DNA of 64,000 nt from Nitrospirota bacterium. GTDB taxonomy: Bacteria > Nitrospirota > UBA9217. Both the position numbers and the translations under genes were made by a program. The stretch lies in the NCBI GenBank assembly GCA_963737155.1, contig CAVTRN010000002.1, positions 1,856,001 to 1,920,000 of the forward strand, written 5' to 3'. Of the stretch, positions 1 to 64,000 are shown one piece after another (position 1 is the first letter of the stretch; each line of letters opens with the position of its first letter). The notes under the pieces were generated by a model. That model was not told the origin of the DNA and ran no database searches. It saw only the letters and a list, made by a program, of their open reading frames with translations.

Positions 1-24
1 ATACCATCGCGGGAAGGTCTTCTT

Positions 25-1509
25 ATGAACAAAACATATGATGGCGCTTTCGCTGTGATCATGGCCGGGGGATCGGGAACGCGTTTCTGGCCGTTGTCCA
101 GGGAAAAAATGCCGAAACAGCTGTTGAAAATAGGTGGGGAGGAAACGCTCATACAAGAAACAGTGAGCCGGATCCTGCCGATTACTCGGAGAGAAAATGT
201 ATTCGTTGTAACCAACCATTCACTTGTTGATGAAATCATTACCCAGCTTGCATCGAAATTCGGGATGCCGTGGGAAGATAACATCGTACTTGAGCCTGAA
301 GCGAAAAACACCGCACCGGCGCTCGGACTCGCAGCCCTCCACCTTGAACGACTGGACAAAGAAAGCATAATGTTCGTTCTGGCTGCCGATCACTCGATAC
401 GCAAAGACGAAGAGTTTCGCGCGGTACTCGCGAAGGCAGCTGATGCAGCTCGGCTTGGGTATCTCGTTACGCTCGGCATCAAACCGTCCCGGCCTGAAAC
501 TGGTTATGGATATATCAAGGCAGGTCCTCCATGCTGCGAAAAGGGAATGCAAGAGATAATGAAAGTAGAAGCCTTTGTCGAAAAACCGGAGATCGAGACA
601 GCCAGGGGATACTTGAAGGAAGGCGGCTATTATTGGAACAGCGGGATATTTATCTGGGAAACAAAGACCCTGCTCCAGGAAATCGAAAGGCATGCTCCTG
701 CGCTTCATGCTGGCTTGCTAGAGATCCGGGAAAATATCGGTTCTAAAAAAGAAGCTGAAGTGATCAAGCGTGTTTTCAAAAAATTAGGATCTGTTTCCAT
801 CGATTATGCCGTCATGGAAAAAACAGATAAGGCCACCGTTATTCCTGCTGATATCGGGTGGTCAGATGTCGGAAGTTGGTCCGCGCTCGATGACGTTTCC
901 GAGCACGACGCATCGGGGAACGTTATCGTTGGTAACGTTATAGACCTGGAAAGCAGCGGCTCCATTATTTACGCGGAAAAACGGCTGGTCGCAACCATAG
1001 GACTTAAGGACACTGTTGTTGTTGATACACCGGACGCGACGCTCGTCTGTCGGAAAGACAGGACCCAGGACGTAAAAAAAATTGTTGAAGAACTCAAAAA
1101 ACGCAAGTCAGGGGAACACTTGATCCACCGCACGGTCAACCGTCCATGGGGGTCTTACACCATATTAGAGGAAGGTGATCGCTACAAAATCAAGCGGCTT
1201 GCCATTCATCCAGGAGCAAAACTATCGCACCAGCTGCATCATCACCGAAGCGAACACTGGGTTGTCGTTGCTGGGACTGCACGGGTTACGAACGGAGACG
1301 GGGTATACGATGTGCACGCCAATGAAAGCACCTATATCCCCATTTCGACAAAACACCGTCTTGAAAACCCCGGCAGGATTCCCCTGCAGATCATTGAAGT
1401 ACAAAATGGCGAGTATCTGGAAGAGGATGATATCGTGCGTTTCGACGATGACTACAACCGTCATGCAAAAGATCGCCCTTTTTTGCCGGCACTTGCAGAC
1501 AATAAATAA
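25..1509 (+). CDS. manC: Mannose-1-phosphate guanylyltransferase / mannose-6-phosphate isomerase
   Basis: MAGGSGTRFWPLSR nucleotidyltransferase motif; GWSDVGSW; C-terminal cupin RPWG...LHHHRSEHW. Confidence 0.95.
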   Translation: MNKTYDGAFAVIMAGGSGTRFWPLSREKMPKQLLKIGGEETLIQETVSRILPITRRENVFVVTNHSLVDEIITQLASKFGMPWEDNIVLEPEAKNTAPALGLAALHLERLDKESIMFVLAADHSIRKDEEFRAVLAKAADAARLGYLVTLGIKPSRPETGYGYIKAGPPCCEKGMQEIMKVEAFVEKPEIETARGYLKEGGYYWNSGIFIWETKTLLQEIERHAPALHAGLLEIRENIGSKKEAEVIKRVFKKLGSVSIDYAVMEKTDKATVIPADIGWSDVGSWSALDDVSEHDASGNVIVGNVIDLESSGSIIYAEKRLVATIGLKDTVVVDTPDATLVCRKDRTQDVKKIVEELKKRKSGEHLIHRTVNRPWGSYTILEEGDRYKIKRLAIHPGAKLSHQLHHHRSEHWVVVAGTARVTNGDGVYDVHANESTYIPISTKHRLENPGRIPLQIIEVQNGEYLEEDDIVRFDDDYNRHAKDRPFLPALADNK

Positions 1510-1533
1510 ACATTCCCACGGGGAGTTTCACCA

Positions 1534-2943
1534 TTGACTATGATAAATCCCGATATTTTTAGAGAATACGATATTCGCGGCATCGCAGAGCGCGATCTGA
1601 CGTCGCCCGTAGTAGAGGCGTTAGGACATGCTTTTGCTAAATATGTGAAATCCAGGGGCATCAATACTGTTACCGTTGGCTATGACGCTCGTGAGAGTTC
1701 CGAACGAATCTGCAAAGATATCGTACAGGGACTCACCGCGGAAGGAGTAAATGCTAAAATCCTCGGTCTTTGCCCGACGCCAGTACTGTATTTTTCACTT
1801 TTTCATCTAAATCCTGGAGCCGGCGTGATGATCACGGGAAGTCACAATCCCGCCGAGTTCAACGGCTTCAAGCTCTGCATCGGCAAAGATACGATTTACG
1901 GTGATGACATTCAAAAACTGAAAGAAATGATGACCACCGGATCGCCTGGTGATGGGAAGGGCATGATATCACAAAACCCCATCCTTCCCGATTATCTAAG
2001 TTGCCTCCAAAAGAAATTCACCACGGGGAGCAACATCCCCGTAAGAGTCGTTCTCGACGCCGGAAATGGCACTGCTGGCCTTGCTGCCCCTGAAATTATT
2101 CGGGCAATGGGTTGTGACGTTATAGAACTTTATTCCGAACCTGACGGCAAGTTTCCCAACCACCATCCAGATCCCACCATTCCCGGGAATCTTTCCGCCC
2201 TGATCGAGACCGTTCGCAGCAGAAAAGCAGATGTAGGCATAGCTTTTGACGGAGATGCAGACAGGATTGGTGTTGTCGATGAGCACGGATCGATTCTCTG
2301 GGGTGATCAGCTCATGGTGATATTCTCCCGCGATATTCTCAAAAATCAGCCGGGGGCGATTTTCGTATCAGAGGTCAAATGCTCTCAAACCATGTACGAT
2401 GACATCCGCAGTCACGGAGGCAACGTGGTCATGTGGAAAACGGGCCACTCCCTGATCAAGGCGAAAATGAAGGAACTCGGCGCTGCTATGGCGGGAGAGA
2501 TGAGCGGCCACCTCTTCTTCGCTGACCGCTACTTCGGCTATGATGACGCCATCTATGCCGCATGCCGGCTTGTAGAAATACTCATAAAGATGAAGTTGAA
2601 CAACGGTGGGGAGGCACATCTGAGCACGCTGCTCTCTGATCTTCCAAAAACATTCAATACCCCCGAGATCCGTATTGATTGTCCTGATGCAATCAAGTTT
2701 AAAGTTGTCGAGAAAGCAAAAGAGATTTTTACAACAGGCAATGACCTGCCCGTACGTCCCAAGGAAGTCATCACCGTCGACGGCGTACGGGCGATATTCA
2801 ACAGCGGGTGGGGGCTAATTCGTGCGTCTAACACCCAGCCTGTTCTCGTCATGCGTTTCGAAGCAAAAGATGCGGGCTCGCTTGCGAAAATCCGGGACAT
2901 GATGGAACAAATAGTAAAATCGGTAATTGCCGGCCTGATATAA
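1534..2943 (+). CDS. Phosphomannomutase/phosphoglucomutase (AlgC-like)
   Basis: IFREYDIRG start, TGSHNP phosphoserine loop, FDGDADR metal loop, RASNTQP; TTG start after GGGGAG (ATG 1540 is an alternative). Confidence 0.93.
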   Translation: MTMINPDIFREYDIRGIAERDLTSPVVEALGHAFAKYVKSRGINTVTVGYDARESSERICKDIVQGLTAEGVNAKILGLCPTPVLYFSLFHLNPGAGVMITGSHNPAEFNGFKLCIGKDTIYGDDIQKLKEMMTTGSPGDGKGMISQNPILPDYLSCLQKKFTTGSNIPVRVVLDAGNGTAGLAAPEIIRAMGCDVIELYSEPDGKFPNHHPDPTIPGNLSALIETVRSRKADVGIAFDGDADRIGVVDEHGSILWGDQLMVIFSRDILKNQPGAIFVSEVKCSQTMYDDIRSHGGNVVMWKTGHSLIKAKMKELGAAMAGEMSGHLFFADRYFGYDDAIYAACRLVEILIKMKLNNGGEAHLSTLLSDLPKTFNTPEIRIDCPDAIKFKVVEKAKEIFTTGNDLPVRPKEVITVDGVRAIFNSGWGLIRASNTQPVLVMRFEAKDAGSLAKIRDMMEQIVKSVIAGLI

Positions 2944-2969
2944 TTGCTTATGACTGAGAGGACGTGCAT

Positions 2970-3683
2970 ATGGATTCAAACGGGCCCGGTGGCTTCACGC
3001 TCACCATTGTGATCCCCTGCTATAACGAAAAAAAAACAATAGAACAAATAATAAACGCCGTAAGCCTCTCCCCAGTTGAACGAAAAGAAATTATCGTAGT
3101 GGACGATTGTTCAACAGACGGAACAGTGGATATTCTGAAACAGAAAATATCGCCCCTCGTTTCTAAGGTGATTTACCATACTCACAATCGGGGAAAGGGG
3201 GCCGCGCTCAGGACCGGTATTGAGGCAGCAACTGGTGATTTCGTAATTATTCAGGACGCCGACCTCGAATACGATCCCCAGGAGTTTTCGTTGTTGCTGG
3301 AGCCGCTGTTACAGGGCAAGGCGGATGTGGTGTACGGTTCTCGTTTCATGGGCGGAAGACCGCATCGCGTCGTTTATTACTGGCATTCACTGGGGAACTG
3401 GGTTCTTACGATCCTATCAAACATGCTTACTAATATCAACCTGACCGACATGGAAACCTGTTACAAGGTTTTCCGCCGCGAAATAATCCAATCGATTAAA
3501 ATTGAAGAGGACCGTTTCGGATTTGAACCCGAGATAACGGCAAAAGTTGCAAAAAAACACTGCCGTATTTTTGAAGTTGGTATATCTTACTATGGAAGAA
3601 CCTACTCCGAAGGTAAAAAAATCGGATGGCTGGACGGCTTCAGGGCGATCTACTGCATTCTCAAATACAATCTGTTGCGATAA
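2970..3683 (+). CDS. Glycosyltransferase family 2 (polyprenol-phosphate glycosyltransferase-like)
   Basis: [38 protein letters not shown] motifs. Confidence 0.9.
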
Positions 3684-3710
3684 CAGTTTGACATAGCGGC
3701 TGGTGTTTTG

Positions 3711-3739
3711 TTGACAACCTGTGGTATATAGTATAGAAT
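3711..3739 (+). promoter_or_regulatory. Sigma70-type promoter
   Basis: TTGACA-17 nt-TAGAAT. Confidence 0.6.
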
Positions 3740-4237
3740 TTTTCTAATTGGACGCGGTAAATCGTCATTAAAGGATTTTCCGTTGGGCCGATACTTTATC
3801 AGAATACACAATGCAAAACCCCTTGACGATTTCTCCCCTTAATTTATATCTGACTAAGGAGAAAAAATGATCCTTCACAAAAAGCAAATCGGATATCGCT
3901 CCTATGCATGGCATGAAGACAATTTCCAACGTGTCTCCCTTCCGCTGGGACATTAAAGGCACACATTGCGCTAGGCGTTTACGATGACGGAAAAGGTGTT
4001 TGAGTGGGTCTAGGGCTGGCATGACAGCAGTTATTACGAAGAAAGTTTGTTGGGCGGTCTTAGATGTGGGTGCCCGAGTTTAAAGCGGCGACTCCTAAAA
4101 TGACAAAGCGAAAGATTTCCAAACGGTAAAATGCGAAAAGAAATCGAACTGCAGGAGCGACCCTACAATTGGATTCCGCCTCGTGCTCTCGGCACGGGAG
4201 CCTACTCCATAGTCTCGCGCGTCACGAGGAATGATTA

Positions 4238-4993
4238 ATGTTCTGTCCCCATTGTGGAAAAGAAGTAGCTGACGACCAGACATACTGCCAACACTGCGGT
4301 ACTCTACTTGCCGAACCGGCAACTCCCGTTTCCGCCGTAAGAAAGAGAACTGCCTGGGAGGATCGTGATAATTCCGGTTTTCTGACAGGAATACTCAGGA
4401 CCTTAAAAGAAACACTTTTTGCTCCTTCCCGATTTTTCAAACAGATGGCAGTTACCGGCGGCCTGACTGATCCGCTGCTGTATGCCATGATTGTTGGAAC
4501 GATGGGCATCACATTTTATTATTTATGGGATATTTTTCTTCATGCTTCCCTGCGAAGTTTCATGACCTCCGATCTTCTGACGGCTGCGGATCGGAACCCT
4601 ATCAGCAAAATGGGCACGGCGACCGTGGCTGTCTTGACGCCTTTTGTGCTCATCTTCTGGATGTTTATTGTGTCGGGATTGCTGCATCTGTTTCTGCTTA
4701 TAGTCCGAGGAGCGCGATCTGGCTTCGAAGCAACCTTCCGTGTCGTCAGCTACAGCATCTCACCATTCGTGTTTCTGATTATCCCTTTTTGCGGAATGTT
4801 GGTTACCTCTTTATGGATGATGATTCTTGTCATCACAGGCCTGAAAGAGGCCCACGAAATATCGCGCGGAAAAGCGACCTTTGCCGTTCTCTTTCCCTTT
4901 TTCTTCTGCTTCGGATTTTTTATCTTGGCTATTGCTTTATTTATGAGCGCCATAGCCGCATCTTTTGGCTGGATAATTAATATGTCCCATTGA
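4238..4993 (+). CDS. Zinc-ribbon + YIP1-family membrane protein
   Basis: N-terminal CPHC...CQHC ribbon; FAPSRFF motif followed by about 5 hydrophobic helices. Confidence 0.8.
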   Translation: MFCPHCGKEVADDQTYCQHCGTLLAEPATPVSAVRKRTAWEDRDNSGFLTGILRTLKETLFAPSRFFKQMAVTGGLTDPLLYAMIVGTMGITFYYLWDIFLHASLRSFMTSDLLTAADRNPISKMGTATVAVLTPFVLIFWMFIVSGLLHLFLLIVRGARSGFEATFRVVSYSISPFVFLIIPFCGMLVTSLWMMILVITGLKEAHEISRGKATFAVLFPFFFCFGFFILAIALFMSAIAASFGWIINMSH

Positions 4994-5079
4994 GGGACAA
5001 CACTTGCAATACACGGCAAAATTTAATATCGGAAAGCCAGCCAGAGAAAATACTATCTTATCAAAAGCGAAGTAGAAGA

Positions 5080-5330
5080 CCACGGGCGCCATTCGTAACG
5101 ACTTCCAAAGATAACCGGATGCTTAATATATGCCTGAACGCCAGCCGCAATCTTTATAATGCTTACTGGAGATGCCTTATCCCCCATTTCTGCAACGCCT
5201 AGATCCAAAATATGGCAGGCAGCCCGTAAAATGCATACCGTCCACAAGATAGATAATTGCATCACCATGAAAGAATCAATTCCAGCAAAGATAGCGTTTC
5301 GGCATTACTTTTAGCGGACTTTCATGGGGA
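5080..5330 (+). pseudogene. Decayed TnpB (IS200/IS605 OrfB) N-terminal remnant
   Basis: Frame-broken translation LNASRNLYNA / GDAL / SKIWQAARKM resembles the TnpB N-terminal helix pattern RxLYNAxLGEAL...SKxWQAARK; boundaries approximate. Confidence 0.45.
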
Positions 5331-5432
5331 AACAAACCTGTTCTTGAGATCACCTTGAAAAGTAGAGGCAAACAAAGGACTCAAACGCAGTATTTTTTAG
5401 CAATGCGCGTGTTAGAAGTGAAGGAGGATTCG

Positions 5433-6518
5433 ATGAGACAGAAAGGTATATTTGCGTTGACAACGACTGCAGTTCTGCTGGTTGTTTCTCTGTCCACATG
5501 TTTAATGGGATGCCGAGGGCATGGGGCAAACGGCGTGGGAGTATCACCTTTCCCAACAGTGCTGAATTCGTTGACATTTCCGACCGGTGCTAATCCGGAG
5601 GTCATTGCTATAGACACCTCGGGGAATGCATGGGTAACAAATTTCAGCAGTAACACCGTATCGGTATTAAGTTTATCTACCGGTACAGTGCTTAATACAT
5701 ACCCAACCGGCACGAATCCATCCGGCATTGCCATCGACTCGTCGGGCAATGTATGGGTAACAAATTATGGTAGCAACAATGTTACAGTGTTAAGTTCCAT
5801 CACCGGATCGCTGCTTTACACCTACCCGACCGGCACCGGGCCGCGGGGCATTCAAATTGACTCATCAGAGAATGTGTGGGTGGCAAACTACGGTGGTGGC
5901 AGCAATCCTCTTGGCAACACAGTTACACTGTTAAACTCCAGCGGAACACTGCTCGGCTCATTTCCGACCGGCACTGGGCCTTGGAACATTACCATAGACT
6001 CCTCGGGCAACGCATGGGTAACAAATTTAGGAGACAGCATTGCGCCTGGCAACTCGGTTACAGAATTAAGCTCTAGTGGGGAAGTTCTCGGCACTTTCAC
6101 GGTTGGTTCGGAACCAGGAAGTATTCAAGCAGACCCATCGGGTAATCTATGGGTGACAAACAGCGGCGATAGCACGGTTACAGAATTAAGCTCTGTTGGG
6201 ACAACCATCAACACCTTCACGGTTGGCAGTAGTCCATTTGGCGAAGCAATAGATAAAGACGGCTTTGTATGGCTAACAAGTTTAGATTTAATAGAAAACA
6301 ATAATACGACCAGCGTTCCTGGTGACACCATTTTAGTATTAAGTCCCAGTGGGGTGCCAATTAATAGCTTTAGTGTTGGAATTTATCCGAATGACATCGA
6401 AATAGACAACGCAGGTAACGTCTGGGTAGCAAATTATGGTTCTAACACCGTTACTGTTTTGAAGGATGGATCAACAACACCGGGATTTCATCCATATCAG
6501 GGTCCCGTTTGGCCGTAA
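5433..6518 (+). CDS. NHL/YncE-like beta-propeller repeat lipoprotein
   Basis: AAGGAGG RBS before ATG 5433; signal peptide ending LMG-C; about 7 repeats of GxxPxxIxIDSSGNxWVTN. Confidence 0.8.
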   Translation: MRQKGIFALTTTAVLLVVSLSTCLMGCRGHGANGVGVSPFPTVLNSLTFPTGANPEVIAIDTSGNAWVTNFSSNTVSVLSLSTGTVLNTYPTGTNPSGIAIDSSGNVWVTNYGSNNVTVLSSITGSLLYTYPTGTGPRGIQIDSSENVWVANYGGGSNPLGNTVTLLNSSGTLLGSFPTGTGPWNITIDSSGNAWVTNLGDSIAPGNSVTELSSSGEVLGTFTVGSEPGSIQADPSGNLWVTNSGDSTVTELSSVGTTINTFTVGSSPFGEAIDKDGFVWLTSLDLIENNNTTSVPGDTILVLSPSGVPINSFSVGIYPNDIEIDNAGNVWVANYGSNTVTVLKDGSTTPGFHPYQGPVWP

Positions 6519-7007
6519 TGATGTTATTACAGTTTTAGGATTATTTGCCCCAGAAGCTCAAAGGCTTCCGGGATATTAGTGTTACTCTTGTGAGACTTAA
6601 ACGAAGTTTGTGTCGTAGCTCCTTATCAATTCTCGAAATAGCCAAGTGTCCGACTCTTGAGAACTGTTAGGTTGCAGTAGGCGTACGGTGAATAACCAAT
6701 CGATACTTTGTTTTATTCTTCTTTACCTTGAAACTCTGTCTCTTCAGAGCGGGGATATAATGCTCTGGTTTGTTATCGACCGCTATAATTAATTTTTCAG
6801 AGAGGTTAATATTTGCTCATTTATTATTAAAACATCATAATGATAGTGGCTTCACCAGCTGCGCACTATATCACCGCAATGAAAAGAGACGGTCTTACGT
6901 TGCAAACGATAATATTATTTACATTTTCAAACCATTATGTTAAAATAACTATCTTTTTAAAATAGGCATGAATATCCTTTATATTTTCAGTCGTTAGGGG
7001 GCTAACC

Positions 7008-7952
7008 GTGAGCCAGGTAGTGATCGGCGTCGACCTCGGCGGTACCAACATGAGGACCGCGCTCCTGAGCTCGGATGGCGTGATCCTGGACAGGCATAAA
7101 GTGGCAACGCACGCTGTTGCGGGGTGGAAAGAGGTCGTCGCTCAACTCGTTAATAACATTGTTCAACATCAAAAAATAGCGATTGGGAAGGGCCTGACCG
7201 TTGTGGCGGCCGGTATCGGTGCGCCTGGTGTCATACAGATGGACAGAGGGATCGTGGTCAAATCTCCCAATTTCCCGGACTGGAACAATCTTCCGCTGAA
7301 AGAAGAACTTGAAAAAGCGCTCCATATGGCTGTCTTTGTCGAAAACGACGCCAATGCCGCCGCACTCGGAGAACAGTGGCTCGGTGCCGGCCGCGGCATA
7401 AATAGCATGATCCTGCTGACGCTCGGTACGGGCGTTGGCGGAGGCATCGTTCTGAACAACCAGATATGGCAGGGTGCCGACGGGATGGCTGGCGAAATCG
7501 GCCACATGACGTTGATTCCCGATGGAAGATTATGCGGCTGCGGTAACAACGGTTGTCTTGAAATGTATGCCTCGGCGCGTGGCATTGTGCAGAGTTATCG
7601 GGACGAAATCAAATCCGCTGCAATCGCCTCGTCTGGGGAGTTATCTTCTGAGCAAATCTACCAAGCAGCGCGTGACGGCGAAACGGTCGCATGTAAAGTG
7701 ATGAAGGAGATGGGACGCATGCTGGGCATCGGCATAGCGAACCTGATCAATATTTTTAATCCGCAGATGATCGTACTGGGCGGAGGAGTTAAGGATGCCT
7801 GGAAGCTTTTCATCGACGCAACTCAGGAAGAAGTTATGAGGCGGGCATTCAAGATCCCTGCCGAACGTACAAAGATTGTTCCATCCCTGCTTGGAGACGA
7901 TGCCGGGATGGTCGGTGCCGCCGCGGTTGCATTGCAAAAAATAATCGCATAA
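7008..7952 (+). CDS. glk: ROK-family sugar kinase (glucokinase)
   Basis: [31 protein letters not shown] and [10 protein letters not shown] motifs. Confidence 0.88.
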
Positions 7953-8064
7953 GTGGCCGTTGAACAGGGTCCCGGAAATATTCAAAAATACTCGTCTCAA
8001 TGACCCGAACGGAACGACTGGCAATAATCGAACATGGTTGTTCATGATAGGGCTTCAATATATT

Positions 8065-9876
8065 ATGGCCAGTACGAATATTAGAAATTTCTGTATCATA
8101 GCGCATATTGACCACGGCAAATCAACTCTTGCGGACAGGATTCTTGAGTATACCGGGGCGCTTTCGGATCGGGAAATGGCGGCGGCAGGCAGCGACCAGG
8201 TGCTTGATGACATGGACCTCGAACGCGAGCGCGGTATCACCATTAAGGCACACGCGGTACATCTCCGGTATAAGGCCGCTAACGGCGAGGATTACATCCT
8301 GAATCTGATCGACACTCCCGGGCACGTGGATTTTACCTATGAGGTTTCCCGCAGCATGGCCGCCTGTGAGGGTGCGCTTCTCGTGGTGGATGCTTCTCAG
8401 GGCGTAGAAGCGCAGACTCTCGCCAATGCTTATCTTGCCATCGACCATAATCTTGAGATGATCCCGGTAATCAATAAAATCGACCTGCCCAGCGCAAATA
8501 TCGATGAGGCAAAACGCCAGATAGAAGATATCGTCGGGCTTGACGCATCGGGCGCCATTCCGGCAAGCGCCAAGATGGGGATCGGTACAAAAGAAATCCT
8601 CGAAGCCGTGGTAAAGCACATACGAGCGCCAGCGGGGAATTCAGACGCCCCGCTTAGGGCACTCCTATTCGATTCCTGGTACGATATCTACCAGGGAGTT
8701 GTAATCCTGGTTCGCGTGGTCGATGGGACCGTGAAACCTAGGATGAAAATCAGGCTTTATTCGAATGCTGTTGAGTACGAAGTTCAGTCTGTCGGGGTCT
8801 TCACGCCCAAGATGCAACTGACAACGGAACTTTCCCAAGGCGATGTAGGATGCATTGTCGCCGGCATCAAGCGGGTTTCGGACGCCAAGATCGGCGATAC
8901 GGTCATGGACGCCAACCGGCTAGCCGACGCACCGCTTCCGGGTTATAAAGACGTGAAGCCTATGGTCTTTGCCGGCATTTATCCTGTGGACAGCGACGAC
9001 TATGCCGATCTGCGCGACGCACTTGAGAAATTGAGGTTGAATGATTCCTCGTTTAGCTATGAACCGGAAACATCGCTGGCCCTCGGCTTCGGTTTCCGAT
9101 GCGGTTTTCTCGGCCTCTTGCACATGGACATCGTCAAGGAGCGGCTTGAGCGCGAATTCAAACTCGATCTCATTCCTACGGCACCGACGGTTGTTTACCG
9201 CGTAACAAAGAACAACGGCGATATCATGATGGTGGACAACCCCGCCAAGTTACCGGCCCTTCAGGACATTCAACACATCGAGGAACCCATGATTATAGCG
9301 TCGATCATCACGCCAGAGCAATATGTGGGCGCTCTTATCGCGCTGTGTCAAGAACGCCGAGGCACACAAAGAGAGATTACCTATATCACGAAGGATCGCG
9401 TGCTCATTAGCTATGACCTACCGCTGAACGAAATCGTGATGGATTTCTACGACAGGCTGAAGTCGCTGACCAAGGGCTATGCGTCGCTTGACTATGATCT
9501 CTCGGGTTACGTGGAGTCCGACCTCGTAAAGCTCGACATGTTGTTGAACGGAGAACCGGTAGACGCGCTTTCTCTCATTACCCATCGCGATAAATCTGCA
9601 ATGCGCGGCAGGCAACTTGCTGAAAAACTCAAGGAAGTGATCCCACGTCAAATGTATGAAGTGATCATTCAGGCGGCGATTGGCGCCAAGATCATCGCCC
9701 GCGAAACGGTCAGGCCTCTCCGCAAGGATGTAACGGCCAAGTGCTACGGCGGAGACATAACACGAAAACGAAAACTGCTGGAAAAACAGAAAGAAGGCAA
9801 AAAACGCATGAAACAGGTAGGAAGCGTAGAACTCCCACAGGAAGCCTTCCTCGCCGTCCTCAAAGTAGGGGAATGA
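8065..9876 (+). CDS. lepA: Translation elongation factor 4 LepA
   Basis: [44 protein letters not shown]; start placed at ATG 8065. Confidence 0.98.
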
Positions 9877-10019
9877 CGTACGTGTAAATTCGAAGAAAAC
9901 GTTATGCCGGTTTTTTGATCGAAGGCGTAAATGCGCTGACACAGATTTTCCATGTTCGTTTTAAGAAGGCATGCTGCATTCTGCGGACTACGGCTAGAAA
10001 CAAGGGTAACGGAGGAATA

Positions 10020-10733
10020 ATGTCAACGCTTCAGACGGAAATGCATAAAAAAAAGTCAGTTTACAAGGAATGGATTGAGCCTTTTCTCATCGCGGCTGTT
10101 GTTGCCCTTTTTATCAGGCAATTCGTCGTGGAAGCGTTCAAAATCCCTTCGGGATCGATGATCCCTACGCTGCTGGTCGGCGATCATTTACTAGTAAATA
10201 AATTCATCTACGGGCCTCGGATTCCCTTTTCCGACACCAGACTTTTTACTTGGGAACAGCCGAAGCGGGGAGATATTATCGTCTTTAAGTATCCCGAGAA
10301 CGAATCAAAGGATTTTATCAAGCGTGTAATCGGACTGCCAGGCGATAAGATAGAAATCAAGGACGGCGTGCTTTTTATCAACGACCAGATGGTGAAGGTC
10401 AAGGACCTGAGCCCTTACAATGACAAGGAAGGCGATCAGGAAACGAATACATCCTATTACCAAAAGCCAGAACTGCTCCAGGAACAACTGGGCGCTGTCA
10501 GTCATCAAATTCTGTACCTTCACGACCAGTCTGGATATAATTTTGGTCCAATCCTGGTGCCTAAGGATTCCTATTTCGTGATGGGCGACAACAGAGATAA
10601 CAGTATGGACAGCCGGGTCTGGGGTTTTGTCAGTGAGAACAAAATCCTTGGGAAGGCACTGATCATTTACTGGTCTTGGGACGGGAATGACCACTGGGTG
10701 CGCTGGGATCGAATCGGGTCTCTCATTAAATAG
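10020..10733 (+). CDS. lepB: Signal peptidase I
   Basis: IPSGSMIPTL (Ser), FIKRVIGLPGD (Lys), GDNRDNSMDSR; GGAGG before ATG 10020. Confidence 0.96.
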   Translation: MSTLQTEMHKKKSVYKEWIEPFLIAAVVALFIRQFVVEAFKIPSGSMIPTLLVGDHLLVNKFIYGPRIPFSDTRLFTWEQPKRGDIIVFKYPENESKDFIKRVIGLPGDKIEIKDGVLFINDQMVKVKDLSPYNDKEGDQETNTSYYQKPELLQEQLGAVSHQILYLHDQSGYNFGPILVPKDSYFVMGDNRDNSMDSRVWGFVSENKILGKALIIYWSWDGNDHWVRWDRIGSLIK

Positions 10734-10749
10734 ATGAGCGGAGAGTTGA

Positions 10750-11136
10750 ATGATAATTCTTCGGAGCGAAAAAGGGCTGGGCACAATCAAGCTATGGATC
10801 TGGCTGCTGATCCTCTCACTTGTTGCTTACATGGGCTTCAAACTGCTGCCCATGTACATCGATTTTGAGCGCATGAAGGATGAAATGGATGTAAAGGCCA
10901 GCCTGGCGCGGGTGCTGAAAGACGATGAAATACGGTCGGCCCTTGCCGACAAGGCAAAAGAGCTGGAACTTCCCCTTGAAGGCGAGGATTTTATTATCAT
11001 GCGTGATGATGAAAACCACCGTATGACGATAAAAGCTGGTTGGGATGTTGAAGTCAATTTTCCTTTTAATATTTATATCAGAAAATTTCATTTTGAACCT
11101 GTAGTGAGCGAGGATACACTTCGTGTTCGAATGTAG
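10750..11136 (+). CDS. DUF4845-like pilin-type small membrane protein
   Basis: Prepilin-like EKGLGT then a TM helix; usual position after lepB. Confidence 0.65.
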   Translation: MIILRSEKGLGTIKLWIWLLILSLVAYMGFKLLPMYIDFERMKDEMDVKASLARVLKDDEIRSALADKAKELELPLEGEDFIIMRDDENHRMTIKAGWDVEVNFPFNIYIRKFHFEPVVSEDTLRVRM

Positions 11137-11150
11137 AATTTCTCTTTAAA

Positions 11151-11179
11151 TTGACAAAACGAATGCAGCAGGTTAAACT
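11151..11179 (+). promoter_or_regulatory. Sigma70-type promoter for the yicC operon
   Basis: TTGACA-17 nt-TAAACT just upstream of yicC. Confidence 0.6.
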
Positions 11180-11207
11180 TGAACCTTGAGAAAAGGGTGG
11201 TGAAGCA

Positions 11208-12089
11208 GTGATTCGCAGCATGACGGGTTATGGACGGAAGGAAGTGGGCGATTCGGAATATCGCCTTGTTGTAGAGGTACGCTCACTGAACAACCGGTAT
11301 CTTGACATCCAGCTTAAGTCACCACGTTCGTTTGCCACATTGGAGACCCGCATCCGGAAGTACGTACAAGACCGGTTCGCCCGGGGAAGGTTTGATATTT
11401 TTATTTCGCGGTGTGGTGATCAGGAGAAGCCGTCCAGGCTTGTTGTAAATGAAGCGCTTGCAGGACAATATATTACAGTTCTCAGGGACCTTAAAACACG
11501 TTACGGACTCGCAGGAGACGTGGATCTTTCGCTGGTGGCTGGGTTCCCGGACATCGTCACAATGAACGAGTCACAGGAAGATATGGAGACTGTATGGCAG
11601 ACCCTGTCTGCCGGGCTTAAGGAGGCTCTCGACGAAGTGGGGAGCATGCGGTCTGAAGAGGGCACTGCTCTGGTACGGGACGTGGCGGCAAGACTTGCAT
11701 CAATCGAAGGATTGATTGTAAGAATTAAAGCCAAAGCTCCGGCCACCGTTGATCTCGCCCGCAAAAGAATGACGGACACGTTGAGCAGGCTTCTGACTGA
11801 ACAAACCGATCCCGTAAGGGTCGCCCAGGAAATAGCGATTCTGGCAGAGCGTACGGACATAACCGAGGAACTGACACGGCTCGGCAGTCACCTGAGCCAA
11901 TTCCGGTCCATGCTGGCCGATTCACCGCCTGAGGGTGTTGGCAGAAAGCTTGACTTCCTCATCCAGGAAATAGGGAGGGAAGCGAATACGATCGCATCAA
12001 AAGCCATGGATGCAGAAATTTCCCTGGATATTGTGCACACCAAGGCCGAACTCGAAAAAATCCGGGAACAGATCCAGAATATCGAGTAA
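11208..12089 (+). CDS. yicC: YicC/YloC family endoribonuclease
   Basis: IRSMTGYG start; GRKLDFLIQEIGREANTIASK; EKIREQIQNIE end. Confidence 0.95.
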   Translation: MIRSMTGYGRKEVGDSEYRLVVEVRSLNNRYLDIQLKSPRSFATLETRIRKYVQDRFARGRFDIFISRCGDQEKPSRLVVNEALAGQYITVLRDLKTRYGLAGDVDLSLVAGFPDIVTMNESQEDMETVWQTLSAGLKEALDEVGSMRSEEGTALVRDVAARLASIEGLIVRIKAKAPATVDLARKRMTDTLSRLLTEQTDPVRVAQEIAILAERTDITEELTRLGSHLSQFRSMLADSPPEGVGRKLDFLIQEIGREANTIASKAMDAEISLDIVHTKAELEKIREQIQNIE

Positions 12090-12092
12090 ACC

Positions 12093-12344
12093 ATGCTGAA
12101 TAACCTCGTCAACATTGGATACGGAAATATGGTAATGGCGTCAAAAGTCGTGGCTGTACTCTCCCCCGATTCGGCGCCCATGCGCCGCCTCAAGGATGGG
12201 GCAAAAGAGCAAAAAATGCTGATCGATGCCACACAGGGGCGGAAGACACGCGCCATCATTATCACCGACAGCGACCATGTTATTCTTTCCGCAGTCCAGG
12301 TGGAAACGTTGATGCAGCGATTCACAGAGCGAGGTGCTGAGTGA
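12093..12344 (+). CDS. remA: DUF370 / RemA family protein
   Basis: [32 protein letters not shown]; conserved yicC-remA-gmk order. Confidence 0.9.
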
Positions 12345-12948
12345 AGAAGAAACAGGGGCTGCTGTTCGTGGTATCAGCGCCGTCAGGCGCTGGTAAAACC
12401 AGCCTGTGCAGGGCGATGACCGACTCGCTGGAGAATCTTACGCATTCGATTTCTTATGCCACACGCAAGCCCAGGCCCGGTGAGATCGACGGCAGGGATT
12501 ACTATTTCGTCAGTCCGGAGCGGTTCCAGGAAATGATCGATGCCGGAGATTTTGCCGAATGGGCGGAGGTGCATTCAAATCTCTATGGAACATCGCGGCG
12601 GGTGCTGGACGATGTGATCCTTAAAGGTGTCGATGTGATTCTCGATATTGACACACAGGGCGCCAAGCAGATCAAGTTGAAATACGACGCTGCGGTGTTT
12701 ATCTTCATCATGCCACCATCGCTCGAGATCCTGAGGAGCGGCTTCGAAACCGCAAGTCCGACCACGAAGAGGAAATAAAAAAGCGGATGCGCAGGGCGCG
12801 GCAAGAAATCAAGGATTTCAACATGTATGACTATCTCATCGTCAACCGTGATTTCGATCGGGCACTTGCCGAAATCAGATCGATCGTCACCGCAGAACGA
12901 TGCAAAACAAGGTTGGCAGATACTGCTTGGATCGAAGGCTTACTCTAA
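12341..12948 (+). CDS. gmk: Guanylate kinase, with an apparent 1-nt frameshift near 12733
   Basis: [11 protein letters not shown]-loop; after IMPPSLEIL the Gmk C-terminus [10 protein letters not shown]...YDYLIVN...AERCK continues in the -1 frame to TAA 12946-12948. Confidence 0.9.
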
Positions 12949-12981
12949 TAACTTAATGAAATAGGGCACAGGAGGGATACA

Positions 12982-13431
12982 ATGTTAAAACCAGCTCAAG
13001 ATCTAATTTCACTACCCATTGAAATGAACGACAAGATTTCCGACACGAAGTTCCGGCTAGTGCACATCGCTTCTCAACGGGTGCGGCAGCTATCAGCGGG
13101 CGCAGCGCCAGTTGTGAGGTCGCAGTCAATAAAAGACTCCACGGTCGCGCTCGAAGAGGCGGTCGCGGAGAGCTTCAAAATTCTCATCGGCGAAGATGCG
13201 AAAAGAGCCAAAGAGGAATTTCGTAAACAGGAGGAGCGAGCGAAGCTCGAGGAGCAGCTGTCTGCAAAGGAAGAGGAGATTCGCAAGGAGCTTAGCGCCT
13301 ATCTGTCCGACTCAGGGGCGGAAGAGCCCGCCGAGGAATCGGTCAGTGAAGTAACGGCCGAAGAAGAAGATGATGGAGAAACCGATGCAGAAGAAGCTGA
13401 GCCGGAAAATAACGAAGCGACCGAGGAATAA
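12982..13431 (+). CDS. rpoZ: RNA polymerase omega subunit with an acidic C-terminal extension
   Basis: KFRLVHIASQRVRQL...STVALEE omega core; lies between gmk and coaBC. Confidence 0.85.
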   Translation: MLKPAQDLISLPIEMNDKISDTKFRLVHIASQRVRQLSAGAAPVVRSQSIKDSTVALEEAVAESFKILIGEDAKRAKEEFRKQEERAKLEEQLSAKEEEIRKELSAYLSDSGAEEPAEESVSEVTAEEEDDGETDAEEAEPENNEATEE

Positions 13432-13451
13432 ACATCACGGAGCGGCATGAC

Positions 13452-14651
13452 GTGTTGGCAGGCAAGCGCATACTACTAGGAGTGAGCGGCAGTATCGCCG
13501 CATATAAGACCGTTGATCTGCTGCGCAGACTCAGGGAACAGGGCGCGGAGGTCAGAGTGTCGATGACAAAACATGCGGCTCATTTTGTTTCCCGCCTGAC
13601 CTTAGAAACATTGAGCGGCTTACCGGTGTTGATCGATGATTTTACCGGCGGAGAACAGGCTACAATTGGGCATATCGAGATCACCGACGGTCTCGACGTG
13701 GCGCTTATTGCTCCTGCCACGGCAAATATCATAGGCAAGATTGCTTCCGGCATTGCCGATGATGCGCTGACATCGGCGCTTGCTGCGCTGGCCTGCCCCC
13801 TGGTAATCGCTCCTGCCATGAATGATCGGATGTACCACAACCCGATCGTGCAAAGAAACATCATGACCCTCAAGGAAATTGGGGTACGGTTCATAGAACC
13901 TGAAACAGGCAACCTTGCCTGTGGGACGACCGGCCAGGGAAGGCTGGCCGAAACAGAACGCGTTATCGAAGAACTCTCTTCCCTGTTCCTGCCGCAGGAT
14001 CTGGCAGGACGGACCGTTCTGGTGACTGCCGGTCCGACGCGCGAAGCCATCGATACTGTCCGGTTTATCAGCAATCCCTCGACGGGGAAAATGGGTTATG
14101 CCGTCGCCGTTGCCGCGAAAGAGCGGGGGGCTGATGTCATTCTTGTATCGGGGCCGAGCCAGATCGATCCGCCCGTTGGTATGAAATTCATTCCTGTCAT
14201 AACCACCGAAGAAATGCATGATGTTGTCCTGAATCAGTTCCCGCAATGCGACATTGTCATCATGGCAGCTGCTGTCTCAGATTTCAAACCTTCCCACGTA
14301 GCAAATCACAAAATCAAAAAAAACGAGGCGCCTGATCTCCTGAAACTCGAGCGGACTCCCGATATCTTGAAAGAGCTCGGCAATGCTGCAAGCAAGTGTG
14401 TCCTCGTCGGGTTTGCCGCAGAAACGGATGATCTTGATCGGAATGCCTTGCGGAAAATGAAGGAAAAAAATCTCGACATAGTAGTGGTGAACGACTTGCT
14501 GCGACGCGGCTCTGGATTTGCCGTAGATACCAATGCTGTAACGATCATCGACCGGACCGGGAAGAGACAGGAACTTCCGACCATGACGAAAGCCAAGGCT
14601 GCAAGAATTATCATTAACTCAGTCATAGAACTTATTAAAGAAAATAAATAA
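13452..14651 (+). CDS. coaBC: Phosphopantothenoylcysteine decarboxylase/ligase
   Basis: GSIAAYK, APATAN, PAMN, VTAGPTRE, SNPSTGKMG, VGFAAET. Confidence 0.97.
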   Translation: MLAGKRILLGVSGSIAAYKTVDLLRRLREQGAEVRVSMTKHAAHFVSRLTLETLSGLPVLIDDFTGGEQATIGHIEITDGLDVALIAPATANIIGKIASGIADDALTSALAALACPLVIAPAMNDRMYHNPIVQRNIMTLKEIGVRFIEPETGNLACGTTGQGRLAETERVIEELSSLFLPQDLAGRTVLVTAGPTREAIDTVRFISNPSTGKMGYAVAVAAKERGADVILVSGPSQIDPPVGMKFIPVITTEEMHDVVLNQFPQCDIVIMAAAVSDFKPSHVANHKIKKNEAPDLLKLERTPDILKELGNAASKCVLVGFAAETDDLDRNALRKMKEKNLDIVVVNDLLRRGSGFAVDTNAVTIIDRTGKRQELPTMTKAKAARIIINSVIELIKENK

Positions 14652-14701
14652 CCTCATCGTTCTGCCTGATTCTCCTTCGCCCCTCAATAAACCATTGTTT
14701 C

Positions 14702-14730
14702 TTGACAAAGCAATTCGGTCAACCTATAAT
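14702..14730 (+). promoter_or_regulatory. Consensus sigma70 promoter
   Basis: TTGACA-17 nt-TATAAT, so the next CDS should start at 14761 or 14770 rather than 14695. Confidence 0.7.
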
Positions 14731-14760
14731 ATTTACAAGGTTTTTACGACGAATACAGGT

Positions 14761-15222
14761 ATGTTTATCATGACAAATTTGGAACTTCTCCAGAAATCAA
14801 TGCTATTCAAGGGTAGCAACAGCAAGGAGCTGGAAATGGTCCTTGAATTGTTACAGGAGCGCAAAATCAATCCCAATGTGACAATTTTCACCGAAGATAT
14901 GCCCGCAGAGGCGCTCTATATCGTAAAAAGCGGGTCGGTGAGAATCTCGATGATGGCCCAGGAGGGAGAAGAAATAGGCCTCCTTCTTCTTGGACCGGGA
15001 GAATTTTTTGGCGAACTTGCGCTCGTCCAAGACGGGGTGCGACTGGTGAATGCGCGCGCGGATTCATCCGTTGAAATTCTGCTCATTACCAGGAAAGATT
15101 TTCAAATTCTTCTCGAATTGGCCCCCCATACCGCATCCCGCATTCTCATGGTTATCATGAAGCTGCTTGCCATGCGCGTCAAAGCTTACAGCAACCGGTT
15201 CAAGAACCTCCTCCTGCTATGA
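14761..15222 (+). CDS. Stand-alone cyclic nucleotide-binding domain protein
   Basis: LYIVKSGSVRIS...GPGEFFGELAL...R CAP-like fold; no HTH. Confidence 0.85.
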   Translation: MFIMTNLELLQKSMLFKGSNSKELEMVLELLQERKINPNVTIFTEDMPAEALYIVKSGSVRISMMAQEGEEIGLLLLGPGEFFGELALVQDGVRLVNARADSSVEILLITRKDFQILLELAPHTASRILMVIMKLLAMRVKAYSNRFKNLLLL

Positions 15223-16181
15223 TTCTTGCCGGAATCGATATTGGTACTAATTCACTCCGTCTTCTCATCACACAAATCGATCGCTACATTTTTCGCGAAA
15301 TATACTCAGATCGGAACACCACACGTCTGGGTCAGGGCCTCGATAGTACCGGAGCGCTCGACCGAGAAGCCGAGGACCGGTCCCTCCGTGCGCTCCTGAA
15401 TTTTGCAGAAAAGCTTCAACAGCACGACGTGCAGCATATAGCAGTCGTCGGTACAAGTGCTCTCCGGAATGCGTCAAACGCAAAGGATTTTATTCGGGAA
15501 GTAAAAAATATAACTGGGCTTGCTGTCAATGTCATCTCTGGCGAAGAAGAAGCGCGGCTCACCTTGATTGGAGTTTCCCGGTCGATTGAGAGGAATTATA
15601 AAAAAACCGATAGGAATAAACTTGAGAAAGCTCTCATCATTGATATCGGAGGAGGCAGCACCGAGATTATTATCACCTATCACGATCAGGATACTATAGT
15701 CGCCAGCCTGCCCCTTGGAGCAGTTTATCTGAATGAGCGGTTTATACAGCATGATCCGCCGGACAGACGCGAACTTGAATTAATGAGATCCGCGATCAGG
15801 AGTGAAATTGAGACAGCGATTGGTATAATTCGGCCGGCACCAGGGAGCATATTTGCAGGCACAGCCGGTACAATTACCACCCTTGCGTCCATGGTTCTGA
15901 GACTCGAAACATATGATTCTAACAGGATCAATGGTACTGTTCTGGATCGAGAATCAATTGATAATATTGTTGATACGCTTGGCCACATGACGATGAAAGA
16001 ACGCAGTTCGATCCGAGGACTGGAGCCGGCACGGAAAGATATAATTCTTGCAGGTGCTGTTGTGACGCAGGAAATTATGAAATATTTTGGGTATTCTTCC
16101 CTGATCGTCAGCAATTGGGGACTGCGGGAGGGCATTGTTCTGGACCTCTACGGAAAATTAATAAACAAACAACATCGTTAA
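15219..16181 (+). CDS. ppx: Ppx/GppA family phosphatase
   Basis: IDIGTNS, TSALRNA, GEEEA, DIGGGSTE, GLREG; ATGA overlap with the upstream gene. Confidence 0.92.
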   Translation: MILAGIDIGTNSLRLLITQIDRYIFREIYSDRNTTRLGQGLDSTGALDREAEDRSLRALLNFAEKLQQHDVQHIAVVGTSALRNASNAKDFIREVKNITGLAVNVISGEEEARLTLIGVSRSIERNYKKTDRNKLEKALIIDIGGGSTEIIITYHDQDTIVASLPLGAVYLNERFIQHDPPDRRELELMRSAIRSEIETAIGIIRPAPGSIFAGTAGTITTLASMVLRLETYDSNRINGTVLDRESIDNIVDTLGHMTMKERSSIRGLEPARKDIILAGAVVTQEIMKYFGYSSLIVSNWGLREGIVLDLYGKLINKQHR

Positions 16182-16356
16182 AATGATGTCGCCCGATGCC
16201 GGAAATCCCGGTTCTGATTAAGTCAGGCTTGTGCTCCACCAGTTAAAATGCCTTTCCGATTCTTCAATTGTTTAATTCTTTTTTGCATTCATTTTCCCGA
16301 CTTATGCGATAATTTTGATATACTTAAAACACAATAAATGAAGGAAGGGAGATACT

Positions 16357-17121
16357 ATGCTTTCCGATAAAGTTCTTCTCGCCATTCAAAACAAATCGCA
16401 GACAATGAGTAAGCCCGTCAAGCTGGTACTATTTACATCCGATACTGGGTGCGTAGCCTGTTCGGACATGTTGGAACTTGTTCGGGCCATAAAAAACAAA
16501 TTCAACAAGATCGCCTTGGAAACCTATGATGTAGTCATGGATAGGGACAAATCTGAGCATTACGGTGTTACACTTGCTCCTGCATTGGTTGTGCAGGGAG
16601 GTGATACTAGTGTGGTCAAGTTCTATGGAATGATGGAGGATGTCTTTCTCGACATCCTGCTGTCGACGATCAGTGCGGTATCTAACGGAAAGTTATGGTT
16701 TCCCCGTGATGTCGAGCGCGCTCTTACCCACCTTACCAATGACGTTTCTGTCCGTGTTTTTGTGGAAAGCGACTGCGCTCAGTGCAGGCCAGTTGCCGAA
16801 ACTGCAATAGGCTTGGGGATCGAAAGCAAATTGGTAACTACCAGCATATTCGTGGCAAGTGATTTCCCCGAGCTGATTAAACGGTATCAAATCACCAAGC
16901 TTCCTAAAACCATATTCGGAGAAAACCTGCATCTCGATGGGCATGTAACAGAGAGTACATTTCTTGAGATGATTTTCCAGGCGGAGGGCTTGAAAACTGG
17001 ACCTGACAAAAAATGTCTCGTGTGCGGTGTTTCATCGCCTGATACTATTTGCGAAAATTGTAAAGCTAAAATTCAAGCGGAGGCTGTGAATCACAAGCTT
17101 AAGGGGGAAAAGCTTAAATAG
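16357..17121 (+). CDS. Two-thioredoxin-fold protein disulfide oxidoreductase (PDO/AhpF-NTD-like) with a C-terminal Cys4 finger
   Basis: CVAC and CAQC motifs in tandem Trx folds; terminal CLVC-x8-CENC. Confidence 0.7.
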   Translation: MLSDKVLLAIQNKSQTMSKPVKLVLFTSDTGCVACSDMLELVRAIKNKFNKIALETYDVVMDRDKSEHYGVTLAPALVVQGGDTSVVKFYGMMEDVFLDILLSTISAVSNGKLWFPRDVERALTHLTNDVSVRVFVESDCAQCRPVAETAIGLGIESKLVTTSIFVASDFPELIKRYQITKLPKTIFGENLHLDGHVTESTFLEMIFQAEGLKTGPDKKCLVCGVSSPDTICENCKAKIQAEAVNHKLKGEKLK

Positions 17122-17202
17122 TAATCATGACAGTAGCACGGTTCTCATAAGCAGGATTGTCCGCAACACGCGCAGCGGGCTCACCAATGGGGGAGGCAAT
17201 CC

Positions 17203-18213
17203 TTGAAAACAGCAATGTTCCAGGAGCCAAAAGAAGGGAAGACGGTTCAGTGCAGCTTGTGTAGTCACCGCTGTCTTATATCGCCGGGCAAGCGCGGAAT
17301 CTGCGGTGTGCGCGAAAACAAGGAGGGAATCCTCTACAGCCTTGTCTATGACAAGGTAATCGCCCACAACATCGATCCCATAGAAAAAAAACCGCTCTTT
17401 CACTTTCTGCCCGGCAGCTCATCTTATTCCATCGCTACTCCCGGATGCAACTTCCGCTGTAAACACTGCCAGAATGCCGATATATCCCAGCTTCCTCATG
17501 ACCGGGGAGGCATGATCCTGGGAGAAGATGCCACGCCTGCTTCTATCGTCGACAGGGCCCTTCATTATCACTGTGCCAGCATTTCCTATACCTATACAGA
17601 ACCGACCATCTACTTCGAACTCGCCTACGATACTGCCCGCCTTGCAGTTGAGGCCGGGCTCAAGAATGTTTTCGTGACGAACGGCTACATCACGTCTGAA
17701 GCGCTTCAGGTAATCAGACCCTATCTTCATGCGGCAAATATAGACTTAAAGGGGTTTCGAGATGACTTCTATCGGCAGGTCTGCGGCGCGAAGCTTGAGC
17801 CAGTACTCAATGCGATCAGGCACTATAAAGAAGCCGGCATATGGATCGAGATAACCACTCTTGTAATCCCTGGCCACAATGATTCCAGCGAGGATCTGAG
17901 CGGCATTGCGCGATTTATAAAATCAGTGGGTGAAAACATTCCCTGGCATGTATCTCGTTTTCATCCCACGTATAAACTTACAGACCAGCCAGTGACGCCA
18001 CAAGCAACGCTAGAACGGGCGCGACAATTTGGTCTCAACGCCGGTCTCAGGTATGTATACGAGGGGAATATCCTGGGAGAAGGGGAAGATACGATTTGTT
18101 GGAGCTGCAAACATATTCTCATAGAACGAATCGGATTTACCGTGAAGACAAATAACATAAAATCGGGAAAATGTAATTTTTGCGGAGCGGCGGTCGACGG
18201 GGTATGGAAGTGA
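17203..18213 (+). CDS. amrS: AmmeMemoRadiSam system radical SAM enzyme
   Basis: CSLCSHRC...GICGVR N-terminus, DPIEKKPLFHFLPG, CNFRCKHCQN, YTYTEP, PWHVSRFHP. Confidence 0.9.
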   Translation: MKTAMFQEPKEGKTVQCSLCSHRCLISPGKRGICGVRENKEGILYSLVYDKVIAHNIDPIEKKPLFHFLPGSSSYSIATPGCNFRCKHCQNADISQLPHDRGGMILGEDATPASIVDRALHYHCASISYTYTEPTIYFELAYDTARLAVEAGLKNVFVTNGYITSEALQVIRPYLHAANIDLKGFRDDFYRQVCGAKLEPVLNAIRHYKEAGIWIEITTLVIPGHNDSSEDLSGIARFIKSVGENIPWHVSRFHPTYKLTDQPVTPQATLERARQFGLNAGLRYVYEGNILGEGEDTICWSCKHILIERIGFTVKTNNIKSGKCNFCGAAVDGVWK

Positions 18214-18656
18214 TTGAGTCCGGAGCTATGGGTTCAGAGTCCAACAATCAATTCGAAACCTTCGAGCATGAGTCTGATATAGGCATACGGGGCTTCGGCT
18301 ATACAATGGAGGAAGCCTTTGGTAATGCGGCATTGGCCCTGTATTCCGTCATGGTGAACGTAAACGCAGTTAGACAGTCGGAAAAGAAATTCCTCACCGC
18401 CTCGGCGCCTGACGTCGAACTTCTGCTTGTGGAATGGTTGAACTCACTACTCTCCTTGTCGGATATTGAGCGAATGGTTTTTTCAAAATTTGAAGTCACA
18501 ATAGAAGGTTTGTCTCTGAGAGGGACGGTATGGGGCGAACCTTTAAACCGTGTCCGACATGAGACGAAAGTGGAGGTTAAGGGTGCAACATACCACATGC
18601 TAAGTGTGAAAAACGAAATGGGAAGGTATGTTGCCCAGTGCGTTGTGGACGTGTGA
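18210..18656 (+). CDS. Archease
   Basis: FEHESDIGI, LLVEWLN, VKGATYH, terminal VVDV; GTG 18210 overlaps the amrS stop (ATG 18204 or 18228 are alternatives). Confidence 0.9.
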   Translation: MIESGAMGSESNNQFETFEHESDIGIRGFGYTMEEAFGNAALALYSVMVNVNAVRQSEKKFLTASAPDVELLLVEWLNSLLSLSDIERMVFSKFEVTIEGLSLRGTVWGEPLNRVRHETKVEVKGATYHMLSVKNEMGRYVAQCVVDV

Positions 18657-18792
18657 GGAAGACGGGAGGCCGTAGATTCCGAGCAGGAGACGAGTAAGAA
18701 GTATGAATCAGCAGGATGAATAAGACTGATTGCGTTCAGTGCTTTCTCCGCCTCGTCGCCTGTCTACTACCTGATCTCTACCGCCAATAAAC

Positions 18793-20223
18793 ATGGATTC
18801 CAAATCATTCCATAAAATCAATGATTATCTCTGGGAAATTCCGCGCAAGGGAGTGATGCGCGTACCCGGGAGGATTTTTGCGAGCGAAAAGCTCATACAG
18901 GAAATGGACGAAAAAGTTCGCGAGCAAGTGACGAACGTGTCCTTGCTCCCCGGTATTCAGATCGCTTCGATTGCCATGCCCGACGCGCATTGGGGTTATG
19001 GATTCCCGATCGGCGGAGTTGCTGCGTTCGATCCAGATGAGGGCGGCGTCATTTCCATGGGAGGTGTTGGCTTCGATATATCATGCGGGGTGAGAACCAT
19101 AAAAACTGGGATGACGCATGAAGAAATTAAGCCGGGGCTCAAAACTTTCGTAGATCGGTTATTTCACCGCATACCCGCCGGTGTCGGGTCGGAGGGCCTT
19201 ATAAAACTATCAGGCAGCCAGATCGATGATATGCTTCTAGGCGGCGCTGCCTGGGCCATCAAACAGGGTTACGGCGAAAAACGTGATCTTGAATATATCG
19301 AAGAGCACGGTAAAGTGGAAGGGGCCGAACCTGAGTATGTTTCCGAAACAGCAAAAAAACGCCAGTATCGGGAGATGGGAACACTTGGTTCCGGAAACCA
19401 TTATCTTGAACTGCAGGTAGTATCTGATATTTACGATGAGCAGGCCGCTTTGGCAATGGGGCTCAGAAGGAATGACGTCGTTATCACGATCCACTGCGGC
19501 TCCCGGGGATTGGGACACCAGGTCGGAACCGATTACCTCAAAAGCCTCGCCAATGCGGCAGCGCGATTCAAGCTTCCAATCAGAGACCGGGAGCTAGCCT
19601 CGGCGCCGGTCAATTCGCCAGAGGGGGAAAAATATTTTGGGGCGATGAGCGCGGGCATCAACTGCGCCCTTGCGAACCGGCAGATCATCACCCATCTTGT
19701 GCGCGAGGTATTCACCGAGGTATTTCCCGAAGGCCACATAAGCATGCTCTATGATATTAGCCACAATACCTGTAAAGTGGAAACGCATGACATAGACGGT
19801 AAAAAGAAAAGGCTCTATATTCATCGCAAAGGCGCGACCCGCGCATTCGGTCCGGGTCATATCGACCTACCCCAGGAATACCGACATATCGGACAGCCAG
19901 TTTTAATTGGTGGAACCATGGGCACTTCCTCCTATATTCTGGCAGGAACAGAAGAGGGTATGAAGCAAGCTTTCGGTTCAGCCTGCCACGGCGCTGGCAG
20001 GGCAATGTCGCGTACGCAGGCCAAGCACAAATGGCAGGGCAGGGATGTGATCAGCATGCTTGAAGCGCAGGGTGTGATGGTGCGCGGTCATTCCTACCAA
20101 GGAATTGCTGAAGAAGCGCCGGGATCCTATAAGGACGTGAATGAAGTGGTCGAAGCAGCGCATCAGTCGGGGCTTGCGCGCAAAGTCGTGCGGGTCAAAC
20201 CGATTGCATGCGTGAAAGGATGA
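18793..20223 (+). CDS. rtcB: RNA ligase RtcB
   Basis: MPDAHWGYGFPIG, GFDISCGVR, GSGNHYLE, HCGSRG, HRKGAT, SACHGAGR, EEAPGSYK. Confidence 0.96.
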   Translation: MDSKSFHKINDYLWEIPRKGVMRVPGRIFASEKLIQEMDEKVREQVTNVSLLPGIQIASIAMPDAHWGYGFPIGGVAAFDPDEGGVISMGGVGFDISCGVRTIKTGMTHEEIKPGLKTFVDRLFHRIPAGVGSEGLIKLSGSQIDDMLLGGAAWAIKQGYGEKRDLEYIEEHGKVEGAEPEYVSETAKKRQYREMGTLGSGNHYLELQVVSDIYDEQAALAMGLRRNDVVITIHCGSRGLGHQVGTDYLKSLANAAARFKLPIRDRELASAPVNSPEGEKYFGAMSAGINCALANRQIITHLVREVFTEVFPEGHISMLYDISHNTCKVETHDIDGKKKRLYIHRKGATRAFGPGHIDLPQEYRHIGQPVLIGGTMGTSSYILAGTEEGMKQAFGSACHGAGRAMSRTQAKHKWQGRDVISMLEAQGVMVRGHSYQGIAEEAPGSYKDVNEVVEAAHQSGLARKVVRVKPIACVKG

Positions 20224-20542
20224 ATCTGGCCCCTCTTTGTTAGGCATCTTTTTATTGACGCAATGGGATTGAGGAGAATGCCCATACTGAGGGAAATATC
20301 CTGTTTTAGGATAACCTTTGTGAAATTTCCACCTAACAGAGAGCAGCTTCCGAACTATGAACGCCCGTTCGCATTCAGCAATCTGGCAACCCCGCCGGAA
20401 CTAACCCGGCATTGTCTGTGCTCTCATCCACACTCTGATTTATGCTATAGTTTTGACAGTATTTTTGAGTCCGGTTAAGAATATTAATTTTATATTATGC
20501 GATACTATACAAATAATATAATAATACTAAAGGAGAATATAA

Positions 20543-20701
20543 ATGGGAAAATGGCAATGCATGATCTGCAACTGGATTTATGATCCGGCTCTAGGGGATC
20601 CTGATGGAGGAGTAGCACCTGGAACCCCTTTTGAACAAATTCCCGATACGTGGGTCTGTCCGGTATGCGGTGCAACCAAGGATTCCTTCGCAAAAGCATG
20701 A
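20543..20701 (+). CDS. Rubredoxin (52 aa; below the ORF-track cutoff)
   Basis: AAGGAG RBS; [52 protein letters not shown]. Confidence 0.97.
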
Positions 20702-20807
20702 TTCGTTTGGATTAATCTGCCCATCTCAGGCAATCAGGCAAATAAATGATACTTAGTTAATTCAATCTTCTTCACAGGGAGTGCAAGAAGCAAGGAGTTC
20801 TATCCAC

Positions 20808-21704
20808 ATGCGATCATTCAGGGATATCAAGCACGATTACCGCTTTACGGCAGAGGATGAAAGTAGACTCGCTGAGCTGCGTCCACTCATGGAGGAGCAC
20901 ACCGATGAAATCATGGGGACACTCAGTCTATGGATCATGGGGACAAAGGGGGCTTCTCAGTTTTTCACTGAGGAATCGAGAAAAAAACATGTGTTCGGAG
21001 CACAACGGGAATGGTTCCTTGATCTTTTTTCTGGCAAGTACGACAACCGCTATTATGAAAAGCTGATCAGGATTGGGGCAGCGCATGTGAAACACAAAGT
21101 GGACACCCATTATATGAATCGCGCAGTAAACTTGGTGAAAAACGCCTGCGTAGGGGTTCTCCAGCAGTTAGAGGAGAACAAGGTGGAAGCTACCAACAAG
21201 ATCATATCCGTGGGGAAAATCCTCGACATCAGCCTCGATGTGATTACAAGTTCCTATATTGAGGCAGAAATCAGCTTCTATCAACCGGTCTACCGGATTA
21301 AGAGCGCTCTCATTACTTTTTCCGAGAGGTTCTCCCAGACCACTAACCTCGTACTGGTGCTTGCGCTTATGGGCCTCACCATCGGCGCTATATGGCTTTT
21401 TGTACAGGATGTGATGCATCTGTTAAGTGGCGATGTGGCCGGCGGGATCATATCGGCACTGGGGTCTATGCTGCTGCTCTGGCTCATGATAGAACTCATG
21501 AATACCGAAATCTCCCATCTTAAGGGAGGCAAATTCCATATCAGCGTGTTCGTGGGTGTTGCGCTCGTAACCATGATCCGTGAAACAATGATCGCCACGC
21601 TCAAGCATGAGAAGCCGGAAGCCATATATTATCTCATCGCCGCCATCCTGGTAATCGGCTTCGTCTACTGGATCGTTACTAAGGCCGAGGAGCAAAATTC
21701 CTAA
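20808..21704 (+). CDS. Protoglobin-like globin domain fused to a PsiE-like 4-TM domain
   Basis: FTAEDE...WFLDLFSG.YD..YY..L.RIGAAHV sensor-globin pattern; C-terminal helices with IEL and VALVTMIRE. Confidence 0.78.
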   Translation: MRSFRDIKHDYRFTAEDESRLAELRPLMEEHTDEIMGTLSLWIMGTKGASQFFTEESRKKHVFGAQREWFLDLFSGKYDNRYYEKLIRIGAAHVKHKVDTHYMNRAVNLVKNACVGVLQQLEENKVEATNKIISVGKILDISLDVITSSYIEAEISFYQPVYRIKSALITFSERFSQTTNLVLVLALMGLTIGAIWLFVQDVMHLLSGDVAGGIISALGSMLLLWLMIELMNTEISHLKGGKFHISVFVGVALVTMIRETMIATLKHEKPEAIYYLIAAILVIGFVYWIVTKAEEQNS

Positions 21705-21721
21705 GCAAGATGGCCTGGTAC

Positions 21722-21737
21722 TATGATTTATGTCATA
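21722..21737. promoter_or_regulatory. Palindromic Crp/Fnr-like operator
   Basis: TATGA-tttatg-TCATA upstream of the CBS gene; same motif at 27368. Confidence 0.45.
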
Positions 21738-21785
21738 CCGGATCGATTCGGATGATGTTACGATTGTTCCTGCAGGGGAGGACCT

Positions 21786-22373
21786 ATGGATAAGAAAGAT
21801 GATTTCAACTGCTCGTTGGCAGAAAATGATATCAGGGCGGCCCTGCTGGAAATGAAATCCTATGTGGATGTGACTGAAGAGGATCTGAAAAAAATCTACG
21901 AAATCGCCCTTCGACATGCGAAGGAGCGAATAAGCATGCGGATCCCAGTACAAAACGTGATGACGACAAGGGTCATAACAGTCAAAGGGAATACTGATTT
22001 ACAGGAAGCGGCTCGGCTTCTATCAGAAAACCGGATCAGCGGCATGCCCGTCGTGGATGATGCAAACAAAGTGATCGGAGTGATCAGCGAGGCAGACCTC
22101 CTTGTATTGGCCGGGATGCAGAAGGAGCATTCCTTCAGGGACATCCTGCGGAGCATCCTTGGAGAACGAGTACCGACGCGGAAAAGGGGGGACAAAGTGC
22201 AAGATGTTATGAGCTTCCCTCCGATAACGAGTAAGGCCGATGACGACATGAAAGAAGTGGCTCAGATTTTTAATGAACGACGGATCAAGCGCCTTCCCGT
22301 TGTCGACAATGATGGGACATTGCTTGGCATCATTTCTCGTGCTGATATCGTCAGGGCATTTGGACGGAAATAA
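21786..22373 (+). CDS. CBS-domain pair protein
   Basis: VMTTRVITV, ISGMPVVD, GVISEADL, KRLPVVD, GIISRADI. Confidence 0.9.
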   Translation: MDKKDDFNCSLAENDIRAALLEMKSYVDVTEEDLKKIYEIALRHAKERISMRIPVQNVMTTRVITVKGNTDLQEAARLLSENRISGMPVVDDANKVIGVISEADLLVLAGMQKEHSFRDILRSILGERVPTRKRGDKVQDVMSFPPITSKADDDMKEVAQIFNERRIKRLPVVDNDGTLLGIISRADIVRAFGRK

Positions 22374-22610
22374 TATTTCTAACAATAGCAATAGCGAGGA
22401 AATGGTCGACAAACGCAGTTAAAGTCAGAAAATACTATTTTTTACTGGTCAACAATGATAAATCAAAGGTTTAAATATTATTCGTAATATATTGTATAAT
22501 TTAAATTTATATACTTAATGTATTAGTTTAATATTGTCAACTTGCTCGTAAGATGACAAAACGTGTCTTCGATTCCGATTTAATCACCGAAGTAACGAAC
22601 GAGGTAGCGC

Positions 22611-23156
22611 ATGATTTTCGCAAGTTACATATCCAAAATGAAAGGTGGTGCAAAATGTCCGCCGTCAGGGCCAGTTCAAGAGATATTATGGTCCTGGATC
22701 GGTGCAGCTATCGGCATCGGTCTTTGCGCCTATATATCATCACGTTATCTTGAGCCACGGGACCTGTCTTTGCTTATCGGCTCTTTCGGCGCCTCAGCGG
22801 TCTTAGTGTATGCGGCCATCAGAAGTCCACTTGCTCAGCCGAGAAATCTCGTGGGCGGTCATGTAATATCGGGCATTGCCGGCGTGGCATGTTATCAGCT
22901 TTTCGGGGATACCGTCTGGATTGCCGCCGCAATGGCAGTGTCATTGGCCATCGCGGTCATGCTAGTAACAAGAACGCTCCATCCACCCGGAGGAGCAACT
23001 GCACTAATTGCAGTAATCGGAGGAAATAAAGTCCATAATCTCGGGTTTCTTTATGCCATCATTCCAGCGGGAGCCGGAGCAATGGTTCTGCTGATCGTTG
23101 CTTTGTTTGTAAATAATCTGTCAAAAAACAGAAGATATCCAGAATACTGGTTCTGA
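22611..23156 (+). CDS. HPP family membrane protein
   Basis: GSFGASAVLVY, SPLAQPRNLVGGH, TLHPPGGATAL, YPEYWF end. Confidence 0.93.
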   Translation: MIFASYISKMKGGAKCPPSGPVQEILWSWIGAAIGIGLCAYISSRYLEPRDLSLLIGSFGASAVLVYAAIRSPLAQPRNLVGGHVISGIAGVACYQLFGDTVWIAAAMAVSLAIAVMLVTRTLHPPGGATALIAVIGGNKVHNLGFLYAIIPAGAGAMVLLIVALFVNNLSKNRRYPEYWF

Positions 23157-23180
23157 ATCGACTCGTACCACAAACAGCGA

Positions 23181-23222
23181 TATTTATTAAAAAAGCCCTC
23201 GTTTAGGCTTTTTTAATAAATA
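23181..23222. terminator. Bidirectional intrinsic terminator
   Basis: 17-bp perfect stem TATTTATTAAAAAAGCC / GGCTTTTTTAATAAATA between convergent genes. Confidence 0.75.
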
Positions 23223-23294
23223 AGAATAATATTAAGCACACTTAAGCGGCAACTATTCAATCTTCTTCATAATTTTGTCTTTGCTGAATAATGT

Positions 23295-23687
23295 TTACAT
23301 TAATGAGGCAATGGTCTGTTTCCGAAGCCGCTTTTCCACTTCCTTCCTGATGCCTACCCATACAGGATGAACGGAGCAGTTGGCGCTTAATCTGCAATTT
23401 TTGCTGTCGATGACGCAGACGTTGATGGTGGCTGGCCCCTGGATTGACATCATAATATCAAGAAGGCTGATACCTGTAGGTTTCTTTGCTAGCTTGAAAC
23501 CTCCCTTTACTCCTCTTGTGGATATAAGGATGTTGTTTTTTGTCAGACGCTGAAGAATTTTTGCCAGAAAGCTCTTAGGAATGTGCATGGCATGAGCTAC
23601 TTCTGTCACGTTCGCAGTGCGATGTCCCTCTCGGGCAAGGTACAGGATTGTGCGAACTGCATAATCTGTTTCGCGGGTAACCAGCAT
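23295..23687 (-). CDS. Rrf2 family transcriptional regulator with a 3-Cys motif
   Basis: TDYAVR, FLAKILQRL, STRGVKGGF; C-x6-C-x5-C. Confidence 0.92.
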   Translation of the reverse strand: MLVTRETDYAVRTILYLAREGHRTANVTEVAHAMHIPKSFLAKILQRLTKNNILISTRGVKGGFKLAKKPTGISLLDIMMSIQGPATINVCVIDSKNCRLSANCSVHPVWVGIRKEVEKRLRKQTIASLM

Positions 23688-23690
23688 AAT

Positions 23691-24302
23691 CTATTTCATC
23701 TCCTCGAATATTTTGCCGACAATTTTAGCCGACGGCTTTAGTGTCTTGTCACCCTCTTTTTTCCATTGGGCAGGGCATACTTCAGCGGGATTGGAGGCCA
23801 GATGAATATTCGCCTCGAGCTTCCGCATGAGTTCATCGACATTTCTACCCAAATTATAAAAATTAACCTCAGCATTCAGTAGAATGCCATCGGGGTTTAT
23901 AATAAAGGTGCCCCGGAGGGCATTCCCACTCGCATCATCATAGATACCAAAGAGTTTCGCCAGGGTGCCGGTACGGTCAGCACCCATGGGGTAAGCGACT
24001 TTTTCGAGCATTTTTTCTTCCCGTTGCCATGCAAGGTGGACAAATTTGGTGTCCGTACTCACGGTAATGAGCTCGGCCCTTAATGTTTTAAATTTCTGGT
24101 ACTGTTCTGCCAATGCAGCAAACTCAGTGGCGCAGACAAAAGTAAAGTCAGCAGGGTAGAAAAAAAGAATTGTCCATTTTTGTGACGCTTTCAAGCCTGC
24201 AAGATAGATTTCGCCGAAATCGGCTTTCGTTGGGTCAAAAATATCGAGTTTGAAATCCGGCACGTGACTGCCTACGCGAATAGAACAACAATCGTTTGAC
24301 AT
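23691..24302 (-). CDS. ahpC: 2-Cys peroxiredoxin (AhpC/TSA)
   Basis: FFYPADFTFVCATE, LRGTFII, GRNVDE, EVCPAQW. Confidence 0.9.
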   Translation of the reverse strand: MSNDCCSIRVGSHVPDFKLDIFDPTKADFGEIYLAGLKASQKWTILFFYPADFTFVCATEFAALAEQYQKFKTLRAELITVSTDTKFVHLAWQREEKMLEKVAYPMGADRTGTLAKLFGIYDDASGNALRGTFIINPDGILLNAEVNFYNLGRNVDELMRKLEANIHLASNPAEVCPAQWKKEGDKTLKPSAKIVGKIFEEMK

Positions 24303-24591
24303 GATGTACCTCCCTCGTTAATTCAGGATGATTAAAACCTTATATATAGAAGAGCAGACGCTGTAATCAACTGACTTTTTCTCATATCATGTACTCCAAT
24401 GAGCACCGGAAAAGGAACCTCTATCAAAATAGGCTTAACTCACAAAAGTCATTTGGTGATATTATGAGTTAAGAACAACTTGCTGTTCCAAGTATATCAT
24501 AATTGTTTTGATTAAATAATGCAGAATTCTTGGGGATATTCACCGTTTTCCTTGGAGCTTGTATGCGATATCTTGACCGAGTGGGAAAGAA

Positions 24592-25806
24592 ATGAAGGAG
24601 ATGACAAAAATGCCTGGTTCAGATACTATGGGTTTCATGAAGGGTAAACAGCCGCTAGAACAGCAGAAGAAAATCTTCCCAAAAACAATAAAAGGTATCT
24701 TCCAATCACGGCCAAACCGTTTCATTGTTGAGTGCATAATTGGCAATAAATCCGAATGGGCCTATCTTCCAAATCCTGGAAGGCTCTGGGAATTGTTTTT
24801 CCCAGGTAGCGTCCTGTATCTGGTCGAACATAACTCCGGTTATAAAAGAAGTACCAGATACACAGTTGTGGCTGTTGAACGTAATGGAATCCCGATCATG
24901 CTTCACACGCATGTAAATAATCTTGTTGCGGCACAATTGATCGAAGAAAACAGAATTCCTGGCTTGGAAAACGCAGAAATTGTGAAGCCGGAAGTCACTA
25001 TCGGAAACAGCAGATTCGATTTTCTGCTGAAACAAGACGGAGAAAATGTCGTTCTCGAAGTCAAGTCCTGCACGCTCGTGGGGAACTCCATTGCGATGTT
25101 TCCCGATGCTATAACAACGCGGGGAACGAAACATCTGCTTGAACTGGCGAGGTTGGCGGAAGAGGGTACAAAAACCGCGGTCGTCTTCCTTGTCCACTGG
25201 CCCAAGTCGCACTACTTCATGCCTGAGCATCATACCGACTTCGTTTTTTCGAAAACGCTCTTATCGGTAAAGGGTGTCGTCTTGGTAAAAGCCGTGTCTA
25301 TCGCATGGGATAAAGGGCTTTTGCGCGGCCAGACGCGGGAACTCGTGATTCCTTGGCAGTTGATCGGACAGGAAACCAGTGACAGTGGAAGTTACCTGAT
25401 CATTCTTAGACTGAAAAGTGGACGGCGTCTGTCGACAGGCATGCTGGGTAAAGTAAGATACAACAAGGGATATTATATCTACGTCGGTTCGGCAAAGACA
25501 AACCTTACGCAACGCATCGCGCGCCATCGGAGACTCATCAAACAACATCATTGGCATATCGATTACCTGAGATCGGCCGCGGATTTTCATGCTGCGTTGC
25601 CGATTCGAGCAAGCGATGACCTTGAGTGCGAGATCGCATCAGCTTTGGGGAAAATTGCAGATTGGGCCATAAGGGATTTCGGGGCCTCTGATTGCTGCTG
25701 CGATAGCCATCTTTTTGGAATGGATGAAGACCCCGTGCACAACAAAGCTTTCATCAGTCTTCTGCAATACTACAGGATCGATAGGCTCGAGAAATATCTT
25801 TCATAA
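24592..25806 (+). CDS. sfsA: SfsA nuclease fused to a DUF123/GIY-YIG domain
   Basis: RPNRF, LPNPGRL, SRFDF, EVKSCTL, FPDAIT.RG.KHL; C-terminal GYYIYVGSA...HWHIDYL...FGASDC.C.SHL; exact start uncertain. Confidence 0.85.
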   Translation: MKEMTKMPGSDTMGFMKGKQPLEQQKKIFPKTIKGIFQSRPNRFIVECIIGNKSEWAYLPNPGRLWELFFPGSVLYLVEHNSGYKRSTRYTVVAVERNGIPIMLHTHVNNLVAAQLIEENRIPGLENAEIVKPEVTIGNSRFDFLLKQDGENVVLEVKSCTLVGNSIAMFPDAITTRGTKHLLELARLAEEGTKTAVVFLVHWPKSHYFMPEHHTDFVFSKTLLSVKGVVLVKAVSIAWDKGLLRGQTRELVIPWQLIGQETSDSGSYLIILRLKSGRRLSTGMLGKVRYNKGYYIYVGSAKTNLTQRIARHRRLIKQHHWHIDYLRSAADFHAALPIRASDDLECEIASALGKIADWAIRDFGASDCCCDSHLFGMDEDPVHNKAFISLLQYYRIDRLEKYLS

Positions 25807-25895
25807 ACATCACCCATTATACTTATTCTGATGGGTTTTCCTGAAAAGTTGGTGCCTAAACTAAAATAAACGAGGGATGGTTTCAGGATCGCATC

Positions 25896-26282
25896 TTACC
25901 TTTTCGCGAGGCTTTTATCTTCAAGAGATTTAAAAATCATGTCCAGTACTGTTTTTTGCTGGCCCTCATGTTTGTTGAGCACTGCCAGACAGCTTCCCAT
26001 GGGAAACCGCTCATGCAGGTAATTGGCATCATGTCCGGACAAGATGACAATACGATTCTTGCTCAGACCTTTAGAGACGGCATAGGCCAGGATTTTTGAA
26101 CCGTCCAGACCGGGCATCTCTAGATCTACTAGCAGAAGATCTAGGTCCTTCGAGATAGAGGTGAGACATTTGACCGGATCATTGCAGGTCAGCACCTGGA
26201 GGCCGGGATAGCCTTCTGCCACGTATTCATCAAGCAATTTGAGAAAAGCCGCATCATCGTCAATCAGAAGAATTCGACCCAT
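25896..26282 (-). CDS. Single-domain response regulator (receiver)
   Basis: ILLIDDD, LLLVDLEMPGLDG, ILSG; GAGGAG before ATG 26282. Confidence 0.85.
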   Translation of the reverse strand: MGRILLIDDDAAFLKLLDEYVAEGYPGLQVLTCNDPVKCLTSISKDLDLLLVDLEMPGLDGSKILAYAVSKGLSKNRIVILSGHDANYLHERFPMGSCLAVLNKHEGQQKTVLDMIFKSLEDKSLAKR

Positions 26283-26532
26283 CTGCTTGCTCCTCATTAT
26301 TGATATCCTATGCGGCCTGCAGACCGAGGATTCCCGAATCAGGCTCTGCAACTGCTGAGAACCACTGCAGATTCTGTTCATGAATGCGGCAGAAATGGTT
26401 GCCACATCCTCGGTTACTGGCTGATGTAGCTTGCCCGGCTTTATTTTCCCCAGCAAACCGGTTAACCGCGGGTTGTTTCGCCCGAGTGCTTAGCGAATGC
26501 AGCCGGCGATGCCAGAGAGGTTGCTTTTTTAT

Positions 26533-26654
26533 TTAAATTGAGATTCCCTGTAGCTTGCCGCATAGAGGGAAGAGTTTGAGAAACCGCAGGTTTTTCATAA
26601 GATAATCGTCTTCCTTTTTATAAATACCTCGCAGCTTGCTGCGGGGAGCTTCAC
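26533..26654 (+). mobile_element. Non-autonomous IS200-type miniature element (PATE), diverged copy
   Basis: Follows TTTAT; ends in CCTCGCAGCTTGCTGCGGGG...TTCAC, matching the end hairpin of the IS200 at 50247; degenerate left hairpin CCCTGTAGCTTGCCGC...GGG. Confidence 0.65.
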
Positions 26655-26856
26655 TTGGCGGTATCAAGACGTAATAGATGGGTATTTTGCCTATGGTGTC
26701 CAAGACTTCCTTTATAGGCCACATGGCTGTGTTCCAGAGCTTTGTTGCAGAGAAACAGAGTAACCTGAGTAAAAGGGCAGTTTTTTTGTCGGTTACCGAT
26801 GCTCTGCCGGTGTCAATCCTAGTTTTCAAATCAGACTCTTTAGTAGACTCAACCAT
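26655..26856 (-). pseudogene. Truncated TnpB 5' fragment
   Basis: LKTRI...LLRLLCFSATKLWNTAMW resembles a TnpB N-terminal helix; cut by the miniature element; IS605-like hairpin upstream at about 26892-26930. Confidence 0.5.
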
Positions 26857-26979
26857 ACATTAATAAACGTATCATACACATGGACATTTGTAAACCCAAA
26901 TACTAAAACGTAGCGTTTTTATTAGGGGTTTTATGCCAGCGGCAGTTGTTGTTCGTCTGAAAAAGCTGTGAAATAAGTG

Positions 26980-27294
26980 TTAGTCCACCGGCGTAACAAC
27001 AGCTATGACCACAAGTTTTTCTCCCTTGTCAGCAGCAAAACCGTGGGGAACGTTAGGATCGCAGAGGATGCAGGTCTTTTCATCTGCCTCTATTTTCTCA
27101 TCACCGACGGTGAACGTTCCTTTCCCCTGCACACAGTACATCATAAGCCTCAGCGGCGCCTTATGAGGTTCCAGCTTTTGGCCGGCTTCTAGGCACATGA
27201 GGGCGATTCGCATCTCAGGCTTGTCCGAAAGCATTTCACGCGTGATCCTGTCAGAACTAAATTTTATGAGTTTTTTGAGATCAAGTATTTCCAT
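26980..27294 (-). CDS. Cupin domain protein
   Basis: GQKLEPH...YCVQGKG...PNVPHG; GGAGG RBS. Confidence 0.85.
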   Translation of the reverse strand: MEILDLKKLIKFSSDRITREMLSDKPEMRIALMCLEAGQKLEPHKAPLRLMMYCVQGKGTFTVGDEKIEADEKTCILCDPNVPHGFAADKGEKLVVIAVVTPVD

Positions 27295-27367
27295 GGTACC
27301 TCCTGACGACTGGTTTAGTATTGATTTATTCTTTCAAAATATACTACCAAGTCCGAGACAGGTATTC

Positions 27368-27383
27368 TATGACATGCATCATA
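27368..27383. promoter_or_regulatory. Palindromic Crp/Fnr-like operator
   Basis: TATGA-catgca-TCATA upstream of the cupin gene. Confidence 0.45.
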
Positions 27384-27497
27384 CGAGGCCAGAAGACGCA
27401 TTCAGATAAAAGATGTTCAGTGAGTATCTAACAGAAATGCACAATTTGAAAAAATAACCAATGTGCCGGATTTTTTAACGAATTGAGACTGATTAAA

Positions 27498-29080
27498 GAG
27501 CCTGTTGCATAAATCATTTGACATTAATATACGAATAGTATAGTATTGGTCATCACGCATATAAGGAGGCGTTTGATGGCCTACAATTTCAAAGACTGTA
27601 ACCGAGATCAAGTATATCTCATGCCGCCCACCTTGCAGGAGTGGCTGCCATCCAAGGACCTTGTTTGGATGGTCCTTGACGTCGTGGCAGAAATGGATCT
27701 TACGGCATTCTACCGAAAATACCGCCAGGACGGAAAAGGCCAGGCAGCTTTTGAGCCGTCAATGATGGTCTCCCTGCTGTTATATGCCTACAGCCTCGGT
27801 ATCCGATCATCCCGTGAGATTGAGAAGCTGTGCGAACGGGACATCGGGTTCAAGGTAATTGCTGCCAACCAGGTTCCGGACCACTGCACCATCAGCCGAT
27901 TTTGGAAGGACAACGGCCAGGCACTGGAGGGGCTGTTCAAACAGATGCTCAAGCTCTGCAAGGAAGCCGGGCTCGTCAAAGTCGGCATCGTGGCCCTTGA
28001 CGGGAGCAAGATAAAGGCTAACGCAGCCCTGGAAGCCAACCGCACGTACGAGCATATCGAGCAGGAAGTGAAGAGAATGCTCGATGAAGCGGAGGCCAAG
28101 GACACCGAGGAAGACCGGCAGTACGGCCAAAACAAACGCGGCGATGAACTTCCTGATGAACTTGCCGACCGGACCAGCCGCAGAGCCCGCCTTGCCGCGT
28201 GCAAGAAGCGGTTGGAAGAACAGGCTGCAGAGGCAGCAGCCGAGCAACAGTCAAAGATCGAAGAACGACAGGCCCAAGAGGCTGAAACCGGCAACAAGAA
28301 ACGGGGCCGCAAACCTCAGGAGCCTGATCCGACGCCATCGTCGGAAGCGAAGGCCAATATGACTGATCCGGACAGCAGGATCATGAAAACCCGAAGCGGA
28401 TATGTTCAGGGCTACAACAGCCAGGCCGTGGTCACCAAGGAGCAGATCATCATCGCCGCCGAGGTCACGAACCAGGAAAACGACATCAACCAGCTGCATC
28501 CCATGATCCAGAAGGCCCAGGAGAACTTAAACGAGATCGCCCTGCAAAAAGAACTGAAGATCGAAATATCTCTGAGCGATGCCGGCTACGCAAGTGAGAA
28601 GAACTTTGCGGCCATCACTCCCGACGGTCCCGAACATCTTATCGCAACCAAGAAAGACTGGAAGCAACGTAAAGAGGCCGCCGCATCATCCCCGCCCCAA
28701 GGGAGAATACCAAAAAGCCTGACACTCCGGCAGAGGATGGAGAGGAAGCTCCTGACCAAGCGGGGCAGAGAGCTTTATAAGAAACGAGGCCAGACCGTCG
28801 AACCGATCTTTGGCCAGATTAAAGACAATCGCGGCATCCGGCACTACATGCGCCGAGGGATTGAAGCCTGCTCCCAGGAATGGAAACTCATCTGCGCGAC
28901 GCACAATCTCTTGAAGCTTTGGCGAAGCGGCAAAGGGATTGCGGCCCAGATGGCAGTATAAAGAACGAAAACGACAGCTGATTCATGCCGTGTGCTTCGC
29001 AGAGATACCCCATTTGCAGTCTGGCACTATCCCATATGGGCGATCATAAACGGCTACGCTGGCATTTGAGCAACAAGCTC
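27498..29080 (+). mobile_element. IS1182-family insertion sequence
   Basis: IRs GAGCCTGTTGCATAAAT / ATTTGAGCAACAAGCTC (14/17); TAAA direct repeat at 27494-27497 and 29081-29084; internal TTGACA-17-TAGTAT promoter. Confidence 0.9.
27576..28961 (+). CDS. IS1182-family DDE transposase
   Basis: LLLYAY..GIRSSREIE, PDHCTISRF, ALDGSKIKANA, TDPDSRIMK, DAGY, YKKRGQTVEPIFG; AAGGAGG before ATG 27576. Confidence 0.95.
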   Translation: MAYNFKDCNRDQVYLMPPTLQEWLPSKDLVWMVLDVVAEMDLTAFYRKYRQDGKGQAAFEPSMMVSLLLYAYSLGIRSSREIEKLCERDIGFKVIAANQVPDHCTISRFWKDNGQALEGLFKQMLKLCKEAGLVKVGIVALDGSKIKANAALEANRTYEHIEQEVKRMLDEAEAKDTEEDRQYGQNKRGDELPDELADRTSRRARLAACKKRLEEQAAEAAAEQQSKIEERQAQEAETGNKKRGRKPQEPDPTPSSEAKANMTDPDSRIMKTRSGYVQGYNSQAVVTKEQIIIAAEVTNQENDINQLHPMIQKAQENLNEIALQKELKIEISLSDAGYASEKNFAAITPDGPEHLIATKKDWKQRKEAAASSPPQGRIPKSLTLRQRMERKLLTKRGRELYKKRGQTVEPIFGQIKDNRGIRHYMRRGIEACSQEWKLICATHNLLKLWRSGKGIAAQMAV

Positions 29081-29093
29081 TAAAGCAGGTTAA

Positions 29094-29240
29094 GTGAATT
29101 ACCCCGCAGCAAGCTGCGGGGCATCGGAACTTGAAACCTTAAAAAAGCACAACAAAGAAGCTGAAGACTTATCCTGGCTTCGCCAGGATGTCCTTTTCAT
29201 CCCAGCAGCAAGCTGCTGGGTATTTCAGGACTGTTTTATA
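29094..29240 (-). mobile_element. Non-autonomous IS200 derivative (PATE/MITE), about 150 bp
   Basis: Carries both end hairpins CCCCGCAGCAAGCTGCGGGG and CCCAGCAGCAAGCTGCTGGG; about 70 nt closely match 50721-50793; no tnpA. Confidence 0.85.
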
Positions 29241-29603
29241 AAGATCCCCAGAAAAGCTTGAGTTTGAATCATGGGGATTATGAGGAAACTTGAGAACTAC
29301 TGGTAGAAGTATACCTATGTGATATATTTAATGTATTAATGTCTAGTAAAGAAAATACACTGTCTTTGAGCCACAAGTTTCAACTCAGAACGACTCCGGC
29401 AGACTTATACGCAGCCAGGAATGATACAGAATAAATCAGGAATGGAGCACGCGAAACGATTATGATCAAGGATGATGCAGCGGCAAGCCTGTCTTTTTGC
29501 AGATATCAAACTATAAACAAAATCTCTCTGGAAACCATTTGTCACGGGAGAATCATGTCTGTCAAAGGACCCGATGAATTGTGGTACATATGACTGTCTG
29601 GCT

Positions 29604-30446
29604 TCAATGGGTCGTAACGAATGAGACCCATCTCCCGTCAGGATAGCGCTCGACAATAGTAAATCCAGCTTGGGTCATGGCTTCGATGACTTCTTCAACC
29701 TGCTCCTCGAGAATTCCGGAGAGGACGGCGAAGCCTGCTTGTTTCAGGTGCGTTGCAATTGCCGGAGCAATAAGCACCAGAACCCCGGAAATGATGTTCG
29801 CTGTTATGAAATCATAAGTTTCGTTTAGATTTGAAATGCTACCTTCGTAAACTTCAACTGTCTGTGTATGGTTAAGGCCAATATTCAACCTCGTAGCATC
29901 TAGGGCAAGGATGTCCGTATCCACAGCGGTCACTCTGCGATAGCCAAGTTTGGCTGCTGCAATGGCGAGAATGCCTGTACCTGTGCCGATATCGAGGAAA
30001 CTCTCGTGACCAGCATGTCCGACATATTTTTCCATGAGCACCAAACAGGACCTTGTGGTTTCGTGGTGTCCGGTGCCGAAGGCCATGGCGGGATCAATGA
30101 TAATATTGATACGGCCTGCGCGTTCTGATTCCCAGGATGGAAGGATTGTGAACTGAGTCCCCACGTTGATTGGATGAAATCCTTTTTTCCAAGATTCATT
30201 CCAGTCCCGATCAGGGATGAGTTTATGGTGGAAGGTGAGTTCTCCGATCTGTCCGGATTTCACAAAAAGCGCATGCATGATTGAAAGATCCTCGGTGATA
30301 GCTTTGATATCGATGGTATCGGGGAAATATGCGACAAGGTAATCGTTTTGCTCGATCATACCGAGGCACCCTTCATCTGTCAGTCTCCGAATCAAGAAAT
30401 CTTTGTTGGACTTAGAGATCCTTATGTTTAATTCGTAATAATTCAT
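29604..30446 (-). CDS. prmA: Ribosomal protein L11 methyltransferase
   Basis: DWNESWK, IDPAMAFGTGHHETT, LDIGTGTGILAI, ANI, LSGIL. Confidence 0.95.
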   Translation of the reverse strand: MNYYELNIRISKSNKDFLIRRLTDEGCLGMIEQNDYLVAYFPDTIDIKAITEDLSIMHALFVKSGQIGELTFHHKLIPDRDWNESWKKGFHPINVGTQFTILPSWESERAGRINIIIDPAMAFGTGHHETTRSCLVLMEKYVGHAGHESFLDIGTGTGILAIAAAKLGYRRVTAVDTDILALDATRLNIGLNHTQTVEVYEGSISNLNETYDFITANIISGVLVLIAPAIATHLKQAGFAVLSGILEEQVEEVIEAMTQAGFTIVERYPDGRWVSFVTTH

Positions 30447-30573
30447 TCAAGCCAACATAATTAATAAGCTGTATTATTGTGGCAGGCGTGGTGATCTTCC
30501 GTCAAAAGATGATGAACACCACCATAACATCCCGAGAAATTGAAATAAACCGTCACAGCAATCAGGAGGATCG

Positions 30574-31098
30574 ATGAATATTCTAGACATCATTATCAAC
30601 CGGCGCAGTGTCCGTGATTTTAAGGACCGGAATATCCCGCAGGCCCTGGTTGAAGGGCTCATCGATTCTATCCGGTGGGCGCCGTCAGCGGGAAACATGC
30701 AAAGCAGGAAATTCTATTTTATCTTTGATCAGGTAATAAAAACGAAACTTGCGAAGGCGGCCCTGAACCAGAATTTTATCGCCAAAGCTCCGCTCGTGGT
30801 CGTTGCCTGTCTTGATCGGAATATTGCAGTGCGTTATGGAGAGCGTGGAGTAAACCTCTACGGCATCCAGGATGTTTCTGCGAGCATAATGAACATGATG
30901 CTGACCGCCCATGCCATGAAGCTGGGAACCGTATGGGTTGGCGCCTTTAATGAATTTGAGGTTATTGATATCCTGGAACTGCCTGACAACCTCCGGCCCA
31001 TTTCCATTGTCCCCGTTGGTTTTCCATCACAAATTCCTCTCCCTCCTCGGAGAAATGCACGGGATGAAATCGCTGTTATGGTAAAGCAGGCTGAATGA
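30574..31098 (+). CDS. Nitroreductase family protein
   Basis: RRSVRDF, WAPSAGNMQ, LGTVWVGAF. Confidence 0.92.
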   Translation: MNILDIIINRRSVRDFKDRNIPQALVEGLIDSIRWAPSAGNMQSRKFYFIFDQVIKTKLAKAALNQNFIAKAPLVVVACLDRNIAVRYGERGVNLYGIQDVSASIMNMMLTAHAMKLGTVWVGAFNEFEVIDILELPDNLRPISIVPVGFPSQIPLPPRRNARDEIAVMVKQAE

Positions 31099-31121
31099 AT
31101 ATGATACACGCAGGAGTTGAC

Positions 31122-31577
31122 TTACTTTTTTTCGATGGCAACAAGCCTACTCCGTATTTCGTCCGGCATGGCAGTTTTTCTACTTTCGCGGTAATCATAG
31201 ATTACAATCACTCCATCGCCGTCAGCGGCGATTTTTCCATGACGGTGGCTGACAATCACATACTGCATCGTGAAACGATCCTCGGCGATATGAACAGTCT
31301 TTGCTCCCACGGAAACCGTATCAGGATAGGTTAGGGGAAACTTGTATCTGCAGCTTGTCGACCCGAGGATTGGGCCAATGCCAGTCTGTTCTTTGATCGC
31401 ATGCAGTCCGGCCTTTTTGGAATAGAGGATACGCGCGTTCTCGAAATAGCGAAAATAAACAACATTATTAACGTGCTGAAAGGCATCCATTTCACCCCAT
31501 GCAACGGGAAGTTCAACGACCACAGGATATCCCGTCAGTAATTCTTCAATACGCTTTTTCAAAGACTCCACTCCCAA
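31122..31577 (-). CDS. Acyl-CoA thioesterase (4HBT/hotdog fold)
   Basis: VAWGEMDAFQHVNNVVYFRYFENAR. Confidence 0.9.
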   Translation of the reverse strand: MGVESLKKRIEELLTGYPVVVELPVAWGEMDAFQHVNNVVYFRYFENARILYSKKAGLHAIKEQTGIGPILGSTSCRYKFPLTYPDTVSVGAKTVHIAEDRFTMQYVIVSHRHGKIAADGDGVIVIYDYRESRKTAMPDEIRSRLVAIEKK

Positions 31578-31629
31578 TGAGGAACATTATAAACGCTTCG
31601 GAAAGAATGACCCACAAACACTAAAAGTG

Positions 31630-31643
31630 TTGATACAGATCAA
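31630..31643. promoter_or_regulatory. Consensus FNR box
   Basis: TTGAT-acag-ATCAA about 50 nt upstream of the thioesterase start. Confidence 0.5.
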
Positions 31644-31720
31644 AGTCGAATGACCCAATACAAAGCTTTACAACAGCCATTCTTCCTGAAGCGGTTGTTT
31701 GTTTTGTTGTTCTATGCTGC

Positions 31721-32734
31721 TTATTGTTCCGACTGACTGGAGTACCTTCCCTGCCGCGCTGCGCCATTACACATAGCCCTGTGATAAAATGCCTTTTGCG
31801 CTACGGAAATGAAAGCAGGTGATCCTTTCCACGCCTTCATTGCGGGGTCCTGCAGCGCCCGCGCGAATGAGAAACCCATTTCCCAGGGATGGGGCCCTCT
31901 GCTGTTGATGGCATTGAGATGTTGGGTCGCCTGTACGGGAGTCTGCCCACCGGAAAGAAACACAATACCCGGCACTGCGGCAGGCACTGTTTTCCTGAGA
32001 CAGCGAATCGTGGCTTCTGACACTTCATCGATAGTAGCTTGTTTCGAAGATTGTTTGCCGGAGAGGACCATATTGGACTTGAGCAGCATGCCTTCGAGGT
32101 CTACCCGGTATTTACGCAGTGTGGAAAATACTACGGCAAGGGTTGTCTCCGTCGCTTCCTCACAGCGGGAAATATCATGATCGCCATCCATTAAAACCTC
32201 CGGTTCTACGATTGGCACCAAACCTTCTTCCTGGGACAGAGCGGCATAGAGTGCAAGAGCATGGGCATTGGCAAAGATATTACCGCGCGTAGGAGTGCCG
32301 GAACTAATAGTTATTACCGCACGCCATTTGGTGAATTGCGCTCCCTTCATGCGGTATTCAACAAGTCGCTCTCTCAGACCGTCTAAACCCGTTGTGATCT
32401 TTTCCCCGGGAAAACCCGGCATGGATACGGTCCCCTTATCCACTTTGATTCCCGGAATGATCCCTTTCTTACGCAGAACATCAACGAACGGTATACCATC
32501 GCTCGTTTTCTGATGGATCGTCTCATCAAACAGGATAACGCCGCTGATAAACTTCTCGATGTCTAGTGTAGTCAACAGCATTTCACGATAAGATCGTCTC
32601 GTTTCTTCTGTTGAATCGATACCAAGCGCCTTAAACCGCTTTTCGATCGTTGGAAAGCTTTCGTCGGCAGCAAGAATGCCTTTACCTTTAGCCACAAGAG
32701 AATGGGCAGTGGCTCTTACCTCATTGTTGTTCAT
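31721..32734 (-). CDS. Class I fructose-bisphosphate aldolase
   Basis: KGILAADES, GIKVDKG, KWRAV, PIVEPEV, FLSGGQ, FSFARALQ. Confidence 0.95.
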   Translation of the reverse strand: MNNNEVRATAHSLVAKGKGILAADESFPTIEKRFKALGIDSTEETRRSYREMLLTTLDIEKFISGVILFDETIHQKTSDGIPFVDVLRKKGIIPGIKVDKGTVSMPGFPGEKITTGLDGLRERLVEYRMKGAQFTKWRAVITISSGTPTRGNIFANAHALALYAALSQEEGLVPIVEPEVLMDGDHDISRCEEATETTLAVVFSTLRKYRVDLEGMLLKSNMVLSGKQSSKQATIDEVSEATIRCLRKTVPAAVPGIVFLSGGQTPVQATQHLNAINSRGPHPWEMGFSFARALQDPAMKAWKGSPAFISVAQKAFYHRAMCNGAARQGRYSSQSEQ

Positions 32735-32948
32735 TTCAGCACTCTCCTTTTATATAATGACGAAAATAATAAGTATGAAACTCATCGATAATTCTTGAAT
32801 TCCATGTAAGTAATTTTAGCAGCATTCACAGGGATGTTCAATACAACTTAATACGTAGGGAGATGAGGGAAAATAAGTTATAGTATAATGGTGATCGAAA
32901 AAAAATACTAAAGGTGTATTTAAATTAGTGGATAGATTCGTCTTGCTT

Positions 32949-35900
32949 TTATGCAAGTGTAACTGCGCCGACGCCGAGTATGACTTCAATTTCGTTCGTA
33001 AGCTGATCGGAAGGGGTAACGCGAATTTCTCGGCCCACCGAAACGAGCGAGTCCTTGCGTGTCGGGTTCTGAAGCCGAAGAAAGACAGGGACACTGCCTT
33101 TATAGCGGAGTAAAATGTCCTTAACCTTGAGAAGATCGTCCTGGGTCAGCCCAGTGGCGCTCAGCTTGATGTCCATTCTTGCTGTGCTTTTTTTCTTTAC
33201 CTCGGCGAGGACATGGATGCGCAGAGCCTTGATCTTGTTTCCCTGTTCACTCTTGTCGAGTTGCCCCGTAATGAGCAAGGGCGTGTCGGTCAGGAGCAGG
33301 TGGGTCGAAGATGCATATAGATCGGGAAAGACAATGGTTTCCACGGTACCTGTTAAGTCCTCAAGATTCAGGATGGCCATCTTGTCTCCTTTTTTTGTTA
33401 CCTTCTGCTTTAGTCCTGCAATAATTCCGCAAATCGTCAATTCCTTACCATCGGGAATCGACTCCAGGGTCTCCGTAGTTGCGGTGCAGTACCGCTTCAT
33501 ATCTTCCTGAAAAGCTGCAAGGGGATGGCCCGAAATATAGAACCCCATGCTTTCCTTCTCATAGGCCAGAAGCTGGCTTTCCTTCCACTCTTGGATATCC
33601 GGCAGGTCAGGGTCTTTTTTGTCGTCCATCGAGTCGAAGATGCTGAATTGTCCCACTGTTTCCTGTTCCTGATGCTTGGCCGCGGTCTCCATCATCAAAT
33701 CGATGGCCTCCATCATCTGGGCGCGTCGCGCACCGGTGAAGTCAAAAGCTCCACATTTAATCAGAGCTTCAATCACACGCCGGTTCACCCTACGTTGATC
33801 CACCATTTTGCAAAAATGGGCAAGCGAGGTGAAAGCACCTTTCGTTTCTCGGGCCTCGATCATGGCCTCAATGGCCGATATTCCGATGTTCTTGACAGCG
33901 GCAAGACCGAAACGGATTGATCCGATAGAACTTCCGGGTTCAATGTTTTCACGGTCATGCGCTTCGACAACAGTGAAGTCCCAGCGGCTTTCGTTCACAT
34001 CGGGTGGCAAGATATTGATCCCCATCTGGCGCGCCTCATAAATATATTTCACCACTTTGTCCGTGTCCTGGAATTCGCTAGAAAGAAGCGCAGCCATATA
34101 TTCCACCGGGAAATGGGCCTTCAGGTAGGCGGTCTGGAAAGTAATGAGAGCGTAGGCCGCACTGTGGGACTTGTTAAACCCGTATTCCGCGAATTTAGCC
34201 ATCAAGTCGAAGATAGCCTCGGCCTTCTTGAGGTCGATGTCCTGCTTTTCCGCCCCCTTGAGGAACGGCACCTTTTCCTTTGCCATGACCTCGGGATCTT
34301 TTTTCCCCATGGCACGGCGGAGGAGGTCAGCTCCGCCGAGGGAATAGCCTGCGAGGGTACGGGCGATTTGCATCACCTGCTCCTGGTAGACGATCACTCC
34401 GTAGGTCTCCTTCAGAATTGGTTCGAGCTGGGGCAGTTCGTAGGTTATCCTGGTGGAGCCTTTTTTTCGTTTGATGAAATCATCTACCATGCCGCTGCCG
34501 AGTGGACCAGGCCGGTATAAGGCCACTAGAGCGATGAGATCTTCAAAAACGCTTGGCTTCATTTTTATGACGATATCGCGCATCCCCGATGATTCGAGCT
34601 GGAAGATACCCGCGGTCTCGCCACGGCCGAGAAGTTCAAAGGTCTTGGCGTCGTTCAGCGGCAGGCGTGTGACTGAGAAGGGGTCCGCGTGCTCAAGTGG
34701 TGCCTTCTGCATCCTCTGGTTAATCAAGTCCTCGGCCTTGCGGATGACAGTGAGGTTCCGGAGGCCGAGGAAATCGAACTTCACCAGGCCGATCTTTTCG
34801 ACGCCTTTCATATCAAACTGGGTTGTTACCTCATCTTTTGGCGTCTTGAAAAGCGGAAGGTACTCAGTGAGCGGCAGTTGGGAAATAACAACACCTGCGG
34901 CATGCTTCGACGCGTGGCGCACTTGGCCTTCGAGATGGAGGGCGATCTCCATGAGTTCGGCCATGCGCGTGTCTTTTTTGATTATTTCCTTGATTTTCGG
35001 TTCCTGCTCCAGCGCTTCTTTCAGGGTAATATTGAGCTTGTTCGGAACCAGCTTGGCAAGCTTGTCGCATTCCGAATAGGGGATATCGAGCACCCGGCCC
35101 ACATCGCGGATCACACCTTTTGCCATCATAGTGCCGTAGGTGATGATCTGGGTCACATGGTCCTGCCCGTATTTTTCCGTGACGTATTTGAGCACTTCAT
35201 CGCGCCGGTCTTGGCAAAAGTCCACGTCGATATCAGGCATGCTGATACGTTCGGGGTTCAGAAAACGCTCAAAGAGCAGGTTATAGGGAATGGGATCGAG
35301 GTCCGTGATGCGGAGAGAATAGGCTACCAGGCTGCCCGCTGCAGAGCCGCGTCCCGGTCCCACGGGAATGCCGTGCTCCCTTGCATAACGGATGAAGTCC
35401 GATACGATCAGGAAATAACCAGCGAACCCCATCTTGTCGATCATCTGTATTTCGAACTCGAGCCGTTCCTTATATTTCTCCCGGTCAATGCTGCTGGTTC
35501 CGCGAACGGCATCGATCTCCACGAACCGCTCCTCGAGACCTTTGCGAGCCATTTCGGCCATGAAAACTTCCCTAGTGTAGCCTTCGGGAACAGGAAAGTT
35601 GGGTAGATGATACTTGCCCAGCTCCAGTTCAAGGTTGCACCTTTCCGCGATTTTAACGGTGTTCGTGATCGCATCGGGGATGTAGGAAAAGGCCTTCTTC
35701 ATTTCCTCCGGCGTTTTCAGGTAGAAGGTCTCGGAAGAGAATCTGAGCCGGTTTGTGTCCTTTACGGTTTTACCAGTCTGTATGCAGAGGAGAGCATCAT
35801 GGGACTTGTGATCCTCCATGTCGAGGTAGTGGCAATCATTCGTGGCCACTACGGGAATGCCCGTGTCTTTCGTCAGTTTGACGAGCTCGCGGTTCACCCG

Positions 35901-36467
35901 TTCCTGCTCAGGAATGCCGTTGTCCTGAAGTTCAAGATAAAAGTTATCCTTGCCGAGAATCTGTTCGTATTCCATCGCGACACGTTTCGCATCCTCATAG
36001 CGATTCTGGAGGATTAGGGAGGGAATTTCTCCCCCCAGACAGGCCGAAAGGCCGATAAGGCCTTCACTGTGCTCTTTAAGAAAATCCTTGTCGATTCGGG
36101 GCTTGTAATAAAACCCATCAAGATAAGCGGAAGTCACGAGTTTGACAAGATTCTTGTAGCCTTGCTTGTTTCGCGCCAGAAGAATAAGGTGATAGGAAGC
36201 TTCGGCGTTTTGGCCAGAGGGAGCACTCTTATCGAATCTCGATCCGGGTGCCACATAGATTTCACAGCCTATAATAGGTTTGATTCCCGCTTTCGAGGCT
36301 TTCAAATAGAAATCGAGCGCGGAAAAGAGATTGCCGTGGTCGGTGACGGCAACCGCCGGCATTTTAAGGTTCATTGCCTTTTGGATGAGTTTGTCTAGAC
36401 TTATTGCGCCGTCCAGCAGGCTGTATTCGGTATGGAGATGAAGGTGGACGAAATCGGCATGATGCAT
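32949..36467 (-). CDS. dnaE: DNA polymerase III alpha subunit
   Basis: HLHLHTEYSLLDG PHP domain, GRGSAAGS, MPDIDVDF, YGFNKSHS; no intein visible. Confidence 0.98.
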   Translation of the reverse strand: MHHADFVHLHLHTEYSLLDGAISLDKLIQKAMNLKMPAVAVTDHGNLFSALDFYLKASKAGIKPIIGCEIYVAPGSRFDKSAPSGQNAEASYHLILLARNKQGYKNLVKLVTSAYLDGFYYKPRIDKDFLKEHSEGLIGLSACLGGEIPSLILQNRYEDAKRVAMEYEQILGKDNFYLELQDNGIPEQERVNRELVKLTKDTGIPVVATNDCHYLDMEDHKSHDALLCIQTGKTVKDTNRLRFSSETFYLKTPEEMKKAFSYIPDAITNTVKIAERCNLELELGKYHLPNFPVPEGYTREVFMAEMARKGLEERFVEIDAVRGTSSIDREKYKERLEFEIQMIDKMGFAGYFLIVSDFIRYAREHGIPVGPGRGSAAGSLVAYSLRITDLDPIPYNLLFERFLNPERISMPDIDVDFCQDRRDEVLKYVTEKYGQDHVTQIITYGTMMAKGVIRDVGRVLDIPYSECDKLAKLVPNKLNITLKEALEQEPKIKEIIKKDTRMAELMEIALHLEGQVRHASKHAAGVVISQLPLTEYLPLFKTPKDEVTTQFDMKGVEKIGLVKFDFLGLRNLTVIRKAEDLINQRMQKAPLEHADPFSVTRLPLNDAKTFELLGRGETAGIFQLESSGMRDIVIKMKPSVFEDLIALVALYRPGPLGSGMVDDFIKRKKGSTRITYELPQLEPILKETYGVIVYQEQVMQIARTLAGYSLGGADLLRRAMGKKDPEVMAKEKVPFLKGAEKQDIDLKKAEAIFDLMAKFAEYGFNKSHSAAYALITFQTAYLKAHFPVEYMAALLSSEFQDTDKVVKYIYEARQMGINILPPDVNESRWDFTVVEAHDRENIEPGSSIGSIRFGLAAVKNIGISAIEAMIEARETKGAFTSLAHFCKMVDQRRVNRRVIEALIKCGAFDFTGARRAQMMEAIDLMMETAAKHQEQETVGQFSIFDSMDDKKDPDLPDIQEWKESQLLAYEKESMGFYISGHPLAAFQEDMKRYCTATTETLESIPDGKELTICGIIAGLKQKVTKKGDKMAILNLEDLTGTVETIVFPDLYASSTHLLLTDTPLLITGQLDKSEQGNKIKALRIHVLAEVKKKSTARMDIKLSATGLTQDDLLKVKDILLRYKGSVPVFLRLQNPTRKDSLVSVGREIRVTPSDQLTNEIEVILGVGAVTLA

Positions 36468-36608
36468 AGATTAGGACCTATTAATAGTAATTCGGGAACC
36501 ACGGATGTTCATGGATCAGAAGAAGCGGATGCAAACACGGGAAACAGTGAATTCTTAATTATCTGTGATAGTGATCTCCGTGTACTTTGCGGCATCGTGA
36601 TAAAAAAA

Positions 36609-36684
36609 TGGAGGCGGCGATCGGATTTGAACCGATGAATGAAGGTTTTGCAGACCTCTGCCTTAGCCACTTGGCTACGCCGCC
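36609..36684 (-). tRNA. tRNA-Cys (GCA)
   Basis: GGCGGCGTAGCCAAGTGG...CTGCAAA...GGTTCAAATCCGATCGCCGCCTCCA cloverleaf with encoded CCA. Confidence 0.96.
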
Positions 36685-36692
36685 GGTCTTAA

Positions 36693-36798
36693 AGTTCGGA
36701 GCATGAGCTGGGAGTTGGGAGTTGAAGGATGTGGAATAGAAGTCTGGAGTTTCTGGCGACGACGTTAACTCCAAACTGCAAACTCAGCACTCTGAACT
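36693..36798. repeat. Imperfect inverted repeat of about 31 bp with 7-nt periodicity
   Basis: Arms AGTTCGGAGCATGAGCTGGGAGTTGGGAGTT (36693-36723) and AACTCCAAACTGCAAACTCAGCACTCTGAACT (36767-36798). Confidence 0.7.
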
Positions 36799-36808
36799 GA
36801 CTAAACAA

Positions 36809-36884
36809 TGGAGCGGGTGGCGGGATTCGAACCCGTGACCCCAACCTTGGCAAGGTTGTGCTCTACCAGCTGAGCTACACCCGC
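36809..36884 (-). tRNA. tRNA-Gly (GCC)
   Basis: GCGGGTGTAGCTCAGCTGGTAGAGC...TTGCCAA...GGTTCGAATCCCGCCACCCGCTCCA. Confidence 0.97.
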
Positions 36885-36916
36885 ATGTACTTTAATTTCG
36901 CCCTTCAAGACTTGCA

Positions 36917-36995
36917 AATATATCAAAGTGGTATACCCTTGTCAACATAAAAGTATCTTGTTTTTATTGACGCTTGAGCATAATTGTGGTACTTT
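36917..36995. promoter_or_regulatory. Divergent sigma70 promoters (tRNA operon on minus, htpX on plus)
   Basis: Minus TTGACA-17-TATATT (36945-36917); plus TTGACG-17-TACTTT (36967-36995). Confidence 0.55.
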
Positions 36996-37042
36996 AACAA
37001 TATTGGCATCATGCTGTATGCGCGGAGGGAAAGAAGAAATCT

Positions 37043-37900
37043 ATGAACACGGTAAAAACAGTTGGTTTAATGACATTTCTCATGGTATTGTTTGTTGCCA
37101 TTGGCGGAGCACTTGGCGGTAGAAGCGGCATGGTCCTGGCCATTCTGTTTGCCACGACAATGAACGTCGGTATGTATTGGTTCAGCGACAAGATTGTCTT
37201 GCGAATGTATGGAGCCAAGCCCGTAACTGAAACGGATGCTCCTGAGATTTACTCTATTGTACGGACTCTGATTCAGAAGGCGAGTTTGCCCATGCCTAAA
37301 ATCTACATTATTCCCGAGGAAACCCCCAACGCTTTTGCAACCGGCAGGAACCCCGAACATGCGGTCGTCGCTGTGACCCATGGCATTATGCGGATTCTGT
37401 CGCGCGAGGAGTTGAGCGGTGTAATTGCCCACGAACTGGCACATATCAAACATCGCGACATGCTCACCGGAACGATCGTCGCGACCATCGCGGGAGCGAT
37501 CAGCATGCTCGCGCAGATGGCGCAGTGGGCCATGATCTTCGGTGGAGGCAGCAGGCGGAGCAACGATGAAGGGGGCAGCCCGATCGTGGCATTGGTGATG
37601 ATGATTGTAGCGCCCATTGCTGCTATGCTTGTACAGATGGCAATTTCGAGAACGAGGGAGTATGATGCTGACAAGGGTGGCGCCACGATGTGCGGCAACC
37701 CCACTTGGCTGGCAAATGCGCTCCTGAAACTGGAGAAGGGTTCTCAGCTCATCCCCATGGAAAACGCAAAACCTGCCACGGCGCACATGTTTATTGTCAA
37801 CCCGCTTAGGGGCGGAGGCATGACAAAACTTTTCAGCACTCATCCGCCCATTGCCGAGCGTGTGAAACGGCTGAATGAAATGGCGCGGGGTAGCAGATAG
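37043..37900 (+). CDS. htpX: Zinc metalloprotease HtpX
   Basis: [30 protein letters not shown]. Confidence 0.96.
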
Positions 37901-37942
37901 CGTAAAACACTGATAGAATAGCTCATAATGATATTAATAAGC

Positions 37943-37970
37943 AAGGCTTAGGAGTTATTTCCTAAGCCTT
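37943..37970. terminator. Intrinsic terminator between htpX and the FDH operon
   Basis: AAGGCTTAGGA / TCCTAAGCCTT stem followed by a T-run. Confidence 0.75.
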
Positions 37971-38085
37971 TTTGTTATTTACATAATCGGCTGCTCGAAT
38001 AAAATCACAAAGGACTCTCAAAATATAAAGAACTTCTGCCTTTTCATACGAATGCAAGAGTTTTTATATTAACCGTGAACGATGC

Positions 38086-38694
38086 TTACATCTTCCCGAT
38101 TTTCTTCATCCATTTAGGATACTTCTTCCTGGCGAACTCCAAGGGCACTGTGCCATAGATCATGATCCGGAGCGTGCCTGGGTTCGCCAGCGATCCAAGA
38201 TAAGCATGAACTGGAACAGCCATCACGAAGATCACGAAAGCCAGATTGTGTACTAGGTGCGACGCAAGCGTGAGAGAGCGATTGGTATGCACCAGCCACA
38301 TGGAGAGACCAGATGCGGATATCACGATGCCTGCCAGCAGGATCATTAGGTAGTAGAATTTCTGTCCCGTATTAAATTTCCCCATAGGAGGGACAGTTAT
38401 ATGTTTTTTGGAGAGATATCCTCCGCCCTTCTTGATCCAAGCCCAGTCATCTGCATCGTATGTCAGCGCTTCATGGATATAAGTGAACAGGGTGGCAAAG
38501 AGGGAAACAGTGAATACCAGGCCGGCCCAATTATGAACGATTTTCATCGTCATGTTGCTTCCGAAAAGGGCATAGATCCATTCAATTTTGAAAACAAACC
38601 CATAGCCCGTGAAGATCAGGAGGACGCAGCTTCCCGCTAGAATCCAGTGATTGATGATTTCTTCAACCGATGCCTTTCTCACCATTTCACTCAT
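38086..38694 (-). CDS. fdnI: Formate dehydrogenase gamma subunit (cytochrome b)
   Basis: NHW, HNWAG, GKFNTGQK, HLVHN, VHAY heme ligands; 4 TM helices. Confidence 0.92.
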   Translation of the reverse strand: MSEMVRKASVEEIINHWILAGSCVLLIFTGYGFVFKIEWIYALFGSNMTMKIVHNWAGLVFTVSLFATLFTYIHEALTYDADDWAWIKKGGGYLSKKHITVPPMGKFNTGQKFYYLMILLAGIVISASGLSMWLVHTNRSLTLASHLVHNLAFVIFVMAVPVHAYLGSLANPGTLRIMIYGTVPLEFARKKYPKWMKKIGKM

Positions 38695-39470
38695 GATTTT
38701 TTCACCTCCTCGTCAACGTCCTTGTGCGGTCCAATGGTGACATAGTGCAGCAGGGCGCCGACAATTACGCCGCCGAGTCCAATCATGGCCAGCGGCTTCA
38801 GCACCGCATTCCAGAAAATGATACTCTCGGGGATCGCGGGGTTCTCATTCATTCCGTAGATTTTTGGACTGTCCTTGAAGGCGTAGAGAGTCCCAAGTCC
38901 GTTCAGGTCCGCTTCGCCGTATACTTTGGCATATCCCGCTGCTTTGGCCGAGTCGATCAATGCCCCGCGTTCTCCGAACCTGACCGCGCCGGTGGGACAG
39001 GTTTTAGCGCAGGCGGGGGACAGGCCGTCTGCGATACGGTCAAAGCAGAGATGGCATTTCGATATTTTCCCCTGCGCATCGTACCTCGGAACATCGAAGG
39101 GGCATGCGACCACGCACAATTTGCAACCGATGCATTTGTCCTTGTCATAGGCCACCGCGCCTTCCTTCGTGCGGTAGATCGCGCCGGGAGCGGGGCAAAT
39201 TTTCATGCAGCCCGCATCCCCGCAGTGCATGCATCTCCGGCTTACAAAGAGCCACCGGACGGGATTAGCATCAGAAGGTATCTCACTATAACGGATGATA
39301 TTAAGCGCCGTGGGCGTTAAGTCCGGAGGATTCTGCATGGAGCCGGAATTCTTCGTCCTCTGTCCGGGCAGCTGGTTCCAGTTTTTGCACGATGTCTGAC
39401 AGCCCCGGCACCCGATACAGAGCTCCGGCGATATGAGCAATGCTTTTCTGTTATCCGTGTTCATCGACAT
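38691..39470 (-). CDS. fdnH: Formate dehydrogenase beta subunit (4x[4Fe-4S]) with a C-terminal anchor
   Basis: CIGCRGCQTSC, CMHC..AGCMKIC, CIGCKLCVVACP, KCHLC...PACAKTCP. Confidence 0.93.
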   Translation of the reverse strand: MSMNTDNRKALLISPELCIGCRGCQTSCKNWNQLPGQRTKNSGSMQNPPDLTPTALNIIRYSEIPSDANPVRWLFVSRRCMHCGDAGCMKICPAPGAIYRTKEGAVAYDKDKCIGCKLCVVACPFDVPRYDAQGKISKCHLCFDRIADGLSPACAKTCPTGAVRFGERGALIDSAKAAGYAKVYGEADLNGLGTLYAFKDSPKIYGMNENPAIPESIIFWNAVLKPLAMIGLGGVIVGALLHYVTIGPHKDVDEEVKKS

Positions 39471-39480
39471 GATTTTCCTC

Positions 39481-42400
39481 CTATGCCTTAACTACATTGA
39501 CCATGAAGGCTTTGGATTCCGGTATCATGGTATTGGGGTCCCCTATAGTCGGAGTTAGTAGGTTTGCGCTGTCTCCGCCACTACCATCTACGGGATATTG
39601 CCAACCGAAGTGCCAGGGAAGACCGACCTGGTGTACGGTGGTTCCGCCGATTTTGAATGGTTTGAACCGGCTCGTAACGACTGCAATGGCCCACAGTTCA
39701 CCGCGTCCGGATTTGACGATGACTTTTTCGCCGTTGTTTATCCCCTTTGCACTGGCCAGTTCCTCACTCAGTTCTACAAACATCTGGGGCTGCATTTCGA
39801 GCTGCCAGGGTTCATGCCTTGTTATGACGCCGGTCTGCCAGTGTTCCGACACGCGGTAGGTGGTCGCCACAAAGGGGTATTGCACGTTGCAGGAGAAGTA
39901 GACGTCTTCCTTTCCTCCGAAGAGCTTTATTATCGGGTTTACTCGCTGCTTTGACATTATGTTTTCTTCAAGGGGGCACTCAAGCGCTTCGTAGTGCTCA
40001 GGGAAGGGGCCGTCGTCCAGTCCCGACCCGAATATGGCTCCTACGCCAGTTGCGATCATGATAAAGGGGTACTTGCCTTTTTCCGTGTCCATTGGCGGCG
40101 CAGGGCCATCAGGCACATCGCCCACCCAGGTGCCAAGCTTCTTCGATACTGGATCTTCCTTAACCGGATCCCATTTGATGACCGCGCGCTTCGAGTCCCA
40201 TGGTTTACCATGGGGATCCACTGATGCGCGGTTGTAGATGATGCGTCTGTTCACTGGCCAGGCCCAGGCCCATTCCGGGTACATGCCAAGACCGGTTGGG
40301 TCGTTCTTGCCGCGCCGCGCCATCATGTTAATGATTTTGCCTTCCTTTTGCGTGAAGCTCTGGGAATATATCCAATTGCCGCAGGATGTTGTGCCATCGG
40401 CCTGCAAGTGAACAAAGGATGCACAGAGGTCTCCTTTTTTGCCGAGGAGCTTCGGTGGCGTTGCACTCTTGTCGTATACGTCTTCCAAGTAATAGCCATT
40501 GATCTCTTTGGCGACGTTGTGGATATTGATTTCCTTGACTTTGCCGTCCGGACCTTTTTCACCGTAGTTCCAGGTAAGGTTCAGGATGGGCGCTGGGAAT
40601 TTGCCGCCCCGTTTCTGGTACAGTTTCTTTACCCGGTAGTAGAGTTCATTCATAATGGCCGAGTCCGGCTTGGATTGTCCGATTGGTTCGATGGCTTTGT
40701 ACCGCCATTGCGCCCATCGGCCGGAGTTCGATATGCTGCCTACTTTTTCAACGGAGGAAACAGCGGGAAGGAGGAACACCTCGGTCTGGATGTCTTTGGG
40801 ATTCATGCCCGGACCTTTCCAGAACGATCCGGTTTCGTTGTCGAAGAGGTTGACATTCACCATCCATTTGAGCTTGGTGAGCGCGAGCCTTGTCTTATTC
40901 GAATTCGCTCCGGAGCATGCGGGATTCTGCCCCCAAGCGAAGAAGCCTTCGAATTTTCCTTTCAGCATCTGGTCGAAAAGCATGAGCCACGAAGCATTCA
41001 AACCTTCGTCAAGCTTTGGAAGCCAGGCGTACCCAAAGTCGTTCTCTTTCTGTGCCGCGTTGCCGTAAATCGCTTTGAGGTAACTGGTGATGTATTTACC
41101 GCGATTCGACCACCAGTTCACGCTCTTCGGGTCCTTGGTCTTGGGGGTGTATTTTTCAATATACGTTTTCAGATCAACGAGCGGGCCTGCCGGCGTCGGG
41201 AGATAGCCGGTAAGCGTGTTGAACAGGAGGCCGTGATCCGTCGAGCCCTGGACATTGCTTTCCCCTCGCAAGGCGTTGATGCCGCCGCCAGCCATGCCCA
41301 TATTCCCAAGCAGCAGCTGAATGATCGACATGGCCCGGATGTTCTGCGTTCCAACCGTATGTTGCGTCCATCCCATCGCATACAGCTCGGTCCCAACACG
41401 GTTCGGCTTGCCGGTAGAAGCATAGAGCTTGTATACTTCTAGGAGTTTTTCCTTGGGTGTGCCGGTGATGCTTGAAACCTTGTCGAGCGTATAACGTGAG
41501 TAATGCTTCTTCAGGAGCTGGAATACACAATGGGGGTCCTGGAGCATGGGATCCTTCTTGGGAATGCCATTCTCGTCCATCTGGAAGGACCAGGTCTTTT
41601 TATCGTACTTCCGCGTTTTATCTTCATAGCCCGAGAACAGTCCGCTCAGGTCGCCGGGGTCCTTAAAATCGGCGTTGATAAGAAAAGGTGCATTGGTATA
41701 CTTGACGACGTATTCCTTGAAATAGAGGTTATTGTGAAGAATGTACTTGATCATGCCACCGAGAAAGGCGATGTCTGTGCCGGAGCGCATCGGTACATAG
41801 AGATCCGCCTTTGTCGCGGTTTGCGTGAAACGGGGATCGACGACGATCAGCTTTCCACCCTGTTCCTGCGCCTTCATGATCCATTTCATGGAAATAGGGT
41901 GGTTTGAAGCAGGGTTGCTGCCCATTACAAGTATGACATCTGCATTGCGAATATCGATCCAATGATTCGTCATTGCACCGCGCCCGAACGACTCTCCCAG
42001 AGCCGCTACAGTTGCGGAGTGTCAAATGCGCGCCTGGTGTTCTATATATACGAGGCCCCAAGACCTCAGCATCTTCTGAAGCATATAGCATTCTTCATTG
42101 TCCAGGGCCGCGCTCCCCACGTGGGCGATGGCATCGGTCCTATTTACGACAAAATCCTTCATAACCTCTTTTTCTATGCCATCAGCTGTTTTTTCCTTTA
42201 CTTTCGATTTCGAGGTCATTTTAAAATTTCGGTCGCGGGTATCCTTAACTCTTTTTGCTATTTCGTCAAGCGCCCAGTCCCATTCCACCTCTTTCCATTC
42301 CGTTGCGCCCGCGGCCCGGTATTTCGGCTTAATGAGCCGCTGCGGATTATTAATGACCTCGAACAACGATGCGCCTTTTGAGCAGAGCCTTCCCTCATTA

Positions 42401-42627
42401 ATCGGATGATCAGGGTCACCCTCGGTATTCACGACTTGTCCTGCCTTGGTGTGGACGATAAGTCCGCACCCGACAGAGCAGTAGGGACATATTGTGCGTG
42501 TCACCACGGCGCCTTCGATCCTGAGCTCCTGCGCAACGGCCTCTGCCGGATCAAGTCTTACACCAAGTGAGCCAACCAGAACGGAACTACCGGAGAGCTT
42601 CATGAATTCGCGTCTCGATACTCCCAT
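39481..42627 (-). CDS. fdnG: Selenocysteine-containing formate dehydrogenase alpha subunit (about 1048 aa, Tat-exported)
   Basis: SRREFMK Tat motif, CPYCSVGC; in-frame TGA at 42022-42024 in QARI-U-HSATV...FGRGAMTNHW joins the two ORF-track halves. Confidence 0.96.
41988..42006 (-). promoter_or_regulatory. Bacterial SECIS hairpin
   Basis: GCGGCUCU-GGG-AGAGUCGU stem-loop starting 15 nt after the UGA. Confidence 0.7.
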
Positions 42628-43055
42628 ATGCCCTTCCTCCTTAGATACCGATTTTTACTTATTTTTTTGAGGTCAATGTAAGGAATATAATGCTGGAACG
42701 ATCATTGACCATTACTGAGCCGCTGGTCAACTTGAGTTGAGGCAGGGTACTTTGAATTTATTGAGATCAGAGACAATCGTAAGATTATCTAATGAATGCA
42801 TTTGATTTACTATAGCAAAAAAACATGAAATTGTCGAGTTCGGGTTATATTTGGCACAGCCCGCTCAATCGCCTTGCCTTGAGAAAAACCAGGCCCTCAA
42901 TGAAACCTATAAACCGTGGCAAAACATCTCTGCCGCATCTGCGAACAGAATTATCAGCGATTCTCAGCAGCATTAGCGCACGATGCCGAAATCCTCGGCT
43001 TTCAAGAAACGGGAGAGTCGTCAATATTTTAAAAAAAAGAAAGACCTTTGATTTT

Positions 43056-43084
43056 TTGACAATCAGGCTGGCATCTGCTATTCT
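43056..43084 (+). promoter_or_regulatory. Sigma70-type promoter for hsp20-lon
   Basis: TTGACA-17 nt-TATTCT with an extended -10 TG. Confidence 0.5.
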
Positions 43085-43190
43085 TTGTAATATCAATGAA
43101 ATCTGCTGACTTAATTCCATTTTCTTTCCCGTCAAAAAACGTTATAATGAGCCAAGCATAAAACCCTTGTTATGAAAGGAGGTTTCCCAC

Positions 43191-43589
43191 GTGCGCTATC
43201 GTTATATCGCTTATAAATATTCTCGGCGGAAACAACCTGAGGCAGTTACCCAGAATATCTGGGAATCGTTCAGCACCTGGCCTCTCCACTCTACGATAGT
43301 ATGGAGACCACCGACAGACATTTATGAAACACCAGATGAAATTATTGTAGTAGTTGAACTAGCGGGTGTGGCAGAGGACGAAATGTCAGTAACACTGTTC
43401 AGCGATCTGCTTGTGGTGGAAGGCACAAGGGAACAACCGGTATTGGCCGAAATGAATGCATGTCATCAGTTAGGCATTAAATATGGTGATTTCAGGGCTG
43501 AGATTGCATTGCATGCTTCTGTTAATCACGAGCAGGTCACAGCGGCGTATAAGAACGGCTTATTGATCATAACCCTCCGTAAACTCTGA
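43191..43589 (+). CDS. Hsp20/alpha-crystallin small heat-shock protein
   Basis: WRPPTDIYET, VELAGV, AAYKNGLLIITL. Confidence 0.88.
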   Translation: MRYRYIAYKYSRRKQPEAVTQNIWESFSTWPLHSTIVWRPPTDIYETPDEIIVVVELAGVAEDEMSVTLFSDLLVVEGTREQPVLAEMNACHQLGIKYGDFRAEIALHASVNHEQVTAAYKNGLLIITLRKL

Positions 43590-43662
43590 GAGTCAAGGAA
43601 TTGCTTTGAAATTACGTGATAATTTATTGAATTTATTAAAAAAACGAGGCAGGAGCAAATCC

Positions 43663-46029
43663 ATGGATACCCCGCAAGAAAACAACCAGGAAAAGATACC
43701 ATCAGTGCCCGCGGAACTCCCTCTGTTGCCGCTTAAAGATACTGTCGTATATCCTCTTACGGTTTATCCACTCGTAATAGGCAAGGATAAGTCGATCAAA
43801 CTCGTCAACGACGTAACTATGGGAGATAAATTTCTCGCGTTAACAGCACAGAGGAAAATAGATATCGAGGTTGCCAGTATGGAGGACATTTACCCAATTG
43901 GGACTATGGCGAGAATCCTTCAGATGATCAAGGTTCCTGACGGAACGCTCAGGGTCCTTGTTCAAGGAATCGAGCGGATAAAAATAGCCAGCTTCATTCA
44001 GACCGAGCCCTACATCAAGGCGCGTGTTTCGGCACAGACAGACAAATCGGAGAAGTCAGTCGAGCTTGATGCGCTTATGCGTGGAATATCCGAGATGTTC
44101 CAGAAAATGGTATCGCTGACGCCGAACATGCCCGAAGAACTCTCCTCGGCGGCGGTCAACATTGACGATCCGCGGCAGCTTGCTTATCTCATTGCCACAA
44201 ATATCCGGATTGATCTTCCGCAGCGACAGGAGATACTTGAATCCGACCTGGTTTTCGACAAACTCAATAAACTAATGCAATACTTGAATCGCGAGGTCGA
44301 GGTCCTCGAACTGGGCAGAAAAATCCAAGGGCAGGCCCGGGACCAGATGCAGAAAGCGGAGCGGGAATATCTGCTACGACAGCAGCTATCCGCTATTCGC
44401 AAGGAACTTGGCGAGGAGGCTGATGAAGGTTCAGAGATTAAAATCCTGCGGGAAAAGATCGATCAGGAAAAGCTGCCTCCTGAAGCGGATAAAGAGGCCA
44501 GACGTGAACTGGGTCGTATGGAAAAACTTTCTGCCTCGTCTCCCGAGTATTCGGTGATCCGCACCTATCTCGAATGGATGACAAATCTCCCATGGAACAA
44601 AACTTCGGCCACCGCCATCGATATCGCAAAGGCCAAGATCACCCTTGACGAAGACCACTATGATCTCGAAAAAGTGAAAGACCGCATTTTGGAATACCTA
44701 TCCGTTAAGAAGCTGGGTGAAGATCGTGGCTATCAGGAGGGTGTAAAAACCCGGGAGCCAATCCTCTGTTTCGTTGGCCCCCCCGGCGTGGGGAAAACGT
44801 CGCTGGGCCAGTCCATCGCACGTGCGCTTGGCAGGAAATTCATGCGACAATCTTTCGGCGGTCTGCATGATGAAGCCGAGATCAGAGGTCACCGCCGTAC
44901 CTATATCGGCGCTATGCCCGGCCGCATCATTCAAGCCATCAAGCGCGTCGAAACCAGGGATCCGGTGCTTATGCTTGATGAGGTCGATAAGGTCGGATCG
45001 GATTGGCGCGGTGATCCGTCGTCGGCACTACTCGAGGTGCTCGACCCCGAGCAGAACAAGGATTTTCGCGACAATTATCTTGATGTACCCTTCGATCTTT
45101 CGAAGGTCATGTTCATCACGACTGCCAACCAGCTCGAAACAATCCCGCCGCCACTGCTCGATCGTATGGAAGTGATCACTCTGCCAGGATACACGGAGCA
45201 TGAAAAACTGAACATAGCCCTAAAATATCTGATCCCGAAGGAGATCAAGGCTAATGCGCTCAAACTCGAGGAAGTCGTTTTTGAGGATGATGCACTCAGG
45301 GGGATCATAAAGGACTATACGCGCGAGGCTGGCGTCAGGAACCTAGAACGCGAAATAGCGAATGTCTGCCGAAAGGTGGCCAAAGCCGTGGCCGAAGGAA
45401 AAGCGACGCCGATAACAATCAAGATGGAGGAACTTCACGACTACCTCGGAAGGCCAAGGTTTTTTGCGGAAACGGCGATCATGATCGACCGGCCGGGTGT
45501 GGTTACCGGACTGGCCTGGACACCAACCGGTGGGGACATCCTCTTTGTGGAAGCAACACAGATGCCCGGGAACAAGCAGCTCACGCTTACAGGACAGCTC
45601 GGCGATGTTATGAAGGAATCAGCCCAGGCTGCGTTGTCCTACGTCCGTTCGCAAGCCGAGGCATTCGGAATCAAGAAAGACTTCTTTGAAAAGTCCGACA
45701 TTCATATTCATGTACCGGCGGGAGCAATTCCGAAGGACGGACCCTCCGCAGGCGTCACCATGACCACCGCGATCGTATCCATGCTCACAGGCAGGCTGGT
45801 GAAGCATGACTTGGCCATGACGGGAGAAATCACTCTTCGCGGCAAAGTCATGCCGATCGGCGGGTTGAAAGAGAAAGTGCTGGCTGCTAGACGAGCGGGG
45901 ATCAAGACTATCATTATTCCAGAAAAAAACAAGAACGACCTCGAGGACGTGCCCGAGGATGTGAAGAAGGAGATGAATTTTATCTTTGCGGATACCATCG
46001 ATCAGGTCATTAATAACGCGTTGATATAG
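43663..46029 (+). CDS. lon: Lon protease
   Basis: GPPGVGKTS, GHRRTYIGAMPG, PKDGPSAG, IGGLKEK; AGGAG before ATG 43663. Confidence 0.98.
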   Translation: MDTPQENNQEKIPSVPAELPLLPLKDTVVYPLTVYPLVIGKDKSIKLVNDVTMGDKFLALTAQRKIDIEVASMEDIYPIGTMARILQMIKVPDGTLRVLVQGIERIKIASFIQTEPYIKARVSAQTDKSEKSVELDALMRGISEMFQKMVSLTPNMPEELSSAAVNIDDPRQLAYLIATNIRIDLPQRQEILESDLVFDKLNKLMQYLNREVEVLELGRKIQGQARDQMQKAEREYLLRQQLSAIRKELGEEADEGSEIKILREKIDQEKLPPEADKEARRELGRMEKLSASSPEYSVIRTYLEWMTNLPWNKTSATAIDIAKAKITLDEDHYDLEKVKDRILEYLSVKKLGEDRGYQEGVKTREPILCFVGPPGVGKTSLGQSIARALGRKFMRQSFGGLHDEAEIRGHRRTYIGAMPGRIIQAIKRVETRDPVLMLDEVDKVGSDWRGDPSSALLEVLDPEQNKDFRDNYLDVPFDLSKVMFITTANQLETIPPPLLDRMEVITLPGYTEHEKLNIALKYLIPKEIKANALKLEEVVFEDDALRGIIKDYTREAGVRNLEREIANVCRKVAKAVAEGKATPITIKMEELHDYLGRPRFFAETAIMIDRPGVVTGLAWTPTGGDILFVEATQMPGNKQLTLTGQLGDVMKESAQAALSYVRSQAEAFGIKKDFFEKSDIHIHVPAGAIPKDGPSAGVTMTTAIVSMLTGRLVKHDLAMTGEITLRGKVMPIGGLKEKVLAARRAGIKTIIIPEKNKNDLEDVPEDVKKEMNFIFADTIDQVINNALI

Positions 46030-46079
46030 TACGTCGTTCACTGCTTTAAATAGGTATAATTCAGGGTTCAGCACTCAAA

Positions 46080-46973
46080 ATGAATACCATTCATAAGGCT
46101 TCTCATTCAAACCATGCGGAAAGGCTTCCGTCTTGGTTTAAAATACGACTTACCACAAGCGAGCGTCTCGGGGAAGTGCGAAGCCTGATTAGAAAGAACA
46201 AATTACACACGGTCTGTACAAGCGCGTCCTGCCCGAACCAGACCGAATGCTGGAATGCCGGCACGGCAACCTTTCTGATCCTCGGGAACAGCTGCACGCG
46301 CTCCTGCGGGTTCTGCAACGTGCCAAAAGGGACACCGCAAAGCATTGAAGCGGATGAACCAGACCGCGTCGCAAGCGCTGTTGAAGCACTTAAACTTACC
46401 TACGCAGTGATTACCTCGGTTACAAGGGATGATCTGCCCGACGGCGGATCTACACTATTCGCGGAGACCATAAGAGCAATTCGCAAGCGAATTCCCCGGT
46501 GCCATGTGGAAGTATTGATCCCCGATTTGCAGGGTTCTGAATCCGCTCTCCATACGGTGCTCGAAGCACAGCCTGATGTTTTGAATCACAATATAGAAAC
46601 CGTGCCGTCTCTTTATAAATGCGTCCGGCCACAGGCGGATTATGGCAGGTCAATTGAACTACTTTCGCGAGCGCATGCGTTCGGCGCTGTAACAAAAACG
46701 GGGATGATGCTCGGTTTGGGGGAGTGTAGGGAAGAAATTTTCTCGGTTTTGCAGGACTTGCGGCAAGTCGGCTGTTCCCTCCTGACAATCGGCCAGTATC
46801 TTCAGCCCGGCAAGAACTCTCTTCCGGTCAAACGGTATTACCATCCTGATGAATTTCTTGAACTTCGTGACCAGGCCATCTTGATGGGGTTCAGCCATGT
46901 GGTGGCAGGCCCACTGGTAAGAAGTTCCTATCACGCTGGGAAACACATAACTGAATCAAAACCGGTACTGTGA
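46080..46973 (+). CDS. lipA: Lipoyl synthase
   Basis: CTSASCPNQTEC and CTRSCGFC motifs, NHNIETV, LVRSSY. Confidence 0.96.
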   Translation: MNTIHKASHSNHAERLPSWFKIRLTTSERLGEVRSLIRKNKLHTVCTSASCPNQTECWNAGTATFLILGNSCTRSCGFCNVPKGTPQSIEADEPDRVASAVEALKLTYAVITSVTRDDLPDGGSTLFAETIRAIRKRIPRCHVEVLIPDLQGSESALHTVLEAQPDVLNHNIETVPSLYKCVRPQADYGRSIELLSRAHAFGAVTKTGMMLGLGECREEIFSVLQDLRQVGCSLLTIGQYLQPGKNSLPVKRYYHPDEFLELRDQAILMGFSHVVAGPLVRSSYHAGKHITESKPVL

Positions 46974-47018
46974 TTCATATTTCCTGAAAAAACTAATGGA
47001 CACAAGGAACACCAATAG

Positions 47019-47261
47019 ATGAATATTACGGTCATTGTACCAACTTATAAACGTCCGCAGGCTCTAAGGCTTTCTTTCCTAAATTTTGTTAATCAAGGCT
47101 TGCTGCCGAATGAAGTCATGATTGCCGATAACGGCAGCAGCAGAGAGACCCGTGAAACAGTGCTTGAAATGAAAATGGCTCTTCTGGATTTAGCTGCAGC
47201 AAGGTCAAAACCCTTTCTGTTGTCATGGTCTTGGGAAAGAGGGCAGATGGTATGGTGCTGA
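47019..47261 (+). pseudogene. Truncated GT2 glycosyltransferase N-terminus
   Basis: VIVPTYKRP...EVMIADNGS, then similarity is lost; only 80 aa. Confidence 0.65.
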
Positions 47262-47271
47262 GGTGGTGTTT

Positions 47272-48393
47272 ATGAAAATTCTCTATGTGTTGAACGGATC
47301 CAACTTCTCGAGCGCCGGAGGGATGGAATATCATCTAATTGATATCACAAACTGGCTGGAATCTAAAGGGGTTAAAACAGCCATTGCGGTCAGAAAAGGA
47401 ACGTATATTCAAAAGAACCTGCTTAAAGACAAATCCCACATCTACCCCTTGGCGTGGACAGGGATAGCAAAAGTATATGCATTTGTTCAGGCGGCAATAG
47501 CGATTGTTGACTTCGCACCGGATATTATTTCTATAAATCGCGAGCGTGACATCAAGCGTATTTATTATATTGTCAAATTCACGAGCATTTTCTTGAAGAA
47601 AAACCCGAAACTCATTGCAATATTTCAAAATATAGGATGGAGGGATAAATTTGATCTGTCGAAGCTTGACGGCTTAATATTCTTAAACAATTACACAAAA
47701 CAGAATTATTTAGCTTGGAATAAAGACGCGGAGAATAAATCAAAAATCATCTATTACGGGGTTCCCATGCCACTGATAGATCAGGTGGAGAAATTCAATC
47801 CCAGTAGGGAACGAAGATTTTTTAAGGGACTCGGGTTCCCGCTTATTGGCATGGTCGGAGAATTTCGGAAGAACCAGATCGAATTGATTGATGTTGCGTT
47901 TGAACTGAAGAAAAAAGTCCGTGATTTTACCATGGTATTTGTAGGGAAAGGTTCTGAGGAACAAATTCGGCCGTTGCGGGAAAAAATAGACCGGTTGGGG
48001 TTAGCGTCAAACTTTCTTTTTGCGGGCAATATTGATCGTTCCCGCATGCTGGATGCTTTTTATGATTTCGATTTGTCAGTTACTACCAACCGTGAGGAGG
48101 CCTTTGGATTGGCCTTTATCGAATCACTAGCGTCTTATACGCCACTTGTCGCTTATGCTTCTGGAGGGCCAGTGGAAATACTCGAGAAAGGTGGTGGCAT
48201 ACTCGTGTCGGGAGGACCAGCAGAAATGGCTGAAAAACTGTATCAGCTCATATCGGATCCGATGTTAATAAAATCCTTGGGCGTGGCTGGAAGGAATGCT
48301 GCGGAACAATATTTCAGCATAGATGTCATGGGTGAAAATCATTACCGTTTTTATAATAATATACTCTCGGATAATTATCATGATATCGCATGA
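47272..48393 (+). CDS. Glycosyltransferase family 4
   Basis: GGMEYH, EAFGLAFIESL, SGGPVEIL; AT-rich. Confidence 0.88.
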   Translation: MKILYVLNGSNFSSAGGMEYHLIDITNWLESKGVKTAIAVRKGTYIQKNLLKDKSHIYPLAWTGIAKVYAFVQAAIAIVDFAPDIISINRERDIKRIYYIVKFTSIFLKKNPKLIAIFQNIGWRDKFDLSKLDGLIFLNNYTKQNYLAWNKDAENKSKIIYYGVPMPLIDQVEKFNPSRERRFFKGLGFPLIGMVGEFRKNQIELIDVAFELKKKVRDFTMVFVGKGSEEQIRPLREKIDRLGLASNFLFAGNIDRSRMLDAFYDFDLSVTTNREEAFGLAFIESLASYTPLVAYASGGPVEILEKGGGILVSGGPAEMAEKLYQLISDPMLIKSLGVAGRNAAEQYFSIDVMGENHYRFYNNILSDNYHDIA

Positions 48394-48559
48394 AGCAGCG
48401 GCATTTGTCATTGCAAGAAGAGCGCAAAGATATTCCGAGTCGCTTGTGCTGGCCAGAACCGCCTCCCCCTCAACCTGCAATTATTCGAGCGGAGCGCCTC
48501 AGTCTCGAACCATATATAACGATTTTGAATTATGGGACAGGTTAAAGGAAAGGGGTTTG

Positions 48560-48742
48560 TGGCAGTCAGCACAGGCATCATGAACCTTGATCATTCGCTC
48601 TTTGGCAAACCCTTACCTTTGTTATAGCACGTCGGTGATCGCCTGGCATCGGGGGGACAGGCTGCAGCAAGCTTCCTGTCCTGGGGCAACTTCCCATATT
48701 CATTGACACCGATGATGCACACCCTGTAGAAGCCTTTGATGG
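48560..48742 (-). pseudogene. Caspase-like (peptidase C14) N-terminal remnant
   Basis: CIIGVNEYGKLP..KL...DA/AITDVL*QR*GFAKE with a frameshift and stops; fits the IG.N.Y...L....DA..I..VL...YGF pattern. Confidence 0.45.
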
Positions 48743-49894
48743 TTATGTCCTCTGATTGTCAGCCTGGTCAATACTCCCCGGCTCGCCTCCTCCTGTCATT
48801 AATGAGCAACAGGGCCCCATCTTCGCTTCAAGCGCTTGTATTACTTCATCAACGGTGATCATTGCAAAGCACGGGACGATGTCTTTTCCGTTCTTTGAAC
48901 ATTGCCGTATCGTGTCAAATGAACACACCGGACAATTGGTTCGTTTGATGAGCGTCGACACGCTCGGCGACAGGGGATACCAATACTCTGTCATTTTATT
49001 TCCCAATATCAGCGAGTTCGTTCGGACTGCTCCCGCAATGTGCCCCAATCCGCTGTCATTGCCGAGAAATAGCTTGCACCGCTTAATGATCGCAGCGGTC
49101 TGAAGAATGCTGGTCTTTCCCGTCACATCAAGGATGCGAGAGTGCTGCCCGAAATGGGCGTTCCAGAGCACTTCGCTATCCCGTGCTGAGCCGAGGATGA
49201 CTGTCGTGAAACCCTTTTCCGCAAAGTGCGTCGCAACGCTCCAAAACCGATCCAATGGCCACGTTTTTTTCGGATCAGACGCAAATGGGGCCAGGGCAAT
49301 CACTTTTTCGTCGGGTGCAATGCCCATTTCGGATAAAATGCAATCAGCCTCCTTCGATTCGTTCTGTGATAAAAATAGTTCAATAAAGGGATCATATATC
49401 TTCATGCCATCCATGGCAAGAAGGTCGAGAAATCTCTCGGCAATATTCCTTTCGAGACAAGAGTCGCCTATTTTTGTGAGCAAGAAACCACGTCGGCGAT
49501 TCGTGAATCCGTGGTGCGAAATATATCCGATCCTCTCCCGAGCGCCGATCAGATAGGCAAAGAGAGCAAATCGTATTTTTGACCCGAGGAGATATACTGT
49601 GTGATAATGTTGCTTCCGAAACCGTGCAATAAATTTTATTTTATCCTGAAGCCGGAACGACCCGTTCATCCTAAAATAGTTAAGATACTGCATATCGATC
49701 ACATGGATGGTTCTGACATACGGGTTGTAGCGATACAAATCACGTCCTTCGTCGTTGAACACCGCAAGATCAATCGTGGATCCTGGTTTGTTCATCGCCA
49801 GATTCCGTACGAAAGAACTGCATGATAATTGATCTCCAATGCCCTTCTGAAAGGGGATAACCAGGTATGATAAAACGGTATCGCCCGGCTTCAT
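48743..49894 (-). CDS. Glycosyltransferase family 9 (heptosyltransferase-like)
   Basis: GIGD, ALAPFAS..KKTWP, GKTSI, GNDSGLGHIAGA. Confidence 0.9.
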   Translation of the reverse strand: MKPGDTVLSYLVIPFQKGIGDQLSCSSFVRNLAMNKPGSTIDLAVFNDEGRDLYRYNPYVRTIHVIDMQYLNYFRMNGSFRLQDKIKFIARFRKQHYHTVYLLGSKIRFALFAYLIGARERIGYISHHGFTNRRRGFLLTKIGDSCLERNIAERFLDLLAMDGMKIYDPFIELFLSQNESKEADCILSEMGIAPDEKVIALAPFASDPKKTWPLDRFWSVATHFAEKGFTTVILGSARDSEVLWNAHFGQHSRILDVTGKTSILQTAAIIKRCKLFLGNDSGLGHIAGAVRTNSLILGNKMTEYWYPLSPSVSTLIKRTNCPVCSFDTIRQCSKNGKDIVPCFAMITVDEVIQALEAKMGPCCSLMTGGGEPGSIDQADNQRT

Positions 49895-49929
49895 ATTTCC
49901 TTCCTTCATTTTTCATAGAAAAGGGGAAT

Positions 49930-50220
49930 TAATATTTCTCTCCCTTTTTCGGGTTTTTTTATCAGAAAAAAGCGTGGAAAACTCTGCGTTAAGTGCTTAG
50001 TCCAATGCCCTGTCCGATTTTTGTGAACCCATATTCGCTCGAAAGCTGGGAAATGGTCTTTTCCTGCTTGGCCGCTTCAGGTGCAAATCTGGCCATAAAG
50101 GCCGCATCGTGATTCTTGTGCTCGTTGCTCATCCTGTATCTTATATCTGTTTTTGCGTGTTATTTTACCACTAAGTTCGATAAAAAACAGCCGAAAATTG
50201 AACACGTCAACGGTTCCACA
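49930..50220 (-). pseudogene. IS3-family OrfA remnant with a probable left end
   Basis: From ATG 50132: KNHDAAFMARFAPEAAKQEKTISQLSSEYG, continuing in a shifted frame as (V)HKN...W.KHL, the typical IS3 OrfA HTH. Confidence 0.6.
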
Positions 50221-50238
50221 GCAACATCCTGGAAGCAA

Positions 50239-50790
50239 GTAAATAACCCCGCAGCAAGCTGCGAGGCATTTTGACTAGAATCTAAAACCTATTTGCTCAT
50301 CATGCTGATACCGAATATAGTTTCTAATCACTTCCGCCGTTACTTTGTCGCCAACCGAACGGACAAAGTAACCATCGTTCCACAGTTCCCCTCCCCAGAG
50401 CTTTTTCTTTATCTCCGGGAACTCTTGGAACATTATTCTGGCAGAGATACTTTTAATCATTTGTACTACCTTCGCAGGCGCATACTTCGGAGGAACAACC
50501 AAAAACAAGTGTACATGGTCATCCATGACTTCCATCGTATCTATTTCCAAATCGTACTGTTCAGCTATCTCACGAAAGATTTCTTTCAATCGTTTCGTCA
50601 TGCGATCGTCGAACAGTTTTTTACGATATTTCGGTATCCATACGAAATGGTACTTGAGATCACAGACACAATGTCTGCTTCTTCTCAATGGGCTCATGGC
50701 CCGTATTGTATCAGAAAATCATCCTAACTTCGTCAGGATATCCTTTTCATCCCAGCAGCAAGCTGCTGGGTATTCAAGGATGTTTTTTAT
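50239..50790 (-). mobile_element. IS200-family insertion sequence (tnpA only)
   Basis: tnpA flanked by subterminal hairpins CCCCGCAGCAAGCTGCGAGG (50247-50266) and CCCAGCAGCAAGCTGCTGGG (50751-50770). Confidence 0.9.
50275..50697 (-). CDS. tnpA: Y1 (HUH) transposase TnpA
   Basis: YHFVWIPKYR, DHVHL (HUH), LWGGELWNDGYFV, IRNYIRYQ. Confidence 0.96.
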   Translation of the reverse strand: MSPLRRSRHCVCDLKYHFVWIPKYRKKLFDDRMTKRLKEIFREIAEQYDLEIDTMEVMDDHVHLFLVVPPKYAPAKVVQMIKSISARIMFQEFPEIKKKLWGGELWNDGYFVRSVGDKVTAEVIRNYIRYQHDEQIGFRF

Positions 50791-50822
50791 AAACATAAGA
50801 TAGATATCATTTTATTAGTACT

Positions 50823-51110
50823 ATGAGAAAAGAGATCGTTCACGATGAGGTTGTGCCATATGACCGGGTGGATGAAGAAATAAGGCTCTTTCTCTAGGAA
50901 TGGCAAAAGAGTATGGGAAATATGAATAGGATTATCCGTGCGGCGATTACAAGCGTGGTGCGTCACGATTCATCCGTTCGAGGATGGTGACAGGCGCAGA
51001 GCCAGAGTGCTCACCGATATGCCCCTTGCCAAGGATGACAAATAATCGCAACGCTATTATAGCCTATCTCGTAAATTAATATTGATAGACAATCGTATTA
51101 TAAGGAGGCA
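50823..51110 (+). pseudogene. Fic-domain protein remnant
   Basis: TIHPFEDGDRRRARVLTDM at 50965 (degenerate HPFxDGNGR) followed by RYYSLS; internal stops and frameshift. Confidence 0.65.
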
Positions 51111-51236
51111 TCCGGATTTTACTATGGCGCTTTCACAGTGCATCTACTAAGCGCTTGGCTTTATTAAATCTACTTTTACAAATTCTTCAAATTGTGCTAT
51201 AAACTCGTATAATTATCGAGAACAGGGAGGCTGAGC

Positions 51237-51812
51237 ATGAAAGTTATTGCATTCAACGGTAGCGCGCGAAAAGAAGGGAATACCTCAATTCTTCTGAATC
51301 TCATCTTCGATGAACTTAAAGCCGAGGGAATCGAGACAGAGCTTTATTCTCTTGCAGGAAAACCGGTCCAGGGCTGCATCGCCTGTTTTAAATGTTTTGA
51401 AAAGAAGAATATGCGCTGTAATGTGGACAAAGACGTCATCAATGAGTGCATTCAGAAAATGATTGAGGCGGACGGTATCCTGTTGGGCTCACCAACATAT
51501 TTTGCTGATGTGACAGCGAGCATGAAGGCACTAATTGAACGATGCGGCATGGTCGGGCGCGCGAACAACGGATTGTACAGGCGCAAAGTGGGTGCGGCCG
51601 TAGTTGCGGTTAGGCGCGCCGGTGGGATTCATGTTTTTAACTCACTCAACTATTTTTTCTCCATCAATGAGATGATCATTCCTGGTTCAAGCTACTGGAA
51701 TATTGGCATCGGGCGCCAACCGGGCGAGGTGAACAATGACGCAGAAGGCGTTCAGACCATGAAGAATCTGGGCAAAAACATGGCCTGGTTGATGAAGAAA
51801 ATCAAGGAGTAG
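51237..51812 (+). CDS. Flavodoxin-like iron-sulfur flavoprotein (Isf/WrbA family)
   Basis: NGSARKEGNT, CIACFKC...C, GSPTYF, RRAGG. Confidence 0.9.
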   Translation: MKVIAFNGSARKEGNTSILLNLIFDELKAEGIETELYSLAGKPVQGCIACFKCFEKKNMRCNVDKDVINECIQKMIEADGILLGSPTYFADVTASMKALIERCGMVGRANNGLYRRKVGAAVVAVRRAGGIHVFNSLNYFFSINEMIIPGSSYWNIGIGRQPGEVNNDAEGVQTMKNLGKNMAWLMKKIKE

Positions 51813-51912
51813 ATTCCTTGTCGCACTTCCCTGATTGATATAAGCGTACAATAAATTGTGACGATATCGTAAAATTATCCCCCTAAAACAACAAATTATC
51901 CCATCAAATTTC

Positions 51913-51940
51913 TTGACAGAGAGGGGCACTCTCATATAAT
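51913..51940 (+). promoter_or_regulatory. Sigma70-type promoter
   Basis: TTGACA-16 nt-TATAAT about 320 nt upstream of the SPFH gene. Confidence 0.5.
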
Positions 51941-52258
51941 CAACTCATCCGTCTATAGAAAGAATTACCCACCAATTATGCACACAAACCTTCAACTAGT
52001 TATTCAACAGATCCCGAAACCGTAAGAGGCGACAGATCTTAGAAATTATGAAATCGCATCAGTAAATTGAAATACATCACAATGGGTAAAGAGAAGATAT
52101 ATTGGCACAAAATTCTGCTCACGTAGGTGAAGGTCACATCTTGGCGCTTTAGACCGATCGCTTACAGCCCCATCTGAGCTTGAAGCTAGGCTCTCTATCT
52201 CACTGGAGCAAGTATTCTAATCCCGAATAGCATTGAGAAATAAAAAGGAGAAATACCA

Positions 52259-54136
52259 ATGATGACAGTAATGATGGGAGGGATTATCTTATGTTTAGTT
52301 GTTATTATTGTTCTGCTAGTTATCCTTAGAGGTTTTTGTTTGATTGGGGCCAATCAAGTTGGCATCCTTACTAAAAACATGTTTGGCAAAAAAATGCCTG
52401 CAGGACAAATAATCGCGCGCCACGGAGAAATAGGGGTTCAGGCGATGACTTTAATGCCGGGGCTCTACTGGAGGTTCCCTATAATCTGGTCATTTACCAA
52501 AGTTCCGGTTGAAACAGTAGGTATTACCAGTGTCGGTATTGTCGAATCTATTGACGGTGAACCACTACCTAAAGGTAGAGTATTAGCCGATGAAGTTGAG
52601 TGCAATCAATTTCAAGACGCAGAGATGTTTTTAGCCAATCATGGAAAGAAGGGACCTCAGGTTGGAATTCTACGTCCAGGCACCTACCGGATCAATTCTA
52701 GACTGTTCAATATTACCAAGGCCCCTGCGGTAAAAATAGATGAGAATACCATTGGTATAGCCGTCGCCAAAGATGGCATTCCCCTACCGACTGGCTATGT
52801 CATCGCTCCGAAGGCGCTTAATGATAACGGTACCGAAGCAGACCACAAATCTTATCAAAATGGTCAGCTCTTTATCGATAGCAAAGGATACCGGGGCCCG
52901 CAGTTGGATACCCTGCAGCCCGGAATATATTTCATCAACCCGAACTTATTTGATATTAAAGTCGAAGATGTAGCCGAAGTCCTTCCAGGATATGCGGCAG
53001 TAATCAGGTCTAATGTGGGGTTGGAGCTGGAGAGGACACCGGTAGGGCCCGAGCTAACTACCAAAGAAGGAAAACTCGGTGGTCCGATTCATGAAGATGT
53101 TGAGAAAATTTTGATAACCGATAAATATACCCGCGGCATTTGGAGAGAGCCGGTTGCACCGGGTAAATACAATCTAAATGCGATTGCTTTCACGGCCTAT
53201 CAAGTGCCTACTTCCGCCGTCACCATCGATTGGGCAAGTGAGGGAAAAATCGGGACAGAGGTAAAGGGAGTTAAACCAACGGAAGCTAAGGCTGCGGGGG
53301 TCCTGTACAGTTTTGATCCCTTGAAGGTGACTTCTAAAGATGGTTTTCAATTGGAAGTCAATGTTCGAATGGTGATTCGAATTCAACCGGGGAATGCGGC
53401 CTACATCATAGCTAGATTCGGTTCAGTGGCTAATCTAATTGATCAAATCGTACATCCGCTGATCGATTCATCTTTCAGGAATAAAGCCGGAGAGAAAAAA
53501 GCGATTGACTTTTTCCAAAGCCGGACGGACTTGCAGACCGAAGCATTGGCGCACGCCAAAGAAAGATTTTCTGAGTACAACGTAGAGGCTCAAAACTTGC
53601 TCATTGCTTATATCGATATACCTAAAGATTTGTTGGATACTCAAACCAAGAAAGAGATTGCCAATCAACAACAAGCCCAGTATGACCAAGAGGCACTGGC
53701 TCAAGAAAAACGCATTGCGGTTATGGAGAAATCGTCCAGGGCGGATAAACAAAAAGATGTTATTGACGCCAAATTATCTATAGACATCAATAATGATAGG
53801 GCTGAGGCCACGGTTAAAGAAGCTGACGGAAAAAGACGCTCTGTGATTCTCCAAGCTCAAGGGACTAAAGAAGCCACAATACTAGTGGCTGATGGCAATT
53901 CTTACAAAAGCAAGATTGAGGGCGATGGTGTTGCCGCTGCTTACAACGCTCAAAAAGAGGCCATTGGTCAGCAGAATGTAGCAATAATAAAACTTATACA
54001 GGAGATAGCGGCTGGTAAGATTCAGATTGTGCCCCAGGTTCTGGTTGGGGGTGGGGAAGGCTCAGCGAGCGGCAACCTATTCAATGCATGGTTATCTCAA
54101 ATGATTTCTCAAAACGCACCGAAAAATGAGGGATAA
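52259..54136 (+). CDS. SPFH/flotillin-like membrane protein
   Basis: N-terminal TM helix, repeated GxQxxxLxPGxY units, SKDGFQLEV SPFH core, Ala/Glu-rich coiled coil; AAGGAG RBS. Confidence 0.85.
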   Translation: MMTVMMGGIILCLVVIIVLLVILRGFCLIGANQVGILTKNMFGKKMPAGQIIARHGEIGVQAMTLMPGLYWRFPIIWSFTKVPVETVGITSVGIVESIDGEPLPKGRVLADEVECNQFQDAEMFLANHGKKGPQVGILRPGTYRINSRLFNITKAPAVKIDENTIGIAVAKDGIPLPTGYVIAPKALNDNGTEADHKSYQNGQLFIDSKGYRGPQLDTLQPGIYFINPNLFDIKVEDVAEVLPGYAAVIRSNVGLELERTPVGPELTTKEGKLGGPIHEDVEKILITDKYTRGIWREPVAPGKYNLNAIAFTAYQVPTSAVTIDWASEGKIGTEVKGVKPTEAKAAGVLYSFDPLKVTSKDGFQLEVNVRMVIRIQPGNAAYIIARFGSVANLIDQIVHPLIDSSFRNKAGEKKAIDFFQSRTDLQTEALAHAKERFSEYNVEAQNLLIAYIDIPKDLLDTQTKKEIANQQQAQYDQEALAQEKRIAVMEKSSRADKQKDVIDAKLSIDINNDRAEATVKEADGKRRSVILQAQGTKEATILVADGNSYKSKIEGDGVAAAYNAQKEAIGQQNVAIIKLIQEIAAGKIQIVPQVLVGGGEGSASGNLFNAWLSQMISQNAPKNEG

Positions 54137-55482
54137 TAGATAAAAGCTATTGAATAATCTGAGCTGGCAACGGGTACGCTCTTGAAATATTGAAATGTGA
54201 TTGAGTGCAAAACCCCATATGACCGTCCATCGAGACAATGTAGTCGACGTCTTACTGCCGCGGCTGATATTGATGTAGTATATTCCGTCCTGTATATACA
54301 GTCTATTCGGACTATCCTGATTACACAGTAGTAGGTAGCCATAAGACTTATTTTTTTCTGAGTAAAGGATTCTAATCAAACTATACATTGCTGGGTCATT
54401 CTTGTAACTGTAGATGTTCCAATCGTTCCCATTCTTAGAGTATCAACTACTTATAAGGAGGTTGTCAAGTTTTTCAGAGATCACCTGTTAAAGCCGTGGT
54501 TGTGTTGCTGCTTCACCTCGGGTTCCCTTTTCCCATCCTCTTTTATTCTTCGAGCCTTTTGCTCAACTTACTTTATTCAGGTTAACGGGGTGGTGCAGGC
54601 CAAGCTGAATCTTGCAAGCCACATTGTGCCTAGATTAAAAAACGGCCCTCCTTCCGCCACAACCACTCAACAATTATATCATTTATGCTGCAAGAGCAAA
54701 GCTTACCGTATCTTGAAACTCTCGCCTGTTTCTCAGAAGGGCAAATATCAATTTGATCAGCTTTATGGCAACAGCGCATAGGGCTTCTTTCTAAAATCAA
54801 TCACAGATTCTGCTGACGAACCGAAATTCTGCATGTTTCAATTAGACTTAACTATCGAAAAGCTGAGGGATTTCCACCATTACATATGACATCGTATGCA
54901 CTGCTGCTATTACAAGGAGGTCGAAGGGATTCTACTGGAAGATACTGAGAATTACAGTTTGAAACGCGATGAATTTCAAAAACGGAAAGTCCAACGGCTT
55001 CGGAAGAATATTGTAATTTCAATAAAATGAACCTGTCAAAGCCTACAGGACGTACTTAGAGCTTTCCTGCATTTTATTCGCACATACTTCTTCTTTAGTA
55101 CATACACTGTCAGAAGGAGAACAGCGCCGTGACCGCAAGTGCTTAGATGACAACGTTCAGGACATCTTTAACTCAAAAAACACTCACAACATCGTTTAAT
55201 CGCGTATTAGCAAACAATTAGCTAACTGATGTAACGATCAGTTTTAAGCAGTGTTAACAAGGCTATAATAACCTACTCAGCATTCAGCACCAGGTGCTAA
55301 ATGCTTGAAGGTAAACGAAGTCCTGAGTATAAAATCAGTAAACGATGTCCGGAACGTTATCACTTAGATGATAGCGCGGATATGTGATGTTTGTGCGACT
55401 CAGCCTACCCACGCTGAAAAATCCCGACTGACATAAGCCATTTACGAGAGCTGCCCCATACGTTGCCGTTGCGTTTATTATA

Positions 55483-56223
55483 TCAAGGGGAAACCCGACG
55501 CCGGTTAAAGCTCCTCAAGTTCTTTTTTAGCCTTACATGCTGCTGCTCTTTTCGGTCTTTGTTAACACTGTCTGTATCCTCCAAGTTTCGTTCGGCCAAT
55601 AGCCGCACCCCGACTATTGAAATCCATGCTGAAGTAACTACAGCCACCCCAAGAACGGGGAAACCAGTGTAAGCAGCCTCGGCAATGCCCAGGAGGACGG
55701 GCAATGCGATAGCGGCCACTCCGGTCGCCACGCAGTAGGCCGCCCATCCCCACTGCCGTACGGAAGCGAACCGTCTGCCGAATACGAAGCAGGCCACTGC
55801 CAGCGAGGATATTGCCACGAATAAGGCCATGTTGTGCACCCTGGCGTGCAAGCTCATTACGGGGAGGATGCCTTCAGGAGCTCCAGGTGGAAAGCCCAAT
55901 CCCGGTTCGGTGGGAAAAACTCCAACAAGGATCAGACAAAGCCCGGAGGTGCCGACCAGCCATGGTCCCGGTCCCCAGTTCCCGCCGCGGCCTGGATGAA
56001 GTGGTCGCCACATCCCGACGGCGTAAGCGATGACCAGCAGTCCAGACAACACGAAGTTCGTGATCTGAATCCAACATAGGTCTCCGAGGCTGAGCATGCT
56101 TAACGGGTGACGTGTAAGGTCGAACCCCTGGCGGGATAGCGCCTGGATCAGAGATACGCCGATGAACAGGGGACCAGCCAAAACGCCGCAGGACAATAGT
56201 CCTCTTGTCGCCTCAGTGGTCAT
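55483..56223 (-). CDS. DUF998 family membrane protein
   Basis: GFDLTRHPLSMLSLG..WIQITNF, GVFPT.PG.GFPPG; start placed at ATG 56223. Confidence 0.75.
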   Translation of the reverse strand: MTTEATRGLLSCGVLAGPLFIGVSLIQALSRQGFDLTRHPLSMLSLGDLCWIQITNFVLSGLLVIAYAVGMWRPLHPGRGGNWGPGPWLVGTSGLCLILVGVFPTEPGLGFPPGAPEGILPVMSLHARVHNMALFVAISSLAVACFVFGRRFASVRQWGWAAYCVATGVAAIALPVLLGIAEAAYTGFPVLGVAVVTSAWISIVGVRLLAERNLEDTDSVNKDRKEQQHVRLKKNLRSFNRRRVSP

Positions 56224-56589
56224 CTCGTCACGCCGCGTGCCCGAACCTGCGGTGCTGTGTCTAATGTTAGTTTTTGTCTGGAGCGAATTTTTCCGGATCA
56301 TAGAGGACCATTCATATACTCTATGCATTTCTTTTAGCCGCTTCAGGATTCAGCGTAGGTAGCCCCAAGATGTAGCTTCATCCTACTGAGACCTCAGGAT
56401 AGTTTAACCCATTGAGAATGCAGGCTTATTATTCTTAACGGCCCGATTTTGTGACTCATATCCCAGCTATATTTAGGGGTTAGCTATACTGTTCCGGAAG
56501 GACCTTCTATTTTAAAAATACTATCGTCCTTTCTGGTTGTCAAGGTAGAGGTCATCCATTTTGGTATGGCTATTTATAGAGTATTGTTG

Positions 56590-57260
56590 GCGTTCCGTTA
56601 TCTGATTCGGATGCGAAGATCGCTCGGGAAAAAGCATGAATCTCTTCTTTGATTGGCTCGGATCAGCCAAAATCAAGCATGTTCGACTCGCTATGATGGA
56701 CATGTGGAGGCCGTATGAAAAGTCCACACAAGAAAGCACCGCAAGCGGCCATTCTCTATGATAAGTTCCATGTCACAAGGCACTTGAACGAAGCTTCGGA
56801 CAAAATTAGAAAGAGCGAATACGCTAGACCGACCAGCAACAATCGCAAGTTCATCAATGGTCAGAAATATTCGCTCCTCTCGCACCGCGAGAACCTCACG
56901 ACGGATGGGAGAAGATCTTTAAAGACGCTTTTGAATTCCAACAAGCGACTGAACACTGCCTATATACTCAAGGAGAGTTTGAGCAGCTCTGGGATTATCA
57001 ACCAGAAGCCTGGGCCAAAAAGTTCTTTGACAACTGGAAGAATTCGTTAAAGTGGCAACGCCTCAAGCCCTATGTAAAGTTCGCCGAGATGGTTGAACGT
57101 CATTGGGATGGTATTGCCTCCTTCTGCAAACCCGAGAACAAAGTCGCAATCGGCTTTGTCGAGGGCTTAAATAACAAGATCAGGGTGATTCAGCGTCGAG
57201 CCTAGTCACAGGAGGTTTTCTTTACCCAAAAGTTTGCCGACTGTGGAAGCATAAAATTGA
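56590..57260 (+). pseudogene. ISL3-family transposase remnant (3' half, several frameshifts)
   Basis: MDMWRPY, AILYDKFHV, TAYILKE, HWDGIA, GFVEGLNNKIRVIQRRA spread across frames. Confidence 0.85.
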
Positions 57261-57709
57261 CGATAAACTAGTTTCTTTGAAATAACAGTTGGAACTGACG
57301 AAACTGCCTCTGCTCCCTGTGCATTATGTACGGCTTCAAGAGGTTATGATGAAGTGACGGGATTGGGTGTTCTCAATGTTACCAACTTGCTGAGTTTTTT
57401 GAATTAAAAGATGCATGGTAATATTGTGCATATTTTGTGGCAATGTATTTAAAATTGATAGAAAAAATAAAGTTTTTGAATAACTTTACGATAAGAATAT
57501 AAATAGATTTGGAATTTATTTTAATTGGTTCTTATGCTGCCGAATCAAGAGATGTAATTTGTGATGTTATATTTTTTTAAATTATATCACTACTGTTGGG
57601 AGAATATTCTATTGAATTTGAAAATAATTACAATTTTGACGGTTAAATAACAGAAGCATTATCTTCACCATGACAATTAGCAACATCCTAATTATTCGGG
57701 AGGTAGTAT

Positions 57710-59890
57710 ATGCTTCGGATCAATCGATTATTTGTCCCGGTATTACTTGTTTTGATGGTCTTTCTATTCGCAGCTGGCTGCACAAAGAGCAGCAGTAGCA
57801 ACACGGCAAGCGACGCGAACAATACGAACAACACGAACAACCCAACGAACAATTCGGTATCACAGGTTAGCGGGAACGTATCAGCCCCCAGCGGCATCGT
57901 TGCCATGAACCAAGAGACTGGCTGGCGGCGGTTCCTGGCTTGGCTATTGCCTAGTGAGGCCATAGCCTTATCTCCTGGAATATCGTCTGTCGGAAGCGGT
58001 GTAACCGTGAACCTCATCCAAATTGACAACACAGGCACTCAGGTTGGTTCTGTCCTTTCCACCACAACAACCGATTCTTCTGGTAATTATGTTCTTCAGG
58101 TGCCGACAGGTTTTGTGCCAGCGATCAACTATGTGGTGAGTGCCGAGGGGACGGGCGTCACTATCCAGTCGTTTGTAACCGGCACAACGGTTAATATAGA
58201 CCCATATACCCATACCACGGTGAAGTTGATAACGGGTTCCATCTCATCCGTAAGTACTGCAACCATCACCCAAGTAACTCCATCAGACGTGGCAGCCGTA
58301 CTTGAAACCGTGCTTGATTTTAGTACTTCCGTAACGACAACTGCACTAAGCGTTAGCTCGCTGGTGACAAACCTCCAGAATGTTGTCAATAATTCAGCAG
58401 ATTTCAGCCCTATCATTACAAGCCTTTCAAGTACTATCGGAATTAGCGGATCAGTAACCGATGATTCGAACAATCCTGTTCCTGGTATCTTGATTATGGT
58501 CGAGACATTCAATGACAGACTAATCCAGGCAATGGTCAGAACAGACTCCTTGGGTAATTATTCCGTCCGTGTCCCGGCAGGTGATTATGTAGTCGGTGCC
58601 GTCAACGATACCCCGACCAGTACTGTTGCCAGCACCTGGTGGACAAGCAACGGCGGCACCCCTGGGTTGTGGACCGCTGAAAAAATAACGGTTGGCAGCG
58701 AACAAATCACAAGGAATTTTACGCTGTCCGAGGGAGGGAGAATCAGTGGTACCGTCCTATCAGCAGATGGCAGCTCGCCGCTCCAAGGAATACATGTTGT
58801 TTTATCTGATTACGTCGATGGTTCTACATTAATGTATGTAATCACAAAGAGCGATGGCTCTTACAATATCAACGTGGCCCCGGGAGATTACTATATTTTT
58901 GCAAGAAACCTGACGCTACTCCCGTATGCCACTCAAATGTATAGCAGTACTCTGGGCAGCGCCGCATTGAACAAAACTCAGGCAGATAAAATCACGGCAA
59001 CGGAAGGGTCAATTATTGCTGCAAATATGAGTCTTGTAAGCGGCGTAAATTTAAGTGGACTGGTAACTGATCCAGGAACAGGTCCGGTCCCAGGTAGAAA
59101 CATGCGGCTTTCTGATTCAAATGATGTTTATGCGGGTGCATGGCGGACGAACAACGATGGAACATACCAGGTCTGGTTGCAGCCTGGAAAATACACGATC
59201 AGGACCTATGGTCAGATTACCACATTTGACCTTTCGACAAGCCAAAGCATAACATTTAATGCTGCGGTGGGCGAATATACCGGTTATCTGCATGATACCG
59301 ACGGAAACCCAGTAGGGCAGGCTTTTATATATGCCTATAATGTATTGGAAAAATCTCCCGTGATCATTGGTACAATGACCTATGAAGCATCCAGCGGGGA
59401 TGGCAGTTTTAAAATATGGACCCCCCTTGGCAATAGCTCTATATTCCTGTTCAGGAATGACGATGATCTGCCAGACGCTACTTTTGTATATACCAATGCC
59501 ACAAATACCATCGTTCCGCTCATCTCTGGCGCAACTTTTACATCCACATCATCACCTACCAATCTAGGAACTATAACAATGCCTGCAGGAGTATTTGTGC
59601 GGGGAGTTGTAACTGATAGCAATAACAACCCGCGCGCAGGCATCTCTATCCAGGTCCGTGTCGGCGGAACGTCAGGTGCTTATCACTTATCAAATGTTCA
59701 AACCATGAGTGATGGCTCATATGCCATGAATCTGCCCGCAGGTGCAACTATGGCGCGTATTTGTGCTTACTTAACAAATATGAGTTGTCCAGGCGTCAGT
59801 TCTGCATCAACCGGCACCTATTATAATTATTCGGATAATGTAAATATGGGTACTGTAGGAACCACAACAACACTTAATTTTCAGTTTTAA
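57710..59890 (+). CDS. Large Ser/Thr-rich lipoprotein with repeated carboxypeptidase-regulatory-like (CnaB-type) beta domains
   Basis: Lipobox FAAG-C; repeats ISGxVxD...PxxG...TxxDGxY. Confidence 0.78.
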   Translation: MLRINRLFVPVLLVLMVFLFAAGCTKSSSSNTASDANNTNNTNNPTNNSVSQVSGNVSAPSGIVAMNQETGWRRFLAWLLPSEAIALSPGISSVGSGVTVNLIQIDNTGTQVGSVLSTTTTDSSGNYVLQVPTGFVPAINYVVSAEGTGVTIQSFVTGTTVNIDPYTHTTVKLITGSISSVSTATITQVTPSDVAAVLETVLDFSTSVTTTALSVSSLVTNLQNVVNNSADFSPIITSLSSTIGISGSVTDDSNNPVPGILIMVETFNDRLIQAMVRTDSLGNYSVRVPAGDYVVGAVNDTPTSTVASTWWTSNGGTPGLWTAEKITVGSEQITRNFTLSEGGRISGTVLSADGSSPLQGIHVVLSDYVDGSTLMYVITKSDGSYNINVAPGDYYIFARNLTLLPYATQMYSSTLGSAALNKTQADKITATEGSIIAANMSLVSGVNLSGLVTDPGTGPVPGRNMRLSDSNDVYAGAWRTNNDGTYQVWLQPGKYTIRTYGQITTFDLSTSQSITFNAAVGEYTGYLHDTDGNPVGQAFIYAYNVLEKSPVIIGTMTYEASSGDGSFKIWTPLGNSSIFLFRNDDDLPDATFVYTNATNTIVPLISGATFTSTSSPTNLGTITMPAGVFVRGVVTDSNNNPRAGISIQVRVGGTSGAYHLSNVQTMSDGSYAMNLPAGATMARICAYLTNMSCPGVSSASTGTYYNYSDNVNMGTVGTTTTLNFQF

Positions 59891-59903
59891 TAGTAAAATA
59901 AAA

Positions 59904-59933
59904 AGACTCGGCCATGAATAACTGGTCGGGTCT
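59904..59933 (+). terminator. Probable terminator hairpin
   Basis: AGACTCGGCCA / TGGTCGGGTCT stem after the stop codon. Confidence 0.55.
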
Positions 59934-60103
59934 CGTGTTGCAATATGATTAGGCTTCTAGGCGTTTTGATCCAGGTCATGCTTTCCGTGATCCAGCCAAA
60001 ACCGAAAGCGAAGGGGGCAAGGAAAATAATCAGGCGTGCAGCGCTCATCACCGTTTTAAGTTGTTGAAATAATTAAGTCCGGATGTTACCGTCGTTGACG
60101 TTG

Positions 60104-60256
60104 TGTTAATTTACCCATAAGATTGCCGCAGCTGGAAGCATAAGATAGCCGGAAAATGGCCTTTTAAGTACTTCTTTTTTCTTATTTTTATCCTATTGTG
60201 GAACCATAAGATTGCCGAAAGTGCAAATTGGAACCATAAGCCTGCCGAAAGTGCAA
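60104..60256 (+). repeat. IS21-like terminal remnant with four binding-site repeats
   Basis: Starts TGTT; four copies related to GGAACCATAAGATTGCCG, the last two in a 30-nt tandem. Confidence 0.55.
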
Positions 60257-60695
60257 TGCAGACTCCGATGGTGCAATATGTGCAGATTCCGGAAGACAGC
60301 AGACGTTCCGATTGAATCTTTCCACCTGATCCCATCCATTCCTTCCACCCAATCCGGTAAATCTACCAGTCATTCCGGCCGTCCTTCCAGAGAGAATAGC
60401 CTCTGTAGGTGATCACGTGATGTTGTTTGTATCGCGAATTTTATCATATAGCTTCATCTTTTAGAAATTCCACCAACTTCCTGGTTTATTGTTGTCAAGT
60501 ATTTTTGTAATAAAATAGCGTTTACTTGCTTTATGGTTTTGCTCTTGGTCACGAAAAGTATACCAGTAAGAGATATTCCTCCGAAGTGATGGTTTAAGAG
60601 GTCCTCAGTCCTTCGGGGCAAAAATTTTCTCTCACAAATGCCCCAGGATCGGTTTCCCACTGGCAGTCCATATCCTGATATCCCCCTAAACATTA

Positions 60696-60863
60696 ATCTT
60701 GCGCGGCACCTTGTCCAACCCTGGTAATTAGAGGGTCTCAAGAGAGCCCTGACCTTGCTTCATAGGGACAAAGGTGCAAGCGGGGATTATTGACTCTGTA
60801 CTGGAAGGTCGGTTTGGCCGCCTTAGTGGAAGGAGAGATATTTCCCCGCCTACACGCCAAGAT
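60696..60863 (-). ncRNA. Putative bridge/seek RNA of the IS110 element
   Basis: Closing stem enclosing two stem-loops, each with a large internal loop; G-U pairs work only on the minus strand. Confidence 0.6.
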
Positions 60864-60869
60864 TTTGAG

Positions 60870-62126
60870 TTATGCAGCCTCCTTGAACTGAAATGATGTC
60901 CTGGAGTAATCAAAAACACTATTATCTCGCACGATGGCAAATATGATCCGGAGAAGCTTGCGTGCGACAGCGATCAAGGCCTTGGTCCTTAGCATGCCCC
61001 GATCAAGGTATCTCTGATATTGATGTTCCATAACGCAACCCTGACGAACCATATTCATCGCGGCAAAATATAAGAGTTTCCGCATCAGGGGACGACCACG
61101 CTTGGAAATACGACGAGTCCCCCGGTATTTGCCGGAGCTGACTTCAAATAGATCCAGACCGGCGAGTTTCATAATTTCCCCGATGGTGCTGTACCTCCGA
61201 AAGTCGCCCACTTCACCGATGAGGCCAGCAGCGGTAACCTCACCTATTCCCTTGATCGAAAGAAGAGAATTGCTGTAGGGAATCTGTTTAAGATGATGAC
61301 TCATTCCCTTTTCCAGCCCTTCCGTAAACTTTTCAGAGGCTTCCATGGCAGCAAGTATCGCTTGGGTTTCGAGGAGGATGCTCGCTTGGCCCTCGACCAC
61401 GCCTATGGACGCTTCCGCCGCTTCATAGAGCGCTTTGGCACGGTCTTCATTCAGTCTTCCCCGGCTCACCTTTCTCATTGTTCCGCTCAGATTATCAAGA
61501 CCGTATGCAACAAGATGCTGAGGTGTCGGGTAGTGCTTCAATAAGTATTGTGCGGTTGCAGTCTTTACATTTTTTACCACTTGGAGAAACTCGGGGAAGA
61601 TGATCGCGATTAAGCTCTGGAGTTGGTTCACCAATGCCGTATGACGCTCCGTGCTCCTTTCCCTAGCCTGAGTAAGCCTTCGAAGTTCAGCAGCAGACCC
61701 TTCCGGGATCACGACCGTAAGGGCACGGCCAAGCTCTATGATATCTGCAATGATCTTCGGGTCTTTCTGATCGGTTTTGTTCGGAGAATTACCCTGGAGC
61801 TCCTTGACTCTTTTGGTATGCATGGGATTCACTTGCACAAGTCGCACACCCCGTGCTTTCATGAAATGTACGAGAGCCTCTCCATACGGGCCGGTGGACT
61901 CATACCCAAAAACAATCTCATCAAGGCGATGAATCTCCTTTGCCCTTGATATCCGAGCCCAGAACTCCCAGCAGCCGGCTCCGTTATTTGGAAAGGAGAA
62001 GGGCTTCACGTCAGTCCCATCTGGGCAGCGCCAGTATCCAAAATGCTTGTCTTTGCTGATGTCTACCGTCACGATAAGGGCCTTCCCATTGACTATCTGT
62101 TGTTTTTTTGTTTTAATGATCTTCAA
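60870..62126 (-). CDS. IS110-family transposase/recombinase (DEDD + Tnp20)
   Basis: VDISK, YESTG, NKTDQKDP, SIKGIGEVTA, GL...SSG...ISKRG. Confidence 0.95.
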   Translation of the reverse strand: MKIIKTKKQQIVNGKALIVTVDISKDKHFGYWRCPDGTDVKPFSFPNNGAGCWEFWARISRAKEIHRLDEIVFGYESTGPYGEALVHFMKARGVRLVQVNPMHTKRVKELQGNSPNKTDQKDPKIIADIIELGRALTVVIPEGSAAELRRLTQARERSTERHTALVNQLQSLIAIIFPEFLQVVKNVKTATAQYLLKHYPTPQHLVAYGLDNLSGTMRKVSRGRLNEDRAKALYEAAEASIGVVEGQASILLETQAILAAMEASEKFTEGLEKGMSHHLKQIPYSNSLLSIKGIGEVTAAGLIGEVGDFRRYSTIGEIMKLAGLDLFEVSSGKYRGTRRISKRGRPLMRKLLYFAAMNMVRQGCVMEHQYQRYLDRGMLRTKALIAVARKLLRIIFAIVRDNSVFDYSRTSFQFKEAA

Positions 62127-62395
62127 GGCTATACCCCTTTCTCTGATTTATTTACCAACTCGCCAGCTGGTTTTAAATCAAGAAAGAGTATAGCCTTCTA
62201 ACTAAACTTTTTCTACTCTTCTACAATATAGCAAGCTGAAGCATTTGGAGTTGTCAATTTCAGCAACAATCAAGACTTCATCCCGAATTTATTGATGCAA
62301 AACTTGTAATACCCACTCTCTACTCACAGTTATTTACAACGCGATTTTCGGACTTCATGACTGAAAAGATACCGATAAAAGAATACTATTGAGGA

Positions 62396-63547
62396 CTATA
62401 CCGTGGTTGATTCCTCGGTGATCTCGTGGACTGCGCATTTAGGAAGACTGAAACCAAAAATGCTTCCTTGACCGGGGCTACTGACAACCCACATCTCGCC
62501 CCCGTGCGCCTCGACGATATTTTTTGATATTGTCAGGCCGAGACCAGAACCCTTCTGGTCGTGAGAAACTCGGTAGTATGCATCGAAGAGGAAAGGAAGC
62601 TTATCAGCCGAGATTCCCTGCCCAGAGTCCTGAACCTCGACACGCGATTGCCGGTCCGTTTCGAGAGTCTTCACGACGACCAGACCACCCGCCCCGGTGT
62701 ACTTCACAGCGTTGTTCAATAGGTTCGTGACGACCCTGTTGACCATGACGATGTCGACATCGAGTGCGGGCATGCATTCGCAGGGCTCGTAGCGGATCAT
62801 AATGTTTTTCTTTTCCGCCTGGACCATAGCAAAATCTATCTGTTTCCGGATTAGCGCATCCAGATCACAGGGGGCAGTGTTCGGCTTGTATCCCTTCGCC
62901 TTCATCCGGGCATGAGCAAGGAAACTTGTCACCATTTGATCTATTGTCAGGAGACCATCAAATATACGTTCGAGCCGACCACGCGCATCATCGGTTTTTC
63001 CGGATAGAATCCGCTCGATGAATCCTATTGCGGGCACAAGAATGTTCTTGATGTCATGAGCGAACATGGAAAGCATGTTTTCCCGCTCTCGTTCAAGTTT
63101 TCCTATTTCGGCGACCTTGTTTTTCAACTCCATGCGGATTTTCTGCCGTTCGATGGCATAGCGAATCGCTTTAACGAACAGTTCACTGGAAAGCTCACCT
63201 TTGACTAAATAGTCCTGTGCACCCCGATTTACCGCCCGGAGAGCCATTTCTTCGTCGTCAAGCCCAGTGAGTACAATTATGGGTATGTCCGGAAACGCAG
63301 TATGTATCTTTATGAAAGCATCCAACCCACAACTGTCGGGCAATCCTAAGTCGGACAGGATGACATCATAGCGTTTCTGAGCGAGTCGCTCGATTCCCGT
63401 CGACAGTCGTTCCGCTCCGTCGATGTCAAACCGGACACCTTTCTTTCTCCCCAGGATTCGTCTGATTAGATCAGCATCATCTCGGTTGTCTTCCAAAAGA
63501 AAAACTTTTATTTCATCATGCGTGGCGATCATCAAGTCCGACTGCAT
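62396..63547 (-). CDS. Hybrid receiver-histidine kinase (REC-HisKA-HATPase)
   Basis: LLEDNRDD, SDLGLPD, GAQDYLVK; FAHDIKN; NLLNNAVKYT, DSGQG, GSGLGL. Confidence 0.93.
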   Translation of the reverse strand: MQSDLMIATHDEIKVFLLEDNRDDADLIRRILGRKKGVRFDIDGAERLSTGIERLAQKRYDVILSDLGLPDSCGLDAFIKIHTAFPDIPIIVLTGLDDEEMALRAVNRGAQDYLVKGELSSELFVKAIRYAIERQKIRMELKNKVAEIGKLERERENMLSMFAHDIKNILVPAIGFIERILSGKTDDARGRLERIFDGLLTIDQMVTSFLAHARMKAKGYKPNTAPCDLDALIRKQIDFAMVQAEKKNIMIRYEPCECMPALDVDIVMVNRVVTNLLNNAVKYTGAGGLVVVKTLETDRQSRVEVQDSGQGISADKLPFLFDAYYRVSHDQKGSGLGLTISKNIVEAHGGEMWVVSSPGQGSIFGFSLPKCAVHEITEESTTV

Positions 63548-64000
63548 CCCTCAGTTCCTTAATAATATTGTAATATAGATTACCATCATACGGGTAGCAA
63601 TATATTTTCGAGAGCAGTTAAGCTCCGCTGCCAATAGTCGGATCGTAGTTATTGGCCTATGAAAAAACCTCACTTCTTCGTCCTAATAAAGGAATATAAC
63701 CCGTCATGCAACAAAAAAGCCGAGCCCGTCGAGGGTATATCCTTTGCAACCCCATCTTTTCTCACGGCCGCCGCTTTCCTTGCCCATCTTGCGGAGGTAT
63801 CGACATTTTTCAGAAAATATAATTCTACTTCAAGTAATCACTACCTAACTCTTAATTTTTCTCCTGTCAAAGTCTATTTCTAACTGTAGATGTACTGCAT
63901 GTACCTTTTGAGGTTAAATATGCTGTGAAAAAGCCCTTGATACATTACCTAACCCCTGCAAAAATGGGAGATCTTGCCAACACTCCTCAAAGTGAATTAC

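Follow-up and report, generated by a model that had tools for sequence, protein, structure and literature searches.

The window considered here is the whole 64,000-nt stretch of DNA analysed, taken from contig CAVTRN010000002.1 of a Nitrospirota bacterium (the host genome); its features lie on the minus strand unless stated otherwise. At 60870..62126 it carries a transposase gene (tnp) encoding 418 aa, with a TTG start and a TAA stop. According to Pfam, the product combines a DEDD RuvC-like domain (PF01548, DEDD_Tnp_IS110; residues 20-178, E 8.6e-26) with a Transposase_20 domain (PF02371; residues 287-370, E 1.9e-22). The NCBIfam model NF033542, 'IS110 family RNA-guided transposase', is matched at 216.7 bits, the cut-off being 140. 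Residues E76, D119, D122 and S331-G332 align to E60, D102, D105 and S241-G242 of IS621 (PDB chain 8wt6_A, the numbering of which is offset by 2), as the catalytic residues of IS621 are named in the part of PMC11208158 cited here. The protein alignment with IS621 is weak (E 1.6e-13, two stretches) and leaves D22 uncovered, so this residue is only presumed to be the first catalytic Asp. The gene belongs to an element running from 62237 to 60481, which is read here, with a probability of about 0.88, as an IS110-family insertion sequence mobilized by RNA-guided site-specific recombination.

Six nucleotides after the stop codon begins a predicted bridge RNA/seekRNA of 168 nt (60696..60863). It is built of a closing stem (60863-60855 with 60705-60696), arm 1 (60854-60843 with 60786-60775; cap AAGGCGGCC/ACCGACCTT) and arm 2 (60774-60766 with 60716-60709; cap AGGGCTC/GAGACCCT), both arms containing a large internal loop. 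This is the two-arm fold that the original prediction had drawn from the letters of the window, and its stems and loops were recovered where it had placed them. The minimum free energy was -63.1 kcal/mol, corresponding to z = -3.2; a fold as good was obtained from 1 of 200 shuffled sequences. Searching 59800-62600 against Rfam 15 with cmscan, with E values up to 1 admitted, returned no relevant family; a match to bxd_2, on the opposite strand inside tnp, was rejected as chance, its 17.4 bits falling below the gathering score of 80. In the host genome, nhmmer found the RNA only at the three copies of the element described below and at one remnant.

The homologue scan of public genomes yielded 80 loci with transposases 49-91% identical to that of the window. 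The same RNA lies directly after tnp in every homologue with enough downstream sequence (about 80 homologous tnp genes). Loci L026 (contig without the tnp stop codon) and L025 and L063 (downstream sequence too short) were dropped. Requiring no less than 185 nt downstream and a minimum of 4 differences left 53 non-redundant RNAs out of 79 loci; the alignment combined the window with 49 of these, the near-duplicates L022, L037, L061 and L081 being omitted. For these 50 distinct sequences RNAalifold gave 36 pairs, 27 of them with compensatory changes; the stems thus covary in homologues, the failure of which had been named earlier as a refutation. Pairing cells amounted to 97.5%; column shuffling lowered this to 86.3% (0/500), and sliding the partners by 1-3 columns lowered it to 32-47%. 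The closing stem was aligned poorly at the alignment ends and is weak in the most distant relatives; its duplex energy in 43 sequences was nevertheless -6.73 kcal/mol with its own partner versus -5.07 kcal/mol with partners from other sequences (0/5000 permutations). G-U pairs are frequent throughout the alignment, for instance UG in 35 of the 50 rows at columns 131/178. This fits transcription from the tnp-sense strand and agrees with the strand argument made earlier from the G-U pairs of the window sequence.

The limits of the element were fixed by comparing its copies in the host genome with one another and with multi-copy families elsewhere. Copy B (C2:1954696-1956466) is 97% identical to copy A, the one in the window; their likeness spans 62243 to 60475, and the flanks beyond are unrelated. 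Copy C (C1:837901-839064) is a truncated, interrupted relic, and a right-end remnant lies at C2:2089597-2089693. As the tnp of copy B is broken by a stop (codon 32) and copy C lacks part of the element, copy A has the only intact tnp in the host genome. For annotation of this genome the value of the set is ordinary: it comprises a single intact insertion sequence, a copy carrying a stop codon, a truncated relic and a remnant of the right end. Between copies A and B, 51 positions differ in 62161-61195 and only 4 in 61194-60580. Such near-identity of the 3' part, which holds the putative RNA, suggests recent conversion or strong constraint.

On the left, the element proper starts at 62235 with CTTGCTATATT. 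It is preceded by a core dinucleotide AG (62236..62237), found before CTTGCTATATT in 76 of 77 loci, and by the left target flank TGCTTC (62238..62243), which belongs to the target and is outside the element. Copies A and B have TGCT(T/A)C in common, and the sequence upstream of it differs. The left end (LE; 62127..62235), delimited by copy and homologue comparison, is 109 nt long. On the right, the right end (RE) has a total length of 387 nt and closes at 60483, where it reads ..TTGACAACAATAAACC. Its conserved terminus ..ACTTGACAACAATAAACC (60483..60505) is recognizable in the copies and at the homologue loci. The right core AG (60481..60482) follows in the arrangement TTGACN, 10 nt, AG in 67 of 82 loci. 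The three copies of the host genome have ..AAACCAGGAAGTT (also given as ..CTTGACAACAATAAACCAGGAAGTT) in common and diverge after it. The right target flank GAAGTT (60475..60480) is present in all three copies as part of the target, and the same motif occurs within 8 unoccupied GCTNCAGGAAGT sites of the host genome. The left junction, which the original prediction was missing, was thereby located at 62237/62235 through the alignment of genomic copies that it had itself suggested for fixing ends and core.

Several other comparisons bear on these limits. In soil-metagenome contigs of relatives, the match to the window breaks off at 62237, 62238 and 60481. Multi-copy families in other genomes have the same layout, with AG directly before CTTGCTATATT at one end and TTGACN-N10-AG at the other, and family-specific flanks are kept between their insertions. 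The two junctions have only AG in common, the target consensus being TGCT(T/A)C-AG-GAAGTT. When the empty site of homologue L034 was rebuilt from left flank, a single AG and right flank, 85 matches with no more than 2 mismatches were counted in the genome of that homologue, including 4 perfect ones; the reversed control gave one. The host genome contains GTTTGCTCC-AG-GAAGTATGG at C1:111018(-), which continues as a 95.5% paralogue of the right flank of copy A; no true empty allele of site A or B was seen, only paralogous sites.

Joining RE and LE through one AG brings together the -35 box TTGACA of the RE terminus (60498-60493) and the -10 box TATATT of the LE (62230-62225) as TTGACA-17-TATATT, and promoter spacing was found in 62/62 loci with both anchors. 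The rebuilt junction promoter sits upstream of both tnp and the RNA. Junction promoters are known for ISEc11, ISEc21 and IS621 (PMC11187229 section 12; the relevant portion of PMC11208160). In the integrated copy no sigma-70-like promoter was found for the RNA, the sole promoter-like site detected there being the weak TAGAAA-17-TATACT in the LE. The same end regions contain a short subterminal inverted repeat, ACAATA (60492-60487) with TATTGT (62228-62223), which is perfect over 6 bp and matches at 7/9 if extended. Homologues with the LE TATATTCC retain the same RE, so the two arms of this repeat do not covary. The earlier remark that the element has no obvious subterminal inverted repeats was therefore roughly right, this pair being the only one.

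The function of the two arms can be read from their loops. In arm 1, the 3' strand (60787..60804) repeats the left flank together with AG across the family, as in L027 (GCCGCAG), L028 (GGGGGAG), L066 (TCAAAAG) and L016 (AGTTCAG). The 5' strand (60825..60842), when reverse-complemented, repeats the right flank, as in L020 (GGTCTGTGA), L036 (GATTCAA), L056 (GGGAGGG) and L066 (ACTCTTGC). The longest common substring of guide and own flank averaged 5.58 on the right, compared with 3.28 for cross pairs (31 distinct guides), and 3.95 versus 2.77 on the left (38 distinct guides), with 0/5000 permutations in either case. The core was excluded from this scoring; the permutations take the families as they are, kinship included, and L049, L065, L082 and L087 were left out because their 5'-strand anchor yielded under 10 nt. 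In arm 2, the 5' strand (60751..60765) is the reverse complement of the first 5 LE nucleotides in 47 of 48 rows, the lone miss being L019, where the LE anchor is doubtful. In the window this is GCAAG (60758-60754) for the LE start CTTGC, and the covarying variants GCACG with CGTGC and GTAAG with CTTAC were found elsewhere. The 3' strand of arm 2 (60717..60731) equals the last 3 RE nucleotides plus AG in 40/40 rows, with the termini ACC (30), ACA (4), ATA (3), ACT (2) and ATC (1); in the window it reads ACC-AG (60725-60721). From these matches to flanks and to element ends, arm 1 is assigned the role of target-binding loop, and arm 2 that of donor-binding loop. The triplet CTT, which follows AG in the 3' strand of arm 1, was ruled out as a guide to the LE start, as L076 and L077 keep CTT while having the LE CGTGC.

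This tracking of target flanks and element ends by unpaired loop strands in many independent families also bears on whether the structure is a guide at all. It could instead be a cis-acting element of the tnp mRNA, i.e., a terminator, a stabilizer or a translational regulator, as might be expected from its position so soon after the stop codon and from the failure to find a promoter of its own. A terminator or stabilizer would show no such tracking, and the T-run that would follow a terminator is absent after the structure, which makes this explanation highly improbable. As judged from the sequence comparison, the segment 60863-60696 is a real guide RNA of a known kind (bridge RNA/seekRNA). 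The covariation of structure and the covariation of loops with DNA both uphold the earlier proposal of a DEDD enzyme of the IS110 family followed by a guide RNA with two loops. The RNA model gave no match in the LE.

By analogy with IS621, ISEc11 and ISEc21, a mobility cycle of the following kind can be proposed. The element would be excised as a circle by joining of RE to LE, with the predicted junction ..AATAAACC-AG-CTTGCTATATT.. (in longer form, ..TTGACAACAATAAACC-AG-CTTGCTATATTG..), at which the rebuilt promoter would drive both tnp and the RNA. A recombinase tetramer would then hold both loops and swap strands at the AG core, and the insertion would take place without target duplication at sites resembling TGCT(T/A)C-AG-GAAGTT. 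Because the left target plus AG appears in its own sense on the 3' strand of arm 1, that strand would pair to the bottom strand; the 5' strand, being the right target in reverse complement, would have the top strand as its partner. Arm 2 would read the joined ends (..AAACC-AG-CTTGC..) in the same manner as arm 1 reads the target. In each loop the segment that complements the top strand sits 5' of the one that complements the bottom strand.

The guides of the copies in the host genome fit their sites to different extents. Copies A and B have the same guides, namely CAGTAC-AG (60803-60796) for the left target with core, and TCTCCTTC (60836-60829) for the right target. The latter is the reverse complement of GAAGGAGA, the first 4 nt of which equal the right flank GAAG. 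The occupied sites are GCTTC-AG-GAAGTTGG for copy A and GCTAC-AG-GAAGTTAT for copy B. The fit is limited to the vicinity of the core, with TACAG/GAAG (5+4 nt) in copy B and less, T.CAG/GAAG, in copy A. The relic copy C has the guides GGCTAC-AG and GAAGTTGA, which fit the sites better (GCTACAG plus GAAGTT, 7+6). From the short fit it follows that the intact copy may match its occupied sites poorly, or that the guides are shorter than assumed. The loop of copies A and B is considered the derived state because ATTATC and AGAATC are found both in copy C and in the outgroup L016, the corresponding segments of copies A and B being A-TATC and AGAGTC. To judge by the letters of guides and flanks, the target loop of copy A has drifted from the sites occupied by copies A and B. 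In the host genome, targets of the A/B-type loop number 0 at 0 or 1 mismatch and 9 at 2 mismatches; for the copy-C-type loop there are 0, 1 and 12 sites at 0, 1 and 2 mismatches. Excision by IS621 has been reported to be tolerant of target-side mismatch (preprint 10.64898/2026.08.31.748434, in the portion consulted), and a similar tolerance here would soften the problem of the poor fit.

Between the RNA and the conserved terminus, the middle of the RE (60506..60695) is lineage-specific and contains a hairpin (60644-60615) as well as the site 60577-60561. Among the homologues, the RE length after the stop codon varies from 194 to 398 nt. Metagenomic contigs join 60500/60506 straight to 60705/60706, skipping the segment altogether, and in L016, the nearest foreign homologue, the sequence is unrelated between about 60612 and the last 30 nt. 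The segment holding 60577-60561 is on these three grounds regarded as optional. The RE tail (60700-60483) folds no better than shuffled sequences (z = -0.73), so a structured RNA was not detected there. A decayed duplicate of the RNA was likewise rejected for the tail, since local alignment scored 20 and 16 where the null gave 17 +/- 2.4 with 26 as its maximum.

The site 60577-60561 is of interest because the original prediction had placed the element end at about 60561, with the loops reading AATATCTCTTACTGGTA at 60577-60561 as donor or end sequence. The string matches it listed do exist: AATATCTCT (60842-60834), CCAGTA (60804-60799) and TACCAG (60726-60721) all match the site, whose 17-mer occurs once in the window. 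The 9-nt direct match with the adjacent 6-nt reverse-complement match is real; when the 296 nt downstream were dinucleotide-shuffled 1000 times, in a test tailored to this pattern, one shuffle reached the 9+6 combination. Copies A, B and C, however, extend 78 nt past the site, to the family-conserved terminus at 60483, and there are relatives without the whole 60506-60705 segment. The opposite strand of the site reads CCAGTA-AG-AGATATT and is 1 nt and 7 nt off the family register. The matched RNA letters take in ATC from GATTATC, a motif kept across the family at the arm 1 base, and not the guide positions; general local alignment stays within its null. The site reads ATATCCCT in copies B and C, which breaks the match in copy B. 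Copy C has the loop GGCTAC instead of CCAGTA, yet its site is still TACTGG, and L016 lacks the site. An element end near 60561 is for these reasons hardly credible, and the guide assignment proposed for the loops was wrong. The more general expectation that the loops would correspond to the true ends did hold, since arm 2 matches the true LE and RE ends. We read the loop match to 60577-60561 as chance or a by-product.

The site might still be functional in another way, either as a transcript anti-guide pairing with the 3' strand of the target loop or as a DNA decoy or self-target. The tailored shuffle result speaks for this, as do the changes of the A/B loop relative to copy C and L016, which create the CCAGTA and ATATCTCT matches, and the fact that the site, when reverse-complemented, aligns with CCAGTA-CAGAG..ATAATCCCCG in arm 1. 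This reading is very unlikely, given that the site shows no conservation beyond copies A and B and is mismatched in copy B, that the tail has no better fold than its shuffles, that the strands are out of register, one by 1 nt and the other by 7 nt, and that the shuffle test was devised after the pattern had been seen. A bolder form of it, to which we attach equally little likelihood, starts from the A/B target loop, rewritten at about 8 positions relative to copy C and L016. This loop no longer fits its own sites and is complementary on both strands to the 15-17-nt site 60577-60561. The site would then be a self-directed anti-guide or decoy restraining transposition, or the loop would capture a moment in the reprogramming of the guide, by conversion templated within the element.

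Downstream RNAs are known from IS1111-group elements and from certain elements of the IS110 type (PMC11187229 section 6; PMC11208160 section 12, as far as these sections go). The present element resembles the IS1111 group (ISEc11, ISPa11 and ISKpn4, as treated in the cited portions of PMC11187229 and in PMC11208160 section 12) in having its predicted guide RNA and a long non-coding region downstream of tnp, with a short LE and a long RE. The likeness extends to the junction promoter, to the predicted site-specific insertion without duplication, and to the order of the guide strands: the top-strand segment is 5' in IS1111-type seekRNAs and in the opposite order in the IS110-type ISEc21 (PMC11187229 sections 9, 12). 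IS1111 transposases, however, have 330-350 aa and the motif GL-P----S(t)G (PMC11187229 section 6), whereas the enzyme described here has 418 aa and L in place of P in GLDLFEVSSG. The subterminal inverted repeats of IS1111 elements are 7-17 bp long, as compared with the 6-bp perfect repeat found here.

With IS621, as described in the sections drawn on of PMC11208160 and PMC11208158, the element has in common a target loop and a donor loop, each reading left and right halves around a 2-nt core, and a DEDD enzyme with a recombinase serine, the catalytic E, D, D and SG being aligned. IS621 differs in having its RNA upstream, within the LE, and CT as the core; here the RNA is downstream, AG is the core, and the order of guide strands within the loop is reversed. 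The strict IS110 subgroup has its guide RNA upstream in a long LE, in contrast to the 109-nt LE with no RNA match seen here. Also among the systems closest to it are the IS110-type exceptions with a 3' non-coding region (PMC11187229 section 6), which have a long transposase (395-455 aa class) and a long non-coding region downstream. The IS110-family element ISPpu9, with the small-RNA module Ssr9 downstream of its tnp, may offer a parallel to the optional RE segment, in that extra RNA-coding, dispensable DNA lies between tnp and the right end of ISPpu9; its circles, unlike the predicted one, build no junction promoter (both points after the consulted part of PMC12288879).

Since the element departs from the IS1111 group on two counts and from the strict IS110 subgroup in the position of the RNA, it is filed only as broad IS110 family with a bridge RNA/seekRNA. 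The arrangement is already known, and the element is a further member with mixed traits, having a 418-aa IS110-type enzyme and an IS1111-like 3' RNA. One narrow search of the literature on bridge RNA in Nitrospir-named taxa, which did not cover ISfinder-wide supplementary lists, returned no relevant report. Large-scale mining of bridge RNAs beside IS110 recombinases has been reported (10.64898/2026.10.21.760802, in the portion available). The value of the locus is that of a natural, predicted bridge-RNA system from an uncultured lineage, in which the ends, the AG core, the junction promoter and both loops are readable against about 80 relatives. These relatives carry many target loops on one scaffold and could interest those mining for compact RNA-guided recombinases. 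The combination of a long IS110-type enzyme with an IS1111-like RNA and strand order is relevant to the way in which the RNA passed from one element end to the other.

A search of plasmids with the transposase gave as the best match a 35% identical protein of Cytobacillus annotated just as 'IS110 family'. ISBth13 was 27% identical, and the long non-coding region of ISBth13 is upstream. Partial matches, H27-H37, which may be IS1111-type, aligned to residues 271-408 only.

The source genome of the window carries further copies of the IS110-family element in various states of preservation. Copy B (C2:1954696-1956466) differs from the copy in the window by about 5% across the 5' two-thirds of the transposase gene (tnp) and by less than 1% across 61194-60580, and codon 32 of its tnp has changed from TGG to TGA. 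Copy C (C1:837901-839064) is devoid of the initial ~880 nt and is interrupted by roughly 215 nt of inserted sequence. Outside the window, locus L005 (C2:2089597-2089770) is what remains of a related element, standing on its own. It retains only the half of the RNA that contains arm 2 and, after it, a degenerate right end reading ..TTCACAACAATACACC-AG; this locus has no transposase gene.

Eight matches to GCTNCAGGAAGT that are unoccupied and target-like were found in the same genome (e.g., C2:13092, C2:230065, C2:133325 and C1:111018). ATG, GTG or TTG occurs within a few nucleotides after several of them, so judging by sequence the element may favour targets that coincide with ribosome-binding sites. 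In the genome hosting the homologue locus L034 (G001), the L034-family element targets a repeat with about 85 occurrences. This repeat is often paired in inverted orientation at a distance of about 170 nt, as at G001 C1:215364(+)/215531(-) and C10:462446(+)/462614(-), an arrangement like that of the two termini of a short repetitive element.

The C-terminal domain of the transposase (residues 227-376) gave a weak, sub-threshold match to the NCBIfam model of the TIGR-Tas RNA-guided endonuclease (46.3 bits at a cut-off of 100). The upstream neighbour of the IS in the window is a 383-aa ORF on the minus strand (62396-63547), which by eye reads as a putative fusion of a receiver domain and a histidine kinase; no link between this ORF and the IS is evident. 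A short way past the right flank of the IS, four copies of the 28-nt motif TGGAACCATAAGATTGCCGAAAGTGCAA, 68-100% alike and spaced by 23, 66 and 30 nt, are present on the plus strand (60110-60256). Contigs of metagenomic relatives end their match at 60256 and 60257.
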